Assembly (NCBI GenBank): GCA_045533905.1
Contig: JAZSIR010000014.1
Location: forward strand, 1-54,051
Length of the DNA: 54,051 nucleotides
Direction of reading: 5' to 3'
Source: Clostridia bacterium
Lineage (GTDB): Bacteria; Bacillota; Clostridia; UMGS1883; UMGS1540
Part shown: positions 1 through 54,051 of the stretch, piece by piece
How the letters are laid out: the number at the start of each line of letters is the position of its first letter
Position numbering within the stretch: position 1 is the stretch's first letter
Program-made: the position numbers and the translations under genes
The notes under the pieces: generated by a model
The model's input: only the letters and a program-made list of their open reading frames with translations
Told to the model about the DNA's origin: nothing
The model's database searches: none

Positions 1-411
<411 letters not shown>

Positions 412-533
412 AATTAATTTATTGAGCTTTCTCTAAGCTCTTATTTACTATTTTGTACTGGCTTGTACTTACCTGTCTGATTCGACAGGTTTTTGTTTAC
501 TCAAAAATTTCTTCTTGAGCCCTTTTACGCTAT

Positions 534-549
534 CTAATTTTCAAAGTCC
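534..549 (-). promoter_or_regulatory. rrn leader boxA-like antitermination element
   Basis: Minus strand GGACTTTGAAAATTAG just downstream of P2, resembling the Firmicute boxA. Confidence 0.6.
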
Positions 550-574
550 GGCGCCGCATCCGCGGCGGATTTTT

Positions 575-603
575 ATTGTATCACGGCTATCGGTTTTTGT
601 CAA
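575..603 (-). promoter_or_regulatory. rrn P2 sigmaA promoter
   Basis: TTGACA-17 bp-TACAAT with extended TG. Confidence 0.85.
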
Positions 604-649
604 GACTTTTTTCAAAATTCTCGACGCCGCCAATCGCGACAGCTTTAAT

Positions 650-678
650 AGTTTACCACGCGCAAAAGAAAATGTCAA
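650..678 (-). promoter_or_regulatory. rrn P1 sigmaA promoter
   Basis: TTGACA-17 bp-TAAACT with extended TG; A/T tracts (UP-element-like) upstream. Confidence 0.85.
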
Positions 679-769
679 GCATTTTTCAAAAAAAATTCAA
701 AACTTTTTTCAAAGCACCGTTTTTATGCGATTTTTCGACGTTTTGTGCGCTTTGTTTTTCTCGTTTTTC

Positions 770-798
770 TTGACTTTTTGCTTTTACACCTATATAAT
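770..798 (+). promoter_or_regulatory. sigmaA promoter of the deacetylase gene
   Basis: TTGACT-17 bp-TATAAT. Confidence 0.75.
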
Positions 799-827
799 AT
801 GCGTAACATATGCAAGGAGTGATTCTT

Positions 828-1640
828 ATGCTATACAATCGTTTCCCCGAAGGGAAAACAAAATGTTTTACGCTCAGCTACGATGATGCCAACTACGCCG
901 ACCGCCGCATGATTGAAATTGCAGACAAGTACGGCGTGCGCGTTACCTTTCATTTAAACAGTGCACTCCTCGGTGTTCCAAACCGCGTTCCGAAGGAAGA
1001 AGTGCCCCATCTTTACAAAAACCACGAAGTCTCCATGCACACCGCCACGCACCCGCGCCTTACTTCCATGCCGCTGCCGCTCGCCCTTCAAAATATTGCA
1101 GATGACCGCGCGGCGCTGGAAGCGATTACCGGGAAAATTATCCGCGGCATGTCGTATCCTTTTGGCCCGTATAACGATGATATTTTACATATGTTAAAGA
1201 GCGTGGGCGTTTGCTACTCGCGCACCATCAAATCCACACACAAGTATCTTTGGCCGGAAAACTTCCGCGCGTGGGACCCGACGTGCCACCACAGCGAAAA
1301 TGCGCTCGAGCATGTGAAGCGCTTTATGGAAACCACGAGCCACGGCGACCTTTTGTACATCTGGGGGCACAGCTACGAATTTAATGAAAATGATAACTGG
1401 GACCTTTTCGAGGAAATTTGCCGCACAGTTACAACCGATGCCGGCGAGAAACCCGAACAAAAGTCGGACACCGTTTGGCTTGCCACCAACATTGAAATTT
1501 ACGATTACATCACGGCTGTTCGTCGCCTCATTGTTTCCATGGACGGTAAAACCGTGTATAACCCTTCTTGCCTAGACGTATGGGTAGAAGAAAAGAAGGA
1601 GCCCATCAAAATCCCTGCAGGCGCAACGGTTCGCCTTTAA
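828..1640 (+). CDS. Polysaccharide deacetylase (NodB/CE4 family)
   Basis: TLSYDD, HTATHP, SYPFG and WGHSYEF motifs; AAGGAG RBS before ATG 828. Confidence 0.9.
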   Translation: MLYNRFPEGKTKCFTLSYDDANYADRRMIEIADKYGVRVTFHLNSALLGVPNRVPKEEVPHLYKNHEVSMHTATHPRLTSMPLPLALQNIADDRAALEAITGKIIRGMSYPFGPYNDDILHMLKSVGVCYSRTIKSTHKYLWPENFRAWDPTCHHSENALEHVKRFMETTSHGDLLYIWGHSYEFNENDNWDLFEEICRTVTTDAGEKPEQKSDTVWLATNIEIYDYITAVRRLIVSMDGKTVYNPSCLDVWVEEKKEPIKIPAGATVRL

Positions 1641-1651
1641 TTCGCCTTTCG

Positions 1652-1690
1652 AAAGAGACTGTAAAAAACTAGTTTTTTTACAGTCTCTTT
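1652..1690. terminator. Bidirectional hairpin terminator with MITE-end-like arms
   Basis: AAAGAGACTGTAAAAAA / TTTTTTACAGTCTCTTT inverted repeat between convergent genes. Confidence 0.75.
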
Positions 1691-1701
1691 TGTGGTTTTT
1701 T

Positions 1702-1946
1702 AGGGAATAGGAAAAAAAGAGGCAGAACGCGGCAAACTTTGCCCGTGCCTTGGCACGGGGAAACCCGACGGCGTACAGGCGTACGCCGAGCGGCAAAGTT
1801 TTCGCATAGCAAAAAGGCTTAAAAAGAAGGAAAATCAAATGAAATGAGATTTTTCAACATTTAAGTGAGATTTAACGAAAGGCCACAAATTCTATATCCC
1901 CTACTTTAATTGCCTTTTTGCGGTCTGGACTTTTTTTACATTCCCT
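1702..1946. mobile_element. MITE-like non-coding element, copy 1
   Basis: Imperfect terminal inverted repeats AGGGAATAGGAAAAAA / TTTTTTTACATTCCCT and an internal branched hairpin; shares an end with 6089-6340. Confidence 0.55.
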
Positions 1947-1948
1947 TT

Positions 1949-3304
1949 TTATGTTTCGAAGGTATAGTACACATCAACCACATCGTCCGTAATGACGATT
2001 TTGTCCACACAGCTTTTTATCACCTTTTTCTTCTCGCGCATGGAAAGATACGGCCAGCTATCGCGCACGGCGCTGATTTCCTCGCGCGTTTTTTGCCGCG
2101 CCGCTTCTTCTTTTTGCGTGTTTTCTTCTTCTTTTATGCGGTCTTCGAGTGCAGAAAGCGTTTTCTTTCGGTCGCGGATGGCAGAAAGCAGAAGTTCATC
2201 GCCGCTGTCGCCGTACAAATCATACAGCCTTCGAAGCTTCGTGCGTGCCGAAGAGAGCTGGCTTTTAAGAATTTCCAAAACGCTCTCGCCCTCCTCTTCG
2301 CCCTCTTCCCGCCGAACAGAAACGGAAAATAAATCTTCGAGCACAATTTCTTCGATTTCCCAAGCGCTATGGCGTTTATTATCACAATTTGGGTCGCGCA
2401 CAAGATGGCGTTTCGACTTATCGGCGGAGTAGCACACAATTTTGCAGTCCGTTTTGCCCCACTTCTGATACCGCATTTTCGCGCCGCACTTACCGCAAAC
2501 GAGTAGTCCCGTTAAAAGATAGCCCCCTCCGCTTATCGGGCGGCGCGCACGCTCTCGCATGGCCGCCATCGTCTTTTCGTATGTTTCAAGACTTATAATG
2601 GGCGTGTGTCTTCCTTTATACTCGACGCCGTTATACACAATATACCCCGCGTTCGTCTTCCGTTTTAAGATTTGCAGTGCCAGATGCTCATAGCGAAGAC
2701 CGAGGACTTGGGCGATTTTATCGGTGGAATAGCCTGCGAGGTACAAATCATACGCCCTTTTCACCGTTTCGGCATCCGCATTTGGCACGAGGATTCCCTT
2801 TTCGCGGTCATAATCGTATCCGAAGGGAATTTTGCCGCCACCGGGCCAGTAGCCGTTTTTCACGCGTTCCTGCATCCCCAGGCGCGTGCGTTCGCGTATC
2901 GTTTCACGCTCAAGCTGCGCGAAGGCGGACATAATGCCGAGCATAGCGCGCCCGATAGGCGTGGAGGTATCCATATTTTCGTTCATCGAAATGAACGTGA
3001 CGCCCTCGGGGTTAAAAACATCTTCTATTAAATAGAGCGTGTCTTTTTGCGAACGGGAGAGACGGTCAAGCTTATAGACGATGACGTGCGAAATTTTCCC
3101 GTTTTGCACATCCTCGATAAGGCGGCGCATCGCAGGACGGTCAATATTACTGCCCGTGTAGCCGCCGTCAATATACAGCTCCCGTTCCGGAATTTCGCGC
3201 GCCGTGCAAAACGCCGAAAGAAGCTCCTTCTGTGCCTCAATGGAATACCCTTCATCCCTTTGCCCTTCCGTGGAAACACGGATATAAAGTGCCGCACGCT
3301 TCAT
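1949..3304 (-). CDS. Large serine recombinase (resolvase + recombinase + Zn-ribbon + coiled coil; SpoIVCA/integrase-like)
   Basis: YIRVST catalytic Ser, DRLSRS, FAQLERETIRERT, PFGY, CGKCG...C...C. Confidence 0.96.
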   Translation of the reverse strand: MKRAALYIRVSTEGQRDEGYSIEAQKELLSAFCTAREIPERELYIDGGYTGSNIDRPAMRRLIEDVQNGKISHVIVYKLDRLSRSQKDTLYLIEDVFNPEGVTFISMNENMDTSTPIGRAMLGIMSAFAQLERETIRERTRLGMQERVKNGYWPGGGKIPFGYDYDREKGILVPNADAETVKRAYDLYLAGYSTDKIAQVLGLRYEHLALQILKRKTNAGYIVYNGVEYKGRHTPIISLETYEKTMAAMRERARRPISGGGYLLTGLLVCGKCGAKMRYQKWGKTDCKIVCYSADKSKRHLVRDPNCDNKRHSAWEIEEIVLEDLFSVSVRREEGEEEGESVLEILKSQLSSARTKLRRLYDLYGDSGDELLLSAIRDRKKTLSALEDRIKEEENTQKEEAARQKTREEISAVRDSWPYLSMREKKKVIKSCVDKIVITDDVVDVYYTFET

Positions 3305-3432
3305 TATGCCTCTTCTTCGCTCGCACGACGGCGACTGTCGGCCGCGGCAACCGCCTCGCGAATGGCCTCGTTTTCTACAAGAGGCGGTATGGTTTTTATC
3401 TTTTCGCCGTTAACATAGCGGTTAATACGCAT
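3304..3432 (-). CDS. 42-aa small protein coupled to the recombinase (not in ORF track)
   Basis: MRINRYVNGEKIKTIPPLVENEAIREAVAAADSRRRASEEEA; GAAAGGAG RBS; its TAA overlaps the recombinase ATG (TAATG). Confidence 0.75.
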   Translation of the reverse strand: MRINRYVNGEKIKTIPPLVENEAIREAVAAADSRRRASEEEA

Positions 3433-3452
3433 ACAGTCACTCCTTTCCTTTC

Positions 3453-3482
3453 CAGTATTCCCCCAAACAGGAAAAAGAATAC
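3453..3482 (-). promoter_or_regulatory. sigF-type (forespore) promoter of the small ORF-recombinase operon
   Basis: GTATT-15 bp-GGGAATACTG versus sigF consensus GYATA-N15-GGnnAnAnTR. Confidence 0.7.
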
Positions 3483-3515
3483 ATGGAAATTATCGCAAAA
3501 AACGGCGATAAATGG

Positions 3516-3545
3516 TTGACACGAAGCCTTCCTTTGTGATACAAT
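3516..3545 (+). promoter_or_regulatory. sigmaA promoter of gnd
   Basis: TTGACA-18 bp-TACAAT with extended TG. Confidence 0.75.
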
Positions 3546-3584
3546 GTCTACAAATATATATTACACAGAAGGGATGATTTTCCT

Positions 3585-5036
3585 ATGAAAAAAGCAGACA
3601 TCGGTCTCGTCGGTCTTGCCGTTATGGGCGAAAACCTCGTTATGAACATGGAAAGCAAGGGTTTCACCGTTGCGGTATATAACCGTACAGCAGACAAGGT
3701 AAAGAACTTTGTAGAAGGCAGAGCTGCCGGCAAGAACATTATCGGCACCTACTCTCTCGAAGAACTCGCCGCAAATTTAGAAAAGCCCCGCAAGGTTATG
3801 CTTATGGTTAAAGCCGGCCAGGCTGTTGACAATATTATCGAACAGCTTCTCGAGCACCTCGAAGAAGGCGATATTATTATCGACGGCGGTAACTCCCACT
3901 TCCCGGATACCATTCGTCGTGCAGAATACGTAGAAAGCCGCGGTCTTCTCTATGTAGGCACAGGCGTTTCCGGCGGTGAAGAAGGCGCTTTAAAAGGCCC
4001 GAGCATGATGCCCGGCGGCTCTCCGGCAGCTTGGGAATATGTAAAGCCGATTTTCCAGGGCATTTGTGCTAAAGTGGAAGACGGCACACCCTGCTGCGAC
4101 TGGGTTGGCGAAGGCGGCGCAGGCCACTTTGTAAAGATGGTACACAACGGCATTGAGTACGGCGATATGCAGCTCATCTGCGAAGCTTACCACTTAATGC
4201 GTGATTATCTCGGCATGACGCCCGACGAAATGCACGAAGTTTTCGCAGAATGGAACGAAGCTGAGCTCGATAGCTACCTCATCGAAATCACACGCGACAT
4301 TCTCGCATTCAAGGATACAGACGGCGCTCCCATTGTAGATAAGATTTTGGACACGGCAGGCCAGAAGGGCACCGGCAAGTGGACCGGCATTGCCGCACTT
4401 GACGAAGGTGTACCGCTTACCCTTATCGGTGAAGCTGTATTCTCTCGTTGCCTCTCCGCAATTAAGGACGAACGCGTAGCCGCATCCAAGGTTCTCACCG
4501 GTCCTACTCCGAAATTCGAAGGCGACAAGAAAGCATTTATTGACGATATCAGAAAGGCTCTCTTTGCTGCAAAGATTGTTTCCTACGCACAGGGTTACAC
4601 CTTAATGCGTGCCGCTGCAAAGACATACGGCTGGAACCTCAACTACGGCGGCATCGCTCTTATGTGGCGCGGTGGCTGCATTATCCGCAGCGTATTCCTT
4701 GGCAAAATCAAGGAAGCCTTTGATAAGAACCCGGCTCTTACAAACCTCCTCCTCGATCCCTACTTCAAGGAAATCATCGACGGGGCACAGGCCGGTTGGC
4801 GTCGCGTTTGCGCAGCTGCTATGACGAACGGTATTCCGGTACCGGCTATGAGCACGGCACTTTCCTACTACGATGGTTACCGCTGCGAAAAGCTTCCGGC
4901 AAACCTTCTCCAGGCACAGCGTGACTACTTCGGTGCACACACCTACGAACGCCTTGACAAGGAAAGAGGCGAGTTCTTCCACACCAACTGGACAGGACAC
5001 GGCGGCAGCACTTCCGCATCCACATACACCGCATAA
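3585..5036 (+). CDS. gndA: 6-phosphogluconate dehydrogenase, NADP-dependent, decarboxylating
   Basis: GLAVMGENL, GVSGGEEGA, KMVHNGIEYGDMQ, QAQRDYFGAHTY. Confidence 0.98.
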   Translation: MKKADIGLVGLAVMGENLVMNMESKGFTVAVYNRTADKVKNFVEGRAAGKNIIGTYSLEELAANLEKPRKVMLMVKAGQAVDNIIEQLLEHLEEGDIIIDGGNSHFPDTIRRAEYVESRGLLYVGTGVSGGEEGALKGPSMMPGGSPAAWEYVKPIFQGICAKVEDGTPCCDWVGEGGAGHFVKMVHNGIEYGDMQLICEAYHLMRDYLGMTPDEMHEVFAEWNEAELDSYLIEITRDILAFKDTDGAPIVDKILDTAGQKGTGKWTGIAALDEGVPLTLIGEAVFSRCLSAIKDERVAASKVLTGPTPKFEGDKKAFIDDIRKALFAAKIVSYAQGYTLMRAAAKTYGWNLNYGGIALMWRGGCIIRSVFLGKIKEAFDKNPALTNLLLDPYFKEIIDGAQAGWRRVCAAAMTNGIPVPAMSTALSYYDGYRCEKLPANLLQAQRDYFGAHTYERLDKERGEFFHTNWTGHGGSTSASTYTA

Positions 5037-5056
5037 ACAAAATGCTATAAAGAAAG

Positions 5057-5092
5057 GCACAGAGCGGGGGCATGCCCCCCTCTGTGCATTTT
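5057..5092 (+). terminator. Hairpin after gnd
   Basis: GCACAGAG..GGGGG CATG CCCCC..CTCTGTGC followed by ATTTT. Confidence 0.6.
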
Positions 5093-5097
5093 AAATT

Positions 5098-6090
5098 ATG
5101 AGCTATCAAACCTTAAAAGAACAACTGAAAACAGGTGACCTTTCCCCCGTCTTTCATTTTTACGGTGAGGAAAGGTATTTAAAAAGCCACTACACGGGTC
5201 TTTTAAAGGCAAAGCTTGTGGACGAGGCGATGGAGACCTTCAACTACACTGTGTTTGAAGGTGCTACGAGCGCCGAAACGATTATGACCGCCATCGGCAC
5301 ACCGCCGATGATGGCAGAAAAAAAGCTGGTTGTTTTAAAGGATACGGGGATTTTTACGCTAAACGTCGCAGGGAAAGCGCAGTTTGCCGAGATGTTTGAG
5401 GACTTTCCTTCCTATGTGCATCTTGTGGCCGTGGAGAATAAGTTCGATAAACGAAGTGCGGCTTTTAAGGCTTTTTCAAAGATAGGGCTTTCGGTGGAAT
5501 TTGCGTATCGGTCGCGCGCAGACCTTCGCGCGTGGGTGGTAAAGCTTTTAAAGCAAAACGCAAAAACGATGCGGCAAGACACGCTCGACACGTTTTTGGA
5601 CGCGGCAGGTGTACAGATGCACGGCGTTTTGAGTCATCTTGAAAAGCTCATTGCCCATGCAGGCACGCGCCCCGAAATTACGAAAGACGATGTGGAAAAG
5701 CTTCTTGTGCGCACGCTTTTGACAAAAGAGTATGTACTGACCGACGCGCTCCTCGCGCAAAACCGTGAGGCGGCCTTCTCTGCCCTTTCTGACCTTTGGG
5801 AGATGCAGACGGAGCCGATCCGTATTCTTTCGATTATTGCTTCAAACTTTATGTCCACCGCGCACGCCCGTGCGCTTCTTGACGATAAGGTGCCCTATCC
5901 CCAAATTGTGGATGCGCTTCGGATGCCATCGGCGTTTTTAGCGAAGAAAACGGTGGAAGCAGCCTCTCGTACTACGAGTGCGCGGCTCGCCACCGCCATC
6001 TCGAAGATACAGGAGATGGACTATAAAATGAAGCTTGGTATGGTGGAGCCGAAAACGGGAATTACGCTACTGTGCGCCTCTCTTTTATAG
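5098..6090 (+). CDS. holA: DNA polymerase III delta subunit
   Basis: FYGEERYL, FNYTVFEG, PMMAEKKLVVLK, LEKL, DYKMKLG; typical length. Confidence 0.92.
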   Translation: MSYQTLKEQLKTGDLSPVFHFYGEERYLKSHYTGLLKAKLVDEAMETFNYTVFEGATSAETIMTAIGTPPMMAEKKLVVLKDTGIFTLNVAGKAQFAEMFEDFPSYVHLVAVENKFDKRSAAFKAFSKIGLSVEFAYRSRADLRAWVVKLLKQNAKTMRQDTLDTFLDAAGVQMHGVLSHLEKLIAHAGTRPEITKDDVEKLLVRTLLTKEYVLTDALLAQNREAAFSALSDLWEMQTEPIRILSIIASNFMSTAHARALLDDKVPYPQIVDALRMPSAFLAKKTVEAASRTTSARLATAISKIQEMDYKMKLGMVEPKTGITLLCASLL

Positions 6091-6340
6091 GGAATGTAAA
6101 AAAGTCCCGTAAAGCCTTTATCGACACGCTGATGAAGGCTTCGAAAAACGAAGGTATATTTTGCGAAATCGTTTTCGTCGGCGTACGAGGGTACGGCAGA
6201 GAACGATTTCGTAAAAAGCAAGAAAAACCGGGGATTCTCGATGAATCTCCGGTTTCAAAATGCAAAATTTGAAAAAACAAATGCGGAATAAAGCGTTTAT
6301 AAAAGGTATTCTTGCGATAGAGCAAGTTTTTCGATAGTCT
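6089..6340. mobile_element. MITE-like non-coding element, copy 2
   Basis: Starts AGGGAATGTAAAAAAGTCC (near-identical to the reverse complement of 1927-1946), ends TTTTTCGATAGTCT, internal TCGGCGTACG hairpin. Confidence 0.5.
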
Positions 6341-6349
6341 TCAGCGACC

Positions 6350-6901
6350 TCATCGAATGAGGTCGCTGTTTTCTTTTACTGCAAAGTGCTCAAAATATCG
6401 GTTTTCCATGGGAATCCAGCGCGTGAAAAACATTTCGGCTTTTTCACCGCTACGCGCGCGAATCCGTGCCGCCTGCTCTTCCTTTGAAATCTCAAGGAAA
6501 ATGCGAAGGTCATAGATATCGCCAAAAAACGGGTGCGCGCTATATACGCCTTCTATGATGTGAAGCCTTTCGGGTTTCACACTTTTTTGTTTTGTGATTT
6601 CACCCTGCGCGCAATCAAAAACGCCGTACGAAAAGGGTGCGCCCGAGAAAATCCCGTCTATGACTTCTGCGCGAAAGCGCTCGTAATGCACATTGCCGCC
6701 GGGGGCAGAAAGTCTTTCCTTTGTGCGAAGCGAAAGGGGTAGAAAAAAGTCGTCCATATGATGTACGATGCCGCCAAGCCTTTCGGAAAGCTGTGCGGCA
6801 AGCGTGGTTTTGCCGCTTCCGGCGCCGCCCTCGATGGAAATGACAACAGGGCGTTTTTCCCCTTTTAAAAGGGTTTCGATTCTTTCTACGATTTTTTCCA
6901 T
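6350..6901 (-). CDS. Uridine kinase/phosphoribulokinase-like P-loop kinase
   Basis: GGAGSGKTT, HMDDFF, IIEGVYS, RWIPMENRYF; start moved to MEKIVER. Confidence 0.85.
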   Translation of the reverse strand: MEKIVERIETLLKGEKRPVVISIEGGAGSGKTTLAAQLSERLGGIVHHMDDFFLPLSLRTKERLSAPGGNVHYERFRAEVIDGIFSGAPFSYGVFDCAQGEITKQKSVKPERLHIIEGVYSAHPFFGDIYDLRIFLEISKEEQAARIRARSGEKAEMFFTRWIPMENRYFEHFAVKENSDLIR

Positions 6902-6902
6902 A

Positions 6903-7478
6903 TTACTTTTCGAGGAAATAGGTGGCTTCCATATCGGCCGTGGAAAGCGCAAACGCAAGCGGGAACCGCTGAAACGCTTCGCCGACGTTTCGAGCATCCT
7001 CCGTACCCGCAAACCCCATATGATAGCGGATAGCAAAGGCTTCCTCACGCGTAAGACGCATAAAGCCTGTGATGATATACACCGATTTTTCACCGTGACC
7101 GTAGGGCAAATCGTCACTATACTCGAAAGTAGGCACCGTTTTCCAGACGCCGTTTTCTTTTACGTTGCGCGTGCCGGGTTTGTAGCAATTGACCTTGCAA
7201 AGGTCATGCAAAAGTGCAGCGATAGCGATGCTTTCTTCCGAAACCTCCACCCCATACGTCTCGCGTACGCGCTCGCGCGATAGATAAGCTGTGAGGCAAT
7301 GGTACACATTTACGCTGTGCTCCACAAGACCTCCTGCATACGCACCGTGAAAACGCGTGGAGGCAGGCGCATCGAAAAAGTCGCTCGACGGGGACTCGAG
7401 GTATTCAAGGAGCTTATCTGCGCCTTCCCTCTTAATATTTGCTTTATAAATTTCGATAAATTCTTCTCTTTTACGCAT
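6903..7478 (-). CDS. HD-domain hydrolase
   Basis: APASTRFHG, GGLVEHS, ALLHDLCK, GHGEKS, IRYHMG. Confidence 0.9.
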   Translation of the reverse strand: MRKREEFIEIYKANIKREGADKLLEYLESPSSDFFDAPASTRFHGAYAGGLVEHSVNVYHCLTAYLSRERVRETYGVEVSEESIAIAALLHDLCKVNCYKPGTRNVKENGVWKTVPTFEYSDDLPYGHGEKSVYIITGFMRLTREEAFAIRYHMGFAGTEDARNVGEAFQRFPLAFALSTADMEATYFLEK

Positions 7479-7488
7479 AGTATTCTCC

Positions 7489-8157
7489 TTATAAGGCTTC
7501 GAGGAAATCCCGAAGCTTTTTTGCTATGATTTTGTGCCCTTCTTCGTTTGGGTGAAGTCCATCGGGCATGTACTTTTCGCGTACTTCTTCCGTGTACGGC
7601 TCGATGCCGCTTTCATTGTATAAATCCAGCACGGGAATCGCATACAGTGCCGTAACCTCGCGAAGAATTTCTATGTAATCGGTAAGCTTCCGTTTGCCCT
7701 CAATGCGGTCATTTTGTGCAAGTCTCTCTTCATCCGCACGGCGAAGGGGGAGCAGGAACACAATCGGTTTTTGGGGGTATTTCTTTTGCAGTCCGCGAAT
7801 GAGAGAATGGCAGGCGCCGTAAAACGTTTCGGGCATTCTGTCATCTTTGTGACCGATGGAAGCGTCGCCATGCCCATAATCGTTTGTGCCGCCAAAGACC
7901 ACAACCACATCGGCATCGTCGTCCATTTCTGAAAACCGCTCGCAAAACGAACGACCGTCCTCTCTCGGATCCCACTTTCTTTGGGGCGTCCCCGTCTGGA
8001 GTGCGAGGCGTGTGCCGCTTATCCCATAGTTTCGCGCCGCCGCGAGCTTTGCTTCTTTTTTAAGTAAAGCATGGTAGAGGCTATCGGGGCTCTCTACGCC
8101 TACGCCTTCTGTAATGCTATCTCCTAAAAAATTTACTTTTAAGCCTTCGAGTTTCAT
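7489..8157 (-). CDS. SGNH/GDSL esterase
   Basis: FLGDSITEG, GGTND, DGLHP. Confidence 0.92.
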   Translation of the reverse strand: MKLEGLKVNFLGDSITEGVGVESPDSLYHALLKKEAKLAAARNYGISGTRLALQTGTPQRKWDPREDGRSFCERFSEMDDDADVVVVFGGTNDYGHGDASIGHKDDRMPETFYGACHSLIRGLQKKYPQKPIVFLLPLRRADEERLAQNDRIEGKRKLTDYIEILREVTALYAIPVLDLYNESGIEPYTEEVREKYMPDGLHPNEEGHKIIAKKLRDFLEAL

Positions 8158-8167
8158 CGTTTTCTCC

Positions 8168-9592
8168 TTAATAATATGCCGGTGAAATGGGGCATCTTGT
8201 AATCTTGCCGAGTTTTTGGTTTACGGCAATAATATCGCCGTTTTCCGAAACCACGTCAAAATCGGAGTAGATATACGGCGAAATAAAGGTGATGCCCTCG
8301 CCGTCAAAGGTATGATACCCGTCATTTACAAGGGATATTTGTCCCGGGCCATAGTCATCGAGGTAATTTTCGGGTGCCCATTCGCATTTTAGGTAGAGCT
8401 TTCCATTCGCCTTGCCGAGAATCCGCATGGAATGATAATCGGCATACTGAATTTCGCGAAGCACACCGTCTTTCGAAAGCTTCCAAAGTTTTCGGTTGTA
8501 CTTATAGTGGCGCGAGATAGTAAGACCGTATTCTACCGTGTTAAAATAGATATCGTCACCGAGCGTCTGGACATTTTCTATTGTGGTGCATGCGCCAATC
8601 GGCTCCATACCGCGCGCCGTTTCCACGAAGGTATAGCGTTCACGCCTGCCCCAACTGGATTCGGTGCCGCGATTTTCCGTATATACGAAAACCTCAATGG
8701 CATGCAGCGGCGCATACGCGGTGGACGTGTCCGCTGAAACGTTGTAGCCTGCTGTGAGGACATTCTCCGGTTTTACAAAATCATCTGCCGCCTCTTTAAT
8801 ATAAATGCCCTCGAGTTTCTGTTCTTCATAGTAAACATAGCCGTCTCGAACGCTTACCTCTTCCCCAATATTTACAAGGGGCGAGCTTTCATCTTTCTCT
8901 TTCGGGATATAGTCCCAAATGGTTTTGGTTTCGCCTGTTTTATAGTCCACGCTTATATATTCCGTAACGGTTGTCATCTGCACGCTTCCGTCTTCCTGCG
9001 GAATCTCCGCAAAAGAGCGTTTTTCAAAGATAACGTCCGTCTCTCTTTGTTCTGCGAGAGATATATGCACCGAATAGGTTACGCCGACTTTCCCTGTGTT
9101 AATTCGAAAAACGCCGTTTTCAAAACTGAGCTTCCACCCGAAATTTTCGACGGCGTACTCCCACGTCATCGGAAAATACGTAACGCCGCGAAAGTTTAGA
9201 AGCGGATATTCCGCCGCCGCGTTCTCGACCTTTTTGCCGTTTACGTACATATTGTAGCCTGTGGGAAGCACGGCTATATTGTATTTTGTATTGGCGCAGG
9301 TTTCATATACGGGTAGCTCCGCCCCGTGAATGGGCGTGTATGCCACCATAAACGCTGTGCCGGGAAGCCACCCTGTAGTAAGGTTCATGGCTCTCGCGTA
9401 TTCATACGTCATGGGAAGATACGTTATCCCCTTATAATTTAAAAAAGGATACAGAGAGTCGGCTGTATAGACGAGCGAATCGTCTATTACAATTTGATAG
9501 TCCGGAATGGTAGCCGTGACCGTTTTCGCTTCTGCCGAGGCAGAAATTGAAAAAAGGATACAGACTGTCATGCATAAAAGTAGTTTTTTCAT
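8168..9592 (-). CDS. Secreted protein with copper-amine-oxidase-N-like repeats
   Basis: Signal peptide (..ASA-EA) and two YP.LN..G.TY.PMT repeats. Confidence 0.7.
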   Translation of the reverse strand: MKKLLLCMTVCILFSISASAEAKTVTATIPDYQIVIDDSLVYTADSLYPFLNYKGITYLPMTYEYARAMNLTTGWLPGTAFMVAYTPIHGAELPVYETCANTKYNIAVLPTGYNMYVNGKKVENAAAEYPLLNFRGVTYFPMTWEYAVENFGWKLSFENGVFRINTGKVGVTYSVHISLAEQRETDVIFEKRSFAEIPQEDGSVQMTTVTEYISVDYKTGETKTIWDYIPKEKDESSPLVNIGEEVSVRDGYVYYEEQKLEGIYIKEAADDFVKPENVLTAGYNVSADTSTAYAPLHAIEVFVYTENRGTESSWGRRERYTFVETARGMEPIGACTTIENVQTLGDDIYFNTVEYGLTISRHYKYNRKLWKLSKDGVLREIQYADYHSMRILGKANGKLYLKCEWAPENYLDDYGPGQISLVNDGYHTFDGEGITFISPYIYSDFDVVSENGDIIAVNQKLGKITRCPISPAYY

Positions 9593-9604
9593 AGAGTTTC
9601 TCCT

Positions 9605-10495
9605 TTACAGGTCTACACCCAAAAAGTGCTTTGCGAGGATGCCTACGACGAAGGAAATCACGGCAACGCCGATGCTGATACCCGCCATTTCCAAAAAGCG
9701 CGGCTTGAACTTTTCGCCCTTGGCGACGGAAATATAGTAGGTAAACCCTGCGATGATGAGAATGACCACGGCAAGCATCGAAAAGAGTGCCGCCATGTAC
9801 TGTTCGTTGCCGAAAATGAGATACGGCAAAATAAGAAGCGCCACGGTGATAAGGTATGCAATGCCCGTGTAGCTGCAGGATTTTAATGCATCGCTTCGTC
9901 CTTCACTCTTCGCCGCCAAAAACTCGCTCGACGCCATGGAGAATGTGGCGGAAATGCCCATGATGAGACCCGAGAGCGCGATAAGGCGCGTATTTTGCAT
10001 GGCGAACGTAAAGCCTGCAAGCGAGCCCGTAAGCTCCACAAGCGCATCGTTCATGCCAAGCACCATACTGCCCACGTACTGGAGGCGTTCCTCGTCAAGC
10101 ATTTCAAGAAGTGCCGCTTCGTGCTCTTCTTCCTCTTTACGGATTTGCACGCTCTCTTCGACTTCTTGGGCAAGAACGCTGTATTCCTCCTGCGCACCCG
10201 CTTCGCCGTTTTCCATGAGCTTTACAGCGAAGGTGAAGCCTAAAATTTTTGCAAGCAGCTTAAACTTTCGCACTTTGCCTTTTTGCGGCTTCATTTCGAC
10301 ACCTGTGTACTTTTTCCAGATTTCGTAGTGCGCTCTTTCCTCGCCCGCAAGGCGCAAAAGCGTCTTCTTATTTTCTTCCCCTTTTGCAAATCTTGCAATT
10401 TCTTTGTAAATGACGCTTTCCGTAAGCTCATTTTGCTGCATTTTCAAAACGATGTCCAGTGCTTTTTTCGATAATTCCTTTCCCATTTTTCTCAC
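9605..10495 (-). CDS. Rubrerythrin/ferritin-like N-domain fused to VIT1/CCC1 metal transporter
   Basis: EERAH and EEEEH motifs, then GMNDALVELTG and SMASSEFL; start may be ATG 10486. Confidence 0.88.
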   Translation of the reverse strand: MRKMGKELSKKALDIVLKMQQNELTESVIYKEIARFAKGEENKKTLLRLAGEERAHYEIWKKYTGVEMKPQKGKVRKFKLLAKILGFTFAVKLMENGEAGAQEEYSVLAQEVEESVQIRKEEEEHEAALLEMLDEERLQYVGSMVLGMNDALVELTGSLAGFTFAMQNTRLIALSGLIMGISATFSMASSEFLAAKSEGRSDALKSCSYTGIAYLITVALLILPYLIFGNEQYMAALFSMLAVVILIIAGFTYYISVAKGEKFKPRFLEMAGISIGVAVISFVVGILAKHFLGVDL

Positions 10496-10523
10496 CCCGT
10501 ATTTTTTTAAGTACCTGATACAG

Positions 10524-10643
10524 AAAAAGGCAAAAGGGTCCGTCTGCCATATGGCAACCGTATTCCTTTTGCCTTCAAATTCCTGTTTTTTTGCCGCCTA
10601 TATGACTCCCTCATATTGTACCAAATTTTGGGGTCTTTTTCAA
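10524..10643 (-). promoter_or_regulatory. sigmaA promoter plus leader with terminator-like hairpin upstream of the VIT1 gene
   Basis: TTGAAA-17-TACAAT (10615-10643); AAGGCAAAAGG...CCTTTTGCCTTTTT in the leader. Confidence 0.6.
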
Positions 10644-10658
10644 TAGCTATGGCAAAAT

Positions 10659-11732
10659 TTATCCGAGAACGATTTCGTCCACAATCTTCTGCATCTCGGC
10701 CATCTGTTCCTGCATTTCGGCGGCGAGCGCAAACTGCGTGCGGCACCGTACGAGGTTATGCTCGGGGTACTTGGTGGCGAAATATGTATCACCATCGATG
10801 TAGTCAGCGAGGAAGCGCATTCCGCATTCCATCGTCATCAGATACGCGCCATAGGGAAGAAGCTCGCGTTCTCTTTTGGTGATACTCTCTTTCACGGAGC
10901 CGCAGAAGCCTTCCACATACGCTCTGAAAAGCGAAATGTCAAAGTGCACCTTTGAAAGGTCCTTCTCGTCCTCTGCCGCGGTGGAAGCACCGAAGCGGAT
11001 GGAATCGCCGAAGTCGTAAAGCATCGAGCCCGGCATTACGGTGTCAAGGTCGATAACGGCCTTGCCGCGTCTTGTGACAGGGTCCAACAGAATATTATTG
11101 AGCTTTGTATCATTATGTGTTACGCGAAGCGGAATTGTGCCATCGGAAAGTCCCTTCACAATTTCGCCGTAAGTATCGGCGCGGTCTTTTACAAACTGCA
11201 CCTCGGGAAGGCACGTGTCCAGTCTCCCCGACTTGTTGTTTGCAACTGCCGCCTTGAAGTTTTCGAAGCGGTTCGGCGTATCGTGAAAACGCGCAATCGT
11301 CTCAAAAAGTGCGCTTGCATCAAAATCGGAAAGTGCTTTCTGGAATTCACCGAAGGCGTTGCCGGCATTCTTGAAGTCCTCCGCAGTTTCTACGCGCTGC
11401 AGCGTGAGCGAATCCTCAATAAAGTCATACACGCGCCAGGCGCCTTCCTCCGTTTTAACCATCGGCTCGCCCTCTGCGTTTTTGACAACCGTCAGCGATT
11501 CCGCGCCCTTCGATCGGATAAACTCCGTAACGAGAAGGATGTTATGCATAACCTCCTCCGGCTTTTTGAAAACCACGGTGTTGATTTTCTGCAGAATGTA
11601 TTTTTTCTTTGTGGTCTCTGCGAGGAAGGTGGAATTGATATGCCCTTCGCCGTACGGCGCAAGACTTACGAGTTCCCCTTCTGTTACAAATAAGCGGAAT
11701 GCATTACATTCCTTCGTATAACCCTGCATCAA
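10659..11732 (-). CDS. APH-fold sugar kinase (N-acetylhexosamine 1-kinase-like)
   Basis: GHINSTF, YILQKIN, THNDTKLNN, IDLDTVMPG, DFGDSIR; start may be ATG 11729. Confidence 0.85.
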   Translation of the reverse strand: MMQGYTKECNAFRLFVTEGELVSLAPYGEGHINSTFLAETTKKKYILQKINTVVFKKPEEVMHNILLVTEFIRSKGAESLTVVKNAEGEPMVKTEEGAWRVYDFIEDSLTLQRVETAEDFKNAGNAFGEFQKALSDFDASALFETIARFHDTPNRFENFKAAVANNKSGRLDTCLPEVQFVKDRADTYGEIVKGLSDGTIPLRVTHNDTKLNNILLDPVTRRGKAVIDLDTVMPGSMLYDFGDSIRFGASTAAEDEKDLSKVHFDISLFRAYVEGFCGSVKESITKRERELLPYGAYLMTMECGMRFLADYIDGDTYFATKYPEHNLVRCRTQFALAAEMQEQMAEMQKIVDEIVLG

Positions 11733-12570
11733 TGTAGCCTCCTATTGCTTCTTTCAGGGACGGTAAGTCCTCTCTATATGTAATGCCGTACCACACGTCT
11801 TTGTTCTTATATACGCAGATGGTGGCTCTGCCCTCTTTGGCCATATCACCGATGACGGCAGGAATGAAGAATTCATCCTTCATCGTATCGGCATTTTTCA
11901 AAAATGCCGCGAACTTTTCTTCCAGCTCCGCAAAAATGGCAGGCGTGATGCCCCAGAGGTTCATCGAAACAGGCGTATCGGCGGGAAGGGTAATCTTCTC
12001 TCCGTTCTCCTCATACGTTCTCTCGGGATCAATCTTCGTGACTTCCGTAACGCTTTTCAGATACCCGTTTTCCACATCGCAAACGCCGCGTGATACGGTG
12101 CCGTTGGGGCTCAGCGTATTTTGCACTTCGTACGCAACCATAGCAAAGTCTGTGCCCTCGGCCTTTTTAAGATGCTCTGCAATTTCATAAAAAGCGTTGC
12201 TGCCGTAATAATCGTCCGCATTGATAATGGCAAACGGCTCTTTTACTGTGTCCTTGCAAGAGAGGATAGCGTGTGCCGTGCCGAACGGTTTCGTTCTGCC
12301 TTGGGGCAGGACGGACATATCCTGAAATACATATTCTACGGGGATAGTCTCGGCGATTCTGTTACCAACGAGTTCTTTGAAATCCTCTTCCATATCCTCA
12401 CGGATAATGAAAACGACCTTGGTAAATCCTGCCTTTTTCGCATCATATACGGAGAAATCGAGGATAGCACGTCCATCTTTCGAAACAGGCTCTGCCTGCT
12501 TCAGACCGCCGAAGCGGCTGCCCATACCGGCCGCCATAACTACCAATGTAATATTTTTCACAAAAGCCAC
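11704..12570 (-). CDS. Sugar-phosphate nucleotidyltransferase
   Basis: MAAGMGSRFGGLKQ, GTAHA, INADDYYG. Confidence 0.9.
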   Translation of the reverse strand: MAFVKNITLVVMAAGMGSRFGGLKQAEPVSKDGRAILDFSVYDAKKAGFTKVVFIIREDMEEDFKELVGNRIAETIPVEYVFQDMSVLPQGRTKPFGTAHAILSCKDTVKEPFAIINADDYYGSNAFYEIAEHLKKAEGTDFAMVAYEVQNTLSPNGTVSRGVCDVENGYLKSVTEVTKIDPERTYEENGEKITLPADTPVSMNLWGITPAIFAELEEKFAAFLKNADTMKDEFFIPAVIGDMAKEGRATICVYKNKDVWYGITYREDLPSLKEAIGGYIDAGLYEGM

Positions 12571-12673
12571 TCCTTTGTATGTCTTTTTGTTGTGTTTTGG
12601 CTATACTCTTATTATAACTGTTTCCAGGAATAAGTCAATAGGGTTTTGCATTTTTTGGCTTTTTTATATGTTT

Positions 12674-13567
12674 TTAGTGGGCATGATGATGGTGATGACA
12701 GGGTACCTCCCCCACCGGTGCATGGCAATGCATGTGGTGGCAATGCTCTGTCGGCTTTTCAAGCTCCAGCGTCACGTGCACAACGCCAAATTTTGAAAGC
12801 TCTTTCCGCACCGCTTCTTTTATGCCCACGCCCTCTTTTTCTGTTACAATATGCATCGTTGCATAATTCTGGTAGCCGTCGATGCTCCAGATGTGAATGT
12901 GGTGCACATCTAAGATGCCGTCCACCCTGAGGATATGCGCGCGGATTTCGTCCATTTGTATGCCCGCGGGCATTTTCTCAAGAAAAAGACTTTCAATTCT
13001 GCCGAGATTCCGGATGGCATTTATGAGAATAAATACAGAAACACCAATGGACAGCAAGGGATCTAAAATAGCAAAATCGGTAAAGCGCATCACGGCGGCG
13101 CCGATTAAAATGACGCTCCAGCCCAGCACATCCTCCAGCATATGAAGGTTCACCGCCTTCTGATTCATCGAATGGCCATCCTTTGTAAGCATCGCCGCCA
13201 GAAGATTTACGGCGGTGCCGATGACGGCGAAGAGAAGCATCCGGTCGTAATCAATCGCCACGGGATTTGTAATGCGGAGAACTGCATTATAGATGACTAC
13301 GGCGGAGCCGAGAAGCAAAACGAGCGTTGTGAAAAGGCTGCCCATCACCGAAAAGCGGATGTACCCATACGTGTATACATCATCGGGTACCTTGCGGCTT
13401 TTCCGCTCCAGAAACCAGGAAATGCCAATGCTAAGCGCGTCTCCCAGATCGTGCAGGGCATCGGAAATAATGGCCACGCTTCCGCAAAGCGCGCCGCCGA
13501 TGCCTTCAAAAACGGAAAACAGGAGATTTAAGATAAAGGCAAAGAAAATATTCTTTTCTGTTTTCAT
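12674..13567 (-). CDS. czcD: Cation diffusion facilitator (CzcD/ZitB-like) with His-rich tail
   Basis: SDALHDLGD, HMLED, HHIHIWS, His/Cys-rich C-terminus. Confidence 0.88.
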   Translation of the reverse strand: MKTEKNIFFAFILNLLFSVFEGIGGALCGSVAIISDALHDLGDALSIGISWFLERKSRKVPDDVYTYGYIRFSVMGSLFTTLVLLLGSAVVIYNAVLRITNPVAIDYDRMLLFAVIGTAVNLLAAMLTKDGHSMNQKAVNLHMLEDVLGWSVILIGAAVMRFTDFAILDPLLSIGVSVFILINAIRNLGRIESLFLEKMPAGIQMDEIRAHILRVDGILDVHHIHIWSIDGYQNYATMHIVTEKEGVGIKEAVRKELSKFGVVHVTLELEKPTEHCHHMHCHAPVGEVPCHHHHHAH

Positions 13568-13591
13568 ATAATGCTCCTTTTTATATCGTTT

Positions 13592-13683
13592 ACCACTCTG
13601 CCCGAAGGCATCCCTTCACTAACGAAGTTAACTCCTCTATCGCAAGATAACTTCACTTGCCCACCGGGGGCAAACTTCGTTGC
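13592..13683. repeat. REP-like micro-array of four short hairpins with AACTTCACT-like linkers
   Basis: TGCC-CGAA-GGCA, AAC-GAA-GTT, ATC-GCAA-GAT and TGCCC-ACCGG-GGGCA, followed by CCCTTCACT, AACTCCTCT, AACTTCACT and AACTTCGTT. Confidence 0.55.
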
Positions 13684-13965
13684 GGTCGCAGCCCGCATAT
13701 GCTTACACCAAGTCCAGAATAAAACACCCCGCACCCATACCTATATTATTTTAATTCTATTTCAAAGAAATCCTTTTTTTCTCCGCGGACAGAAAAGGCA
13801 GCGCTGTGGCCGTTTCGGTTGGCGTATGTTTTATGCAAATCCCGCATGAGGGCGGAAGCCGTATACAGGCACGTATGGCCTTTATAGGTTTCCGCGATCT
13901 GTTTTTCGGTTTCGCAGGTTGCCTTTATAGTATTATAATACTCCTTATTCCCGAAAAAGTCAAAC

Positions 13966-13995
13966 AAAAAGGACTGTGGCGAATGCCACAGTCCC
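13966..13995 (-). terminator. Rho-independent terminator of rplJL
   Basis: GGACTGTGGC/GCCACAGTCC stem plus U tract on the minus strand. Confidence 0.85.
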
Positions 13996-14015
13996 TTTAC
14001 TTTTGGGAACGTGAA

Positions 14016-14387
14016 TTACTTCAGTTCTACCTTTGCGCCTACTTCTTCGAGCTTTGCCTTGTAGCCTTCTGCATCGTCCTTGCCTACGCCTTCTTTGATG
14101 GGCTTCGGAGCATTGTCTACGAGGTCCTTTGCTTCCTTAAGACCAAGGCCGGTGATCTCGCGAACAACCTTAATAACCTTAATCTTTTCTGCGCCTGCAT
14201 CGGCGAGAATTACGTCAAATTCTGTCTTTTCTTCTGCAGCTGCAGCGCCATCGCCACCTGCTGCAACAACTGCAACCGGTGCAGCTGCGCTTACGCCGAA
14301 TTCTTCTTCCATCATCTTAACGAGTTCGGCAACTTCTAACAACTTGAGTTCTTTGATATCAGCAATAATCTGTTCGAGTTTGCTCAT
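14016..14387 (-). CDS. rplL: 50S ribosomal protein L7/L12
   Basis: [29 protein letters not shown]. Confidence 0.99.
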
Positions 14388-14418
14388 TTTGAATATCCTC
14401 CTTTAATTTCTTTCTTTT

Positions 14419-15075
14419 TTATTCCGCATCAGCTGCGGGTGCTTCTTCTGCCGGAGCTTCTGCAGCGGGTGCTGCTTCTTCTACCGGTGCTGCTTCTGCA
14501 GCGGGTGCTTCTACAGCTTCAGCGGCTGCTTCTGCAGCGGGTGCTGCTTCTGCTGCCTTTGCTGCGGCTGCTTCAGCCGGCTCTACACCACCGTCGACAA
14601 GAGCCTGCAATGTACGTACCAGGTTGGAAACCGGTGCATTGAGGCTGCCCATAATCTTCGCGATAAGTGTTTCGCGAGACGGTGTAGCTGCGAGCTTGTT
14701 GATTTCTTCGATGGAGATTACGTTACCATCGAGGAAACCTGCCTTGATTTCAAGGTTCGGATTGGTCTTGGCAAAATCTGCCAGAACCTTTGCGGGTGCT
14801 ATCGGATCGTCGCTGAGGGCGAGAGCAGTCGGGCCGTTCAGAGCGGCATCAAGGCCTTCCTTATAGCCAACTACTTCAGCTGCGCGGCTTGTGAGGGTGT
14901 TCTTTACTACCTTGTAGTAAACGCCTGCTTCACGAAGCTTTACACGGAGCTGTGTATCTTCCTCAACCGTAAGACCGCGATAGTCTACGATGACGCCGGC
15001 CGTTGCGTTCTTCATCCTTTCAGCGAGGTCTGCAACAACCGCCTTCTTCTGTTCCAAAATCTTTGCGCTTGGCAT
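14419..15075 (-). CDS. rplJ: 50S ribosomal protein L10 with Ala/Glu/Pro-rich C-terminal extension
   Basis: DYRGLTV, KVVKNTL, GPTA, LEIKAG; start MPSAK after GGAGG. Confidence 0.98.
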
Positions 15076-15095
15076 ATCTTTCACCTCCCATATAA

Positions 15096-15205
15096 AAAGG
15101 TTCTCTATCCAAATGCAGACAGAGAACCGTTTTCATTTCCGAAACGATTGCCTCCTCGGCGGGACTTACGCCTTCGCGAGGCGGCCTGCTGTCTGCGGAC
15201 GGACA
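15096..15205 (-). ncRNA. L10 leader (rplJL autoregulatory attenuator)
   Basis: CCGCAGACAGCAGG...TAAGTCCCGCCGAGG core followed by GGTTCTCT...AGAGAACCTTTT terminator. Confidence 0.85.
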
Positions 15206-15228
15206 AATGTAACTATTAGGGTTTTCGA

Positions 15229-15924
15229 TTATTCGCCAACCTTTGCGGGGTTGAGCTTGATGCCGGGGCCCATTGTGCTTGCAATAGCAACGCTGCGCAG
15301 GTACTGGCCCTTTGCTGCGGACGGCTTTGCCTTAACAACGGCATCCATCAGCGTCTTGAAGTTTTCGGCGAGCTTTTCTTTGCCGAAGGAAACCTTACCG
15401 ATGGGGCAGTGGATGATGTTTGTCTTATCAAGACGGTATTCAATCTTACCGGCTTTGATATCTGCAATAGCCTTTGTAAGATCCATAGTTACCGTGCCTG
15501 CCTTCGGGTTCGGCATAAGGCCCTTAGGACCAAGTACACGACCGATGCGGCCAACAAGACCCATCATGTCAGGTGTGGCAACAACAACGTCGAATTCGAA
15601 CCAGTTTTCACCCTGAATCTTCTGTACCAGTTCTTCGCCGCCTGCGAAATCTGCGCCTGCAGCTTCAGCTTCTGCAACCTTGTCGCCCTTAGCGAAAACA
15701 AGAACGCGAACCTTTTTACCGGTACCGTGCGGCAGAACAACTGCGCCTCTAACCTGCTGGTCAGCGTGACGGGAGTCAACACCCAGCTTGATGTGCGCTT
15801 CTACCGTTTCATCAAATTTTGCCTTTGCGCTTTTTACAGCAATGTCAAAAGCTTCGTCAATATCGTAAAGCTTGCCGTGTTCGATAAGCTTTGCACTTTC
15901 CTGATAATTCTTTCCTCTTTTCAC
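15229..15924 (-). CDS. rplA: 50S ribosomal protein L1
   Basis: [34 protein letters not shown]. Confidence 0.99.
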
Positions 15925-15938
15925 GAATATACCTCCTT

Positions 15939-15965
15939 GTGGTTACGCGGAATAAATCCTCCCAC
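15939..15965 (-). promoter_or_regulatory. L1-binding operator upstream of rplA
   Basis: GTGGGAG-hairpin-ACCAC immediately before the RBS. Confidence 0.7.
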
Positions 15966-16394
15966 TTAATCTTCTTCTACAACAATACCCATGCTGCGAG
16001 CGGTACCTGCAATCATACTCATAGCCGCTTCAATACTTGCAGCATTCAAATCCGGCATCTTCATTTCGGCAATTTCCTTGACCTGGCTCTTCTTAATAGT
16101 AGCAACCTTCGTCTTGTTCGGAACGCCGCTGCCGCTCTCAATTTTACATGCTTTCTTTAAGAGAACTGCTGCCGGAGGCGCTTTCGTGATAAACGTAAAC
16201 GACCTGTCTGCATACACGGTGATAACAACCGGGATGATGAGACCTGCGTCCTTTGCTGTTTTCTCGTTGAATTCCTTGGTGAACTGTACAATGTTTACAC
16301 CGTACTGACCAAGTGCGGGACCAACCGGGGGTGCGGGCGTAGCTTTACCTGCGGGAATCTGCAGTTTAATGTAGCCCATGATTTTCTGTGCCAT
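15966..16394 (-). CDS. rplK: 50S ribosomal protein L11
   Basis: [34 protein letters not shown]. Confidence 0.99.
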
Positions 16395-16414
16395 TTTTAC
16401 TTCCTCCTAATATC

Positions 16415-16454
16415 GTGGTATCTGGCGGATATGCCCTTTAGCACATCCTCCCAC
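16415..16454 (-). promoter_or_regulatory. L1-binding operator upstream of rplK
   Basis: GTGGGAG-GATGTGC..GCATATC-..ACCAC. Confidence 0.75.
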
Positions 16455-16475
16455 CATAAAAAGCCCGGGGGCTTA

Positions 16476-16997
16476 TTATGACAATGCTTCTACCTGGTGG
16501 AACTCAAGTTCAACAGGCGTTTCGCGGCTGAACATAGAAACACATACACGGAGCTTGCGCTTTTCCATGTTGATTTCTTCGATGACGCCGACAAAACTTT
16601 CGAGGGGCCCATCCGTTACGCGGACATTGTCGCCCACCTCAAAATCAAACTTCACCACCTGTGCTTCAACGCCCATAGCTTCCACTTCCGCATCGGAAAG
16701 CGGCACGGGCTTGGAGCCGGGACCTACAAAGCCTGTACAGCCGCGCGTGTTGCGCACAACGTACCAGCTTTCGTCCGTCATAACCATTTTAATGAAAACA
16801 TAGCCGGGATAGATTTTGCGAAGAACAACCTTCTTCTCGTTTTCCTTCTGCTCCACTACCTCTTCCATCGGTACGCGGATATCCTGGAAAAGCTCTTGCA
16901 TCCCACGGTTTTCAACGGTTTTTTCAATATTTGCTTTTACTTTGTTTTCGTAGCCCGAATATGTATGGACTACATACCATTTTGCATTACCGGCCAT
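16476..16997 (-). CDS. nusG: Transcription antitermination factor NusG
   Basis: WYVVHTYSGYENKV, PGYV, KOW motif, RETPVEL. Confidence 0.99.
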   Translation of the reverse strand: MAGNAKWYVVHTYSGYENKVKANIEKTVENRGMQELFQDIRVPMEEVVEQKENEKKVVLRKIYPGYVFIKMVMTDESWYVVRNTRGCTGFVGPGSKPVPLSDAEVEAMGVEAQVVKFDFEVGDNVRVTDGPLESFVGVIEEINMEKRKLRVCVSMFSRETPVELEFHQVEALS

Positions 16998-17053
16998 ACT
17001 TTTCCCACACGCCCCTTCGGGGCATATGCCTCCTTATTCAGAAATATCGAAAA

Positions 17054-17248
17054 CTACCCCATAAGGACCTTGAAGCCCCAGGAGAATACAGCATCCAAAA
17101 TCCAGATGCCTGCACCGATAACCAGAATAGAAAGAATAACAATACCGGTATTGTTTATAAGCTGCTTCTTTGTAGGCCAAATGACCTTCTTAACCTCAGC
17201 CTTGAGGTCTCTGAAGAACTTGGCAATCTTAGAAAAAAACTTTTTCAT
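17054..17248 (-). CDS. secE: Preprotein translocase SecE
   Basis: EVKKVIWPT followed by a single TM helix; precedes nusG. Confidence 0.95.
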   Translation of the reverse strand: MKKFFSKIAKFFRDLKAEVKKVIWPTKKQLINNTGIVILSILVIGAGIWILDAVFSWGFKVLMG

Positions 17249-17264
17249 ACCTACTATACCTACC

Positions 17265-17414
17265 TTATTTTGTTTCCTTGTGTGCGGTATGCTTCTTGCA
17301 GAATCTGCAATACTTATTCATTTCGATGCGATCCGGCGTGTTCTTCTTGTTCTTCATGGTGTCGTAGTTACGCTGTTTGCATTCGGAGCATGCCAAAGTA
17401 ATTTTTACTCTCAT
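17265..17414 (-). CDS. rpmG: 50S ribosomal protein L33, Zn-binding type (not in ORF track)
   Basis: [49 protein letters not shown]. Confidence 0.97.
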
Positions 17415-17467
17415 GTATATACACCTCCCACATACATAAAAAAAGACTTCTTTTGAGAAGTAAAGCT

Positions 17468-17496
17468 ATTGTATCACAGCTTTCCTCATTTGTCAA
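17468..17496 (-). promoter_or_regulatory. sigmaA promoter of rpmG-secE-nusG
   Basis: TTGACA-17-TACAAT with extended TG. Confidence 0.85.
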
Positions 17497-17510
17497 TATT
17501 TTTTTTGAAT

Positions 17511-18317
17511 TTATTTTAATTCTTCCCCAATTTCGGCAATTCTTGCCTCAATTTCCTCGGGACGGACAACCGCAAGTGCCGAGAAGGGATAGCGAAGTGC
17601 CCGCTCCATCATCTCGATAGCTTCTTCCTTACGGCCCATTGCATAAAGCGTTTCGCCCGCGTTAAAATACGGTATCGGTGCGCCGAGGCGCTTATCGGTA
17701 AGGTCCTCGTAAATCTCCCAGCTCTTCTCAAGGTCACCGAGGAGACGATAGTTTAAGGCGAGATTATCGGCAATTGCTTCATCGAATCGGTCAAAATACT
17801 GTGCTTCTTCGTTTACCTCCAGTGCGCGCTGCAGCTGCCCGTCTAAAATCAAAAACTGCCCGAGCGTGCCGTAGAGCGCCACATCCTTGCCGTTTTTCAG
17901 CTGTGTTTCCAAAATGGTGATGGCCTTTTTAAGGTCGCCTTTCTGGAAGGCCAGAAGCGAGCGGTTTACCGCCGCACGCGTTTCGAGCTCCGGCGTCATC
18001 TTCTTATGGGCCGCTGCCTCGAATGCGATTTCTGCTTTTTCTGTTTCGCCGGCTTTAAGGCACATAAAGCCGTAATATAAAATGTAATCCACGCGAAGGC
18101 GGCCGGATTTATATGCTTTTTCCATAAGAGCCAGCCCCTTTTTCGGAGACTCGGCATATTTCTTTGCGCCCTGCACCATCATAATGTCCGGCAATTTGAT
18201 GATGACGGTGATGAGAATGTCCAGTGCAAGGGCTGCAAGTCCCCAGCGGATGCCGCCGGTCATAAATGCGCAAAGCACCACAGCTGCCGGCAGAAACAAC
18301 GTCAGTATCTGCTGCAT
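17511..18317 (-). CDS. Membrane-anchored TPR protein
   Basis: N-terminal hydrophobic helices followed by TPR-like helical repeats. Confidence 0.75.
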   Translation of the reverse strand: MQQILTLFLPAAVVLCAFMTGGIRWGLAALALDILITVIIKLPDIMMVQGAKKYAESPKKGLALMEKAYKSGRLRVDYILYYGFMCLKAGETEKAEIAFEAAAHKKMTPELETRAAVNRSLLAFQKGDLKKAITILETQLKNGKDVALYGTLGQFLILDGQLQRALEVNEEAQYFDRFDEAIADNLALNYRLLGDLEKSWEIYEDLTDKRLGAPIPYFNAGETLYAMGRKEEAIEMMERALRYPFSALAVVRPEEIEARIAEIGEELK

Positions 18318-18319
18318 AT

Positions 18320-19210
18320 CTATCCCTTCCTTTCAAAAAACTGTCTTGCTGTTTCCGTATCCTGCCGGATTCTTTCCCGAAGTGCTTCGACACTCTGAAA
18401 TTTCTGCTCCGGCCGCAAAAATTCGAGGAGGGTAATTTCCGCCATTTCGCCATACACCTCACCCGAAAAATCCAGAAGATGGCTTTCTGCTCTCGGCACG
18501 GCCTTTTCTACCGTGGGATTTTCGCCGATGTTCGTAACGCTCGCGTATTCTTTGCCCAGAACACGTGTGCGGCTTATATACACGCCGCGGCGCGGCAGAA
18601 GAAGCGCACCCGGAATTTCTATATTTACTGTAGGAAAGCCTAAAACTCTGCCGAGGTGCTTCCCCTCGGCCACCCGCCCTTCGATGGCATACGGGCGAAA
18701 GCTTGCGGCGGCGATTTTTTGTACATCGCCTTCTTTAAGGAATTTGCGAAGGCGCGTTGAGGAAAGTGGCTCACCTTCAAATTCCACACTTTCGAGAATT
18801 TCGCACTCGATGCCGCGCGCGCGGCAAAGGGTCGAAAGCGAGGCCGCATCGCCTGCGGCGTTTTTCCCGAAGCGGAAGTTAAAGCCTGCTGCCACATACC
18901 GGGCATCCATTTCCTCCACCAGAATTTTATCCACAAATGCCTCCGGCGAAAGAGAGAGAATTTCCATACCGCGTGTTTCCGCGAATACGCGCTCCACCCC
19001 CATCTCCTGAATCCTTCGGGTCTTCATCGCCTCCGTCATCAAAAGTGCGGGCGGCTTTTCGGGCGCGAGGAGTGTGCGTGGATGCGGCGAGAAGAAATAT
19101 GCCACACTTTGCAGGCCGTGTATCTCTGCATACGCCGTCATATTTTCCAGAAGCTTTGCATGCGCTTTATGTACCCCGTCAAAATTGCCGAGGGCAATGG
19201 CTGTGCCCAT
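18320..19210 (-). CDS. ribF: Riboflavin kinase/FAD synthetase
   Basis: GNFDGVH, NFRFG, SSTRLR, GFPTVN, NPT, ESHLLDF. Confidence 0.97.
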   Translation of the reverse strand: MGTAIALGNFDGVHKAHAKLLENMTAYAEIHGLQSVAYFFSPHPRTLLAPEKPPALLMTEAMKTRRIQEMGVERVFAETRGMEILSLSPEAFVDKILVEEMDARYVAAGFNFRFGKNAAGDAASLSTLCRARGIECEILESVEFEGEPLSSTRLRKFLKEGDVQKIAAASFRPYAIEGRVAEGKHLGRVLGFPTVNIEIPGALLLPRRGVYISRTRVLGKEYASVTNIGENPTVEKAVPRAESHLLDFSGEVYGEMAEITLLEFLRPEQKFQSVEALRERIRQDTETARQFFERKG

Positions 19211-19228
19211 ACTGTTCTCCTTTATATA

Positions 19229-20092
19229 TTAGTAGAAACTCGTAATCATTTTCAGAATATGTGTTTCCCCGTTTTGCATCCCGCGGGAAACACAAAGAAG
19301 CGTGCCATCCGCAGAAAAAACGGCAAATTCGCCGTCTTTTTGGTACGGATTCAAAATCGCCACCCCGTTTCGCACCTTTTTTTCCTCTGCCTCGGAGGTG
19401 ATTACCTTTGGAAGATGTGAAAATACAGTGGCGGTATCTAAAATATGCTTTTCGGGTTCTTCTTCAAACACCGAAAGCAAAACGGAATTTTCTTTTGTGA
19501 ATGCGCCGCACTCGGTGCGCGAGAGCGCCGTCATATGCGCACCGCAGCCAAGTGCCTCACCAATGTCCTTACAAAGTGTGCGGATGTACGCGCCTTTTGA
19601 ACATTCCACCAAAAAGGTGACATACGGCGCTGCGATTTCCACGGGGGAAATACTGTAAAACGTAACCTCGCGCGGCTTTCTCTCCACCACGATGCCTTGC
19701 CGCGCCAAATCGTAAAGACGCTTTCCTTCGTGGTGCACCGCGGAATACATCGGTGGAATCTGGTGGCAGACGCCTACAAAAGAACGAAGCGCCGCCAAAA
19801 TTTCTTCCTCGCTGCATGTGACCGGTTTTTCCGCAAGAATTTCACCGGTGCTGTCCTCGGTGTCGGTGGTTTTGCCAAGGCACAGCGTCGCAAGATATGT
19901 CTTTCTGGCCGCTACCACAAAATCCACAGCATGTGTGGCTTTGCCGATGCAAATCGGCAAAACGCCTTCGGCCATAGGGTCGAGCGTGCCGGTATGCCCT
20001 ACGCGGCGTGTGCCTGTCGCGCGTCTTACGCGCGAGACCACATCGTGGCTCGTAAGCCCCGTCGGCTTCCAGATATTAACTATGCCGTCCAT
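19229..20092 (-). CDS. truB: tRNA pseudouridine(55) synthase
   Basis: GHTGTLDPMAEGVL, PPMYSA, CSKGAYIRTL. Confidence 0.98.
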   Translation of the reverse strand: MDGIVNIWKPTGLTSHDVVSRVRRATGTRRVGHTGTLDPMAEGVLPICIGKATHAVDFVVAARKTYLATLCLGKTTDTEDSTGEILAEKPVTCSEEEILAALRSFVGVCHQIPPMYSAVHHEGKRLYDLARQGIVVERKPREVTFYSISPVEIAAPYVTFLVECSKGAYIRTLCKDIGEALGCGAHMTALSRTECGAFTKENSVLLSVFEEEPEKHILDTATVFSHLPKVITSEAEEKKVRNGVAILNPYQKDGEFAVFSADGTLLCVSRGMQNGETHILKMITSFY

Positions 20093-21026
20093 AGGTCTCC
20101 CCTAATTTCTCAATAATTTTTTCCTGCCACTCGGCAAGCGTACCCGAAACTGTGGCACCGGCTGCGCGGGCGTGCCCGCCGCCGCCGAGCGTCTTACAAA
20201 ACGCCGCCGCATCGATATACTGATTGGTGCGCATGGAAATTTTAATTTCGCCGTCCTTTTCGCGAAGGAGAACGCCCGTTTCCACCCCGCGCACAGCGCG
20301 AAGTAAACCGGAAAGGTTTGCCGTGTCCTCGTCCTTTGCCCCGAATGCGGCAATCTCGGCTTCGGAAAGTGCGGCAATCGCCGTTTTTCCATCGTGCAAA
20401 ATCGCGGCGCGGCTCATCACCGCCGCCTCGAGACGGATTTTTTCAATAGAATTCTGTTCAAAAACATTGTGGCACACCTTTGCGCTCTCAGCGCCTGCCT
20501 CCAGAAGGTCTGCGGCAAGGCGGTGGGTTTGCGCGGTGGTGTTGGAATAGCGGAAACCGCCCGTATCGGTCACAAGACCTGTGTAGAGAATCGTGGCCGC
20601 CTTCTCATATGAAACGCCTGCTTCTTCAAAGAGCGCCGCCACAAGCTCTGCTGTGGCTGCGGCAGAAGGGTCTATAACGGCAACGTCGCCAAACCCCTCG
20701 TTCGTCATATGATGGTCAATCACAAGTTTTACGCGCGCAGATGCAAAAAGCGGTGCGCGATTTCCTAATCGGAAAATATCGCCCGAGTCAACAGCCACGG
20801 CCGTATCGAACGCTTTTTCTTCCCCCGCGTACACGGTGAATACGTCGCCAAGGAAGAGAAGGTCTTCCCGCGGCGGCTCTTCCGTATAAATGGTATAGGG
20901 AATATTGTACGTTTCCAAAAGCTTCCCAAGCGCTGCGGAAGAAGCAAGTGCATCCCCGTCCGCGCTCTTATGCGGCAGAATGACTACGTTTTTTGCAGCC
21001 TTTAGTGCTTTTAAAAGTGCTTTCAT
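20076..21026 (-). CDS. nrnA: DHH/DHHA1 oligoribonuclease/pAp phosphatase
   Basis: DGDA, IDHH, DTGGF, GGGH. Confidence 0.9.
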   Translation of the reverse strand: MKALLKALKAAKNVVILPHKSADGDALASSAALGKLLETYNIPYTIYTEEPPREDLLFLGDVFTVYAGEEKAFDTAVAVDSGDIFRLGNRAPLFASARVKLVIDHHMTNEGFGDVAVIDPSAAATAELVAALFEEAGVSYEKAATILYTGLVTDTGGFRYSNTTAQTHRLAADLLEAGAESAKVCHNVFEQNSIEKIRLEAAVMSRAAILHDGKTAIAALSEAEIAAFGAKDEDTANLSGLLRAVRGVETGVLLREKDGEIKISMRTNQYIDAAAFCKTLGGGGHARAAGATVSGTLAEWQEKIIEKLGETYGRHS

Positions 21027-21391
21027 TCTGTTTCCTCGCTCTTTTCTGCAGTTCCCATCACGTCTTTTAAAACCTTGTTGATGTGCGCGCCGTAGGCAAT
21101 GGAATGGTCTGCCTTAAAAATAAATTCCGGCACAGCACGAAGCTTTAAACGGTTTCCGATTTCGCGGCGGACAAAGCCGGATGCGGCTTTGAGCGCGGAA
21201 AGCGTATTTTTTTCTTCCTCTTCGCTTCCCATAACGCTTATATAGGCTGTGGCGTAGCGAAGGTCACGTGTGACCTCCACCTGCACAACGCTTACAATAT
21301 CTGCCATACGAGGGTCCTTTAAGGTGCGGATAACCGCGCCAAGTTCCCTTCTGACTTCTTCATCTATGCGATTTTGTCTGTATCCCGCCAT
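21023..21391 (-). CDS. rbfA: Ribosome-binding factor A
   Basis: LKDPR, VEVTRDL, LRAVPEF. Confidence 0.97.
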   Translation of the reverse strand: MAGYRQNRIDEEVRRELGAVIRTLKDPRMADIVSVVQVEVTRDLRYATAYISVMGSEEEEKNTLSALKAASGFVRREIGNRLKLRAVPEFIFKADHSIAYGAHINKVLKDVMGTAEKSEETE

Positions 21392-21400
21392 AGGCGCCTC

Positions 21401-23656
21401 CTAACGGGCGACTTCCTCCATAATGGAGCATTCCACAATATCGCCCTCTTTAATATCATTAAACTTTTCAAAGCTCATACCGCATTCATAGCCGGAGGCA
21501 ACTTCCTTCACATCGTCCTTAAAGCGGCGAAGTGTAGAAAGGTCGCCCTCGTGGATAACGATACCGTCACGTACAATACGAACACCGCAGCCGCGCTGAA
21601 TCTTACCGTCCTGCACGTAGCAGCCTGCAATCGTGCCGACGCCGCTGACCTTGAAGGTCTGGCGGATTTCCGCGTGGCCAATCGTAACTTCCTTGTATTC
21701 CGGTGCAAGCATACCCTTCATAGCGGCCTCGATTTCCTCGATAGCCTGGTAGATTACGCGGTACATGCGCATATCGACCTTGTGCATCGCGGCGGCGCTT
21801 CTGGCACCCGAGTCGGGACGGACGTTAAAGCCAACGATGATGGCATTCGAAGCCGTGGCAAGCATAACATCCGATTCCGTAATAGCACCGACGGCGCCGT
21901 GGATTACGCGAACGCGAACTTCTTCGTTCGAGATTTTTTCAAGCGACTGTGTAACAGCTTCTACCGAGCCGCGAACGTCTGCCTTTACAATAATATTGAG
22001 ATCCTTTACATTGCCTTCCTGAATCTGGCTAAACAGATCTTCGAGGGAAACAATGCTTGTGGACTGTCTGTGTGCATCCTGTGCTTTCTGGCGGCGTGCT
22101 TCCACAACGTTCCTTGCCATCTTTTCATCCTTGACGGCATAGAACAAATCGCCACCCTCGCAAACCTCGTTCATACCCGTGATTTCAACAGGTGTGGACG
22201 GGCCTGCTTCCTTAAGGCGGTTGCCCTTATCGTCAAGCATTACGCGAACGCGACCCATAGAGGTGCCGGAAACAATCGTGTCGCCTGTACGGAGGGTACC
22301 GTTTTGTACGAGCACCGTGGCAACCGGACCGCGTCCTTTATCAAGACGTGCTTCGATAACGGTACCGCGGGCAAGACGGTCGGGATTTGCGCGCAGCTCC
22401 TTCATATCGGCAACGAGAATTACCATTTCGAGGAGGGTATCAATATTCTGATGCTGCTTTGCGGAAATCGGCACACAAATCGTGTCGCCACCCCAGGCTT
22501 CGGGGATGAGGCCGTATTCCGTAAGCTCCTGCATAACTCTGTCGGGGTTTGCGTTTTCTCTGTCGATTTTGTTAATGGCGATAACGATGCTGACACCTGC
22601 GGCCTTTGCATGGTCGAGGGCTTCCACGGTCTGCGGCATGATGCCGTCATCTGCGGCTACAACGATAATCGCAACGTCTGTAACCTGTGCACCGCGGGCG
22701 CGCATCGCCGTGAAGGCTTCGTGACCGGGGGTGTCAAGGAATGTGATGCGACGGTCGCCAAGGTGCACACTGTATGCACCGATGTGCTGGGTAATACCGC
22801 CGGCTTCTGTGGACGTAACGTTTGCAGAACGGATCGCGTCGAGAAGCGAAGTTTTACCATGGTCAACGTGACCCATAACTACAACAACCGGATCGCGCGG
22901 CACGAGCGAGGCTTCATCGTCTTCGTCATCCCCAAACAGTCTGTCTTCATCTGTAATAATGATTTCTTTTTCGACGATGGCGTTCATATCTTCGCCGATA
23001 AGTGCCGCCGTGTCGAAATCAATCGTCTGGCTGACGGAGGCCATAATGCCGAGCTGCATCAGGCGCTTAATAACTTCTGTGGCGCTTTCGCCAAGTTTGG
23101 CCGCAAAATCACCAACGGAAATTTCATCCGGCACCATAACGGTTTTCTTCTCCGGCTTCTTTTCCTTCTTTGCGGGTGCTTCCTGTACTTCCTGCGCCTG
23201 GGGGGCGCCCTTCTGACGCTTCTTGTCCTTTTTATTCTTCTGCTTTGCAGAGGCCTTCTCCGTCATTTCGGGGTCGACCATTTCTTCAATCTTTTCGTTC
23301 TGTTCAATCTTCTCGAGGTCCACAACCGAGCTGCGGGTATCGACATAGCGGCTCTTTGGTGCTTCCTCTTCCTTTTCCTCGGGGGCCGGTGTTTCTTCTA
23401 TTGCCGGCACTTCCTCTACCACAACCTCGGGCTCCGGCTTTTCTACCTTTTTCAAAAATTCCGTAATGTCCGAGCCGTCATCATACGCCGCGGTGTAATA
23501 ATCAAATATTATGTCCATATCGGCGTTTGTTAATGTACTCATATGGTTTTTTGTGCCCCTATCGTATTTGATGAGTACATCAATAACGTCTTTATTGACA
23601 AGATCCAAATCCTTTGCAATTGAGTGAATTCTCGGTTTATTTACTGTTTTAGCCAC
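21401..23656 (-). CDS. infB: Translation initiation factor IF-2
   Basis: [30 protein letters not shown]; probable GTG start at 23656. Confidence 0.99.
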
Positions 23657-23960
23657 TAAAGCCACCCCCATAAATTTTCAAAATTGCCGCCGCAAATCCC
23701 GTGTCCCGAATCCCTAAGACGGAAACACGGCCGCGCCCTGTAAGATGCGCAAGTCCGTCCACCGTGCCGAAGGGAATCAGCGGTACGCCGCTTGTTTTGC
23801 ATTTATCGCGCATACGTTTTTTCGTATTCTCGGAAGCGTCCTCCGCCACGATGACAAGGTGTACGCGCCTCGTGCGAAGAAGTGCCGTGCACTCCTCACT
23901 GCCGAAAGCCGCGCGGCCGGCTTTGACGCACAAACCAATCATACCTTCCAGTTTATGCAT
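23649..23960 (-). CDS. ylxQ: L7Ae-family RNA-binding protein (YlxQ)
   Basis: [19 protein letters not shown]; position in the nusA-infB operon. Confidence 0.9.
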
Positions 23961-24213
23961 ATATCTCTCCTAATTGTGTGTAAACTTCTGCATCCACGCG
24001 GCAGGAAAGCGCACGCTCCAGTCTCTTCTGTGTGATGGCTTTCTCTACACACTCGCGGTTTTTGCAGATGTATGCGCCGCGCCCGTCTGTCCTTCCTTTT
24101 TCATCGAGGTAAACGGAGCCTTCGGGCGAGCGCGCCACGCGCTGCATCTCCTCCATCGGATGTGCCGTACGGCACGAGATGCACATACGCATTTTTGCAG
24201 GTTTATTCGCCAA
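23953..24213 (-). CDS. ylxR: YlxR/RnpM RNA-binding protein
   Basis: RMCISC, GRGAYIC. Confidence 0.92.
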   Translation of the reverse strand: MANKPAKMRMCISCRTAHPMEEMQRVARSPEGSVYLDEKGRTDGRGAYICKNRECVEKAITQKRLERALSCRVDAEVYTQLGEIYA

Positions 24214-25254
24214 TTAGAACACCCCGCCTACTTCCTTATCGCTCTTGATATCAATCTTCCAGCCGGTAAGCTTTGCCGCAAGACGTGCATTCTGGCCTTC
24301 CTTGCCGATGGCAAGCGAAAGCTGGAATTCCGGTACGACCACTTCGGCTGCGTTGTTTTCTTTATCGAGTGTTACGCGAAGCACCTTTGCGGGGCTGATG
24401 CTTTCGGTGATAAATACGGTCGGGTCTTCGCTGTACTTTACAATGTCAACCTTTTCTTCGCCAAGGCCGCGCAAAACGGCGGTAACGCGGGCACCCTTCT
24501 GGCCTACGCAGGCACCGACAGCGTCAACATTCGGGTTGTTCGAGCAAACGGCAATTTTCGAGCGCAAACCGGCTTCTCTTGCGATGCTCTTGATTTCTAC
24601 CGTGCCGTTTAAGATTTCCGGCACTTCGCGCTCAAAGAGGCGACGAACAAGACCGGGGTGTGTACGGCTGACGGTAATCTGCAGCCCCTTCGCGGTGTTT
24701 CTGACTTCCGTTACATATACAAGGAGCTTCTGGCCCGGGCGATATACTTCGCCGGCCGCCTGCTCGTGAATCGGCATAATCGTTTCGGTGGAACCGATTT
24801 CGATGAGAACGCCGCGTCTTTCATTTTTCTGGACAGTACCCAAAATTACATCGTTTTCCTTGCTCTGGTATTCGGAGTACATTCTGCCTCTTTCGGCTTC
24901 GCGGATATGCTGCACCAGCATCTGCTTTGCGTTCTGTGCGGCAATGCGGCCGAAGTTCTTCGGCGTTGTCTCCATCGTAACCACGTCGCCCACCTTATAC
25001 TTTGCATTGATATTCTGCGCTTCTTCAAGCGTCATCTCCATCGAGGAATCTTCTACTTCTTCCACAACGGTTTTCTGGGTGTGTACGCGAATGTTTCCGT
25101 TATCGTCGATTTCCACTTCCACATTCTCGCCTGCATTATAATACTTTCTGTATGCGCTTGCAAGTGCCGTGCGGAGTGTTGCCAAAAGGTCTTCCTTATT
25201 GATTTTCTTTTCCTTCTCCAGAAGTTCCAGTGCCGTCATCAGTTCATTTGCCAT
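24214..25254 (-). CDS. nusA: Transcription termination factor NusA
   Basis: FGRIAAQ, SRTHP, EVPEI, LAIGKEGQNARLA; start MANELM. Confidence 0.99.
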   Translation of the reverse strand: MANELMTALELLEKEKKINKEDLLATLRTALASAYRKYYNAGENVEVEIDDNGNIRVHTQKTVVEEVEDSSMEMTLEEAQNINAKYKVGDVVTMETTPKNFGRIAAQNAKQMLVQHIREAERGRMYSEYQSKENDVILGTVQKNERRGVLIEIGSTETIMPIHEQAAGEVYRPGQKLLVYVTEVRNTAKGLQITVSRTHPGLVRRLFEREVPEILNGTVEIKSIAREAGLRSKIAVCSNNPNVDAVGACVGQKGARVTAVLRGLGEEKVDIVKYSEDPTVFITESISPAKVLRVTLDKENNAAEVVVPEFQLSLAIGKEGQNARLAAKLTGWKIDIKSDKEVGGVF

Positions 25255-25270
25255 TTTGTTTTCCGTCCTT

Positions 25271-25735
25271 TCAAAAATTTCCGTCGAACACGGTGCGCAC
25301 ACGGGACACCAGTCCGTTTTCAAAACGGCGCTCTTCGCCGTCCTCTGTTTCTACTGTGATATGTGTTTTATCATATGCCCGCAAAATACCGGTGAGATTT
25401 TTCTTGCCGTCCTGCGGAGCATAAAACCGAAGCTCTACTGTTTCTCCCATAGCCGTCAGAAAGTGCCACTCGCGTGACAAAATTCTTTCAAGTCCCGGGG
25501 AAGAAACTTCCAGAAGGTACGCTTCCTCGATGGGATCCGTCTCATCGAGTGCAGTGCTGAGTGCGCGGCTTACCGCCTCGCAGTCCTCCAGATCCACACC
25601 ATTCTCCCCATAGAGAAACACGCGTAAAAACCAGTTTGGGCCTTCTTTTTTGTACTCTACATCGTACACCGAAAGGCCGCGCTCGGTCGCAATGGGCGTT
25701 GCCATTTCTTCCACTGTTTTTTCGATTTTAGCCAT
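25271..25735 (-). CDS. rimP: Ribosome maturation factor RimP
   Basis: DCEAVS, YLLEVSSPGLER. Confidence 0.97.
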   Translation of the reverse strand: MAKIEKTVEEMATPIATERGLSVYDVEYKKEGPNWFLRVFLYGENGVDLEDCEAVSRALSTALDETDPIEEAYLLEVSSPGLERILSREWHFLTAMGETVELRFYAPQDGKKNLTGILRAYDKTHITVETEDGEERRFENGLVSRVRTVFDGNF

Positions 25736-25763
25736 ATACTTCTCCTAAAAAAACAAAGTATGC

Positions 25764-25833
25764 TATGAGGGCGGCAAAATCTGCCGCCCTCATATACCAT
25801 TCGTATTATAGCACACATTTTCTGGCTTTGCAA
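25764..25833 (-). promoter_or_regulatory. sigmaA promoter and leader hairpin of the rimP-nusA-infB operon
   Basis: TTGCAA-17-TATAAT with extended TG (25805-25833); 13-bp stem TATGAGGGCGGCA/TGCCGCCCTCATA. Confidence 0.8.
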
Positions 25834-25866
25834 GCCTTTTTTGTAATTTTTTTCAGGAAAATCGGC

Positions 25867-25910
25867 ATTTTCACACGGGTACGTTCATTGGCACGGCGTA
25901 TGTTGAAAAT
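25867..25910. other. Candidate serine-recombinase attachment site at the sigG breakpoint
   Basis: 44-bp dyad: ATTTTCA (25867-73) / TGAAAAT (25904-10) plus inner CGT/ACG and C/G pairs, centred on TT 25888-89 (coding strand CC-AA-TG). Confidence 0.7.
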
Positions 25911-26176
25911 TTTACGCCGTGGCTCGTATCAAAATTATCAATTGCCTTCATAAGGCCGATGCAGCCGACCTGAAAAAGGTCGTCCACATGCTCGCCGCGA
26001 TTTTGAAACCTTTGAATGACGCTTAAAACAAGGCGCAAATTTCCCTCAATAAAGCTTTCGCGCGCCGCGGTGTTTCCTTTCTTGATTTCTTGCAGAAGTT
26101 TTTCCTTCTCTTCTTCACTCAAAATTGGGAGTTTTGCGGTATTCACGCCGCTGATATCCACTTTATGCATTGCCAT
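25871..26176 (-). pseudogene. sigG: 5' fragment (about 97 conserved codons) of forespore sigma factor SigG; split or truncated gene
   Basis: KVDISGVNTAKLPIL, GNLRLVLSVIQRF, DDLFQVGCIGLMKAIDNFD, KFSTYAVPM, then NVPV-stop where SigG normally continues with IIGEIRRYLRD; AGGAGG RBS. Confidence 0.93.
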
Positions 26177-26197
26177 GGCAAATCCTCCTCTATATAC

Positions 26198-26245
26198 AAA
26201 AATCCCCTTCAAGGATAGTATCCGTTTGAAGGGGATTTTTTATAC
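26198..26245 (-). promoter_or_regulatory. sigF/sigG-type promoter of sigG interleaved with a 15-bp inverted repeat
   Basis: GTATA-19 bp-ATACTA; AAAAATCCCCTTCAA / TTGAAGGGGATTTTT. Confidence 0.65.
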
Positions 26246-26254
26246 GCTAATTTA

Positions 26255-27205
26255 TTAGTTGCACTCGGCGTTTAACGGGCCTGCGAGTTCTTTGAGGAAG
26301 AACAGCTTGCCGGGCATTGTGGGAATGAAGGAAGAGGTGATCCACTTGGTCGGACCATAGCGGAGCGTCATCCAAAGGCTCATGCCCTGCCACTGCATAC
26401 CGCGGGAAAGATAACCGTCTGCACCGCCGATGCAGTAGTCTGCCTGCAGAATGATGCCGGGGCCAATGGTGTTGGCGCGGCACGGAACGAGAGTTGTTCT
26501 CGACTTAAAGCTTGTGATAGCGTTCTGTTCGATTGTTAAAGGATGGAGCTTTGCACCGATGCGATGCGTCTGTGCCTTCCATTCTTCTTCTGTTGCAAAT
26601 TCTGCTGCAAACTGCGGTTCCCAGAAAGCGATGTGGCACATTCTGCCGATGCCGTATACGAGCACCATCTTTGCACCTTCTGCCTTGAGCTTTGCAATCT
26701 TTTCAGCGTAAAGCGGAAGGTTATCCTTCGTTGCGAAGTTGCGCTGGGATTCGGGAACGGTGAGTTCGCCGAGCGGATTATAGAAAGCTTCCTTCATAGC
26801 ATTTGTGAAGGCGGCCGGATCGTCAGATGCGAGCGTGTTGCCTTCAGCATCGGACCATTCGTCCATATTGAAGCAATGGATATGGTCGCACTTTACGTTC
26901 CATGCGCGGAGGAAGTATACAGCCCACTTGTACATGCCCATCGGGCCTACCGGGAGGATGAAAATGAGCTTTTCGCCCTTATCGCGGCCTTCCTTGATTT
27001 TCAGAGCAATTTCGTGACCCATAAGGGTGTCAAAATCGCCGAGGGAGTCACACTGAATCGGTGTGAAATCTTTGTGCCAGAAAGACTGCTTTTCAAAAAT
27101 TTCTTCCGGCTTGTGCTGACAGCAAGCGTCAATCTTTTCCATGTCCCAGCCTTCAGGATAGAATCCTTCGAGAAGGGAGCCTTTAACGGTATCTGCAAAA
27201 TTCAT
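26255..27205 (-). CDS. Glucosamine-6-phosphate isomerase/deaminase-family protein (NagB-like)
   Basis: [30 protein letters not shown]. Confidence 0.8.
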
Positions 27206-27233
27206 TTCGGTTCTTCCTTTCTTTTTTTATATT

Positions 27234-27938
27234 TTACGGCAGGAGCCGTTTCGGTACAAGCTTCGGCCAGGCGTAGCATTTCGTAAATGCTTCGGCATAC
27301 GGCACGCCGCACTGGAGACCGCGGAATTTTGCGCAAGTCTTCACAAAGTCGGCAAAATCAATATTATCATGGTCACGCATCCACTTCATCTGGCTTTCGT
27401 GACATTCGAGCATTTCCATCTTAAGATCAATCGTGTCGGTAATATCGACGTATTCTGTCGGCATAAAGTTAATGCCGGCGAGTGTGTCCATATAGTAAAT
27501 GGGTGTGAGCGCCGCCGTACCCGGCACGCTTGTTTCATAATGCCCTACGCTTGCGGCAAAAGAAGCGTCAAATACGAGCTTACTTACCGCCGTATGGTCG
27601 GGCATATAATCCTGTGGCGAATGTGTGATGATAACGTCCGGCTGTTCGGCGCGGATTACATCCACAACCTTATCTCTCTGTGCCTTGTCCTCGGCATACA
27701 GCATAACGTCGCCGATATCGCAGGTGATAACGCGAATGCCGGCAATACGCCCTGCCTTCTTCGCTTCCTCAGCGCGTATGGCGCGAAGCTCGTCCGGCTG
27801 TATAATGGCGTGGCCGAGGTTACCGTTTGCCACGTGGCATACTACAACTTCATGTCCTTCTTTTACATACTTTGCCATGGTGCCGGCGCATGCTACTTCA
27901 ATATCGTCCGGATGGCACCCAAATGCAAGAACCTTCAT
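27234..27938 (-). CDS. PIG-L/LmbE family deacetylase
   Basis: CHPDDIE, R.EEA..A, D.MPDH, YAEAF. Confidence 0.9.
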   Translation of the reverse strand: MKVLAFGCHPDDIEVACAGTMAKYVKEGHEVVVCHVANGNLGHAIIQPDELRAIRAEEAKKAGRIAGIRVITCDIGDVMLYAEDKAQRDKVVDVIRAEQPDVIITHSPQDYMPDHTAVSKLVFDASFAASVGHYETSVPGTAALTPIYYMDTLAGINFMPTEYVDITDTIDLKMEMLECHESQMKWMRDHDNIDFADFVKTCAKFRGLQCGVPYAEAFTKCYAWPKLVPKRLLP

Positions 27939-28062
27939 TCTTTTCTCTTCCTTTCATCCGCCCCACGGCGGTGTTTTTATCAGTATATCATACTTCCAAC
28001 TGTATTTGCATATGTAGACTGCCCAAATCTTGGGAAAAATTTTGTACGTTTTGACGAATCTG

Positions 28063-28911
28063 TCAAAGCTTCACCGCCGGAAGGCTATGGTTTTCAAGCA
28101 GACGCGGCACCATAAGCTCCATCGGCACGCCCTCTCTTACCGGCACGCCCTGCTGTTGTGCCGTGCGAATGGCTGTGAACACAAAGTCCGCCGCCTTTCC
28201 TGCCGCCTCGCAAAGCTGCGCGCCCGAAAGGAGTGCGCCTGTGAGTACGGACGTAAACAAATCGCCCGTGCCGGGGTAATGCGTGTGGATATACGGGTTT
28301 TCGATTTTGTACATTGCGCCATTTTTCTTGTCGCAGACGAGAACCGCTACCGTTTTGCCGCACGGCACACCCGTGATGACAACGGCACCCCCGGGAAGCT
28401 TTTCGGCGCAGCGCACCGCGCACGCGAGGCTCTCCTCCATCGGCTCGCCCGATAAAAAGCAGGCCTCGGTGAGATTCGGGGTGATAACGTCCGCACGCTC
28501 GATAAGCTTTGCCATCGCATCCGCCATCCTCGCATCAAAGCAGTCGTAGCACTTGCCGTCATCGGCAAAAACGGGATCCACCACGACGAGGGGCGCGCGC
28601 GTTTCCGAGATGAATCGGCTCGTCACCTCCACGCCCTCGGCAGAACCGATAAAGCCGGTATAAATACAATCAAATTCGCATTCTTCTTTTTTCCAATGTG
28701 CAAAGAGGCGCGAGAGAAACGGCGTCATATCCTCCATCGCATAGCCGGTGTAAAAACCGGTGATGGAAGAGAGCACCGCCGTCGGCGCAGGGCAGGCCTG
28801 ATGGCCCATTACGCTTAAGGTGGGCATTACCACCGTAAGCGAGCTTCGCCCAAAGCCGGCAATATCGTGAATCGCCGCCACTTTTTTGGGAATGCCTAGG
28901 TTTCTTTCCAT
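28063..28911 (-). CDS. Pyridoxal/pyridoxamine kinase (PdxK-like)
   Basis: HDIAGFGRSSL, VDPVFAD, ITPNLTEA, GTGDLF. Confidence 0.88.
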   Translation of the reverse strand: MERNLGIPKKVAAIHDIAGFGRSSLTVVMPTLSVMGHQACPAPTAVLSSITGFYTGYAMEDMTPFLSRLFAHWKKEECEFDCIYTGFIGSAEGVEVTSRFISETRAPLVVVDPVFADDGKCYDCFDARMADAMAKLIERADVITPNLTEACFLSGEPMEESLACAVRCAEKLPGGAVVITGVPCGKTVAVLVCDKKNGAMYKIENPYIHTHYPGTGDLFTSVLTGALLSGAQLCEAAGKAADFVFTAIRTAQQQGVPVREGVPMELMVPRLLENHSLPAVKL

Positions 28912-28912
28912 T

Positions 28913-29917
28913 TTATTCTCCAAGCTGTTTTTCATATGCAGCTTCGCCCTCGGTGAAGGTGAACGAAACTTCTGTTTTATATTCTTCGCCGGCCTCGAGG
29001 GTTTTGAGCGTGCCGTTTTTGCGCATCACGTCGCGCCCGTCAGGTGTGCAGTTGCCGGGTTCAAGACCAAGTACATACTCGCCCTCGCCCATCATCTTCC
29101 ACTCCGTAAAGAAGCCGAGCGTATCTTTCTTGTAGCGCATCACCATACCGCGGTCAATGTCCGCATTATAAATACCACAGGTAGATGTGCCGCCGCATTC
29201 TTTCGTATCGTGGTAGAAGCACCGTTCCGTATAGCCTCTTTGCGGCTTCTCCATTTTGAGACACGTGGGAATGTCGCCCGCAGCCAGCGCGTCGCGTCCG
29301 CGAATGCCGGTCGACGGAATGTCCACACGTGCCTTTTCCGAAAGGAGCGGGTATCCCATATTGCAGTGGTATAATAAAAGAAGCGGAGACGGGGTGCTTC
29401 CTATATTCGTAATCGTATCCGAAAGCGTGATTTTGTTTTCTTTCTTCGAAACGATGTATTTTCTCACAAGACGAAGCTTATGGGCAAAAAGTGCCGCATC
29501 GTGCACTTCGGCTTCGATGGTGATGGCATCGTCATCCTCCCACGCGGCGTGGCGAATAGAAGGCGCATTGGAAATTGTGCCGTGGAGCGGAAGCTCCTCG
29601 CCATCATCCGTACAAGGACTTCCTACCGCCGTAAGACCGCACGTTGTGAAAAAGCCTGCCGTGAAGGACTTTAAAAAGCCTGCACCCTTCCCGTCATAGT
29701 ACGCGGGATGTACGTAGCCACAAGGTGCAAAGTACCCCATATTTACGCCGCCCGCCGAAAGACGGGAAATGTCGGCGCAGCGGTCCAGCGAAATTTCAAA
29801 ATCAAGCCCGCGCCCGTTTCGAACGGAAAGCATACGCATACCGTCGCTGCGGCCGCCCGTGAGTCTATATTCCTGCACGCCGGAAAGCTGTGCGCTGTGT
29901 CCAATATACGGATTCAT
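28913..29917 (-). CDS. Aldose 1-epimerase-like (DUF4432-type) protein
   Basis: DRCADI, GFFTTCGL, PLHG, LYHCNMGYP, GLEPGN. Confidence 0.85.
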   Translation of the reverse strand: MNPYIGHSAQLSGVQEYRLTGGRSDGMRMLSVRNGRGLDFEISLDRCADISRLSAGGVNMGYFAPCGYVHPAYYDGKGAGFLKSFTAGFFTTCGLTAVGSPCTDDGEELPLHGTISNAPSIRHAAWEDDDAITIEAEVHDAALFAHKLRLVRKYIVSKKENKITLSDTITNIGSTPSPLLLLYHCNMGYPLLSEKARVDIPSTGIRGRDALAAGDIPTCLKMEKPQRGYTERCFYHDTKECGGTSTCGIYNADIDRGMVMRYKKDTLGFFTEWKMMGEGEYVLGLEPGNCTPDGRDVMRKNGTLKTLEAGEEYKTEVSFTFTEGEAAYEKQLGE

Positions 29918-29980
29918 AGAAACCGCTCCTTCTTTTTACACTTTTTCCTTATTATACTATAAAGAAAGGAGAAAGTCAAC

Positions 29981-30007
29981 AAAAAGCACCGCGCGGCGGT
30001 GCTTTTT
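29981..30007. terminator. Terminator hairpin at the islet edge
   Basis: AAAAAGCACCG...CGGTGCTTTTT. Confidence 0.75.
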
Positions 30008-30013
30008 GCAATC

Positions 30014-30493
30014 CTATAGGTCACTTATATTTACAATCTCAACATTCCTTTTTTTCGAAAATTCTACTGTTTGGGCGGCGCCGCCGAAGGGATGCTTTAC
30101 ATAACAAAGAAGAACATCACATTCCTGCGCCATATATTCGTTGCACTTTAGAATGCGGTATCTTAGGGGCGTGTTCTCGGGGATATCTGCAAGAAGCAGT
30201 CCGTCAAATGCCTTATAATACTCTTCCCTCGCTTCGTCTATCGCCCGCGTCAGATAGGGAAATACTAAATATAATTTTATATCCCGATAGGTAGTTTTCA
30301 GTTCTCTATCCCGATAGGTAGTTTTCAGTTCTCGCACGGCTTTGGCCGCCGCGCGGTCAAATGCGCCGTAATTTCCCACCCAGAATTCCTCTACACCATT
30401 ATAGAGTATCTGCCGCTCTATTGCCGCTTTTAGTTTTTCGTGCACATCCTCATATAGTTTACTATGCCCTGCAAAAAAGCATCTCTTATACAT
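30014..30493 (-). CDS. SLOG/DUF1273-like nucleotide-binding protein
   Basis: CFFAGH, G.YGAFD, NEYMA...D.LL.YV, GGAAQT. Confidence 0.7.
   Translation of the reverse strand: MYKRCFFAGHSKLYEDVHEKLKAAIERQILYNGVEEFWVGNYGAFDRAAAKAVRELKTTYRDRELKTTYRDIKLYLVFPYLTRAIDEAREEYYKAFDGLLLADIPENTPLRYRILKCNEYMAQECDVLLCYVKHPFGGAAQTVEFSKKRNVEIVNISDL
30280..30333. repeat. Perfect 27-bp tandem duplication, in frame (RELKTTYRD x2)
   Basis: TATCCCGATAGGTAGTTTTCAGTTCTC at 30280-30306 and 30307-30333. Confidence 0.97.
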
Positions 30494-30650
30494 ACGATAC
30501 CTCTATTTAGATTGCAAAAGCAACCATTTTGATTGTATTATACAATATTTTTCCCACAAATGCAAACATATTGTTTGTATTTGAGAATATTTTGATTGTC
30601 GATAGCATCCAAAATACTGGATATACTATCTAGTATAGAGGTGATTACAA

Positions 30651-30878
30651 ATGAAAAATAAAAATTTCGACATATGGCTTGGCATAGGACTAAACATTCT
30701 TCATTATAGAAAAGAACAGGGTATGACACAGATGCAACTCGCAGAAAAATGTGACATAAGCAGAACCTATATGCAGAAAATTGAAACTGCCGCGTGTTCT
30801 TGCACCTTGGATACACTCATCGATATTGCCGCTGCACTCGAGATCCCACTCAAAAAACTATTTGAATTTAAAGATTGA
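30651..30878 (+). CDS. XRE-family HTH regulator
   Basis: RKEQGMTQMQLAEKCDISRTYMQKIE. Confidence 0.9.
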   Translation: MKNKNFDIWLGIGLNILHYRKEQGMTQMQLAEKCDISRTYMQKIETAACSCTLDTLIDIAAALEIPLKKLFEFKD

Positions 30879-30928
30879 CAAGCAAAAAAGCCGCATCATT
30901 TCGATGCGGCTTTTATCTTTCTGTTTTC

Positions 30929-30980
30929 TATTTCCCAAAAATGAAAATTTATTGACTTTGGGAAATAAATATGCTATACT
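30929..30980 (+). promoter_or_regulatory. sigmaA promoter with operator-like 11-bp inverted repeat
   Basis: TTGACT-17-TATACT; TATTTCCCAAA (30929-39) / TTTGGGAAATA (30957-67). Confidence 0.7.
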
Positions 30981-31001
30981 ATGTACGAGGTGAGAATACT
31001 T

Positions 31002-32195
31002 ATGAAGCTGATAGAACGTGAAACTTATTTAAATAAACTGATAAACGTTATCGGCACTCCCGACATTAAAGTTATAACAGGTGTACGACGAAGTGGTAAA
31101 TCAAAGCTACTGGAAGCGTTCAAGGATTATGTGTCTGAACATATTGCGAATAGCAATGTTGTTCATATTAACTTTAACCTTGCCGAGTTTGACGAGCTTA
31201 AAAACTATAAAGCTTTAAATCAATATATAGAAGATGCGTATAGCAAAGGAAAAGATAATTTCATTCTTATTGATGAAGTGCAAATGTGCGACGGTTTTGA
31301 GCTTACCATCAACAACCTACATGCAACCGAGAAGTACGATATTTATATCACCGGATCCAACGCATTCCTTTTAAGCTCCGACCTCGCAACTTTGTTTACG
31401 GGAAGAACTTTCGAAATAAAGGTATATCCTTTCTCTTTCTCTGAATATGTACAATATTTTGGATGTACCGATAATCACGCCACTTTTGACAATTATATAA
31501 AAGAAGGTGGCATGGCAGGTTCTTACCTTTACAAAGACCAAGAAGCACGGTACGACTATATAAAAAACATTTACGATACATTAATCGTAAGGGATATACG
31601 GACTAAATATAAAATCAGAAATCCTATCCTTATGGACAGGATTTCGAGCTTCCTTATGGATAATATCGCAAACCTGACTTCCGCAAGAAGTATTACCGAT
31701 ACACTGACCGGCCATAAAGATAAAATCAATCATAAGACAGTCGGCAAATACATTGAATATTTGTGTAATGCCTTTGCTTTCTACAAAGTACGCAGATATG
31801 ATATTAAAGGCAAGAAGTATTTATCTACGAATGATAAATATTATCTCTCCGACCACACATTCAGATACGCAACACTCGGCACCAAAAATATGGACTACGG
31901 CAGAGTTATTGAAAACATTGTTGCTCTCGAACTACTGAGAAGAGGGTATGAAGTCTATGTAGGTGTTCTTTATAAGAAGGAAATCGACTTTGTTGCTATT
32001 AAGCGTAATGAAAAGATTTATATTCAGGTATCGGATAACATAAGCGACGATAAAACCTTTTCAAGAGAAGTAAGTCCTCTCTTAAAAATACAAGATGCAT
32101 ACCCTAAAATGGTTATTGCCCGCACACGACACGAGGCGTATCAATATGAAGGCATTAAAATAATCGACGTTGCTGATTGGCTATTAGATACCTAA
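31002..32195 (+). CDS. AAA+ ATPase with DUF4143-type C-terminal domain
   Basis: GVRRSGKS, IDEVQ, TGSN, KYYLSD, EN.V..EL, EIDFVA, YIQVS. Confidence 0.9.
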   Translation: MKLIERETYLNKLINVIGTPDIKVITGVRRSGKSKLLEAFKDYVSEHIANSNVVHINFNLAEFDELKNYKALNQYIEDAYSKGKDNFILIDEVQMCDGFELTINNLHATEKYDIYITGSNAFLLSSDLATLFTGRTFEIKVYPFSFSEYVQYFGCTDNHATFDNYIKEGGMAGSYLYKDQEARYDYIKNIYDTLIVRDIRTKYKIRNPILMDRISSFLMDNIANLTSARSITDTLTGHKDKINHKTVGKYIEYLCNAFAFYKVRRYDIKGKKYLSTNDKYYLSDHTFRYATLGTKNMDYGRVIENIVALELLRRGYEVYVGVLYKKEIDFVAIKRNEKIYIQVSDNISDDKTFSREVSPLLKIQDAYPKMVIARTRHEAYQYEGIKIIDVADWLLDT

Positions 32196-32251
32196 TTTCT
32201 TTTTCCGAAATTCTTGGATTTCTCTCTACGATATGCAAAGCAATATGTTAG

Positions 32252-32287
32252 AAAAGGGCAATGGATAAAATTCCATTGCCCTTTTTA
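32252..32287. terminator. Bidirectional terminator between the ATPase gene and lysS
   Basis: AAAAGGGCAATGGA...TCCATTGCCCTTTTT. Confidence 0.8.
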
Positions 32288-32340
32288 AACAGCAAGCGGT
32301 TTTTAACTTTAAAACCTTGAAAACGTCAATTGTGTGCGGT

Positions 32341-33837
32341 TTATTTATCCAGCGTCTTCATCGTTGGGAAGAGGAGAACGTCGCGAATGGCTGCGGAGTC
32401 GGTGAGTAACATGCACATTCTGTCGATACCGAAGCCGATGCCGCCTGTCGGGGGCATGCCGATTTCGAGGGCGTTCATAAAGTCTTCATCCGTGGTGTTG
32501 GCTTCTTCATCGCCCTGGGCGAGGAGTGCTTCCTGTGCGCGGAAGCGTTCGCGCTGGTCGATGGGGTCGTTAAGCTCCGAGTAAGCGTTTGCCATTTCCC
32601 AGCCGTTCATAAAGAACTCGAAGCGTTCTACATAGTCGGGATTGCCCGGCTTCTTCTTTGTAAGCGGCGAGATTTCGACCGGATGGTCCATAACAAATGT
32701 CGGCTGAATAAGATGCTTTTCTGCAAACTCTTCGAAGAAGAGGTTTAAGATATCGCCCTTCGCGTGGCGGTCTTCATACTCTACGTGGTGAGCGTCTGCC
32801 GCGGCGCGTGCTTCTTCGAGCGTGTGGATTTCGTTAAAGTCCACACCCGAGTATTTCTTAACGGCGTCAATCATCGTAATTCTCTCGAAAGGCTTGCCAA
32901 GATCCATTTCGATGCCGTTATACGTAATCTTCGTAGTGCCGAGAACTTCCTCGGCTACGTGGCGGTACATATTTTCCGTCAAATCCATCATACCGTGATA
33001 ATCGGTGTATGCCTGATAGAGTTCCATAAGCGTAAACTCGGGGTTATGGCGTGTGTCAACACCTTCGTTACGGAACACGCGGCCGATTTCATATACCCTG
33101 TCAAGCCCGCCAACGATAAGGCGCTTTAAGTAAAGCTCGAGTGAAATGCGAAGCTTAAAGTCTTCCCCAAGGGCGTTCGAATGGGTAATGAAGGGACGAG
33201 CAGCGGCACCGCCGGCGTTCGAAACGAGCATCGGCGTTTCCACTTCCAAAAATCCCTGCCCGTCAAGATAACGGCGGATGCTGGAAATGATTTTAGAACG
33301 CTTTACGAACGTGTCGCGTACGTCTTCATTCATAATAAGGTCAACATAGCGCTGACGGTAGCGCGTGTCGGTATCGGTAAGGCCGTGGAACTTTTCCGGA
33401 AGCGGACGAAGCGACTTCGAAAGAAGCGTAAGCTTCGTAACTTTTACGGAAATTTCTTCCGTCTTCGTCTTGAACACTTCGCCCTCGGCACCGACAATGT
33501 CGCCGATATCAAACTTTTTGAAAGCGGCGTACGGCTCTTCGCCGACATCATCGCGCTTTACATAGAGCTGGATGCGGCCCGTCTTATCCATCAAATTGCA
33601 GAAGGAAGCCTTGCCCATTACGCGTTTGGACATAAGGCGGCCTGCAACGATAACTTTCTTGCCTTCGATATATTCTGCTTTTATGCCTGCGGCCGTGCTG
33701 TCAGCATCAAAGCGAACAATCTCAAACGGGTCCTGCCCGTTTTCCTGGAGTTCGCGGAGCTTTTCGCGGCGGACACGCAGAATTTCATTTAAATCTTCTG
33801 TTTCCTGCACAGAAGGAGCATTTGTAACTTCACTCAT
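32341..33837 (-). CDS. lysS: Lysyl-tRNA synthetase (class II)
   Basis: [36 protein letters not shown]. Confidence 0.99.
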
Positions 33838-33985
33838 GGATGACCCTCCAATTTTTTCTTTCATACTATATTACCACATTCTGCCGCGTTTGTCAAAACA
33901 TTTTCCCTAAAACCCCATTTATCCTTGACAAATTCCGCCTCCGGATGTACAATGAAATGACATAACCCAGAAAAGAGGTCTTTTT

Positions 33986-34918
33986 ATGACAGGCGTTTTT
34001 ACAAATACCATCACGCAGCTTATTTTGCTGTTTGCTTTTATTGTAACCGGTTTTCTTCTCGGAAAAAAGCGTATTGTGCCCTTTGAGGCGGCCGGTATTC
34101 TTTCCAGGCTGGAAACGTGGCTCTTTATGCCGGCGTTTACGCTTCGCTCCTGCGCAGAAAACTGCAAGATTGAAAACGTGAAGGAATACATCACCTACAT
34201 CAGTATTTCTTCGGCGACGATTATTTTGCTCGTAATCCTCACGCGTTTTCTTGCAAAGCGGTTTGCACAGAATAAAGACGAAATCGGCATTTACAACTAC
34301 GCTTTTGCCGTATCGAACATGGGCTATATGGGCTACCCTATGATGCAGGCTATGTTCGGCGAAACGATGCTTTTCAAAATGATGATTACGGTCATCCCCG
34401 TAAACATTTACATTTATACTGTGGGTATGGCTTCGATGACGGGCAAAAAAGCCTCGCTCCGCTCTCTTATAAACCCCGTGTTTATCGGTACATGTCTGGG
34501 TATTCTGATCGGGCTTACGGGATTTGAGCTTCCCGCCATCGCCAATAACTTTTTATCGAGTGCGGCAAACTGTATGTCCCCCATCGCGATGCTCATAAGC
34601 GGTCTTGTCATCGCAAGGCTCCCGCTCGGAAAGCTCTTTGCCTCTGCCCGCATTTATGTGGCCGCCATTTTGCGCCTTATCATTCTGCCCGCCAGTATTC
34701 TCGCGGTATTTTATTTCCTCGGCGCGCCCACGGAGCTTCTCGCGATTATGCTTGTCACATACGCGATGCCTATCGGTATGAATACCATCGTATTCCCCGA
34801 GGCGCACGGCATTGACGCACGCGCCGGCGCACAGCTTGTGCTGATTTCGAATTTAATGAGTATCGTGACGATCCCCTTAATGGTACTCTTATTCCTGCGC
34901 ATTTTCCCTGCGATATAA
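33986..34918 (+). CDS. AEC (auxin efflux carrier) family transporter
   Basis: About 10 TM helices; SNMGYMGYP, INP, RLIILP, AMP. Confidence 0.88.
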   Translation: MTGVFTNTITQLILLFAFIVTGFLLGKKRIVPFEAAGILSRLETWLFMPAFTLRSCAENCKIENVKEYITYISISSATIILLVILTRFLAKRFAQNKDEIGIYNYAFAVSNMGYMGYPMMQAMFGETMLFKMMITVIPVNIYIYTVGMASMTGKKASLRSLINPVFIGTCLGILIGLTGFELPAIANNFLSSAANCMSPIAMLISGLVIARLPLGKLFASARIYVAAILRLIILPASILAVFYFLGAPTELLAIMLVTYAMPIGMNTIVFPEAHGIDARAGAQLVLISNLMSIVTIPLMVLLFLRIFPAI

Positions 34919-34927
34919 AGGGGCGGT

Positions 34928-35464
34928 ATGATGCAAGCAGAAACTCTTTCTCTTTCCTCAAAAACCGAAACACGCACTTTTTCCATTCGACGGCTTTCGC
35001 GCGCGGATATCCCCGCGGCGCTTTCCCTGCAGGAAGAAGTGCTCTCCCTTATCCCCTCGCGTGCACTTTTTGAGCCGCTTACCGAAGCGGAGCTTTTGGA
35101 ATCGGCAGAGATTGACAGCGTCTTCGGGTTTTTTGACGGCGACACGCTTGCCGCTTTTTCCATGATTATCCATAACCGCGAAACAGACAGGAGCCTTGCG
35201 CCCGATGCGGAAAAGGCATGCGGAGAAACTTTCACCTTTGACGGCGTTTTGGTGCATCCTGCATATCGCGGCTTCGGCATGCAACGGCTTTTCCTTTCTC
35301 TTACCGAAAAGGAAGCGAAAAAGTGTGGTGCGAGCTGCATTCTCGCCACCACGGCGCCCCCGAATCTGCATAGCCGCAAAAACTTTGAAAGTATGGGCTT
35401 TTCTATCGTAAAAGAATATATAAAGTACGGGTACCCGCGTTTGTTATTAAAAAAGGAACTGTAA
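34928..35464 (+). CDS. GNAT family acetyltransferase
   Basis: VHPAYRGFGMQ, N..S..NF...GF. Confidence 0.88.
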   Translation: MMQAETLSLSSKTETRTFSIRRLSRADIPAALSLQEEVLSLIPSRALFEPLTEAELLESAEIDSVFGFFDGDTLAAFSMIIHNRETDRSLAPDAEKACGETFTFDGVLVHPAYRGFGMQRLFLSLTEKEAKKCGASCILATTAPPNLHSRKNFESMGFSIVKEYIKYGYPRLLLKKEL

Positions 35465-35481
35465 AAATACAGTTCCTTTTT
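35452..35481. terminator. Bidirectional terminator ending the polysaccharide operon
   Basis: AAAAGGAACTGTA...TACAGTTCCTTTT. Confidence 0.75.
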
Positions 35482-35484
35482 GTT

Positions 35485-36273
35485 TTACATTTCCCACTCT
35501 ATGTCGCCAAGATCTAACTCGTGCCCTTTCTGCAAGTGTTCAGGGAGCGGCGCCATATAGTCGCCGTAATTGAGGCGCAGATAGGCATCATAATTAGAAG
35601 GGACAGGGTACATATCGCCTTCGAAGGGAAGCGCCTTCTTCTCGCCGTAGAGAAGGGACCGCTCCACTATCTTAAAGCCCTTGCAGGATACAAGTACGTA
35701 TTTCGTGTTGTCCCCGTGCCGTCCGGCGCAGAAAATGACGAACTTATAAAAAAGATGGCGCAGGCAAATGGGCACCTTTTCGAGCAGGCGCACGAAAGCT
35801 GAATGGTTTTCCTCATATTTCGTAAAGCTTGCCAGAAGTATTTTGTTGGCAGCTTTCAGCGCCGCGTGTTCCATCTTCCGGATAAAGCCTATGTTACTTA
35901 CGGGGTATACAGGGAAAAGGTCAATACAGATACCCCAGTTTATAGGCACCTCGCGATAGCGCTTCGGGCGCGAAAGCGTCTCCCGGTTGCGGACTTTCGA
36001 CCACACAATCGGGAAATGTTTTTCCACGAAGCAATTCGTAAAGAAATATTTCGGATCCGCTTCCTGCGGAAAGATTTTCTGTAATCTCAAAAGGTCTTTA
36101 TACGGAAGCAGAAGGTCCACATCGTCATCCCACGGAATAAACCCTTTGTATTTTGCGGCACCGAGGAGTGTGCCCTGCCCTATTAAATAGGGAATATTAT
36201 GTTTTTCACAAATACGCGCCGTTTCCTTCAGAATATCGAGTTCCACGGCCTGCAGTTTTTTTATCTCGCTCAT
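35485..36273 (-). CDS. LicD-family phosphotransferase
   Basis: GTLLGA, GFIPWDDDVD, IDLFP, YL...YGDYM. Confidence 0.92.
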   Translation of the reverse strand: MSEIKKLQAVELDILKETARICEKHNIPYLIGQGTLLGAAKYKGFIPWDDDVDLLLPYKDLLRLQKIFPQEADPKYFFTNCFVEKHFPIVWSKVRNRETLSRPKRYREVPINWGICIDLFPVYPVSNIGFIRKMEHAALKAANKILLASFTKYEENHSAFVRLLEKVPICLRHLFYKFVIFCAGRHGDNTKYVLVSCKGFKIVERSLLYGEKKALPFEGDMYPVPSNYDAYLRLNYGDYMAPLPEHLQKGHELDLGDIEWEM

Positions 36274-37784
36274 ACTTCTCTCCTTTTCAGAAATCTATAA
36301 AGAAGCGCCTTATAGGGTGCACTCTTCCGGTAAACGCCGAGGAGAAGCACCGCAAAAATGGCCACAGCCGCGCATCCTGCGAAAAGAAGCCCGCCGATGC
36401 CGCCGACGGGAATGAGCCTGCCTGCGCCGTATGCGGCGAAGCAGCCGACGGCCGCCGTCAGCGTATAGCCCAGAAACTGCAGCGCGTGCGCTTTCCCCGA
36501 AGCCTCCAGCGTATATTTATGTACGGCGTGCGCCTCCCACCAGATACAGACCGAAACCATCGAAACGGTCGTGCCGAAGAGGACGCCGTAAATGCCCATA
36601 TCGAGTACGAGCAGGAAGAGAAGCGATACCACAAGGTTTACGAGCACCTCGCCCACAGCTTTGAGGCGAAGGTGATTGAAGAGACCGTCCGCCTCAATAA
36701 TCACCACGTGCGGCTGGCGCATTCCGTTTAGGAAAAAGTTTAAGACTACCACAAAGGTAATGAGCGGCGAAAGTAGCCAGTCCTCCCCTGCCCAAAGGAC
36801 GATGAAGCGCTCCAGACACGCCGAAAAACCGGCGGCAATGAAGAAGTACACCGCGAAGGTGGCAAACACAAATTCTTCATACACCTTGTATTTGAGTTCC
36901 TTGTCCTTTTGCACCATAAGGTTTCCGACGCTCCCCGTGATAGCCGTGAGCGCCGTATAAACAAGACGCGAGGCGATGGAGACAATCATCGAATAGTTAC
37001 TGTAAATCCCCATAAGCGCAAGCTTTGCGTAAGAGATCATCAGGTTATCGGTGCTTGTTACGAGCTTGGCACCGACCTTCTGATACATAAGGGAAACCAC
37101 GCTCTGTTTAAGATTATCTTTATCCTCGGTACAAAGCTTTTCTTTGCGGTACTGTTTGAGGAAGGGATAGCGTGTATCGCATATGCGGGAAATGACGATG
37201 TTGGCAAGGAGCGTGCAAACCACATTGATGACAAGATAGCCGATATAGCTTTTATATACGACGAGCACCACGCCCTGCAGAATGTATTTGACAACGGTGA
37301 AGATTTCTTCCGTAAGGCTATTGATATGGCTTTGCTGGTACGCCGAAAGGAGCGTTCTTTTATAGGCGAAGAAGTAGCTGAGAACCGTATTTAAAAGAAA
37401 CAGAAGATAGATGCCGTTCATATGCGCCACAACCGTGGCCTCGCGCGTGAAAAAGCGCATAAAAGGCATCAGGAGCGGGCCGAGAAGAAGTGTGCCGAAG
37501 CCGAGCGCGTGGTACACCTTTCTGTAAAAGGCCATAAGGCTGCCGACACGTTTTTCGTCGCCCGCGTCAATCGGCGCATACAGGGCAAAGGCGACGGAAG
37601 TGCCGATGCCGAGTTCTGTCATGGAAAGGAGCATTAAAACGCTTTCCATAACGGAATTTACGCCCAGATATTCTTTGCCGAGGCTATGCACGAAAAACCA
37701 GCGGAGCACCATACCGAGAAGGATGGTGACCATCTGGCCCAAAAAGGCAACGGCGCTATTTCGAAGTGAATTCAGAAACCGCAT
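36270..37784 (-). CDS. Wzx-type (MOP) polysaccharide flippase
   Basis: Many TM helices; ELGIG...ALYAP, TDNLMIS, GIYSNY. Confidence 0.88.
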   Translation of the reverse strand: MRFLNSLRNSAVAFLGQMVTILLGMVLRWFFVHSLGKEYLGVNSVMESVLMLLSMTELGIGTSVAFALYAPIDAGDEKRVGSLMAFYRKVYHALGFGTLLLGPLLMPFMRFFTREATVVAHMNGIYLLFLLNTVLSYFFAYKRTLLSAYQQSHINSLTEEIFTVVKYILQGVVLVVYKSYIGYLVINVVCTLLANIVISRICDTRYPFLKQYRKEKLCTEDKDNLKQSVVSLMYQKVGAKLVTSTDNLMISYAKLALMGIYSNYSMIVSIASRLVYTALTAITGSVGNLMVQKDKELKYKVYEEFVFATFAVYFFIAAGFSACLERFIVLWAGEDWLLSPLITFVVVLNFFLNGMRQPHVVIIEADGLFNHLRLKAVGEVLVNLVVSLLFLLVLDMGIYGVLFGTTVSMVSVCIWWEAHAVHKYTLEASGKAHALQFLGYTLTAAVGCFAAYGAGRLIPVGGIGGLLFAGCAAVAIFAVLLLGVYRKSAPYKALLYRFLKRREV

Positions 37785-37799
37785 TTTCTTCCTCTTTTC

Positions 37800-38387
37800 T
37801 TATTCCGCCGAGAGCGTGTGTGTAATCCGCTGCATATAGGAAATGAGCTTTTCATCAAACGCGCCACAAGCGCCTTCCCGAATGAGCTGCATCGATTTTT
37901 CGGCGGTGAAGCCTTCGCGGTAGACGCGGTCGGAATACAAGGCATCAAACACATCACAGATAGCTGCAATCTGCACATAGAAGGGGATTTCGACCTTGCC
38001 CATATACCCGCTGCCGTCAATCCGCTCGTGGTGCAGAAGGCAAATGTTTGTTACAATTTCATATTCCTCACGGCCAAGTTCGTCCTTAACGGCTTCCTTT
38101 CCCAAAACGGCGTGCTCGCGGATGAGCGCCTTTTCCTCGGGCGTGAGATACGTTTCCTTCGTGAGAATAAAGTTTTTCACAAAGAGCTTGCCGATATCGT
38201 GCAAAAGCGCACCCTTGCAGATGGCGTCCACCTCCGCGGGGGTGTAGCTTGTAACACCGTCGTGATTTGTTCTTTCAATCATATGTGCCGTCAGATTCTT
38301 AACGCGCAGAGAATGGAAGAAGGTTTCGGCATTTGCCACCTTCATTTCCTTAAACATACTATCGAGTTTTGGTGACATAGTAATCAT
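37800..38387 (-). CDS. Stand-alone HD-GYP domain protein
   Basis: HSLRV, LLHDIGK, HHERIDGSGYM, ICDVFDAL, RVYR; ATG overlaps the upstream TGA. Confidence 0.88.
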   Translation of the reverse strand: MITMSPKLDSMFKEMKVANAETFFHSLRVKNLTAHMIERTNHDGVTSYTPAEVDAICKGALLHDIGKLFVKNFILTKETYLTPEEKALIREHAVLGKEAVKDELGREEYEIVTNICLLHHERIDGSGYMGKVEIPFYVQIAAICDVFDALYSDRVYREGFTAEKSMQLIREGACGAFDEKLISYMQRITHTLSAE

Positions 38388-39337
38388 CCCTGTGTCCTCC
38401 ACCTTGCTGCAAAGATTTTTCGTACGAGCTGTGTCGGCATACAAAGAAGTACGAAAGTGAAGCATTTATCCTTGAAAAGTGCCGGATTTTTCTCGATTCC
38501 GAAAAAAGCCCGCCACGCTTTTTTCTTCTGTCCGTCAATGGCATAGTGCCGTGCGCGCCGCATAGTAAACCAGCCCATCACGCGGCGGATGCTTGCCTTC
38601 GTTTCGGCCGAAACGGCGGCATCCTTATAAACATCCTCGACCGCCTCGAAGAAGAACCAGTCAGGATCGAAGGACAAGTCCTTCGTGGCGGTGCTGTTGC
38701 TCTTTTCGTACAGCGTTGTAATATGCGGGCTCAGGAGGACGGGATAGTATACAGCGGCCAGCAGAAAGAAGGCGAGGTCCTCCCCTATTTTGCACCCCTC
38801 GCGAAAACCGCCTGCAGCCTCGGCCGCCGCGCGGGAAACACATGCGCAGGTGGTGTTATGCGTTTTGGCGCGTTTATCGCGATCGTATTCGGCGAAGAAA
38901 TCGGAAATATACAAAAACCCTTCACTATCCCCGCGACCTTCGAAAAAATCTGTGTGCGCAAGGAGAGACCCGTCGGGACATTTGACCTGCCCGAGCGTCG
39001 CATACGTGCCGCAGTCCGGATATTTCGAAATCATATGCGCAAGATGCGCAAGATGGTTGGGATTCCAGATATCATCGCAGTCCAAAAACGCGAAGTAGTC
39101 GCGCGTGGCATTTTGCATCCCCGTGTTCCGAGCCCGCGAAACGCCGCCATTTTCCTGCGAAATGATTTTTATTTTTTCATTTTCTGTATAGGCTTTCAGA
39201 ATTTCCGCGGTTTGGTCGGTCGAGCCGTCGTTTACCACAATGAGTTCCCAGTCGACAAAGCTTTGCGAAAGCACGCAACCGATTGCTCTTTCTATAAACT
39301 TTTCACCGTTATATACGGGGATAATAACCGAAAACAT
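38384..39337 (-). CDS. Glycosyltransferase family 2
   Basis: SVIIPVYN, VNDGSTD, ARNTG, FLDCDD, GED. Confidence 0.93.
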   Translation of the reverse strand: MFSVIIPVYNGEKFIERAIGCVLSQSFVDWELIVVNDGSTDQTAEILKAYTENEKIKIISQENGGVSRARNTGMQNATRDYFAFLDCDDIWNPNHLAHLAHMISKYPDCGTYATLGQVKCPDGSLLAHTDFFEGRGDSEGFLYISDFFAEYDRDKRAKTHNTTCACVSRAAAEAAGGFREGCKIGEDLAFFLLAAVYYPVLLSPHITTLYEKSNSTATKDLSFDPDWFFFEAVEDVYKDAAVSAETKASIRRVMGWFTMRRARHYAIDGQKKKAWRAFFGIEKNPALFKDKCFTFVLLCMPTQLVRKIFAARWRTQG

Positions 39338-39349
39338 AGCGTGCCTCCC

Positions 39350-40669
39350 TTAAATAAAATAAAATAACATAAACGGCCAATCGACAAAAAAGTCAACTGA
39401 AAAGCCAAACACGATGAAGCCGAGCATAAAGACGAGCTGCAGCATTTTAATATCCTCATTGCCGTATCCGCTTTTTTTCGAGAAGTGCTGATACAGCCGC
39501 CATACAAAAACGGAAAGAATCGGTACATAAATCATAATCGTGCCGAGAATGCCGAAGTTCATAATGCTCTGCAGATACGAATTGTGGCAGGCCATAGAGG
39601 TGATGGAGGTGTCAAGCGCGTAGACGGTGATAACACTGCCGCCCACAAGCTTCCCCCAAAGGCCTTTCTTTGCAAAAACGGTGCTGATTTCGCCCCAGAT
39701 GGCGGAGCGGTCCGTGGTAAGAAGGTCCCACCTGCCGCGCGGAATGTACGAAAGCTTTTCTTCTACACGGATAATAAGACCGGCAATGGCATCAATCTGC
39801 CGGAAGGCAGGAATCGAAAGAAGAAGCACAAGGCCCACGGCCCCTACTACAAAGCCGACAAGAAGAATGGGCACGGCGCGGCCGCGGAATTTCAGAATGA
39901 CTAAAAAGACGGAGAACACGCCGAGAATGAGAAGCGCAGAAAGCGAGGCAGTCTGCAAAAGCATCACGGCGAAAAGCGCCAGAAACACGATGCGCAAAAT
40001 TTTGGGGATCCCCCGTACCACAATGGAGCATAAAATACAAAGACTGTAGAAAAGACCGGCAAAGTTCGAGTCGCCCAGTGCACCGAAATTTCGGTTAACC
40101 GTTTGCGCACCTGCACCCATAACATTGATATCGACGTTTACGTCCGGACTTGTCCAGCCGAAGACGCCGCTCGCGGTGCCGCCGAGAAGGAAGGCGTAGA
40201 TAAATTTCCGCATAAGGCGGTCATCCCGCAGAACCTCGAGAAGAATACAGTAAATGAGCGTGCAGTCTACAATGACGTTGAGGCCTATACGAAGGCTCTC
40301 AATCTGCGGCACTGCAAAAATGCTGTGCAGAAAAATAACAAAAAGCGCGGGAATATGGAAAATGCGAAATTGTGTTTTGAAAAGACGAAGTGCCAGTTTC
40401 AGCACCACGAGGTAGGAATACAGGCGGAAAACCGGCGTATCCCCGAGGAGCATTTTGTACCGCATATACATAAAGAGTGCGGCGTACATATAAAAGTTTT
40501 CGTCGAAAAAGCAAATGGCAACACAAAGGAAGAGAAGGGCGGATGCGGGCGCTGTAAGCTGCGGGAACGCGCCAGGCAAAAGGCAGCACAGAAAGCCGAT
40601 GAGAAAGACAATATCAAAAAATCTGCGCGCACGGGCATTTTTTTCCGTGCTCAAATTTTTCGTTTCCAT
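39350..40669 (-). CDS. Wzy/O-antigen ligase-like polymerase
   Basis: Polytopic membrane protein; DSNFAG, R..IW, HNSYLQ...FGILG. Confidence 0.8.
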   Translation of the reverse strand: METKNLSTEKNARARRFFDIVFLIGFLCCLLPGAFPQLTAPASALLFLCVAICFFDENFYMYAALFMYMRYKMLLGDTPVFRLYSYLVVLKLALRLFKTQFRIFHIPALFVIFLHSIFAVPQIESLRIGLNVIVDCTLIYCILLEVLRDDRLMRKFIYAFLLGGTASGVFGWTSPDVNVDINVMGAGAQTVNRNFGALGDSNFAGLFYSLCILCSIVVRGIPKILRIVFLALFAVMLLQTASLSALLILGVFSVFLVILKFRGRAVPILLVGFVVGAVGLVLLLSIPAFRQIDAIAGLIIRVEEKLSYIPRGRWDLLTTDRSAIWGEISTVFAKKGLWGKLVGGSVITVYALDTSITSMACHNSYLQSIMNFGILGTIMIYVPILSVFVWRLYQHFSKKSGYGNEDIKMLQLVFMLGFIVFGFSVDFFVDWPFMLFYFI

Positions 40670-40691
40670 TCTGTCGCCCCTTTCCGGATTT

Positions 40692-42629
40692 TTATATCGC
40701 CTCTACAATTTCATAGAAAATAGCGATATCGTTTTCGTTGCCGTAATTTGTATTCTGAATCGTTTCTCTGTAGGTATCCAGCATTCCGCGATTCTCGAGT
40801 AACGCGCGAAGCCCGGCATAAAGGCCTTCCTCCGTGTTTTCCAATATGATGCCGTCGCGCCCGGCGCGAAGCTGCTCGGAGGAAGATGTGTAAGCCGTAA
40901 CCACGGGCACAAGCCCCATAATAAGCCCTTCTGTTACGACCATCGGCTTCCCTTCGTGAATCGACGGCAGGAACAGAATATCGGCTCGTTTCATATACGG
41001 AATCGGATTTTCGCGAAGCCCTACCGGAAGAATGATATCGGCAAGGCCATACTCGGAGAGAAGCGCACGGAATTTTTCCTCATCGCGCCCTTTGCCTACC
41101 ACAATCCAGCGGACGCCTTCCAAAAGCCCATCGTCGCGAAGCCTTTTGAATACGCGCGCGGCGCGGTCCAGCCCCTTCTCATCAAAGTTGATTCTCGAAA
41201 CGGAGAGGAATGTAAGCGCCTTTTCGGAAAGCGGCCAGTCGCACGCTTCCTCGCCCCGTGCGCGAAGTGCCGCGGCTGTGAGAAGGTTTGGCATCGTAAA
41301 GCTCTTCTTCGCATACGAAGGATGCGCCCGAAGGAAGCTCTCCCGTGTCGCCCCGGAAACGAAAACGAGCGCCGAAGCCGTATCAAAGGCCTTTTTATCC
41401 ACCTTGAAGGAAAGGCCCGCTTTTTCAAAATCGTTATGAATCCACAAAAGCTTCTTTTTTGCCTCGACTCTTTGCATCACATAGTTTAACGGCCACGTCA
41501 TTTCAAAAGCGAGCGCTATATCGTAGCTTTTTGGCGACACTGCAGAATAGCGGCATCCCTGGCGTGACATTATCTGCACGCCCATTTTCTTGTTGTGCCG
41601 GATTTTCTTACAGTAGATTTCCTGCACTTTGGCCCATAAATACGCGGGCGAAAGTCCTTTGCGAAGAATATTGCCAACGTCCCCCGCCTGGTGCATTTTG
41701 GCAGGCGGCAGAATACGGACATCCTCGCGGATGCCATATCTGCCCTCTCCCTTTTCATAGAAGAGAACATCAATGTCATACTTTTCCGTATCGAGCGCGT
41801 TCACAAAATTTACAAACGACGTCATCGCCCCGCCGACGTGCGCGTGCAGAAAGCAAAGGAGAAGGCTTTCCTTTTCGCCTTCCTTTTTTCCCGTCTGCCA
41901 AGCCTTTCCACGGAAAGGATGCGGAGAGGGGAGTGTGTTATCTGTTAAAACACCTTCGATATAGTCGGGATGTGTCATAATTTCCACATCGGCGCGGTAT
42001 TTTTCAGGATGCGCGAGCCTTTCAAAATCCTGCACCGAGCCAAAATACTTTGTGGTGCGGATTTGCTTCCCACCTACCCGAAGGTGCCGGAGAAGAAAAT
42101 TGAAAAGGCCCTTATACACGGCAAACGGAAGCGAAAAATCGTTTTCGGGAATGTTACGGCTGATGCGGACGGAAGTAAAACCGTATTTTTTCAGAAGCTT
42201 TCGCACCACGCTGTATACGCTTATATACACGTGAGTGTAGTTATGTGAATCCATATGCATAAGCGGAAAGCCCATAGAAATATATTTTTGCATCTGTGCC
42301 TCAGCCTCCGCATAGATGGCGCGGCGGATAGGGCGGCCAAGATAAAACCGGGCGCGAAGCGGCACATGAAATGTGCCGAGAAAATATCCGTTTTCATCGC
42401 AAAGCGGCGATGCGGCACACGTGGGCGAAAGCGCCTTCCCCTCGGTGAGATTCAGGTGCAGGCCCACTTTATCGAAAAATCCGTTTTCGCGGGAGAGGCT
42501 TGCGGCCTCCTCCGCATACGGCATATTGACCATAAGGGTAGTGCGGTGAATTTGCCCCGCACGAAATGCATCCGTGATAGCGCGGTTTACAGATGCGGAA
42601 TAGCCAAAATCATCTGCATGCATCAACAT
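40692..42629 (-). CDS. ChbG/YdjC deacetylase fused to GT4 glycosyltransferase
   Basis: ADDFG, GLHLNLTEG, HMDSH, EIMTHP, then GGA..S, EKGLDR, EGKPMVVTE. Confidence 0.85.
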   Translation of the reverse strand: MLMHADDFGYSASVNRAITDAFRAGQIHRTTLMVNMPYAEEAASLSRENGFFDKVGLHLNLTEGKALSPTCAASPLCDENGYFLGTFHVPLRARFYLGRPIRRAIYAEAEAQMQKYISMGFPLMHMDSHNYTHVYISVYSVVRKLLKKYGFTSVRISRNIPENDFSLPFAVYKGLFNFLLRHLRVGGKQIRTTKYFGSVQDFERLAHPEKYRADVEIMTHPDYIEGVLTDNTLPSPHPFRGKAWQTGKKEGEKESLLLCFLHAHVGGAMTSFVNFVNALDTEKYDIDVLFYEKGEGRYGIREDVRILPPAKMHQAGDVGNILRKGLSPAYLWAKVQEIYCKKIRHNKKMGVQIMSRQGCRYSAVSPKSYDIALAFEMTWPLNYVMQRVEAKKKLLWIHNDFEKAGLSFKVDKKAFDTASALVFVSGATRESFLRAHPSYAKKSFTMPNLLTAAALRARGEEACDWPLSEKALTFLSVSRINFDEKGLDRAARVFKRLRDDGLLEGVRWIVVGKGRDEEKFRALLSEYGLADIILPVGLRENPIPYMKRADILFLPSIHEGKPMVVTEGLIMGLVPVVTAYTSSSEQLRAGRDGIILENTEEGLYAGLRALLENRGMLDTYRETIQNTNYGNENDIAIFYEIVEAI

Positions 42630-42643
42630 CGCAGTTCCCTCCC

Positions 42644-43633
42644 TTATTTTCGCAATCCGAAAATTTTCCCCGGCAGCACTGCCGAGGTCGGCCAGACATA
42701 AAATACAATATACATAAGGCGGCGCATCAGTGAAATGCCACGCCTTTTTATCATTTTCTGGAAGCTTTCGCGGTACAGCTTCACATAGGTGCCATCGGCA
42801 GCGGCCGTATTTCTGGCTTCTTTCGGCAGCTGCATCTGCTCGGCATAGCGCAAAATCAAATCCGTGCAGATTTTCTCGTGTGTGCGCATCACCTGCACCG
42901 GTTTTCCTTCCTTCTCAAAAAAAGCAATCCGTTCTTCATATGCGCGCATAAAATCCCAGGCACGCGGATGGTCCTTCAGCTTATTCGCAATATCGCTCAT
43001 AATACTGCCGGGGTGCTGATAATAGTAGTAAAGCTTTTCTTCTGTCATCACCACGCGGCCTGCTTTATAGATAGCGCGCCAGGTGGTAAACTCATCCTCG
43101 TTCCACACGCCTTTCGGGAACGCTATGCCGCCGAAAGTATCTTTTTTATATACTTTGGCACAGCTTTGCGACTTCATTTTCCCGCAGAGAAGGCTTCCCT
43201 CGCCCGTAGCTGTGGAAAGTTCTTCTTCCTTCTGCAAAGCCGAAAATGTATCTGCCGCACCCTTTTCATAGCCACACTGCGCGGCATCGGCATCGTGCTC
43301 CCGACATAAGGACAGCATTCTCTCTGCAAAATTCGGGTGCACAAAATCGTCAGAATCAAGGAAGGTGATAAAGTCTTCCTTCCCTGCCCGCTCGCATACA
43401 TAGGCAAGGCCGTAGTTTCTGGCATCGGAAAGACCACCGTTTTCTTTATGGAGTGCGACTACATTTTCATATTTTTCGGCATATGCGTCGCAAATGGCGG
43501 GAGCATTATCGGGCGAGCCGTCGTCCACCAGAACGATTTCGACGTTCTCCGCCGTCTGCCCTAAAACGGAATCGATGCATCTTGCAAGATATGCCTCTGT
43601 TTTGTAAACAGGGATAATAAAGAAAAGTTTCAT
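42644..43633 (-). CDS. Glycosyltransferase family 2
   Basis: IIPVYK, VDDGSPD, NGGLSDARN, FLDSDD, ED. Confidence 0.93.
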   Translation of the reverse strand: MKLFFIIPVYKTEAYLARCIDSVLGQTAENVEIVLVDDGSPDNAPAICDAYAEKYENVVALHKENGGLSDARNYGLAYVCERAGKEDFITFLDSDDFVHPNFAERMLSLCREHDADAAQCGYEKGAADTFSALQKEEELSTATGEGSLLCGKMKSQSCAKVYKKDTFGGIAFPKGVWNEDEFTTWRAIYKAGRVVMTEEKLYYYYQHPGSIMSDIANKLKDHPRAWDFMRAYEERIAFFEKEGKPVQVMRTHEKICTDLILRYAEQMQLPKEARNTAAADGTYVKLYRESFQKMIKRRGISLMRRLMYIVFYVWPTSAVLPGKIFGLRK

Positions 43634-43638
43634 ATGTA

Positions 43639-44478
43639 TTACTCTCTTTCGAGTGTTACCAGTAAGACCTCGGGCGGATTCCACACGCGCATTTTACGGA
43701 TGTTCTTATCGCAGCCGCCGCTGACTATGAGCGTGCTTTCTTCCTCTTCATAAATTCCATACTCGTAGTTTGGGAATGTGCCGTGATTTCCATAAACGCC
43801 GCCCAGAAACGGCAGGCGGATAATGCCACCGTGCGAATCACCCGACAAAATCAGGTCAGCCCCCGCATCCTTTATATCCGGATACATATCGGACCTGTGA
43901 TTCAGAAGTATGGAAAAACCTTCGAACGCCTCTGTCTCCTCCGAAATGATGCGGCGTTTCTCCAAAATTTCTTCTTTGCTCACCGTCGAATCCTTCGAGT
44001 TGGAAAGGCCTATAAGCAGAATACTGTCGCCATCCTTTTCCAAAACGACTCTGTCATCCGTAAGCCAGGTGACACCCGCAAAGTGAAGCGTATCATAAAT
44101 ATCCCAATACGCCTCGTTCTGGCTTTCGTGGTCGCCCGAAACGGCATAGATGGGTATTTCGCCGCTAAAAGCCTCGGCAATCTTTTTCGCCTCTCGCGCG
44201 CGGCCTTCCGGAAGCTGTACAAGGTCGCCCAGAAACAACAGAATATCCGGCTTTGCATTTTCAATATGCCGTATAATCTGCGTATGGAACGGGGCATCGT
44301 GCAAATCGGAAATGACGAAAATCTTATAGCCGTCAAACCCCTTGGGCACCTTTTCGCTATGCACCGTATACGCCCGAAGGTATACCTTTTCGTTCATACG
44401 GGCATTTACGAAATACAAAATGCCGGTGAGAACCAATAGCGCGAGAAAAATGCAAAATGCGATTTTTACTTTCCGCAT
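43639..44478 (-). CDS. Membrane-anchored metallophosphoesterase (YkuE-like)
   Basis: SDLH, GDL, GDHE, LNH, GDSHGG. Confidence 0.88.
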   Translation of the reverse strand: MRKVKIAFCIFLALLVLTGILYFVNARMNEKVYLRAYTVHSEKVPKGFDGYKIFVISDLHDAPFHTQIIRHIENAKPDILLFLGDLVQLPEGRAREAKKIAEAFSGEIPIYAVSGDHESQNEAYWDIYDTLHFAGVTWLTDDRVVLEKDGDSILLIGLSNSKDSTVSKEEILEKRRIISEETEAFEGFSILLNHRSDMYPDIKDAGADLILSGDSHGGIIRLPFLGGVYGNHGTFPNYEYGIYEEEESTLIVSGGCDKNIRKMRVWNPPEVLLVTLERE

Positions 44479-44493
44479 ATTTCTTCCTACCCT

Positions 44494-46704
44494 TTAGAAA
44501 AACAGCTGCTTGGGCTTTGCATAGTAGAAGCCCTGTCTGAAATCAAAGTCGAGCATCGAAACGATATTATCCTGTGCCTTATCCTCCACGCCGCAAATGC
44601 AGACGCGGATTTTCTTCTCGTGGCACTTCTGGACCACGTCCGCAAGATAATGGAGCATATCCACGGCCGCGGCCATACGGTCCTCCTTCGAGGTGGCATA
44701 CATATCATTATGCAGAATGTCAAGGCTCATTTTTACGTATTCCGGTTCGATGACGCGGATGATTTCGTTGTTCTCATCCGAATTTTCAAAGCGGTCCACA
44801 CAAACAGCGATGCCCATCTGCTTTACAAGCATAATTTCTTCGAGATAGGCCGAAAGCTCGTGTCCGGAAAGCTCAAGACAGATGGAATCGGCAGGAACAC
44901 CCGTCTTTTCAATATTCGCAATCAGAATATCGTTAATCTTAAAGTCCGAAAGTTCCGAACGCGGACAGTTGATGTGGATGACAGGATACTGCACATCCTT
45001 TTCGCGCATTGCCACAATATCGCGGCAGACGCTCTCCACAATCCAGGCATTAAGCTCGTGGAAAAGACCGAGGCGCGAGGCACATTCGATAATCCTGCCC
45101 GGAGGCACGGCACCAAGGGACGGGCTCTTCCAGCGGATGAATACTTCCTTATGCGGTCTGGCCGCCTCATCTGCACGGAGCATATCCTGGTATACGAGGA
45201 AGAATTCGGAGAAATCCTCCTGATACTGTGCATAGAAGGCTGCCTCCAGTTCATCGAGTTTTGTCTCGTCCAGTTCCTTTTTGTCGGAGGGTACCGCCTG
45301 GCCGTTTTCGCCGGCCAGTTCTGCCTGGTGTTTTGCAAAGCGCTTTGCAAATTCAATGAAAAGGAGCGCTACCAGAAGACCGCCGAACGCCAGAATCGTG
45401 ATGAACACCGTAACGGTTTTTACGGGAACATCCGCCACAACCTCGGGGGCAATCAGATACTCGAGATCCGTAGTGACCTTTGTGCCGAAAAGCTCGTTGA
45501 TTGAAGCATTGGCAAGACTGCAGTAGCGCGCGGAAAGCGTTTCCACCTCTTCGAAAATCTTCTCATTTTCAGAAAGCAGGCGCGCCTTCGTTTCCGCCGG
45601 CACGGTATCGTTTGCAAAGGAATCTATAATGGCCGTATAGTAGTCAATACTGTGTGTTGCGGAAGAAGCGTTAATCGCATTATCCACATAGCTTGTTACG
45701 ATGCGGTCATATGTATTTTTGAATTCCGCCACATCATAATCGTATAAAACGTCCTGGTCGCGGTTATTCGAAGAATCGGTATTCGACTGTACATTTTCCG
45801 CCTGCCGGTAAAGGCCTGCCGCCTTGTACGAATCATAAAAGCGGCTTATTGAGGTTTTATAGTGTTCTGCAACGTCCTCGCTTACCGAACGCGATTCCGA
45901 AAGCTCCTTCACCTTCGTCTGGTAGCTCTTTATCACCATTTCGGCATCCTTTGCGAGATTGCCCGCGCGGATATTGCCGTAGTACTTCGCGTGCTGGATG
46001 TTGCGGAGGTTTGTGTACAGTGCTGCAAGCTCGCCGAAGGAATACCCCGTGGTTTTCGAGCGGAAATCGGGGTGCCACGCGGCGAGATCCTCAAGATACG
46101 CCGCCGTATCATCAATTTCCTGCCCCATAATATCGGCAATATCAATATAGTCTGCCGAGGCACCCGACACGATTTTGGCAAAGTCGGCCACGGTGCTTTT
46201 TCCGTAATACTTATCGAGAAGGAACTCGTCATAGGCACCTATAATGGCGCTGAACATCTTCGCACCGAACTCGTCGCCAAGCCCATGCTTATACGTAAAG
46301 CGCATTTCGAATTCCGTTGTCGGCGCTTCATATTTTTCGCCGAGAAGTGCGGCCGATTCCGAAACCTCACTGTCGAGCTCTGTAACGACCTTTTCGATCG
46401 AAATGTTCTGGCGGATGCCCTTTACGTCAAGCCCGTCCTTCTTCTCCATTCCGAGGGAGGAAAGGGCACTCTGAATGACAACGGGGTTCTGGATTTCGTA
46501 CGGGTCAAGCTTACGCTCCCCATCCGGCGCAAGCCCTTCGAGTGCGCCCGTGTGGTTATACTTAAAGCCTAAAACGCAGGTATACGTCTGCATACTGCCC
46601 GCCACGAAATACGCGAGGATACCGATGGCCATCGAGGCAGCCAGCACCTTCAGAAAGGATTTCCGAATGATTTGCATCATTTCATAAATGCTTAAAAGTC
46701 CCAT
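44494..46704 (-). CDS. Polysaccharide co-polymerase-like membrane protein with C-terminal degenerate EAL domain
   Basis: TM-large helical domain-TM, then FLVYQ, EVFIRW, IN, CGVE, QGFYYAKP. Confidence 0.8.
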   Translation of the reverse strand: MGLLSIYEMMQIIRKSFLKVLAASMAIGILAYFVAGSMQTYTCVLGFKYNHTGALEGLAPDGERKLDPYEIQNPVVIQSALSSLGMEKKDGLDVKGIRQNISIEKVVTELDSEVSESAALLGEKYEAPTTEFEMRFTYKHGLGDEFGAKMFSAIIGAYDEFLLDKYYGKSTVADFAKIVSGASADYIDIADIMGQEIDDTAAYLEDLAAWHPDFRSKTTGYSFGELAALYTNLRNIQHAKYYGNIRAGNLAKDAEMVIKSYQTKVKELSESRSVSEDVAEHYKTSISRFYDSYKAAGLYRQAENVQSNTDSSNNRDQDVLYDYDVAEFKNTYDRIVTSYVDNAINASSATHSIDYYTAIIDSFANDTVPAETKARLLSENEKIFEEVETLSARYCSLANASINELFGTKVTTDLEYLIAPEVVADVPVKTVTVFITILAFGGLLVALLFIEFAKRFAKHQAELAGENGQAVPSDKKELDETKLDELEAAFYAQYQEDFSEFFLVYQDMLRADEAARPHKEVFIRWKSPSLGAVPPGRIIECASRLGLFHELNAWIVESVCRDIVAMREKDVQYPVIHINCPRSELSDFKINDILIANIEKTGVPADSICLELSGHELSAYLEEIMLVKQMGIAVCVDRFENSDENNEIIRVIEPEYVKMSLDILHNDMYATSKEDRMAAAVDMLHYLADVVQKCHEKKIRVCICGVEDKAQDNIVSMLDFDFRQGFYYAKPKQLFF

Positions 46705-46707
46705 TCG

Positions 46708-48159
46708 TCACACCCCTTTCTCTTCCAGCTTGATTTGTGCCAGAAGCTGTTTCTTTCGCTGTACTTTCTTCGCATCTGCCCAGATGGAAAGGAAGGTGCA
46801 AAGTACAAACATCATCGCGGCACCGAGAAGAAATACGATGCCCGCCTTCATCACAAAGCGTGTGCCAATCAGCGAGTTTTCGCGGACTTCCGCCCGCAGG
46901 AATTCGCCGTTTGTGCCGACGAGGCACTCGCGGACAACCTCTGCAGAAAGACTGGTCAGCGCCGTATATTCCGCATCCAGCTCCGCAAAGAGCGTTTCGC
47001 ATTTTTCCAAAAGCCGCTCTCTTTCCCCGCCCGCCGCGGGTGCCGCGCCGCCGTAGCGTACGAGGTCTTCCTCTAAAGAACGGAGGATTTCGCTGTATTC
47101 GGAAACGCTTTCCTTGGCGGAATCCATCTGATTCACCACGGTATCAAAGGCCGTTTTCGGTCTTGCCTGATAAAGGCCCTGCTCCTTATCGCGCACAACG
47201 TTGATAAGGTTTTCCGTGAACGTATGGTCATAATTCGTCATAGCATACGCGGTAATCGCCGCCTGATCGACAAATTTATTATACTTCAGAAGAGTATTCT
47301 CGATATTGACACGGATTTTATTTACGGCGCTTTCGGGGTTCTTCGAAAGGCCCGAGGAATCCACAAAGTTTTCGATACTGTCGAGCTTATTGGTGATGAG
47401 AAGGTCATATCTGCCGCGTAAATCCTTGAGGGACACACCCTTCTCTTCGGAAACAAACTTGGGGGCCTTTTTCTCCAGTGCTGATAAATAGGCCGTTACG
47501 GCGCGCTTTTTCGTCTTATATACCTGGATTTTCTCGCCGTAATCATATCCGTCTGTCTCGCCCAGATCCGTCACGCGTAAAAAGCCGCTGATGCCGCCCT
47601 TTTCCTCGGAGATGTATTTCCGGTTGGCCGCCACAAGCGCCTCTAAAAATTCGCGGCTCTCATCGGGCGCAAAGAGCATTCTGACGAGATTTGTGGTTTT
47701 ATAATCGTGCGGCTGCACGAAGGTGATCTGATATTCATTCGCCACATAGCTGAAATCGTTCCCCTCCATACGGGCAGAGGAAACGTGCGAGCTTGCAGAG
47801 CCTTCGAGCTTCGAGTATACATAGAACTGGTCGCGAAGGTCCTCCACGGTGAAGTTTGCATATTTTCCCTTTGCCTGCATCGAAGCGAGTGCTTCCGCGA
47901 GGCGGTCGTCCGAGATAAAATCGTAATAGACAAAGCGGCTGCCGTCGGGATATTTCGACTGGGCAATCTCCGGATAACTCAGAACAACGTGTGCCTTCGA
48001 TACGGCGTACTCAATATACGTATAGCGGCACGCATACGCTACCGAAGCCAGAATACCGCCGATGAGCATATAAATGACAAGTCTCTTGAATTTTTTGGCT
48101 CTGCCGCGGTAAAACGCCTTTTTCACGCCTTTCAAAGGATTCTTTTTCTTTTGTTTCAC
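46708..48159 (-). CDS. Polysaccharide co-polymerase-like membrane protein (2 TM, helical external domain)
   Basis: N- and C-terminal TM helices; KYPDGSRF parallels LAPDGERKL of the neighbouring gene. Confidence 0.65.
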   Translation of the reverse strand: MKQKKKNPLKGVKKAFYRGRAKKFKRLVIYMLIGGILASVAYACRYTYIEYAVSKAHVVLSYPEIAQSKYPDGSRFVYYDFISDDRLAEALASMQAKGKYANFTVEDLRDQFYVYSKLEGSASSHVSSARMEGNDFSYVANEYQITFVQPHDYKTTNLVRMLFAPDESREFLEALVAANRKYISEEKGGISGFLRVTDLGETDGYDYGEKIQVYKTKKRAVTAYLSALEKKAPKFVSEEKGVSLKDLRGRYDLLITNKLDSIENFVDSSGLSKNPESAVNKIRVNIENTLLKYNKFVDQAAITAYAMTNYDHTFTENLINVVRDKEQGLYQARPKTAFDTVVNQMDSAKESVSEYSEILRSLEEDLVRYGGAAPAAGGERERLLEKCETLFAELDAEYTALTSLSAEVVRECLVGTNGEFLRAEVRENSLIGTRFVMKAGIVFLLGAAMMFVLCTFLSIWADAKKVQRKKQLLAQIKLEEKGV

Positions 48160-49565
48160 TTTCGGACCTCCTCGCCGTTCTTTTGATTCGCCACGGTTTT
48201 CACCTTAAAGGAATCCTCCCCTTCTGCCGCTGACTTCATAAACATCGTCTTTGTCGTCAAGAGGATGATCTTCAGATCCAGAAAGAAGGAATAGTTGGTG
48301 ATATAAAATAAATCGTAATACGTTCTGTCGTGAATGTATGTAGAATACCGGCCGTACACGTGCGAAAGGCTTGTAAGACCTGCCTTGACGGCGAAGCGGT
48401 AATCATAGTTTTCAATTTCTTTTTCAAACGCCTCCACGAATACGGCGCGCTCGGGGCGCGGGCCTACAAGGCTCATATCCCCTTTTAAGATATTCAGAAT
48501 CTGGGGAAGCTCATCGAGGCGGCACGCGCGGAGGATTTTACCGATAGGCGTGATACGCGGATCATCCTTTTCCGCAAACTTCGGCCCTGTGAGCTTTTCG
48601 GCATCGGGCACCATCGTGCGGAACTTATAAATCATAAACGGGCGCTTATCCTTTGTGAGACGCTCCTGCTTATAGAAAACAGGGCCGGGAGAGGTGCACT
48701 TGATAAGAAGCGCAATCACCGCCATCGGAATCGCCGCCAAAACAATACCTAAGAGCGCCGCGACAAGGTCTACAATCCGCTTTGCAAAAAGCTCCACATT
48801 GGAAACATAGTGCTTCGGCATATAGAGCGTGAGTACATCGTCAAAGCGCACAATGCGCGCGTTCGTTTTGCCGGCATCCACAATGTCGGGCACAATGAAC
48901 AGATCCTTCTGGAGTTCTACCGCCTTCTTGACGGCAAGATGGTATTCTTCCTCCTCAAGGCCATCCAGCACGCAAATGGCGTCAAACTCCGGAAAGCGTG
49001 TTTCCACAAGCGCTTCCACTTCCGCAATCGTTCTGCCTTTGAGCTCTTCGTACCAGGCATCGTATGTACTTAAAACGCCGTACTTCATACGCTTCATGCG
49101 CAGCAAGGTTTCATCGTCCGAATTCAGAATCAGAAGACGCGGCTTTCTGAACTTTTTCGGGTTCTGCATGCCCTTATCATACAGAAAATCGCCGAGTGTG
49201 AGCAGAATGACCGCCAGAGCGGAAACGGCGGCATCCATCAGGAACCGCGGCCACGACATAAAGAGAATGAGATTCGCAAAAGAAAGGATGACGAATGTAT
49301 AAAGTGCGGACAAAACGTTGATAATCACCTTTTCGCAAAGCCCTGCCACAAGCACGGAATATTTTTCAAGCACGATGGAAAAGCACAGAATCCCCGCCAT
49401 AAAGAGAGCATCCCAAAACATCGTGTTCCGTGCGCCGATTTTGGCAACATGCGGGAACAGTATAAAGGCGATCGCCGTCAAAACAAGAAGCACCGCGGCG
49501 TTACACAAAAACGAATAGCGGCTCTCTGCGCGCACATTTCGAGCTTTTTTTGTCATATCCAGCAT
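48156..49565 (-). CDS. Priming polyprenyl-phosphate sugar transferase (WcaJ/CpsE-like)
   Basis: KRIVD, YKFRTM, DPRIT, LDELPQ, GDMSLVGPRPE. Confidence 0.95.
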   Translation of the reverse strand: MLDMTKKARNVRAESRYSFLCNAAVLLVLTAIAFILFPHVAKIGARNTMFWDALFMAGILCFSIVLEKYSVLVAGLCEKVIINVLSALYTFVILSFANLILFMSWPRFLMDAAVSALAVILLTLGDFLYDKGMQNPKKFRKPRLLILNSDDETLLRMKRMKYGVLSTYDAWYEELKGRTIAEVEALVETRFPEFDAICVLDGLEEEEYHLAVKKAVELQKDLFIVPDIVDAGKTNARIVRFDDVLTLYMPKHYVSNVELFAKRIVDLVAALLGIVLAAIPMAVIALLIKCTSPGPVFYKQERLTKDKRPFMIYKFRTMVPDAEKLTGPKFAEKDDPRITPIGKILRACRLDELPQILNILKGDMSLVGPRPERAVFVEAFEKEIENYDYRFAVKAGLTSLSHVYGRYSTYIHDRTYYDLFYITNYSFFLDLKIILLTTKTMFMKSAAEGEDSFKVKTVANQKNGEEVRK

Positions 49566-49578
49566 CTTCTTTCCCTCC

Positions 49579-50424
49579 CTAGTGCCCGATGATTTTCTCG
49601 CGCAGAATGCGGAAAACCTTGGACACGATTATCGTATACGGTCTTGCCACCGTTAAAAGTTTATACAGCGGGGTATTTATGCCGTAAGCCGGCAATGCCG
49701 CAAGCATCACACGGGCCACTTTCCGGTTCGCCGAAAGCCTTGCCCGAAACGGAAGGCCGCGCCCCGTAATGGAGGTTTCCCATCGGCAGTAGTGGTATAA
49801 AACTTCGGTAGTGTAGCAGTACCGCCGCACCTTCTTGAACATCTCGATGCAAAAAGCAAGATCCTCTGCCGTCGGAAGCGTAGTATCAAACCGCAGCCCT
49901 TCCATCACCTCTCTGCGGATAAGCTTTATGCAGACGTGATTCATATTGATGCCTGTCATCATCCGCAGGTACACCTTCCGAAGCCCGTGGCCGAAAAGAA
50001 GCCTGTCCTTTGTGAACGTGCCGCGTGGGAGAATCTGCTTCCCGTCCGGAAAATCGTAGATAAAGCGGCACTGCACCACGTCGGCATCCTTTTCTTTCGC
50101 AATGCCGTACAATACCGAAAGCATTTCGGGCTCCCAGAAATCATCGGCATCCAGGAAAGCGATGTACTCGGCATCGGCCTTTTCAAGCCCTAAATTCCGT
50201 GCCTTCGCCGCGCCGCCGTTTTTCTCGGCCTCGATAATCCTAAAGCGGCCATCCTTCGCCGCATATGCCTCCATAATGGCGGAGCTTTTGTCGCACGAAG
50301 TGTCATTAATGAGAAGTGCCTGCCAATCCGTAAAACTCTGCCCCAAGAGACTGTCAAGACACTTCGGGAGCGTTTTCTCCGCATTGTACACAGGAATAAT
50401 AATCTGCACTGTGGGCGCTTCCAT
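49579..50424 (-). CDS. Glycosyltransferase family 2
   Basis: IIPVYN, ARNLG, FLDADD, AED; start MEAPTV after AGGAG. Confidence 0.93.
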   Translation of the reverse strand: MEAPTVQIIIPVYNAEKTLPKCLDSLLGQSFTDWQALLINDTSCDKSSAIMEAYAAKDGRFRIIEAEKNGGAAKARNLGLEKADAEYIAFLDADDFWEPEMLSVLYGIAKEKDADVVQCRFIYDFPDGKQILPRGTFTKDRLLFGHGLRKVYLRMMTGINMNHVCIKLIRREVMEGLRFDTTLPTAEDLAFCIEMFKKVRRYCYTTEVLYHYCRWETSITGRGLPFRARLSANRKVARVMLAALPAYGINTPLYKLLTVARPYTIIVSKVFRILREKIIGH

Positions 50425-50452
50425 TTCCCTTCTCCTTTCTCTTGCCGTAAAA

Positions 50453-50507
50453 AACAAAAAAAGACTGCAAATATCAGGTTGTTGGAAAGCACCTTTACTT
50501 GCAGCCT
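50453..50507 (-). terminator. Riboswitch expression-platform terminator
   Basis: AGGCTGCAA...TTGCAGTCT followed by a U tract. Confidence 0.8.
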
Positions 50508-50575
50508 GACCATCATAGCAAATTGCCGTAGATTCGTGGCTTTGCGTCGCCGGTTTTCACCAGTTTTGCCTATAT
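50497..50575 (-). ncRNA. c-di-GMP-I (GEMM-I) riboswitch
   Basis: GGCAAAACTGGT-GAAA-ACCGGCGACGCAAAGCCACGAATCTACGG...TATGATGGTCAGGCTGCA: GNRA loop, GACGCAAAG junction, receptor-like CTACG/TATG. Confidence 0.92.
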
Positions 50576-50579
50576 TTTA

Positions 50580-50608
50580 AGTATAGCACACGTGCGAAAC
50601 ATTGTCAA
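50580..50608 (-). promoter_or_regulatory. sigmaA promoter of the polysaccharide operon
   Basis: TTGACA-17-TATACT with extended TG. Confidence 0.85.
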
Positions 50609-50643
50609 CAAATTTTTTGCATATTAAGAAGAAGAAACTCCTT

Positions 50644-51144
50644 TTACCCGCGGCGTACTTTTTTCTCTAGCAGCCGGCCTAAAATTGCGCCTGCAGAAGC
50701 GCCGAAAATACCCTGCACAGCGTTCATTGGTATATTGACTGCGGCGGAAAGACCGTAGAGAAATACAGCCTCATAAGCAAAGTAGCCGAGCACCATCACC
50801 GCTTCGCCCAAAAGGGCAGCAAAAGCTTTGCCCCAAATGGTACTTCCTTTTTCCGAAAGCGCACGGACGACCAAAAACGCCACAGCCGCCGTAGCCGCTT
50901 TTATGACAAAAGTGGCCGGTGCATACGCGGCATAGCCGACCAAGATATCTGCGAGTGCCGAGCCGATACCTGCCGCAAGGGCGGCATACCGAAGCGGCAG
51001 AAGAAAGGCACAAAGAATCACAATGCAGTCACCGAGATGCACATAGCCCCCAAGCGGCGACGGAATTTTAATCACCATCGTGCCCGCGGTGCAGAGCGCG
51101 GCGAGCATTGCCGCCATTACAGTTTTTTGTATTTTACTTCGCAT
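50644..51144 (-). CDS. ECF transporter S component
   Basis: IKIPSP.GGYVHLGD, GSALAD, PATFVIK; start MRSKIQ after GGAGG. Confidence 0.85.
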   Translation of the reverse strand: MRSKIQKTVMAAMLAALCTAGTMVIKIPSPLGGYVHLGDCIVILCAFLLPLRYAALAAGIGSALADILVGYAAYAPATFVIKAATAAVAFLVVRALSEKGSTIWGKAFAALLGEAVMVLGYFAYEAVFLYGLSAAVNIPMNAVQGIFGASAGAILGRLLEKKVRRG

Positions 51145-51190
51145 AAAGCGTGCCTCCTCCGATCGTATGCTATTCGCTTTTCCAAGTGGA

Positions 51191-52297
51191 TTATGCGTTT
51201 GCCATTTCCCCGATTTTTTCAAGTTTTTCCCGGATTTGTATGCTTTGCGGGCAGTTTCCTTCACACCTGCCGCACTGTATGCAGGCTTCGATTTTTTCGC
51301 GATACGGCGCAAGTTTTTCCCCTGCCTCCATACGTGAAATTTTCGCACCCGCAAGCTCGTTGTAGATAGCAAAAAGTGTGGGGATCGGGATATGTGACGG
51401 GCAAACCTCCGTACAGTAATTGCACTTTGTACACGGCAGAAGTTTTTTCTTCCGTATGATTTCGCGCACCTTGGCAAACACCGGAAGTTCCTCTTGTCTG
51501 ATCGGGACAAAATTCGCAAATGTTTCCGTGTTCTCACGCACCATTTCCATATTGCCCATACCGGATAAAACCATAAAAACCTCAGGGTAGCTTGCCGCAT
51601 ACCGGAGCGCGTAAGAAGCCTGGCTGCCGTCACCCAATTCCGAAAGTGTCTCTGCCGCTTCCTGCGGAAGATTGGCAAGCGCGCCACCTCTAACCGGCTC
51701 CATCACAATCACCTTCTTGCCGTGCTTTACCGCAACATCATAGCAAGCCCGGCTCTGCACGGTAGGATCGTCATAATCGAGATAATTTATCTGCAATTGC
51801 ACAACCTCCATATACGGATGCTCCGTAAGTACAAAATCCAGAAACTCTGCCGTATCATGAAAAGACATGCCGATATGCTTAATCTTACCCTCTTCTTTCA
51901 GCTTTCTGACGATTTCAAATGTATGGCAACGCGTATGTTTTTCGTAGGCAGCATGGTTCATACAATGGAAAAGATAAAAGTCAAAATACTCTACGCCGCA
52001 AAGGGCCAGCTGTTTTTCGAAAAGAGGAAGAATATCCTCCTCCTTTTCAAAGCACCAGTAGGAAATTTTGTCTGCCAGTACAAATTCTTCTCTTTTGTAT
52101 CTTGCGGAAATACAGTCGCGAATGGCCGGCTCACTTTTACCGTCAATATACCCGTGTGCAGTATCAAAATAATTAAACCCCGCGCCGATAAAGGCATCTA
52201 CCATCCGGCAGAATTCCGCCTTATCAATTTCATTTTCTTCCATCTGTAACCGCATGCATCCGAGTCCGAGTTTTCCCTTCACCTTATCCAAAACCAT
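51191..52297 (-). CDS. Aldo/keto reductase with C-terminal 4Fe-4S dicluster
   Basis: GLGCMRL, YFDTAHGY, GMSFHD, MEPVRGG, two CxxCxxCxxxCP motifs. Confidence 0.92.
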   Translation of the reverse strand: MVLDKVKGKLGLGCMRLQMEENEIDKAEFCRMVDAFIGAGFNYFDTAHGYIDGKSEPAIRDCISARYKREEFVLADKISYWCFEKEEDILPLFEKQLALCGVEYFDFYLFHCMNHAAYEKHTRCHTFEIVRKLKEEGKIKHIGMSFHDTAEFLDFVLTEHPYMEVVQLQINYLDYDDPTVQSRACYDVAVKHGKKVIVMEPVRGGALANLPQEAAETLSELGDGSQASYALRYAASYPEVFMVLSGMGNMEMVRENTETFANFVPIRQEELPVFAKVREIIRKKKLLPCTKCNYCTEVCPSHIPIPTLFAIYNELAGAKISRMEAGEKLAPYREKIEACIQCGRCEGNCPQSIQIREKLEKIGEMANA

Positions 52298-52374
52298 ATT
52301 ACCTCCTTTTTGCATGCTCTTGTGAGAATATTTTACTATAAACCTCTGAAAAAAGCAATCCTTTTTCGTGGGCA

Positions 52375-52404
52375 GCACCTTTTTGTGCACCGTTACATAA
52401 GATG
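52375..52404 (+). promoter_or_regulatory. sigK-type promoter of spoVFAB
   Basis: GCAC-17 bp-CATAAGATG. Confidence 0.7.
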
Positions 52405-52446
52405 TAAGAGAAGAGAAAGCATCCCGAGAAGAAAGGCAGGAAGAAA

Positions 52447-53289
52447 ATGCTTTATATTATTGGCGGCGACAGCCGCATCGGTCTTATGGCGGAGAAGCTT
52501 TTACAGCGCGGCTGCGAGGTCGCGGGCTTTGGTCTTTCGAGTAGTATTATCCCTGAAATCCCACTCACCGAGGGGCTCCGGGCGGCGGAGGCCGTCATTT
52601 TGGGAATCCCCTCCTCGCGCGACGGAGAGACGGTTTTCGCACCCTTTTACCACGGACTGCTGCCGCTTTCGGAATTTTTCAGAATGACGGACAAAAAAAC
52701 GCCCGTTTTCTGCGGCCTGCCCGATGCGAAAACGGAAACGCGCTTTGCAGAGAGCGGTCACACCATCATCAATTACCTGCAACGTGAGGAGCTGGCGCTT
52801 CTGAACGCCGTGCCTACGGCCGAGGGTGCCATTGAAATCGCTATGCGCGAAATGCCGAGAACGATATGGAATTCCAACGTGCTCGTAGCAGGGTTCGGGC
52901 GGTGCGGTCAGTATCTTGCACGCGCGCTTTCCGCGCTCGGGGCACACGTTTCGGTCACGGTGCGGAGAAGTGCCGCCGCGGCTCTCGCCCGCACGCACGG
53001 CTTTTCGCCCGTGTATGTCGGAGAACTCCAAGGCTGTGCCGGTACCTATGACGTGATTTTCAACACCGTGCCGCACTGCATTTTTGATAGCTCCCTTCTT
53101 CCCTTTCTCCGGAAGGATTGTCTCCTTGTGGACCTTGCCTCTCTTCCGGGTGGCGTGGATACAGCGTGTGCGGAAGAACTCGGCATACAAACTGTGCAGG
53201 CCCTTTCTCTTCCCGGCAAGGTGGCTCCCGTCACCGCCGCCGAAATTTTATGCGACATCATAGAAAACATACGGAGTGAAAGGAATTAA
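52447..53289 (+). CDS. spoVFA: Dipicolinate synthase subunit A
   Basis: IGGDSR, NAVPTAEGAI, GFGRCG, FNTVP, DLASLPGG, LPGKVAP. Confidence 0.95.
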   Translation: MLYIIGGDSRIGLMAEKLLQRGCEVAGFGLSSSIIPEIPLTEGLRAAEAVILGIPSSRDGETVFAPFYHGLLPLSEFFRMTDKKTPVFCGLPDAKTETRFAESGHTIINYLQREELALLNAVPTAEGAIEIAMREMPRTIWNSNVLVAGFGRCGQYLARALSALGAHVSVTVRRSAAAALARTHGFSPVYVGELQGCAGTYDVIFNTVPHCIFDSSLLPFLRKDCLLVDLASLPGGVDTACAEELGIQTVQALSLPGKVAPVTAAEILCDIIENIRSERN

Positions 53290-53293
53290 CACT

Positions 53294-53890
53294 ATGGATT
53301 TATCCGGCATCACCGCCGGTTTTGCACTAACCGGCTCTTTTTGTACCTTCCAGAGCGTTCTGCCCGAAATTGAAAATCTAAAGCACGCCGGTGCCGAGAT
53401 TGTGCCGATTATGAGCCGTACCGCCGCCGAAACTGACACGCGCTTCGGCACGGCCGAATCCTTCAGGCGGCGCATAGAAGAAATTTGCGATGCAGAGATT
53501 ATCACCACCGTAAAAGACGCCGAACCGATCGGTCCCCAAAAGCTTCTGGATATTCTGATTGTGGCGCCCTGCACGGGCAACACGCTCGGAAAAATCGCTG
53601 CAGGCATCACCGATACAAGTGTCACGATGGCTGTAAAGGCACACCTTCGGAATGCAAGGCCTGTGCTTCTCGCCGTTTCCACAAATGACGGCCTCGCCGG
53701 CGCCGCTAAAAACATAGGGCTTCTTCTGAACACAAAAAACATCTTTTTTGTTCCCTTCGGGCAGGATGACCCTGACCGGAAGCCCACCTCCCTGGTGGCG
53801 GATATGCCAAGCATCGTGCCGGCCGCGTTTTCTGCGCTTTTACGCCGCCAGCACCAACCGCTTATTATCACGCGCCAAAACGCAAAATAA
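53294..53890 (+). CDS. spoVFB: Dipicolinate synthase subunit B (intact)
   Basis: ALTGSFCT, TDTRFG, AEPIGP, APCTGNTL, STNDGL, VPFGQDDP. Confidence 0.96.
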   Translation: MDLSGITAGFALTGSFCTFQSVLPEIENLKHAGAEIVPIMSRTAAETDTRFGTAESFRRRIEEICDAEIITTVKDAEPIGPQKLLDILIVAPCTGNTLGKIAAGITDTSVTMAVKAHLRNARPVLLAVSTNDGLAGAAKNIGLLLNTKNIFFVPFGQDDPDRKPTSLVADMPSIVPAAFSALLRRQHQPLIITRQNAK

Positions 53891-53984
53891 GAAAAGCCTG
53901 TCAGTTTGCACTGAACTGCACCAATTTGTGCAGACAACACAAAAAAGCACCCTATGGTAAACAATATTAAATTTTAAGCAACAT

Positions 53985-54016
53985 ACTGACATCGTTTTTC
54001 AAGCGGTGTCAGTTTT
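53985..54016 (+). terminator. Hairpin/terminator near the window end
   Basis: ACTGACATCG...CGGTGTCAGT-TTT. Confidence 0.55.
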
Positions 54017-54051
54017 GTTTTAAGTTGTATTCTTTCATTGTTGTAAAAATG

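Follow-up and report, generated by a model that had tools for sequence, protein, structure and literature searches.

Gene rearrangements mediated by large serine recombinases are part of several developmental programmes, the closest to the case described here being the skin elements, which split the mother-cell sigma factor gene sigK at att sites. In B. subtilis (SpoIVCA) as in C. difficile (CD1231 and CD1234), PMC5025042 describes how a large serine recombinase and a small directionality factor, controlled by a sigma factor specific to one compartment, rebuild a sporulation sigma gene. Among the skin elements surveyed in bioRxiv 2022.02.25.481979, which range from 2.6 to 48 kb, the recombinase gene always lies at the element's border, and skin excision is described in PMC13492144 as irreversible and taking place in a dying cell. 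The gin element of B. cereus ATCC10987 (GirC/GirX, gerE) also relies on a non-phage, developmentally timed recombinase and a small factor; the recombinase alone integrates, and excision needs both proteins (PMC5595907). This division of labour is general for serine integrases, which recombine attB and attP unaided and need a small factor for attL and attR (PMC12286644, PMC5595907). Finally, in reversible active lysogeny, a host locus is switched by excision and re-integration, as with SpyCIM1 at mutS-mutL (PMC13492144).

We analysed a 54,051-nt stretch of DNA from a Clostridia bacterium (hereafter called the window; its genome is G000), in which the sporulation sigma gene sigG is split at att-like sites. 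As in skin and gin, a large serine recombinase is present, here with a predicted counterpart of the small factor. However, the target is the forespore sigG rather than the mother-cell sigK, the recombinase gene is detached, lying 22.6 kb away from the 5' half of sigG, with the 3' half on another contig, and no element is left. Unlike skin excision, a change at sigG would need undoing, as it would affect the inherited cell. The gin recombinase is encoded within the element itself, an excisable segment of 28.6 kb that interrupts a mother-cell gene, and active lysogeny moves a discrete prophage or island, whereas the system of the window would move essential chromosome. It thus resembles the skin, gin and SP-beta rearrangements but fails two of their defining features, a recombinase at the edge and a dispensable segment. 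Our literature search on split sigG and related topics, whose reach mostly excluded subscription papers and Tables S3 and S7 of bioRxiv 2022.02.25.481979, found no paper on a split sigG. The reading that we favour on sequence grounds, with a probability of roughly 0.7, is that a host-fixed module of recombinase and small factor is turned on by sigma-F inside the forespore and would rejoin the distant sigG halves by chromosome rearrangement.

The recombinase locus and the split sigG gene

The gene at positions 1949..3304 (-) codes for a 451-residue protein whose Resolvase, Recombinase and Zn-ribbon domains all score above the Pfam cut-offs (142.5 bits for the catalytic domain PF00239; PF07508 and PF13408 for the other two). 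It harbours the catalytic S10, a DRLSR motif and zinc-binding cysteines at positions 269, 272, 290 and 306. Residues Y6, R8, S10, D79-R83 and the four Cys residues are invariant across nine aligned family sequences, and in the alignment the cysteines are followed by a long charged segment, which may correspond to the coiled coil inserted in the zinc domain of large serine recombinases. The product is an intact large serine recombinase, predicted to be active in recombination. As the original prediction had it, the gene sits in a host-like context, between a polysaccharide deacetylase gene (810-1640) and gnd (3585-5036), with a GC content of 0.51 (gnd, 0.52; whole genome, 0.49) and no match to phage or ICE gene families among the 53 window proteins scanned. 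Its dN/dS is ~0.06 in two comparisons with unsaturated dS, and gnd is found within the 1.5-kb flanks of the recombinase gene in 6 of 12 genomes with an orthologue, both genera concerned being represented. These features fit a vertically kept host gene, of a family that appears to target one sigG codon. The three other large serine recombinases of the genome were discarded as candidates, with 24-30% identity and positions outside the family in a quick tree.

The interval between the deacetylase and recombinase genes (1650-1945) contains a terminator hairpin and, after it, a MITE-like repeat, related copies of which are found at the ends of contigs C1, C2, C12 and C17. Elsewhere in the window, a c-di-GMP-I riboswitch (50497-50580) precedes a polysaccharide locus in which an EAL-domain gene is present.

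A 42-codon ORF (3304..3432, -) sits between the promoter-like site described below and the recombinase gene, its stop codon overlapping the start of the latter (TAATG). This ORF, with the consensus MxIxRYINGK, was found at all 12 orthologue loci and recognised in 16 of 64 wider-family loci, with pN lower than pS in 11/11 comparisons. The predicted structure of the protein consists of a beta-hairpin and a helix (pLDDT 72); it yielded no NCBIfam family and no PDB fold match, and its best Atlas score was 0.78. According to PMC12286644, verified directionality factors vary widely, most of them contributing a strand to the zinc domain. Position and conservation are all that make the 42-residue protein a candidate recombination directionality factor.

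The 5' half of sigG (25871..26176, -) comprises 97 SigG codons, matching TIGR02850 positions 1-95, followed by 4 att-derived codons and a stop. That the split gene is real and distant from the recombinase had been anticipated, with a figure of 22.5 kb instead of 22.6 kb; the 3' half had been missed. The latter is found on another contig (G000:C2:30732-31211, +) and matches TIGR02850 positions 94-254. Both halves lie among housekeeping genes. No intact sigG was found in G000, in which sigE, sigF and sigK are intact.

The attL-like site at the end of the 5' half (25868..25909, -) consists of a B arm (25895-25909), a core, GTGCCAAT, with a central CC (25887-25894), and a P' arm (25868-25886). Its attR-like partner is at G000:C2:30707-30750. 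The paired sites share the core at one sigG codon, the sequence common to both junctions being CGTGCCAATGA, and the two halves are compatible in frame. The non-coding arms form an inverted repeat around the core, with 15 matches out of 19. In the 10 genomes having both junctions, P and P' match at 10-18 of 19 positions, and the central CC is always present. The mean pairwise identities of the two arms across genomes are 0.67 (n=12) and 0.77 (n=10), against 0.29 and 0.25 for the adjoining 19 nt. Genome-wide, each half-site pattern matches exactly only its own site, with three one-mismatch matches elsewhere for the P pattern, and no second exact att-like site was found in these searches. We infer from the sequences that the sites are cognate to the recombinase. 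A sigA-like promoter is present just upstream of attR (G000:C2:30657-30685) in 8 of 12 genomes; the genes it reads into in the split state are the 3' half and, downstream of this, a lipoprotein gene and a mutS2-like gene.

Promoter signatures of the recombinase unit and of sigG

Sigma-F promoters follow the pattern G(T/C)AT(A/T/G) with a spacer of 15 +/- 1 nt. Our search pattern was set by hand, the consensus being adjusted with sequences already in view. A forespore-type promoter-like site, GTATT-N15-GGGAATACTG, is present at 3453..3482 (-), ~20 nt before the small ORF, where the original prediction had placed it. It fits the pattern, the G that precedes the -10 element included, and is predicted to depend on sigma-F. 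Among the 12 orthologues, the pattern is exact in nine, has one mismatch in two and two mismatches in one, and it lies 19-23 nt ahead of the small ORF in 11. The promoter initially assigned to the recombinase gene is therefore conserved, but the 42-codon gene had been overlooked and the unit has two genes. As background, 5 of 1362 called genes have an exact match and 24 a match with one mismatch; three of the five are presumably spoIIR, ypeB and a coat protein gene. A looser form of the pattern occurs 26 times in the genome versus 21-29 times in shuffled sequences, so that a single match alone is weak, and the weight of this one comes from its conservation in register among orthologues. A search of the same strand upstream of the recombinase gene revealed no sigma-70-type promoter.

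The consensus sequences of sigF and sigG promoters are very similar, but according to PMC3789822 (Tables S6 and S7), the former are marked by a G upstream of the -10 element, the latter by an A downstream. The promoter-like site of the sigG 5' half, GTATA-N15-ACGGATACTA (26216..26245, -), shows the trailing A of the sigG type but not the GG of the sigF type. Scored on the shared core only, GG is found in 12/12 recombinase promoters, in 8/10 promoters of intact sigG genes in relatives (12 loci fetched, less 2 lost in parsing) and in 0/10 split-sigG promoters (the call for G010 being misplaced). Conversely, the trailing A is present in 8 of 9 well-placed split-sigG promoters and in 1 of 12 recombinase promoters. 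This distribution suggests that the sigF signature has passed from sigG to the recombinase unit, in one evolutionary event. Both the target gene and the promoter motif are of forespore type by sequence; skin-type excision is restricted to the mother cell.

The recombinase might rejoin sigG without forespore-only control, acting before septation, in both compartments or stochastically, with the motif read by sigma-G or another sigma factor. The close similarity of the two consensus sequences leaves room for this, as do reports that sigG of C. difficile is not sigF-dependent and that its sigG-class promoter CD3551.1 resembles the recombinase promoter (PMC3789822, Table S6 for the latter), and that the recombinase of the C. 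difficile skin element is expressed constitutively (PMC5025042). Nevertheless, the presence of GG in all recombinase promoters and of the trailing A in a single one fit sigF by the rule of PMC3789822, sigma-G would be unable to drive its own first rejoining, and all 12 assemblies display only the split state. We consider this explanation unlikely.

Association of the recombinase family with split sigG

The recombinase is present at >=70% identity in 12 of the 81 genomes of the order, namely in 9/9 genomes of this genus, including G000, and in 3/3 of a second genus. These carriers are exactly the genomes in which a sigG 3' half starts at model position 91-92 and an intact gene is lacking. The 69 non-carriers include 64 genomes with an intact sigG, one of which, G011, has a 36-39% identical recombinase relative, and 5 incomplete genomes without a whole gene. 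Co-occurrence is thus strict, with a split gene in 12/12 carriers and 0/69 non-carriers split at this site, as expected from the proposed link between the recombinase clade and split sigG. Eleven of the 12 carriers yielded the 5' half, truncated by the contig end in G021; it was not found in G008 (92% complete).

Because the 12 carriers are kin, they count as about one event, and a replicate was therefore sought in other families. Among 300 genomes of the class, five further carriers were identified in two other families (56-59% identity). All five have a split sigG and the small ORF, and the three non-carriers picked for comparison have an intact sigG. No sigG half was present within the 4.6-12 kb fetched around these five recombinase genes, nor at the recombinase loci of 11 relatives.

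A wider scan, covering about a quarter of the genome collection, yielded 68 family loci, 38 of which adjoin a sigG half at <=3.5 kb downstream (the 3' half in 31 cases and the 5' half in 7). Of the other 30 loci, three show a weaker sigma match and 27 no match, several of the latter lying at contig ends. Two close relatives located beside a 5' half carry a P' arm resembling that of the window. In a quick tree, the 12 orthologues group together as one clade within the family (support 100), and recombinase and SigG distances are correlated (Spearman 0.62, 66 pairs, Mantel p 0.006), with poorly resolved trees. Judging from these sequences, the two-gene module is likely a remnant of a sigG-targeting element.

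G085, which has an intact sigG and a 45% identical relative, was considered as a counter-example and set aside, as its recombinase gene adjoins half of a different sigma factor gene. The corresponding 45%-identical subfamily (L309 = G085:C80, L099-L101) is found beside a sigma 3' half beginning with MIVGEIKR, which we take to resemble sigF rather than sigG; this subfamily possibly marks a split sigF. At another locus (L301, G124:C25), the gene order is sigE, sigG 5' half, attL, spoIIAA, spoIIAB and sigF, and rejoining of sigG there would separate the sigF operon from the DNA upstream of it, which may serve as a built-in shut-off. In the relatives of the order with an intact sigG (L036-L048), this gene is not adjacent to sigE, and each genome inspected shows different neighbours.

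It is improbable that the split gene is a dead relic in bacteria that no longer make sigma-G, with the recombinase kept by descent or for another site. The joined form was not seen, the inferred contig order places hundreds of kb between the halves, and the 5' half went undetected in G008, as might be expected of a relic. However, dN/dS is 0.03-0.10 for both halves in 18/20 comparisons, in which dS is near saturation without reaching it, and the non-coding att arms are conserved; by these sequence measures the halves and the arms are under purifying selection. In addition, the other sporulation sigma factors are intact, spo0A is present in 11/12 carriers, and the genome has no second exact att-like site. 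We also looked into 8 DNA sequencing runs, in which at most 0.17 of the sequence words were present, and compared the contigs of 5 runs with both junctions. Those crossing a sigG junction correspond to the split form and none to the joined form, but the patchy coverage of the species makes these data too thin to weigh either way. Lastly, that sigma-G works as two separate chains, or is joined at the RNA or protein level without DNA recombination, is highly improbable: the 3' half does begin with an ATG, downstream of the sigA-like promoter in 8/12 genomes, and the 5' half stops 5 codons after the core, but a ribosome-binding site before that ATG was found in 0/12 genomes, and the att arms and the retention of the recombinase would be left unexplained.

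Chromosomal geometry and proposed mechanism

Essential genes rather than an element lie beside both sites. After attL come rimP, nusA, infB, rbfA, truB, nusG, rplKAJL, holA, gnd, the recombinase gene and the 16S rRNA gene, and before attR are transporter and housekeeping genes. No dispensable or prophage-like segment between the halves was found in the gene content flanking the two sites. Classical excision of a 22.5-kb element is ruled out, as essential genes lie there, and removing it would not reach the partner half, since essential chromosome separates the two. Of the original proposal, a domesticated recombinase rejoining sigG in the forespore, the core is supported by the co-occurrence, the conservation of the promoter and the 38 of 68 family loci beside a sigG half.

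Like the rRNA genes, the 5' half reads along the G-rich strand, which places it on the leading strand. The dnaA gene is on contig C17, and a contig of a relative (G004:C22) runs unbroken from dnaA into the right end of C2; the 3' half is therefore ~94 kb clockwise of dnaA and points back toward it. Codon-position skew gave no orientation for C2. About 440 kb of the clockwise arm were joined by inferred contig order, using synteny (C2-C1), repeat elimination (C1-C12), an IS target duplication (C12-C8) and synteny in three genomes (C8-C4). The contig of the window joins C5 by an IS target duplication and probably C15, and this chain is not tied to either arm. Two indirect signs speak for a position of the window chain on the other arm near the origin: on the contigs of relatives that carry the origin or the 3' half, we found 19/159 genes of C15, C5 and C7 and 0/158 genes of C12, C8 and C4, and an enumeration based on replichore balance gave 0.75 for this position. 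Contig ends C4R, C14R, C18R, C9L, C3L and C15R stayed unlinked, at rRNA, IS or mobile-element breaks.

Based on this inferred contig order, the sites are probably direct repeats, one to each side of the origin, and a circle of at least ~310 kb with oriC and sigG would be excised by the reaction. Should they instead lie on the same arm, which we hold to be the less probable arrangement, the outcome would be an inversion of >500 kb. In most relatives, both halves are on the leading strand, unlike in G000, and the geometry may therefore vary; gene order differs even in the nearest relative. In the wider family, G081 has a closed 3.25-Mb chromosome with the sigG halves in direct orientation, 1.03 Mb apart within one replichore (G081:C1, sites at 29.5 kb and 2249 kb) and the recombinase beside the 3' half, and in G082 the halves are inverted and 30 kb apart, with the recombinase elsewhere. 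Both outcomes thus seem to occur.

The GC skew is close to zero for ~120 kb clockwise of dnaA (C17, C2 and the first part of C1) and then rises, which may reflect frequent origin-proximal rearrangement. The IS found at 53912-54051 of the window and at other contig ends has copies in terminator-hairpin loops, with target duplications of 3-4 bp.

According to the favoured reading, rejoining of sigG by the host-fixed module in the forespore, sigma-F would transcribe the two-gene unit after septation. The recombinase and the small protein would then act on attL and attR to yield an intact sigG, containing attB, and an attP site, after which sigma-G would drive its own promoter. As the small protein decays, the recombinase alone would recombine attB and attP and restore the split state, which is the one in the assemblies. 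With no sigma-70-type promoter found for the recombinase, this reverse reaction must rely on leftover protein. A more specific version, which we regard as possible though doubtful, is that the forespore chromosome is cut into an oriC circle with the intact sigG and an origin-less remainder, which are later fused again, a reversible programmed fission of the chromosome in the germ line. A DNA switch would then replace direct sigma-F control of sigG and would fire only with both sites in the forespore.

The sporulation gene rearrangements described in the sources cited above remove a disposable element, classically in the doomed mother cell, whereas here the gene concerned is that of the forespore's own sigma factor, and the recombinase is a fixed host gene proposed to act at long range, the element being gone. 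The compact recombinase, the candidate directionality factor and the set of att sites are suited to plasmid tests. If this reading is true, hundreds of kb would be reversibly inverted or split off in the inherited cell as a part of development in these bacteria, and the hand-over from sigma-F to sigma-G would be wired through DNA.

Follow-up and report, generated by a model that had tools for sequence, protein, structure and literature searches.

A split sigG gene on two contigs

The window, the whole 54,051-nt stretch of DNA analysed here, carries on its minus strand the 5′ half of sigG (25871..26176), the gene of a forespore sigma factor. The half gene encodes 101 aa, consisting of SigG residues 1-97, NVPV and a stop codon; the SigG part ends with FSTYAVPM, after which come the four foreign codons. 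The top NCBIfam matches of the ORF at 25871-26176 are SigG models, aligned over positions 1-98 of 258. The ORF is preceded by a ribosome-binding site (RBS) with the sequence GAGGAGG (26184..26190, minus strand) and by a forespore-type (sigma-F/G-like) promoter motif (26217..26245, minus strand) that overlaps a hairpin. The earlier note on this DNA had described an undecayed SigG N-terminal part with an RBS and its own promoter that stops after FSTYAVPM, and the ORF, the profile matches and the motif are all present. A forespore-type motif precedes 8 of the 11 sigG 5′ halves examined, and its sequence suggests that the promoter would be read by sigma-F. The inverted repeat at 26208-26241 overlaps the sigG promoter, and similar repeats occur in several relatives.

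The DNA after attL, the recombination site at which the 5′ half ends, consists of essential genes (infB, nusA and ribosomal protein genes). From attL to the integrase runs a host housekeeping block (14016..25735, minus strand) with rimP, nusA, infB, truB, ribF, nusG, rplK, rplA, rplJ and rplL. A sigma-A-like promoter lies just past attL, before rimP (25805..25833, minus strand), and a comparable motif was found at 7 of the 11 loci examined in the same family (f1). The flanks of the two sigG halves in the genome of the window (G000) contain no mobile DNA, and the neighbours on the att side vary from species to species. Most sigG 5′ halves of the family f9 remain behind sigE; contig C8 of G000 (L404) carries spoIIGA-sigE with no sigG behind it, as do the relatives with an intact gene G009 and G011. 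Upstream of sugar genes in the window lies a small, ordinary-looking island (30014-32195) that comprises the gene of an HTH regulator and an ATPase-like ORF of 404 aa.

A SigG profile search of G000 found the missing part on another contig, outside the window (C2:30723-31208, model positions 91-254), and no full-length sigG; the remaining profile matches are sigF-, sigA-, sigE- and sigK-like. The 3′ half (C2:30732-31211, plus strand) has no start codon of its own, begins at Met97 and is preceded by a matching attR, with a symporter gene before attR and mutS2 after the 3′ half. Joining the two halves at their common core preserves the reading frame. Thus the start-less 3′ part behind a matching half-site that the earlier note predicted is present, and the complete sigG elsewhere that would have spoken against a split was not found in G000. 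A near-consensus sigma-A promoter just upstream of attR (C2:30657-30685) points into the region of the 3′ half and mutS2. Recombination of attL with attR would exchange the promoters of the genes downstream of attR.

The att sites and the crossover position

The attL site (25868..25913, minus strand) comprises a B arm in sigG, a central CC and a P′ arm, and its partner attR lies on C2, where the attR core (C2:30725-30735, plus strand) stands ahead of the 3′ half. An 11-bp core is common to both sites (25885..25895, minus strand in the window). Within it, the central CC of the Pro96 codon (25890..25891, minus strand) probably marks the crossover, as indicated by the symmetry optimum and by the prophage G650. 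The earlier note had placed the centre of the breakpoint at AA, in a 44-bp dyad with 11 of 21 symmetric pairs; these counts were reproduced at 25867-25910, but 11 or more symmetric pairs occur at 0.9% of 200,000 random G000 positions, so the dyad alone is modest evidence. Moreover, AA as the crossover is ruled out by the symmetry of the reciprocal product about CC. In 10 f1 genomes, this product has on average 15.8 of 23 symmetric pairs about CC, compared to at most 8.4 about other centres, and six further genomes gave a mean of 17.7 of 23. Over all 16 genomes the mean is 16.5 of 23 pairs (range 12-21), whereas random joins attain 16 of 23 at a frequency of 1.5e-5.

The outer motif of the B arms sits 4 bp nearer to the centre than that of the P arms. 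As attL combines a short B arm with a longer P′ arm, its apparent centre is displaced by +2 (that of attR by -2), which accounts for the AA. In the prophage G650, CC is the sole sequence common to attL and attR, which pins the crossover to CC. The reconstructed attP forms an inverted repeat, at the centre of which lies a dinucleotide common to all four sites. A species-specific covariation of the two P arms, first noted by eye, was dropped after a permutation test in which cognate and non-cognate arms behaved alike (p 0.42 in f1, 0.60 in f9); the symmetry of the att arms is a conserved consensus. A search with the attL pattern returned nine stretches in genome contigs and none in metagenome contigs.

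The window integrase, a small ORF and their promoter

The window encodes a large serine recombinase of 451 aa (1949..3304, minus strand), located 22.5 kb from attL, in which the catalytic (Resolvase), Recombinase and Zn-ribbon domains are all present. The residues Y7, R9, V10 and S11 are invariant in 60 integrase homologues, and we take S11 to be the catalytic serine. Comparison against the PDB matched only catalytic domains. The site geometry, which the earlier note had called typical of large serine recombinases, is thus accompanied by a matching serine integrase whose family lies adjacent to sigG halves. Other serine recombinases in G000 are a trio at C11:26734-29984, near a terminus-like skew switch, and a single gene at C8:37386-38273.

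Directly upstream of the integrase lies a conserved ORF of 42 aa (3304..3432, minus strand), the stop codon of which overlaps the integrase start. An ORF of 40-50 aa occupies this position in 20 of 20 integrase carriers examined. The 42-aa ORF has no match in Pfam, the Atlas or solved structures, and it is a candidate recombination directionality factor of the integrase, judging from its position and conservation. The two genes appear co-transcribed from a putative forespore-type promoter (3454..3482, minus strand); a vegetative promoter of its own was not identified for the integrase. The promoter pattern was derived from the upstream regions of the carriers themselves, and its strict form fits 8 of 20 carriers. 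As an independent check, the pattern was compared with 865 other upstream regions of G000 and fits three of them, including those of spoIIR and ypeB. Both spoIIR and ypeB are forespore genes. For sigma-F promoters of C. difficile, a G upstream of the -10 element is given as a mark in the available text of PMC3789822.

Conservation of the split sigG among Clostridia

Examination of sigG in 61 relatives revealed 12 split and 47 whole genes, in addition to two incomplete genomes in which no sigG was found. The split relatives are all nine members of genus g1 and all three of genus g3, and their 3′ halves start at model position 91-92. The attL junction is readable in 10 of the 12; the contig of G021 ends just short of it, and a 5′ half was not found in G008, nor, outside these 12, in G215. 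The G021 contig (C125, L056) breaks off a few codons short of the att core. A population with mixed junctions could produce such an end, although this sign is weak.

Integrase orthologues with 70-92% identity are present in exactly the 12 split genomes and in none of 29 others (41 relatives searched), and the top full-length match outside the split relatives reaches 39%. In a class-wide sample, the integrase was found in 14 of 399 genomes. In all eight integrase carriers outside f1 (7/7 in family f9 and one in f50), sigG is interrupted at this same position, with both halves found in seven of them. More distant homologues turned up in high-completeness samples of the class (2 of 395 other genomes) and of the phylum (1 of 400), with four candidates scored per genome, and these (G547, G574 and G669) all go with a whole sigG. 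Together with G452, which has the same cut and was counted on sigG alone, the split sigG is found in 21 genomes of three Clostridia families, all of which are metagenome assemblies and, where kin, not independent samples. The breakpoint and the dyad are conserved in relatives that were assembled separately, which rules out a misassembly; the earlier note had named a lack of such conservation, as well as a misassembly, as possible grounds for refutation.

For both sigG halves, dN is 0.03-0.18 and dS ranges from 0.9 to saturated (nine pairs), and the dN of the integrase is likewise far below its dS; both halves are under purifying selection. In all five split genomes tested, spoVT and the SASP genes are intact, and G000 has complete spoIIGA, sigE and sigK genes. 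The combination of saturated dS, low dN and intact sporulation genes excludes decay. The anti-sigma factor Gin/CsfB was found in 0 of 22 f1 genomes, split or whole alike, and its loss is therefore uninformative as a correlate of the split. Among individual genomes, G038 has two equal-scoring sigG copies (C6 and C41), the sigG match at G068:C45 stops at model position 192, and a sigF-like gene at G574:C2 was matched in two pieces.

Mobile relatives of the integrase family

In a FastTree phylogeny of 112 integrase sequences, rooted at the midpoint, the 12 f1 integrases form one clade with a support of 1.00, nested among mobile relatives. Of the best 80 metagenome integrase loci, 42 have in the fetched flank a sigG half cut at the Pro96 codon, six have sigF-like or unclear sigma halves, and one (L194) has a whole sigG. 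A sigG half also accompanies 6 of 79 viral integrase loci, and the integrases of GenBank phages reach 46.5% identity at best. The relatives include a tailed prophage of ~106 kb inserted in sigG (G650) and an element of ~77 kb with both sigG halves on one record (G651). As no virion gene was detected among the 23 ORFs scanned, G651 is not called a phage; in five viral records, no HK97-type portal was found.

Among 30 viral loci scanned, five carry the attP predicted from G651 unsplit, letter for letter, beside the integrase, and these five records are probably one element. The locus L434 likewise matches the attL arm of L227. Mobile members of the family therefore exist both integrated and excised. 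The free attP occurs in either orientation relative to the integrase, with GG or CC at its centre (L226, L229 and L237 versus L228, L233 and L235). Because the orientation of attP differs, the integrase abuts the 3′ half or converges on the 5′ half, depending on the locus. Among 20 attP-pattern matches in viral contigs, 19 had no integrase nearby and were rejected.

In G215 the small ORF is followed by the integrase, attR and the 3′ half, so that the integrase abuts attR. A compact arrangement is a 2.7-kb element with direct sites (L169), in the order sigE, 5′ half, a gene with a BMC domain, small ORF, integrase and 3′ half. The stretch L169:1432-4098, with the BMC-domain gene, a 70-aa ORF and the integrase, would be the simplest model system. 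Overall, the family may span a range from prophage through mini-element of 2.7 kb to a dissolved element fixed across genera. It would also offer natural integrases for which the att sites are known and directionality factors can be proposed.

Two further arrangements were observed. At L218-L224, a near-identical left arm of attR plus integrase stands before sigG-like, sigF-like or unclear sigma 3′ parts, as one element with several sigma genes as targets. At L133, L134, L318 and L320 (G108:C25 and G164:C16), an operon of sigF and two preceding genes that by their sequences are probably spoIIAA and spoIIAB starts directly after attL, with sigE and the sigG 5′ half on the other side of the site. 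Recombination there would part sigF from the promoters on the sigE/sigG side, possibly a switch that turns sigF off and sigG on.

Orientation of the two halves

The sigG halves lie on different contigs in 19 of the 19 genomes in which both were found. In 14 of 14 f9 flanks, both halves are on the G-rich strand. As a rule the two halves are found on the leading strand, which is compatible with direct sites on a single replichore and with inverted sites on opposite replichores. One inversion that is symmetric about the origin and passes through the old element would place both halves on the G-rich strand. A simple inversion of this kind does not predict G010, where both halves apparently lie in lagging-strand blocks. 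In four of 20 genomes, dnaA shares a contig with one half; it is located upstream of the 5′ half in G018, G074 and G138 and downstream of the 3′ half in G010.

Overlaps between contig ends in G000 included none that involve C7 or C2. Scaffolding of the halves against G007, which covered the first 20 kb of 31 contigs and nearly all of C28 and C29, failed, with synteny between the two genomes breaking every 5-25 kb. Gene order is thus scrambled at the 5-25 kb scale between these two g1 species. Several G000 contigs, including the one with dnaA, show almost no GC skew, leaving the orientation signal ambiguous. Among the 16 sequencing runs listed for the junctions, none contained half of the sequence words and none was of RNA. 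Four runs, with reads at 80-85% likeness, yielded mixed-species pieces and no usable junction.

A proposed model for the reconstitution of sigG

Altogether, we propose that the split sigG is rejoined by reversible recombination in the forespore, with a probability of roughly 0.8 for inversion and for excision with reintegration taken together. The earlier note had suggested that sigG is rebuilt by site-specific recombination; the halves, the att sites and the integrase fit this suggestion, whereas in this lineage neither a rejoined sigG nor an attP junction was observed, which counts against it. In this model, sigma-F would turn on the small ORF and the integrase in the forespore, and the integrase together with the small protein would recombine attL with attR and so place a complete sigG downstream of its promoter. 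After loss of the small protein, the integrase by itself would act on attB and attP and restore the split state at or after germination. Directionality with and without a small partner has been demonstrated for SprA/SprB and CD1231/CD1234, as described in excerpts of PMC5499854 and PMC5025042. As the forespore chromosome is inherited and all 21 assemblies are split, the reaction is required to be reversible. The system would have originated from a prophage targeting sigG, the body of which has since been replaced by host chromosome. Further points count against our proposal: co-transcription of the small ORF and the integrase leaves a later solo action of the integrase without explanation, and the distant homologues in G547, G574 and G669, as well as L194, go with a whole sigG. 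The lack of covariation between the P arms, the origin of the promoter pattern in the carriers themselves, the distance of the integrase from attL in a genome with other serine recombinases, the 5′ halves missing from G008 and G215, and the strand of both halves in G010 belong to the same side.

Between the two forms of the reaction, inversion of a large chromosomal segment is slightly favoured over excision and reintegration. We further consider it fairly probable that this is a programmed rearrangement of an inherited chromosome at each sporulation, in which a domesticated integrase inverts or excises an essential segment to make sigG and the change is undone at germination. Since both sites must be inside the forespore, synthesis of sigma-G could be tied to the progress of chromosome translocation. 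If so, the split would add a checkpoint at the transition from sigma-F to sigma-G, and the integrase would have turned into a fixed developmental gene of its host.

Direct repeats offer a tentative version of the same proposal, to which we give rather less than even odds, in which the forespore chromosome resolves into two circles, one with essential genes, that are fused again at germination. The three elements that carry both halves on a single record (the 2.7-kb L169, the ~77-kb G651 and the ~106-kb G650) all have them in direct orientation, and the absence of any reverted lineage among the 21 split genomes is consistent with a lethal exit. The location of both halves on the leading strand also fits, and the flip of both halves in G010 could be explained by one inversion spanning both. 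However, placing host DNA between direct sites would need at least two rearrangements, compared to one for inverted sites, and a failed reintegration would kill the spore.

It is very unlikely that the halves act without recombination, as separate polypeptides of a split sigma factor. The start of the 3′ half at Met97 and the sigma-A-like promoter that 7 of 12 f1 genomes have 73-84 bp before it would suit this idea. Yet no RBS was found near Met97 on C2, where the P arm, itself conserved, occupies the preceding 20 bases. In addition, conservation extends to the att arms and the integrase, and the cut presumably lies inside region 2. Equally unlikely is that joining is one-way, or that the spores using it are dead ends, such that reversal is needless. 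No vegetative promoter of the integrase has been identified, and the published sporulation cases are all one-way as far as the excerpts of PMC4191935 and PMC13492144 describe them. One-way joining, however, would yield descendants with a whole sigG, which appear in 0 of 21 assemblies, and both halves are nonetheless selected.

Even less probable is that the halves are joined by another recombinase of G000, the C11 trio or the C8 enzyme, with the window integrase a bystander. These enzymes are present, and the window integrase adjoins neither site; its tracking of the split and the position of its family against these att sites elsewhere favour it as the joining enzyme. The least probable explanation is a dead relic of prophage insertion in a non-sporulating lineage, or a misassembly, for which the exclusively metagenomic assemblies and the separate contigs would speak, but which the shared breakpoint, the selection on both halves and the intact sporulation genes largely refute.

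Comparison with known recombination systems

A close likeness exists to skin and its recombinase SpoIVCA (CD1231 with CD1234) in sigK of Bacillus subtilis and Clostridioides difficile, where a sporulation sigma gene is likewise split by serine recombinase att sites (PMC5025042; bioRxiv 10.1101/2022.02.25.481979, both in excerpt). As here, the small partner in skin stands under a sporulation promoter; skin itself is described in the available parts of these papers as compact and dispensable (2.6-48 kb), with the recombinase at its edge and one-way excision in the mother cell. By contrast, in G000 the target is a forespore factor with a forespore-type motif, essential genes follow attL, the integrase is distant from the site, and reversal is required. 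Both systems split a sporulation gene, the frame of which is restored on joining. The recombinase is adjacent to a site only in G215 and in the mobile or compact relatives, the intervening DNA is not a compact dispensable element, and control appears not to be mother-cell-specific, given the target sigG and a motif common to spoIIR and ypeB. Accordingly, the split sigG works like skin but fails three of the defining features of skin.

SPbeta in spsM (SprA/SprB), gin in gerE, vfbin, vrin and yin likewise have an attP that is symmetric around a central dinucleotide, a small directionality factor and in-frame restoration at sporulation (PMC4191935, PMC5499854, PMC5595907, PMC10747680 and PMC6957869, as far as excerpted). 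The earlier note had held that the well-known interrupted sporulation genes are mother-cell genes; according to the available text of PMC6957869 almost all such elements are in mother-cell genes, and the spore genome keeps them because no excision occurs there. In the parts available of the sporulation-element papers and of two supplements of PMC6957869, sigG is not named among the interrupted genes. Genes with sigma-70 region 2 make up 12 of 1069 integrase targets in PMC10083194, the available text of which does not name sigG. No split sigG was found in the openly accessible full-text literature searched, in line with the remark of the earlier note that recombination of sigG is not an established system. 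Excision in the doomed mother cell only is the accepted reason why intervening elements are tolerated, and the split sigG breaks this rule. Because the rearranged chromosome is inherited, the switch must reverse, and it involves essential host DNA instead of a passenger.

Reversible active lysogeny also restores a gene that is later disrupted again in dividing cells, as described for phi10403S in comK of Listeria and SpyCIM1 in Streptococcus pyogenes (PMC13492144, in excerpt). Those cases concern prophages or remnants kept as episomes, outside any developmental germ line, whereas the sites in G000 have no mobile DNA (same source for the former). A prophage or remnant lies between the sites in G650 and not in G000.

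Heterocysts are terminal cells. In the fragmented nif genes of Calothrix NIES-4101, far-apart parts are joined during differentiation, in part by inversion, with recombinases close to the repeats, as the accessible text of PMC11249958 reports. For gut Clostridia, calls of a ‘sigG pseudogene’ in assemblies can falsely suggest a non-sporulating organism.
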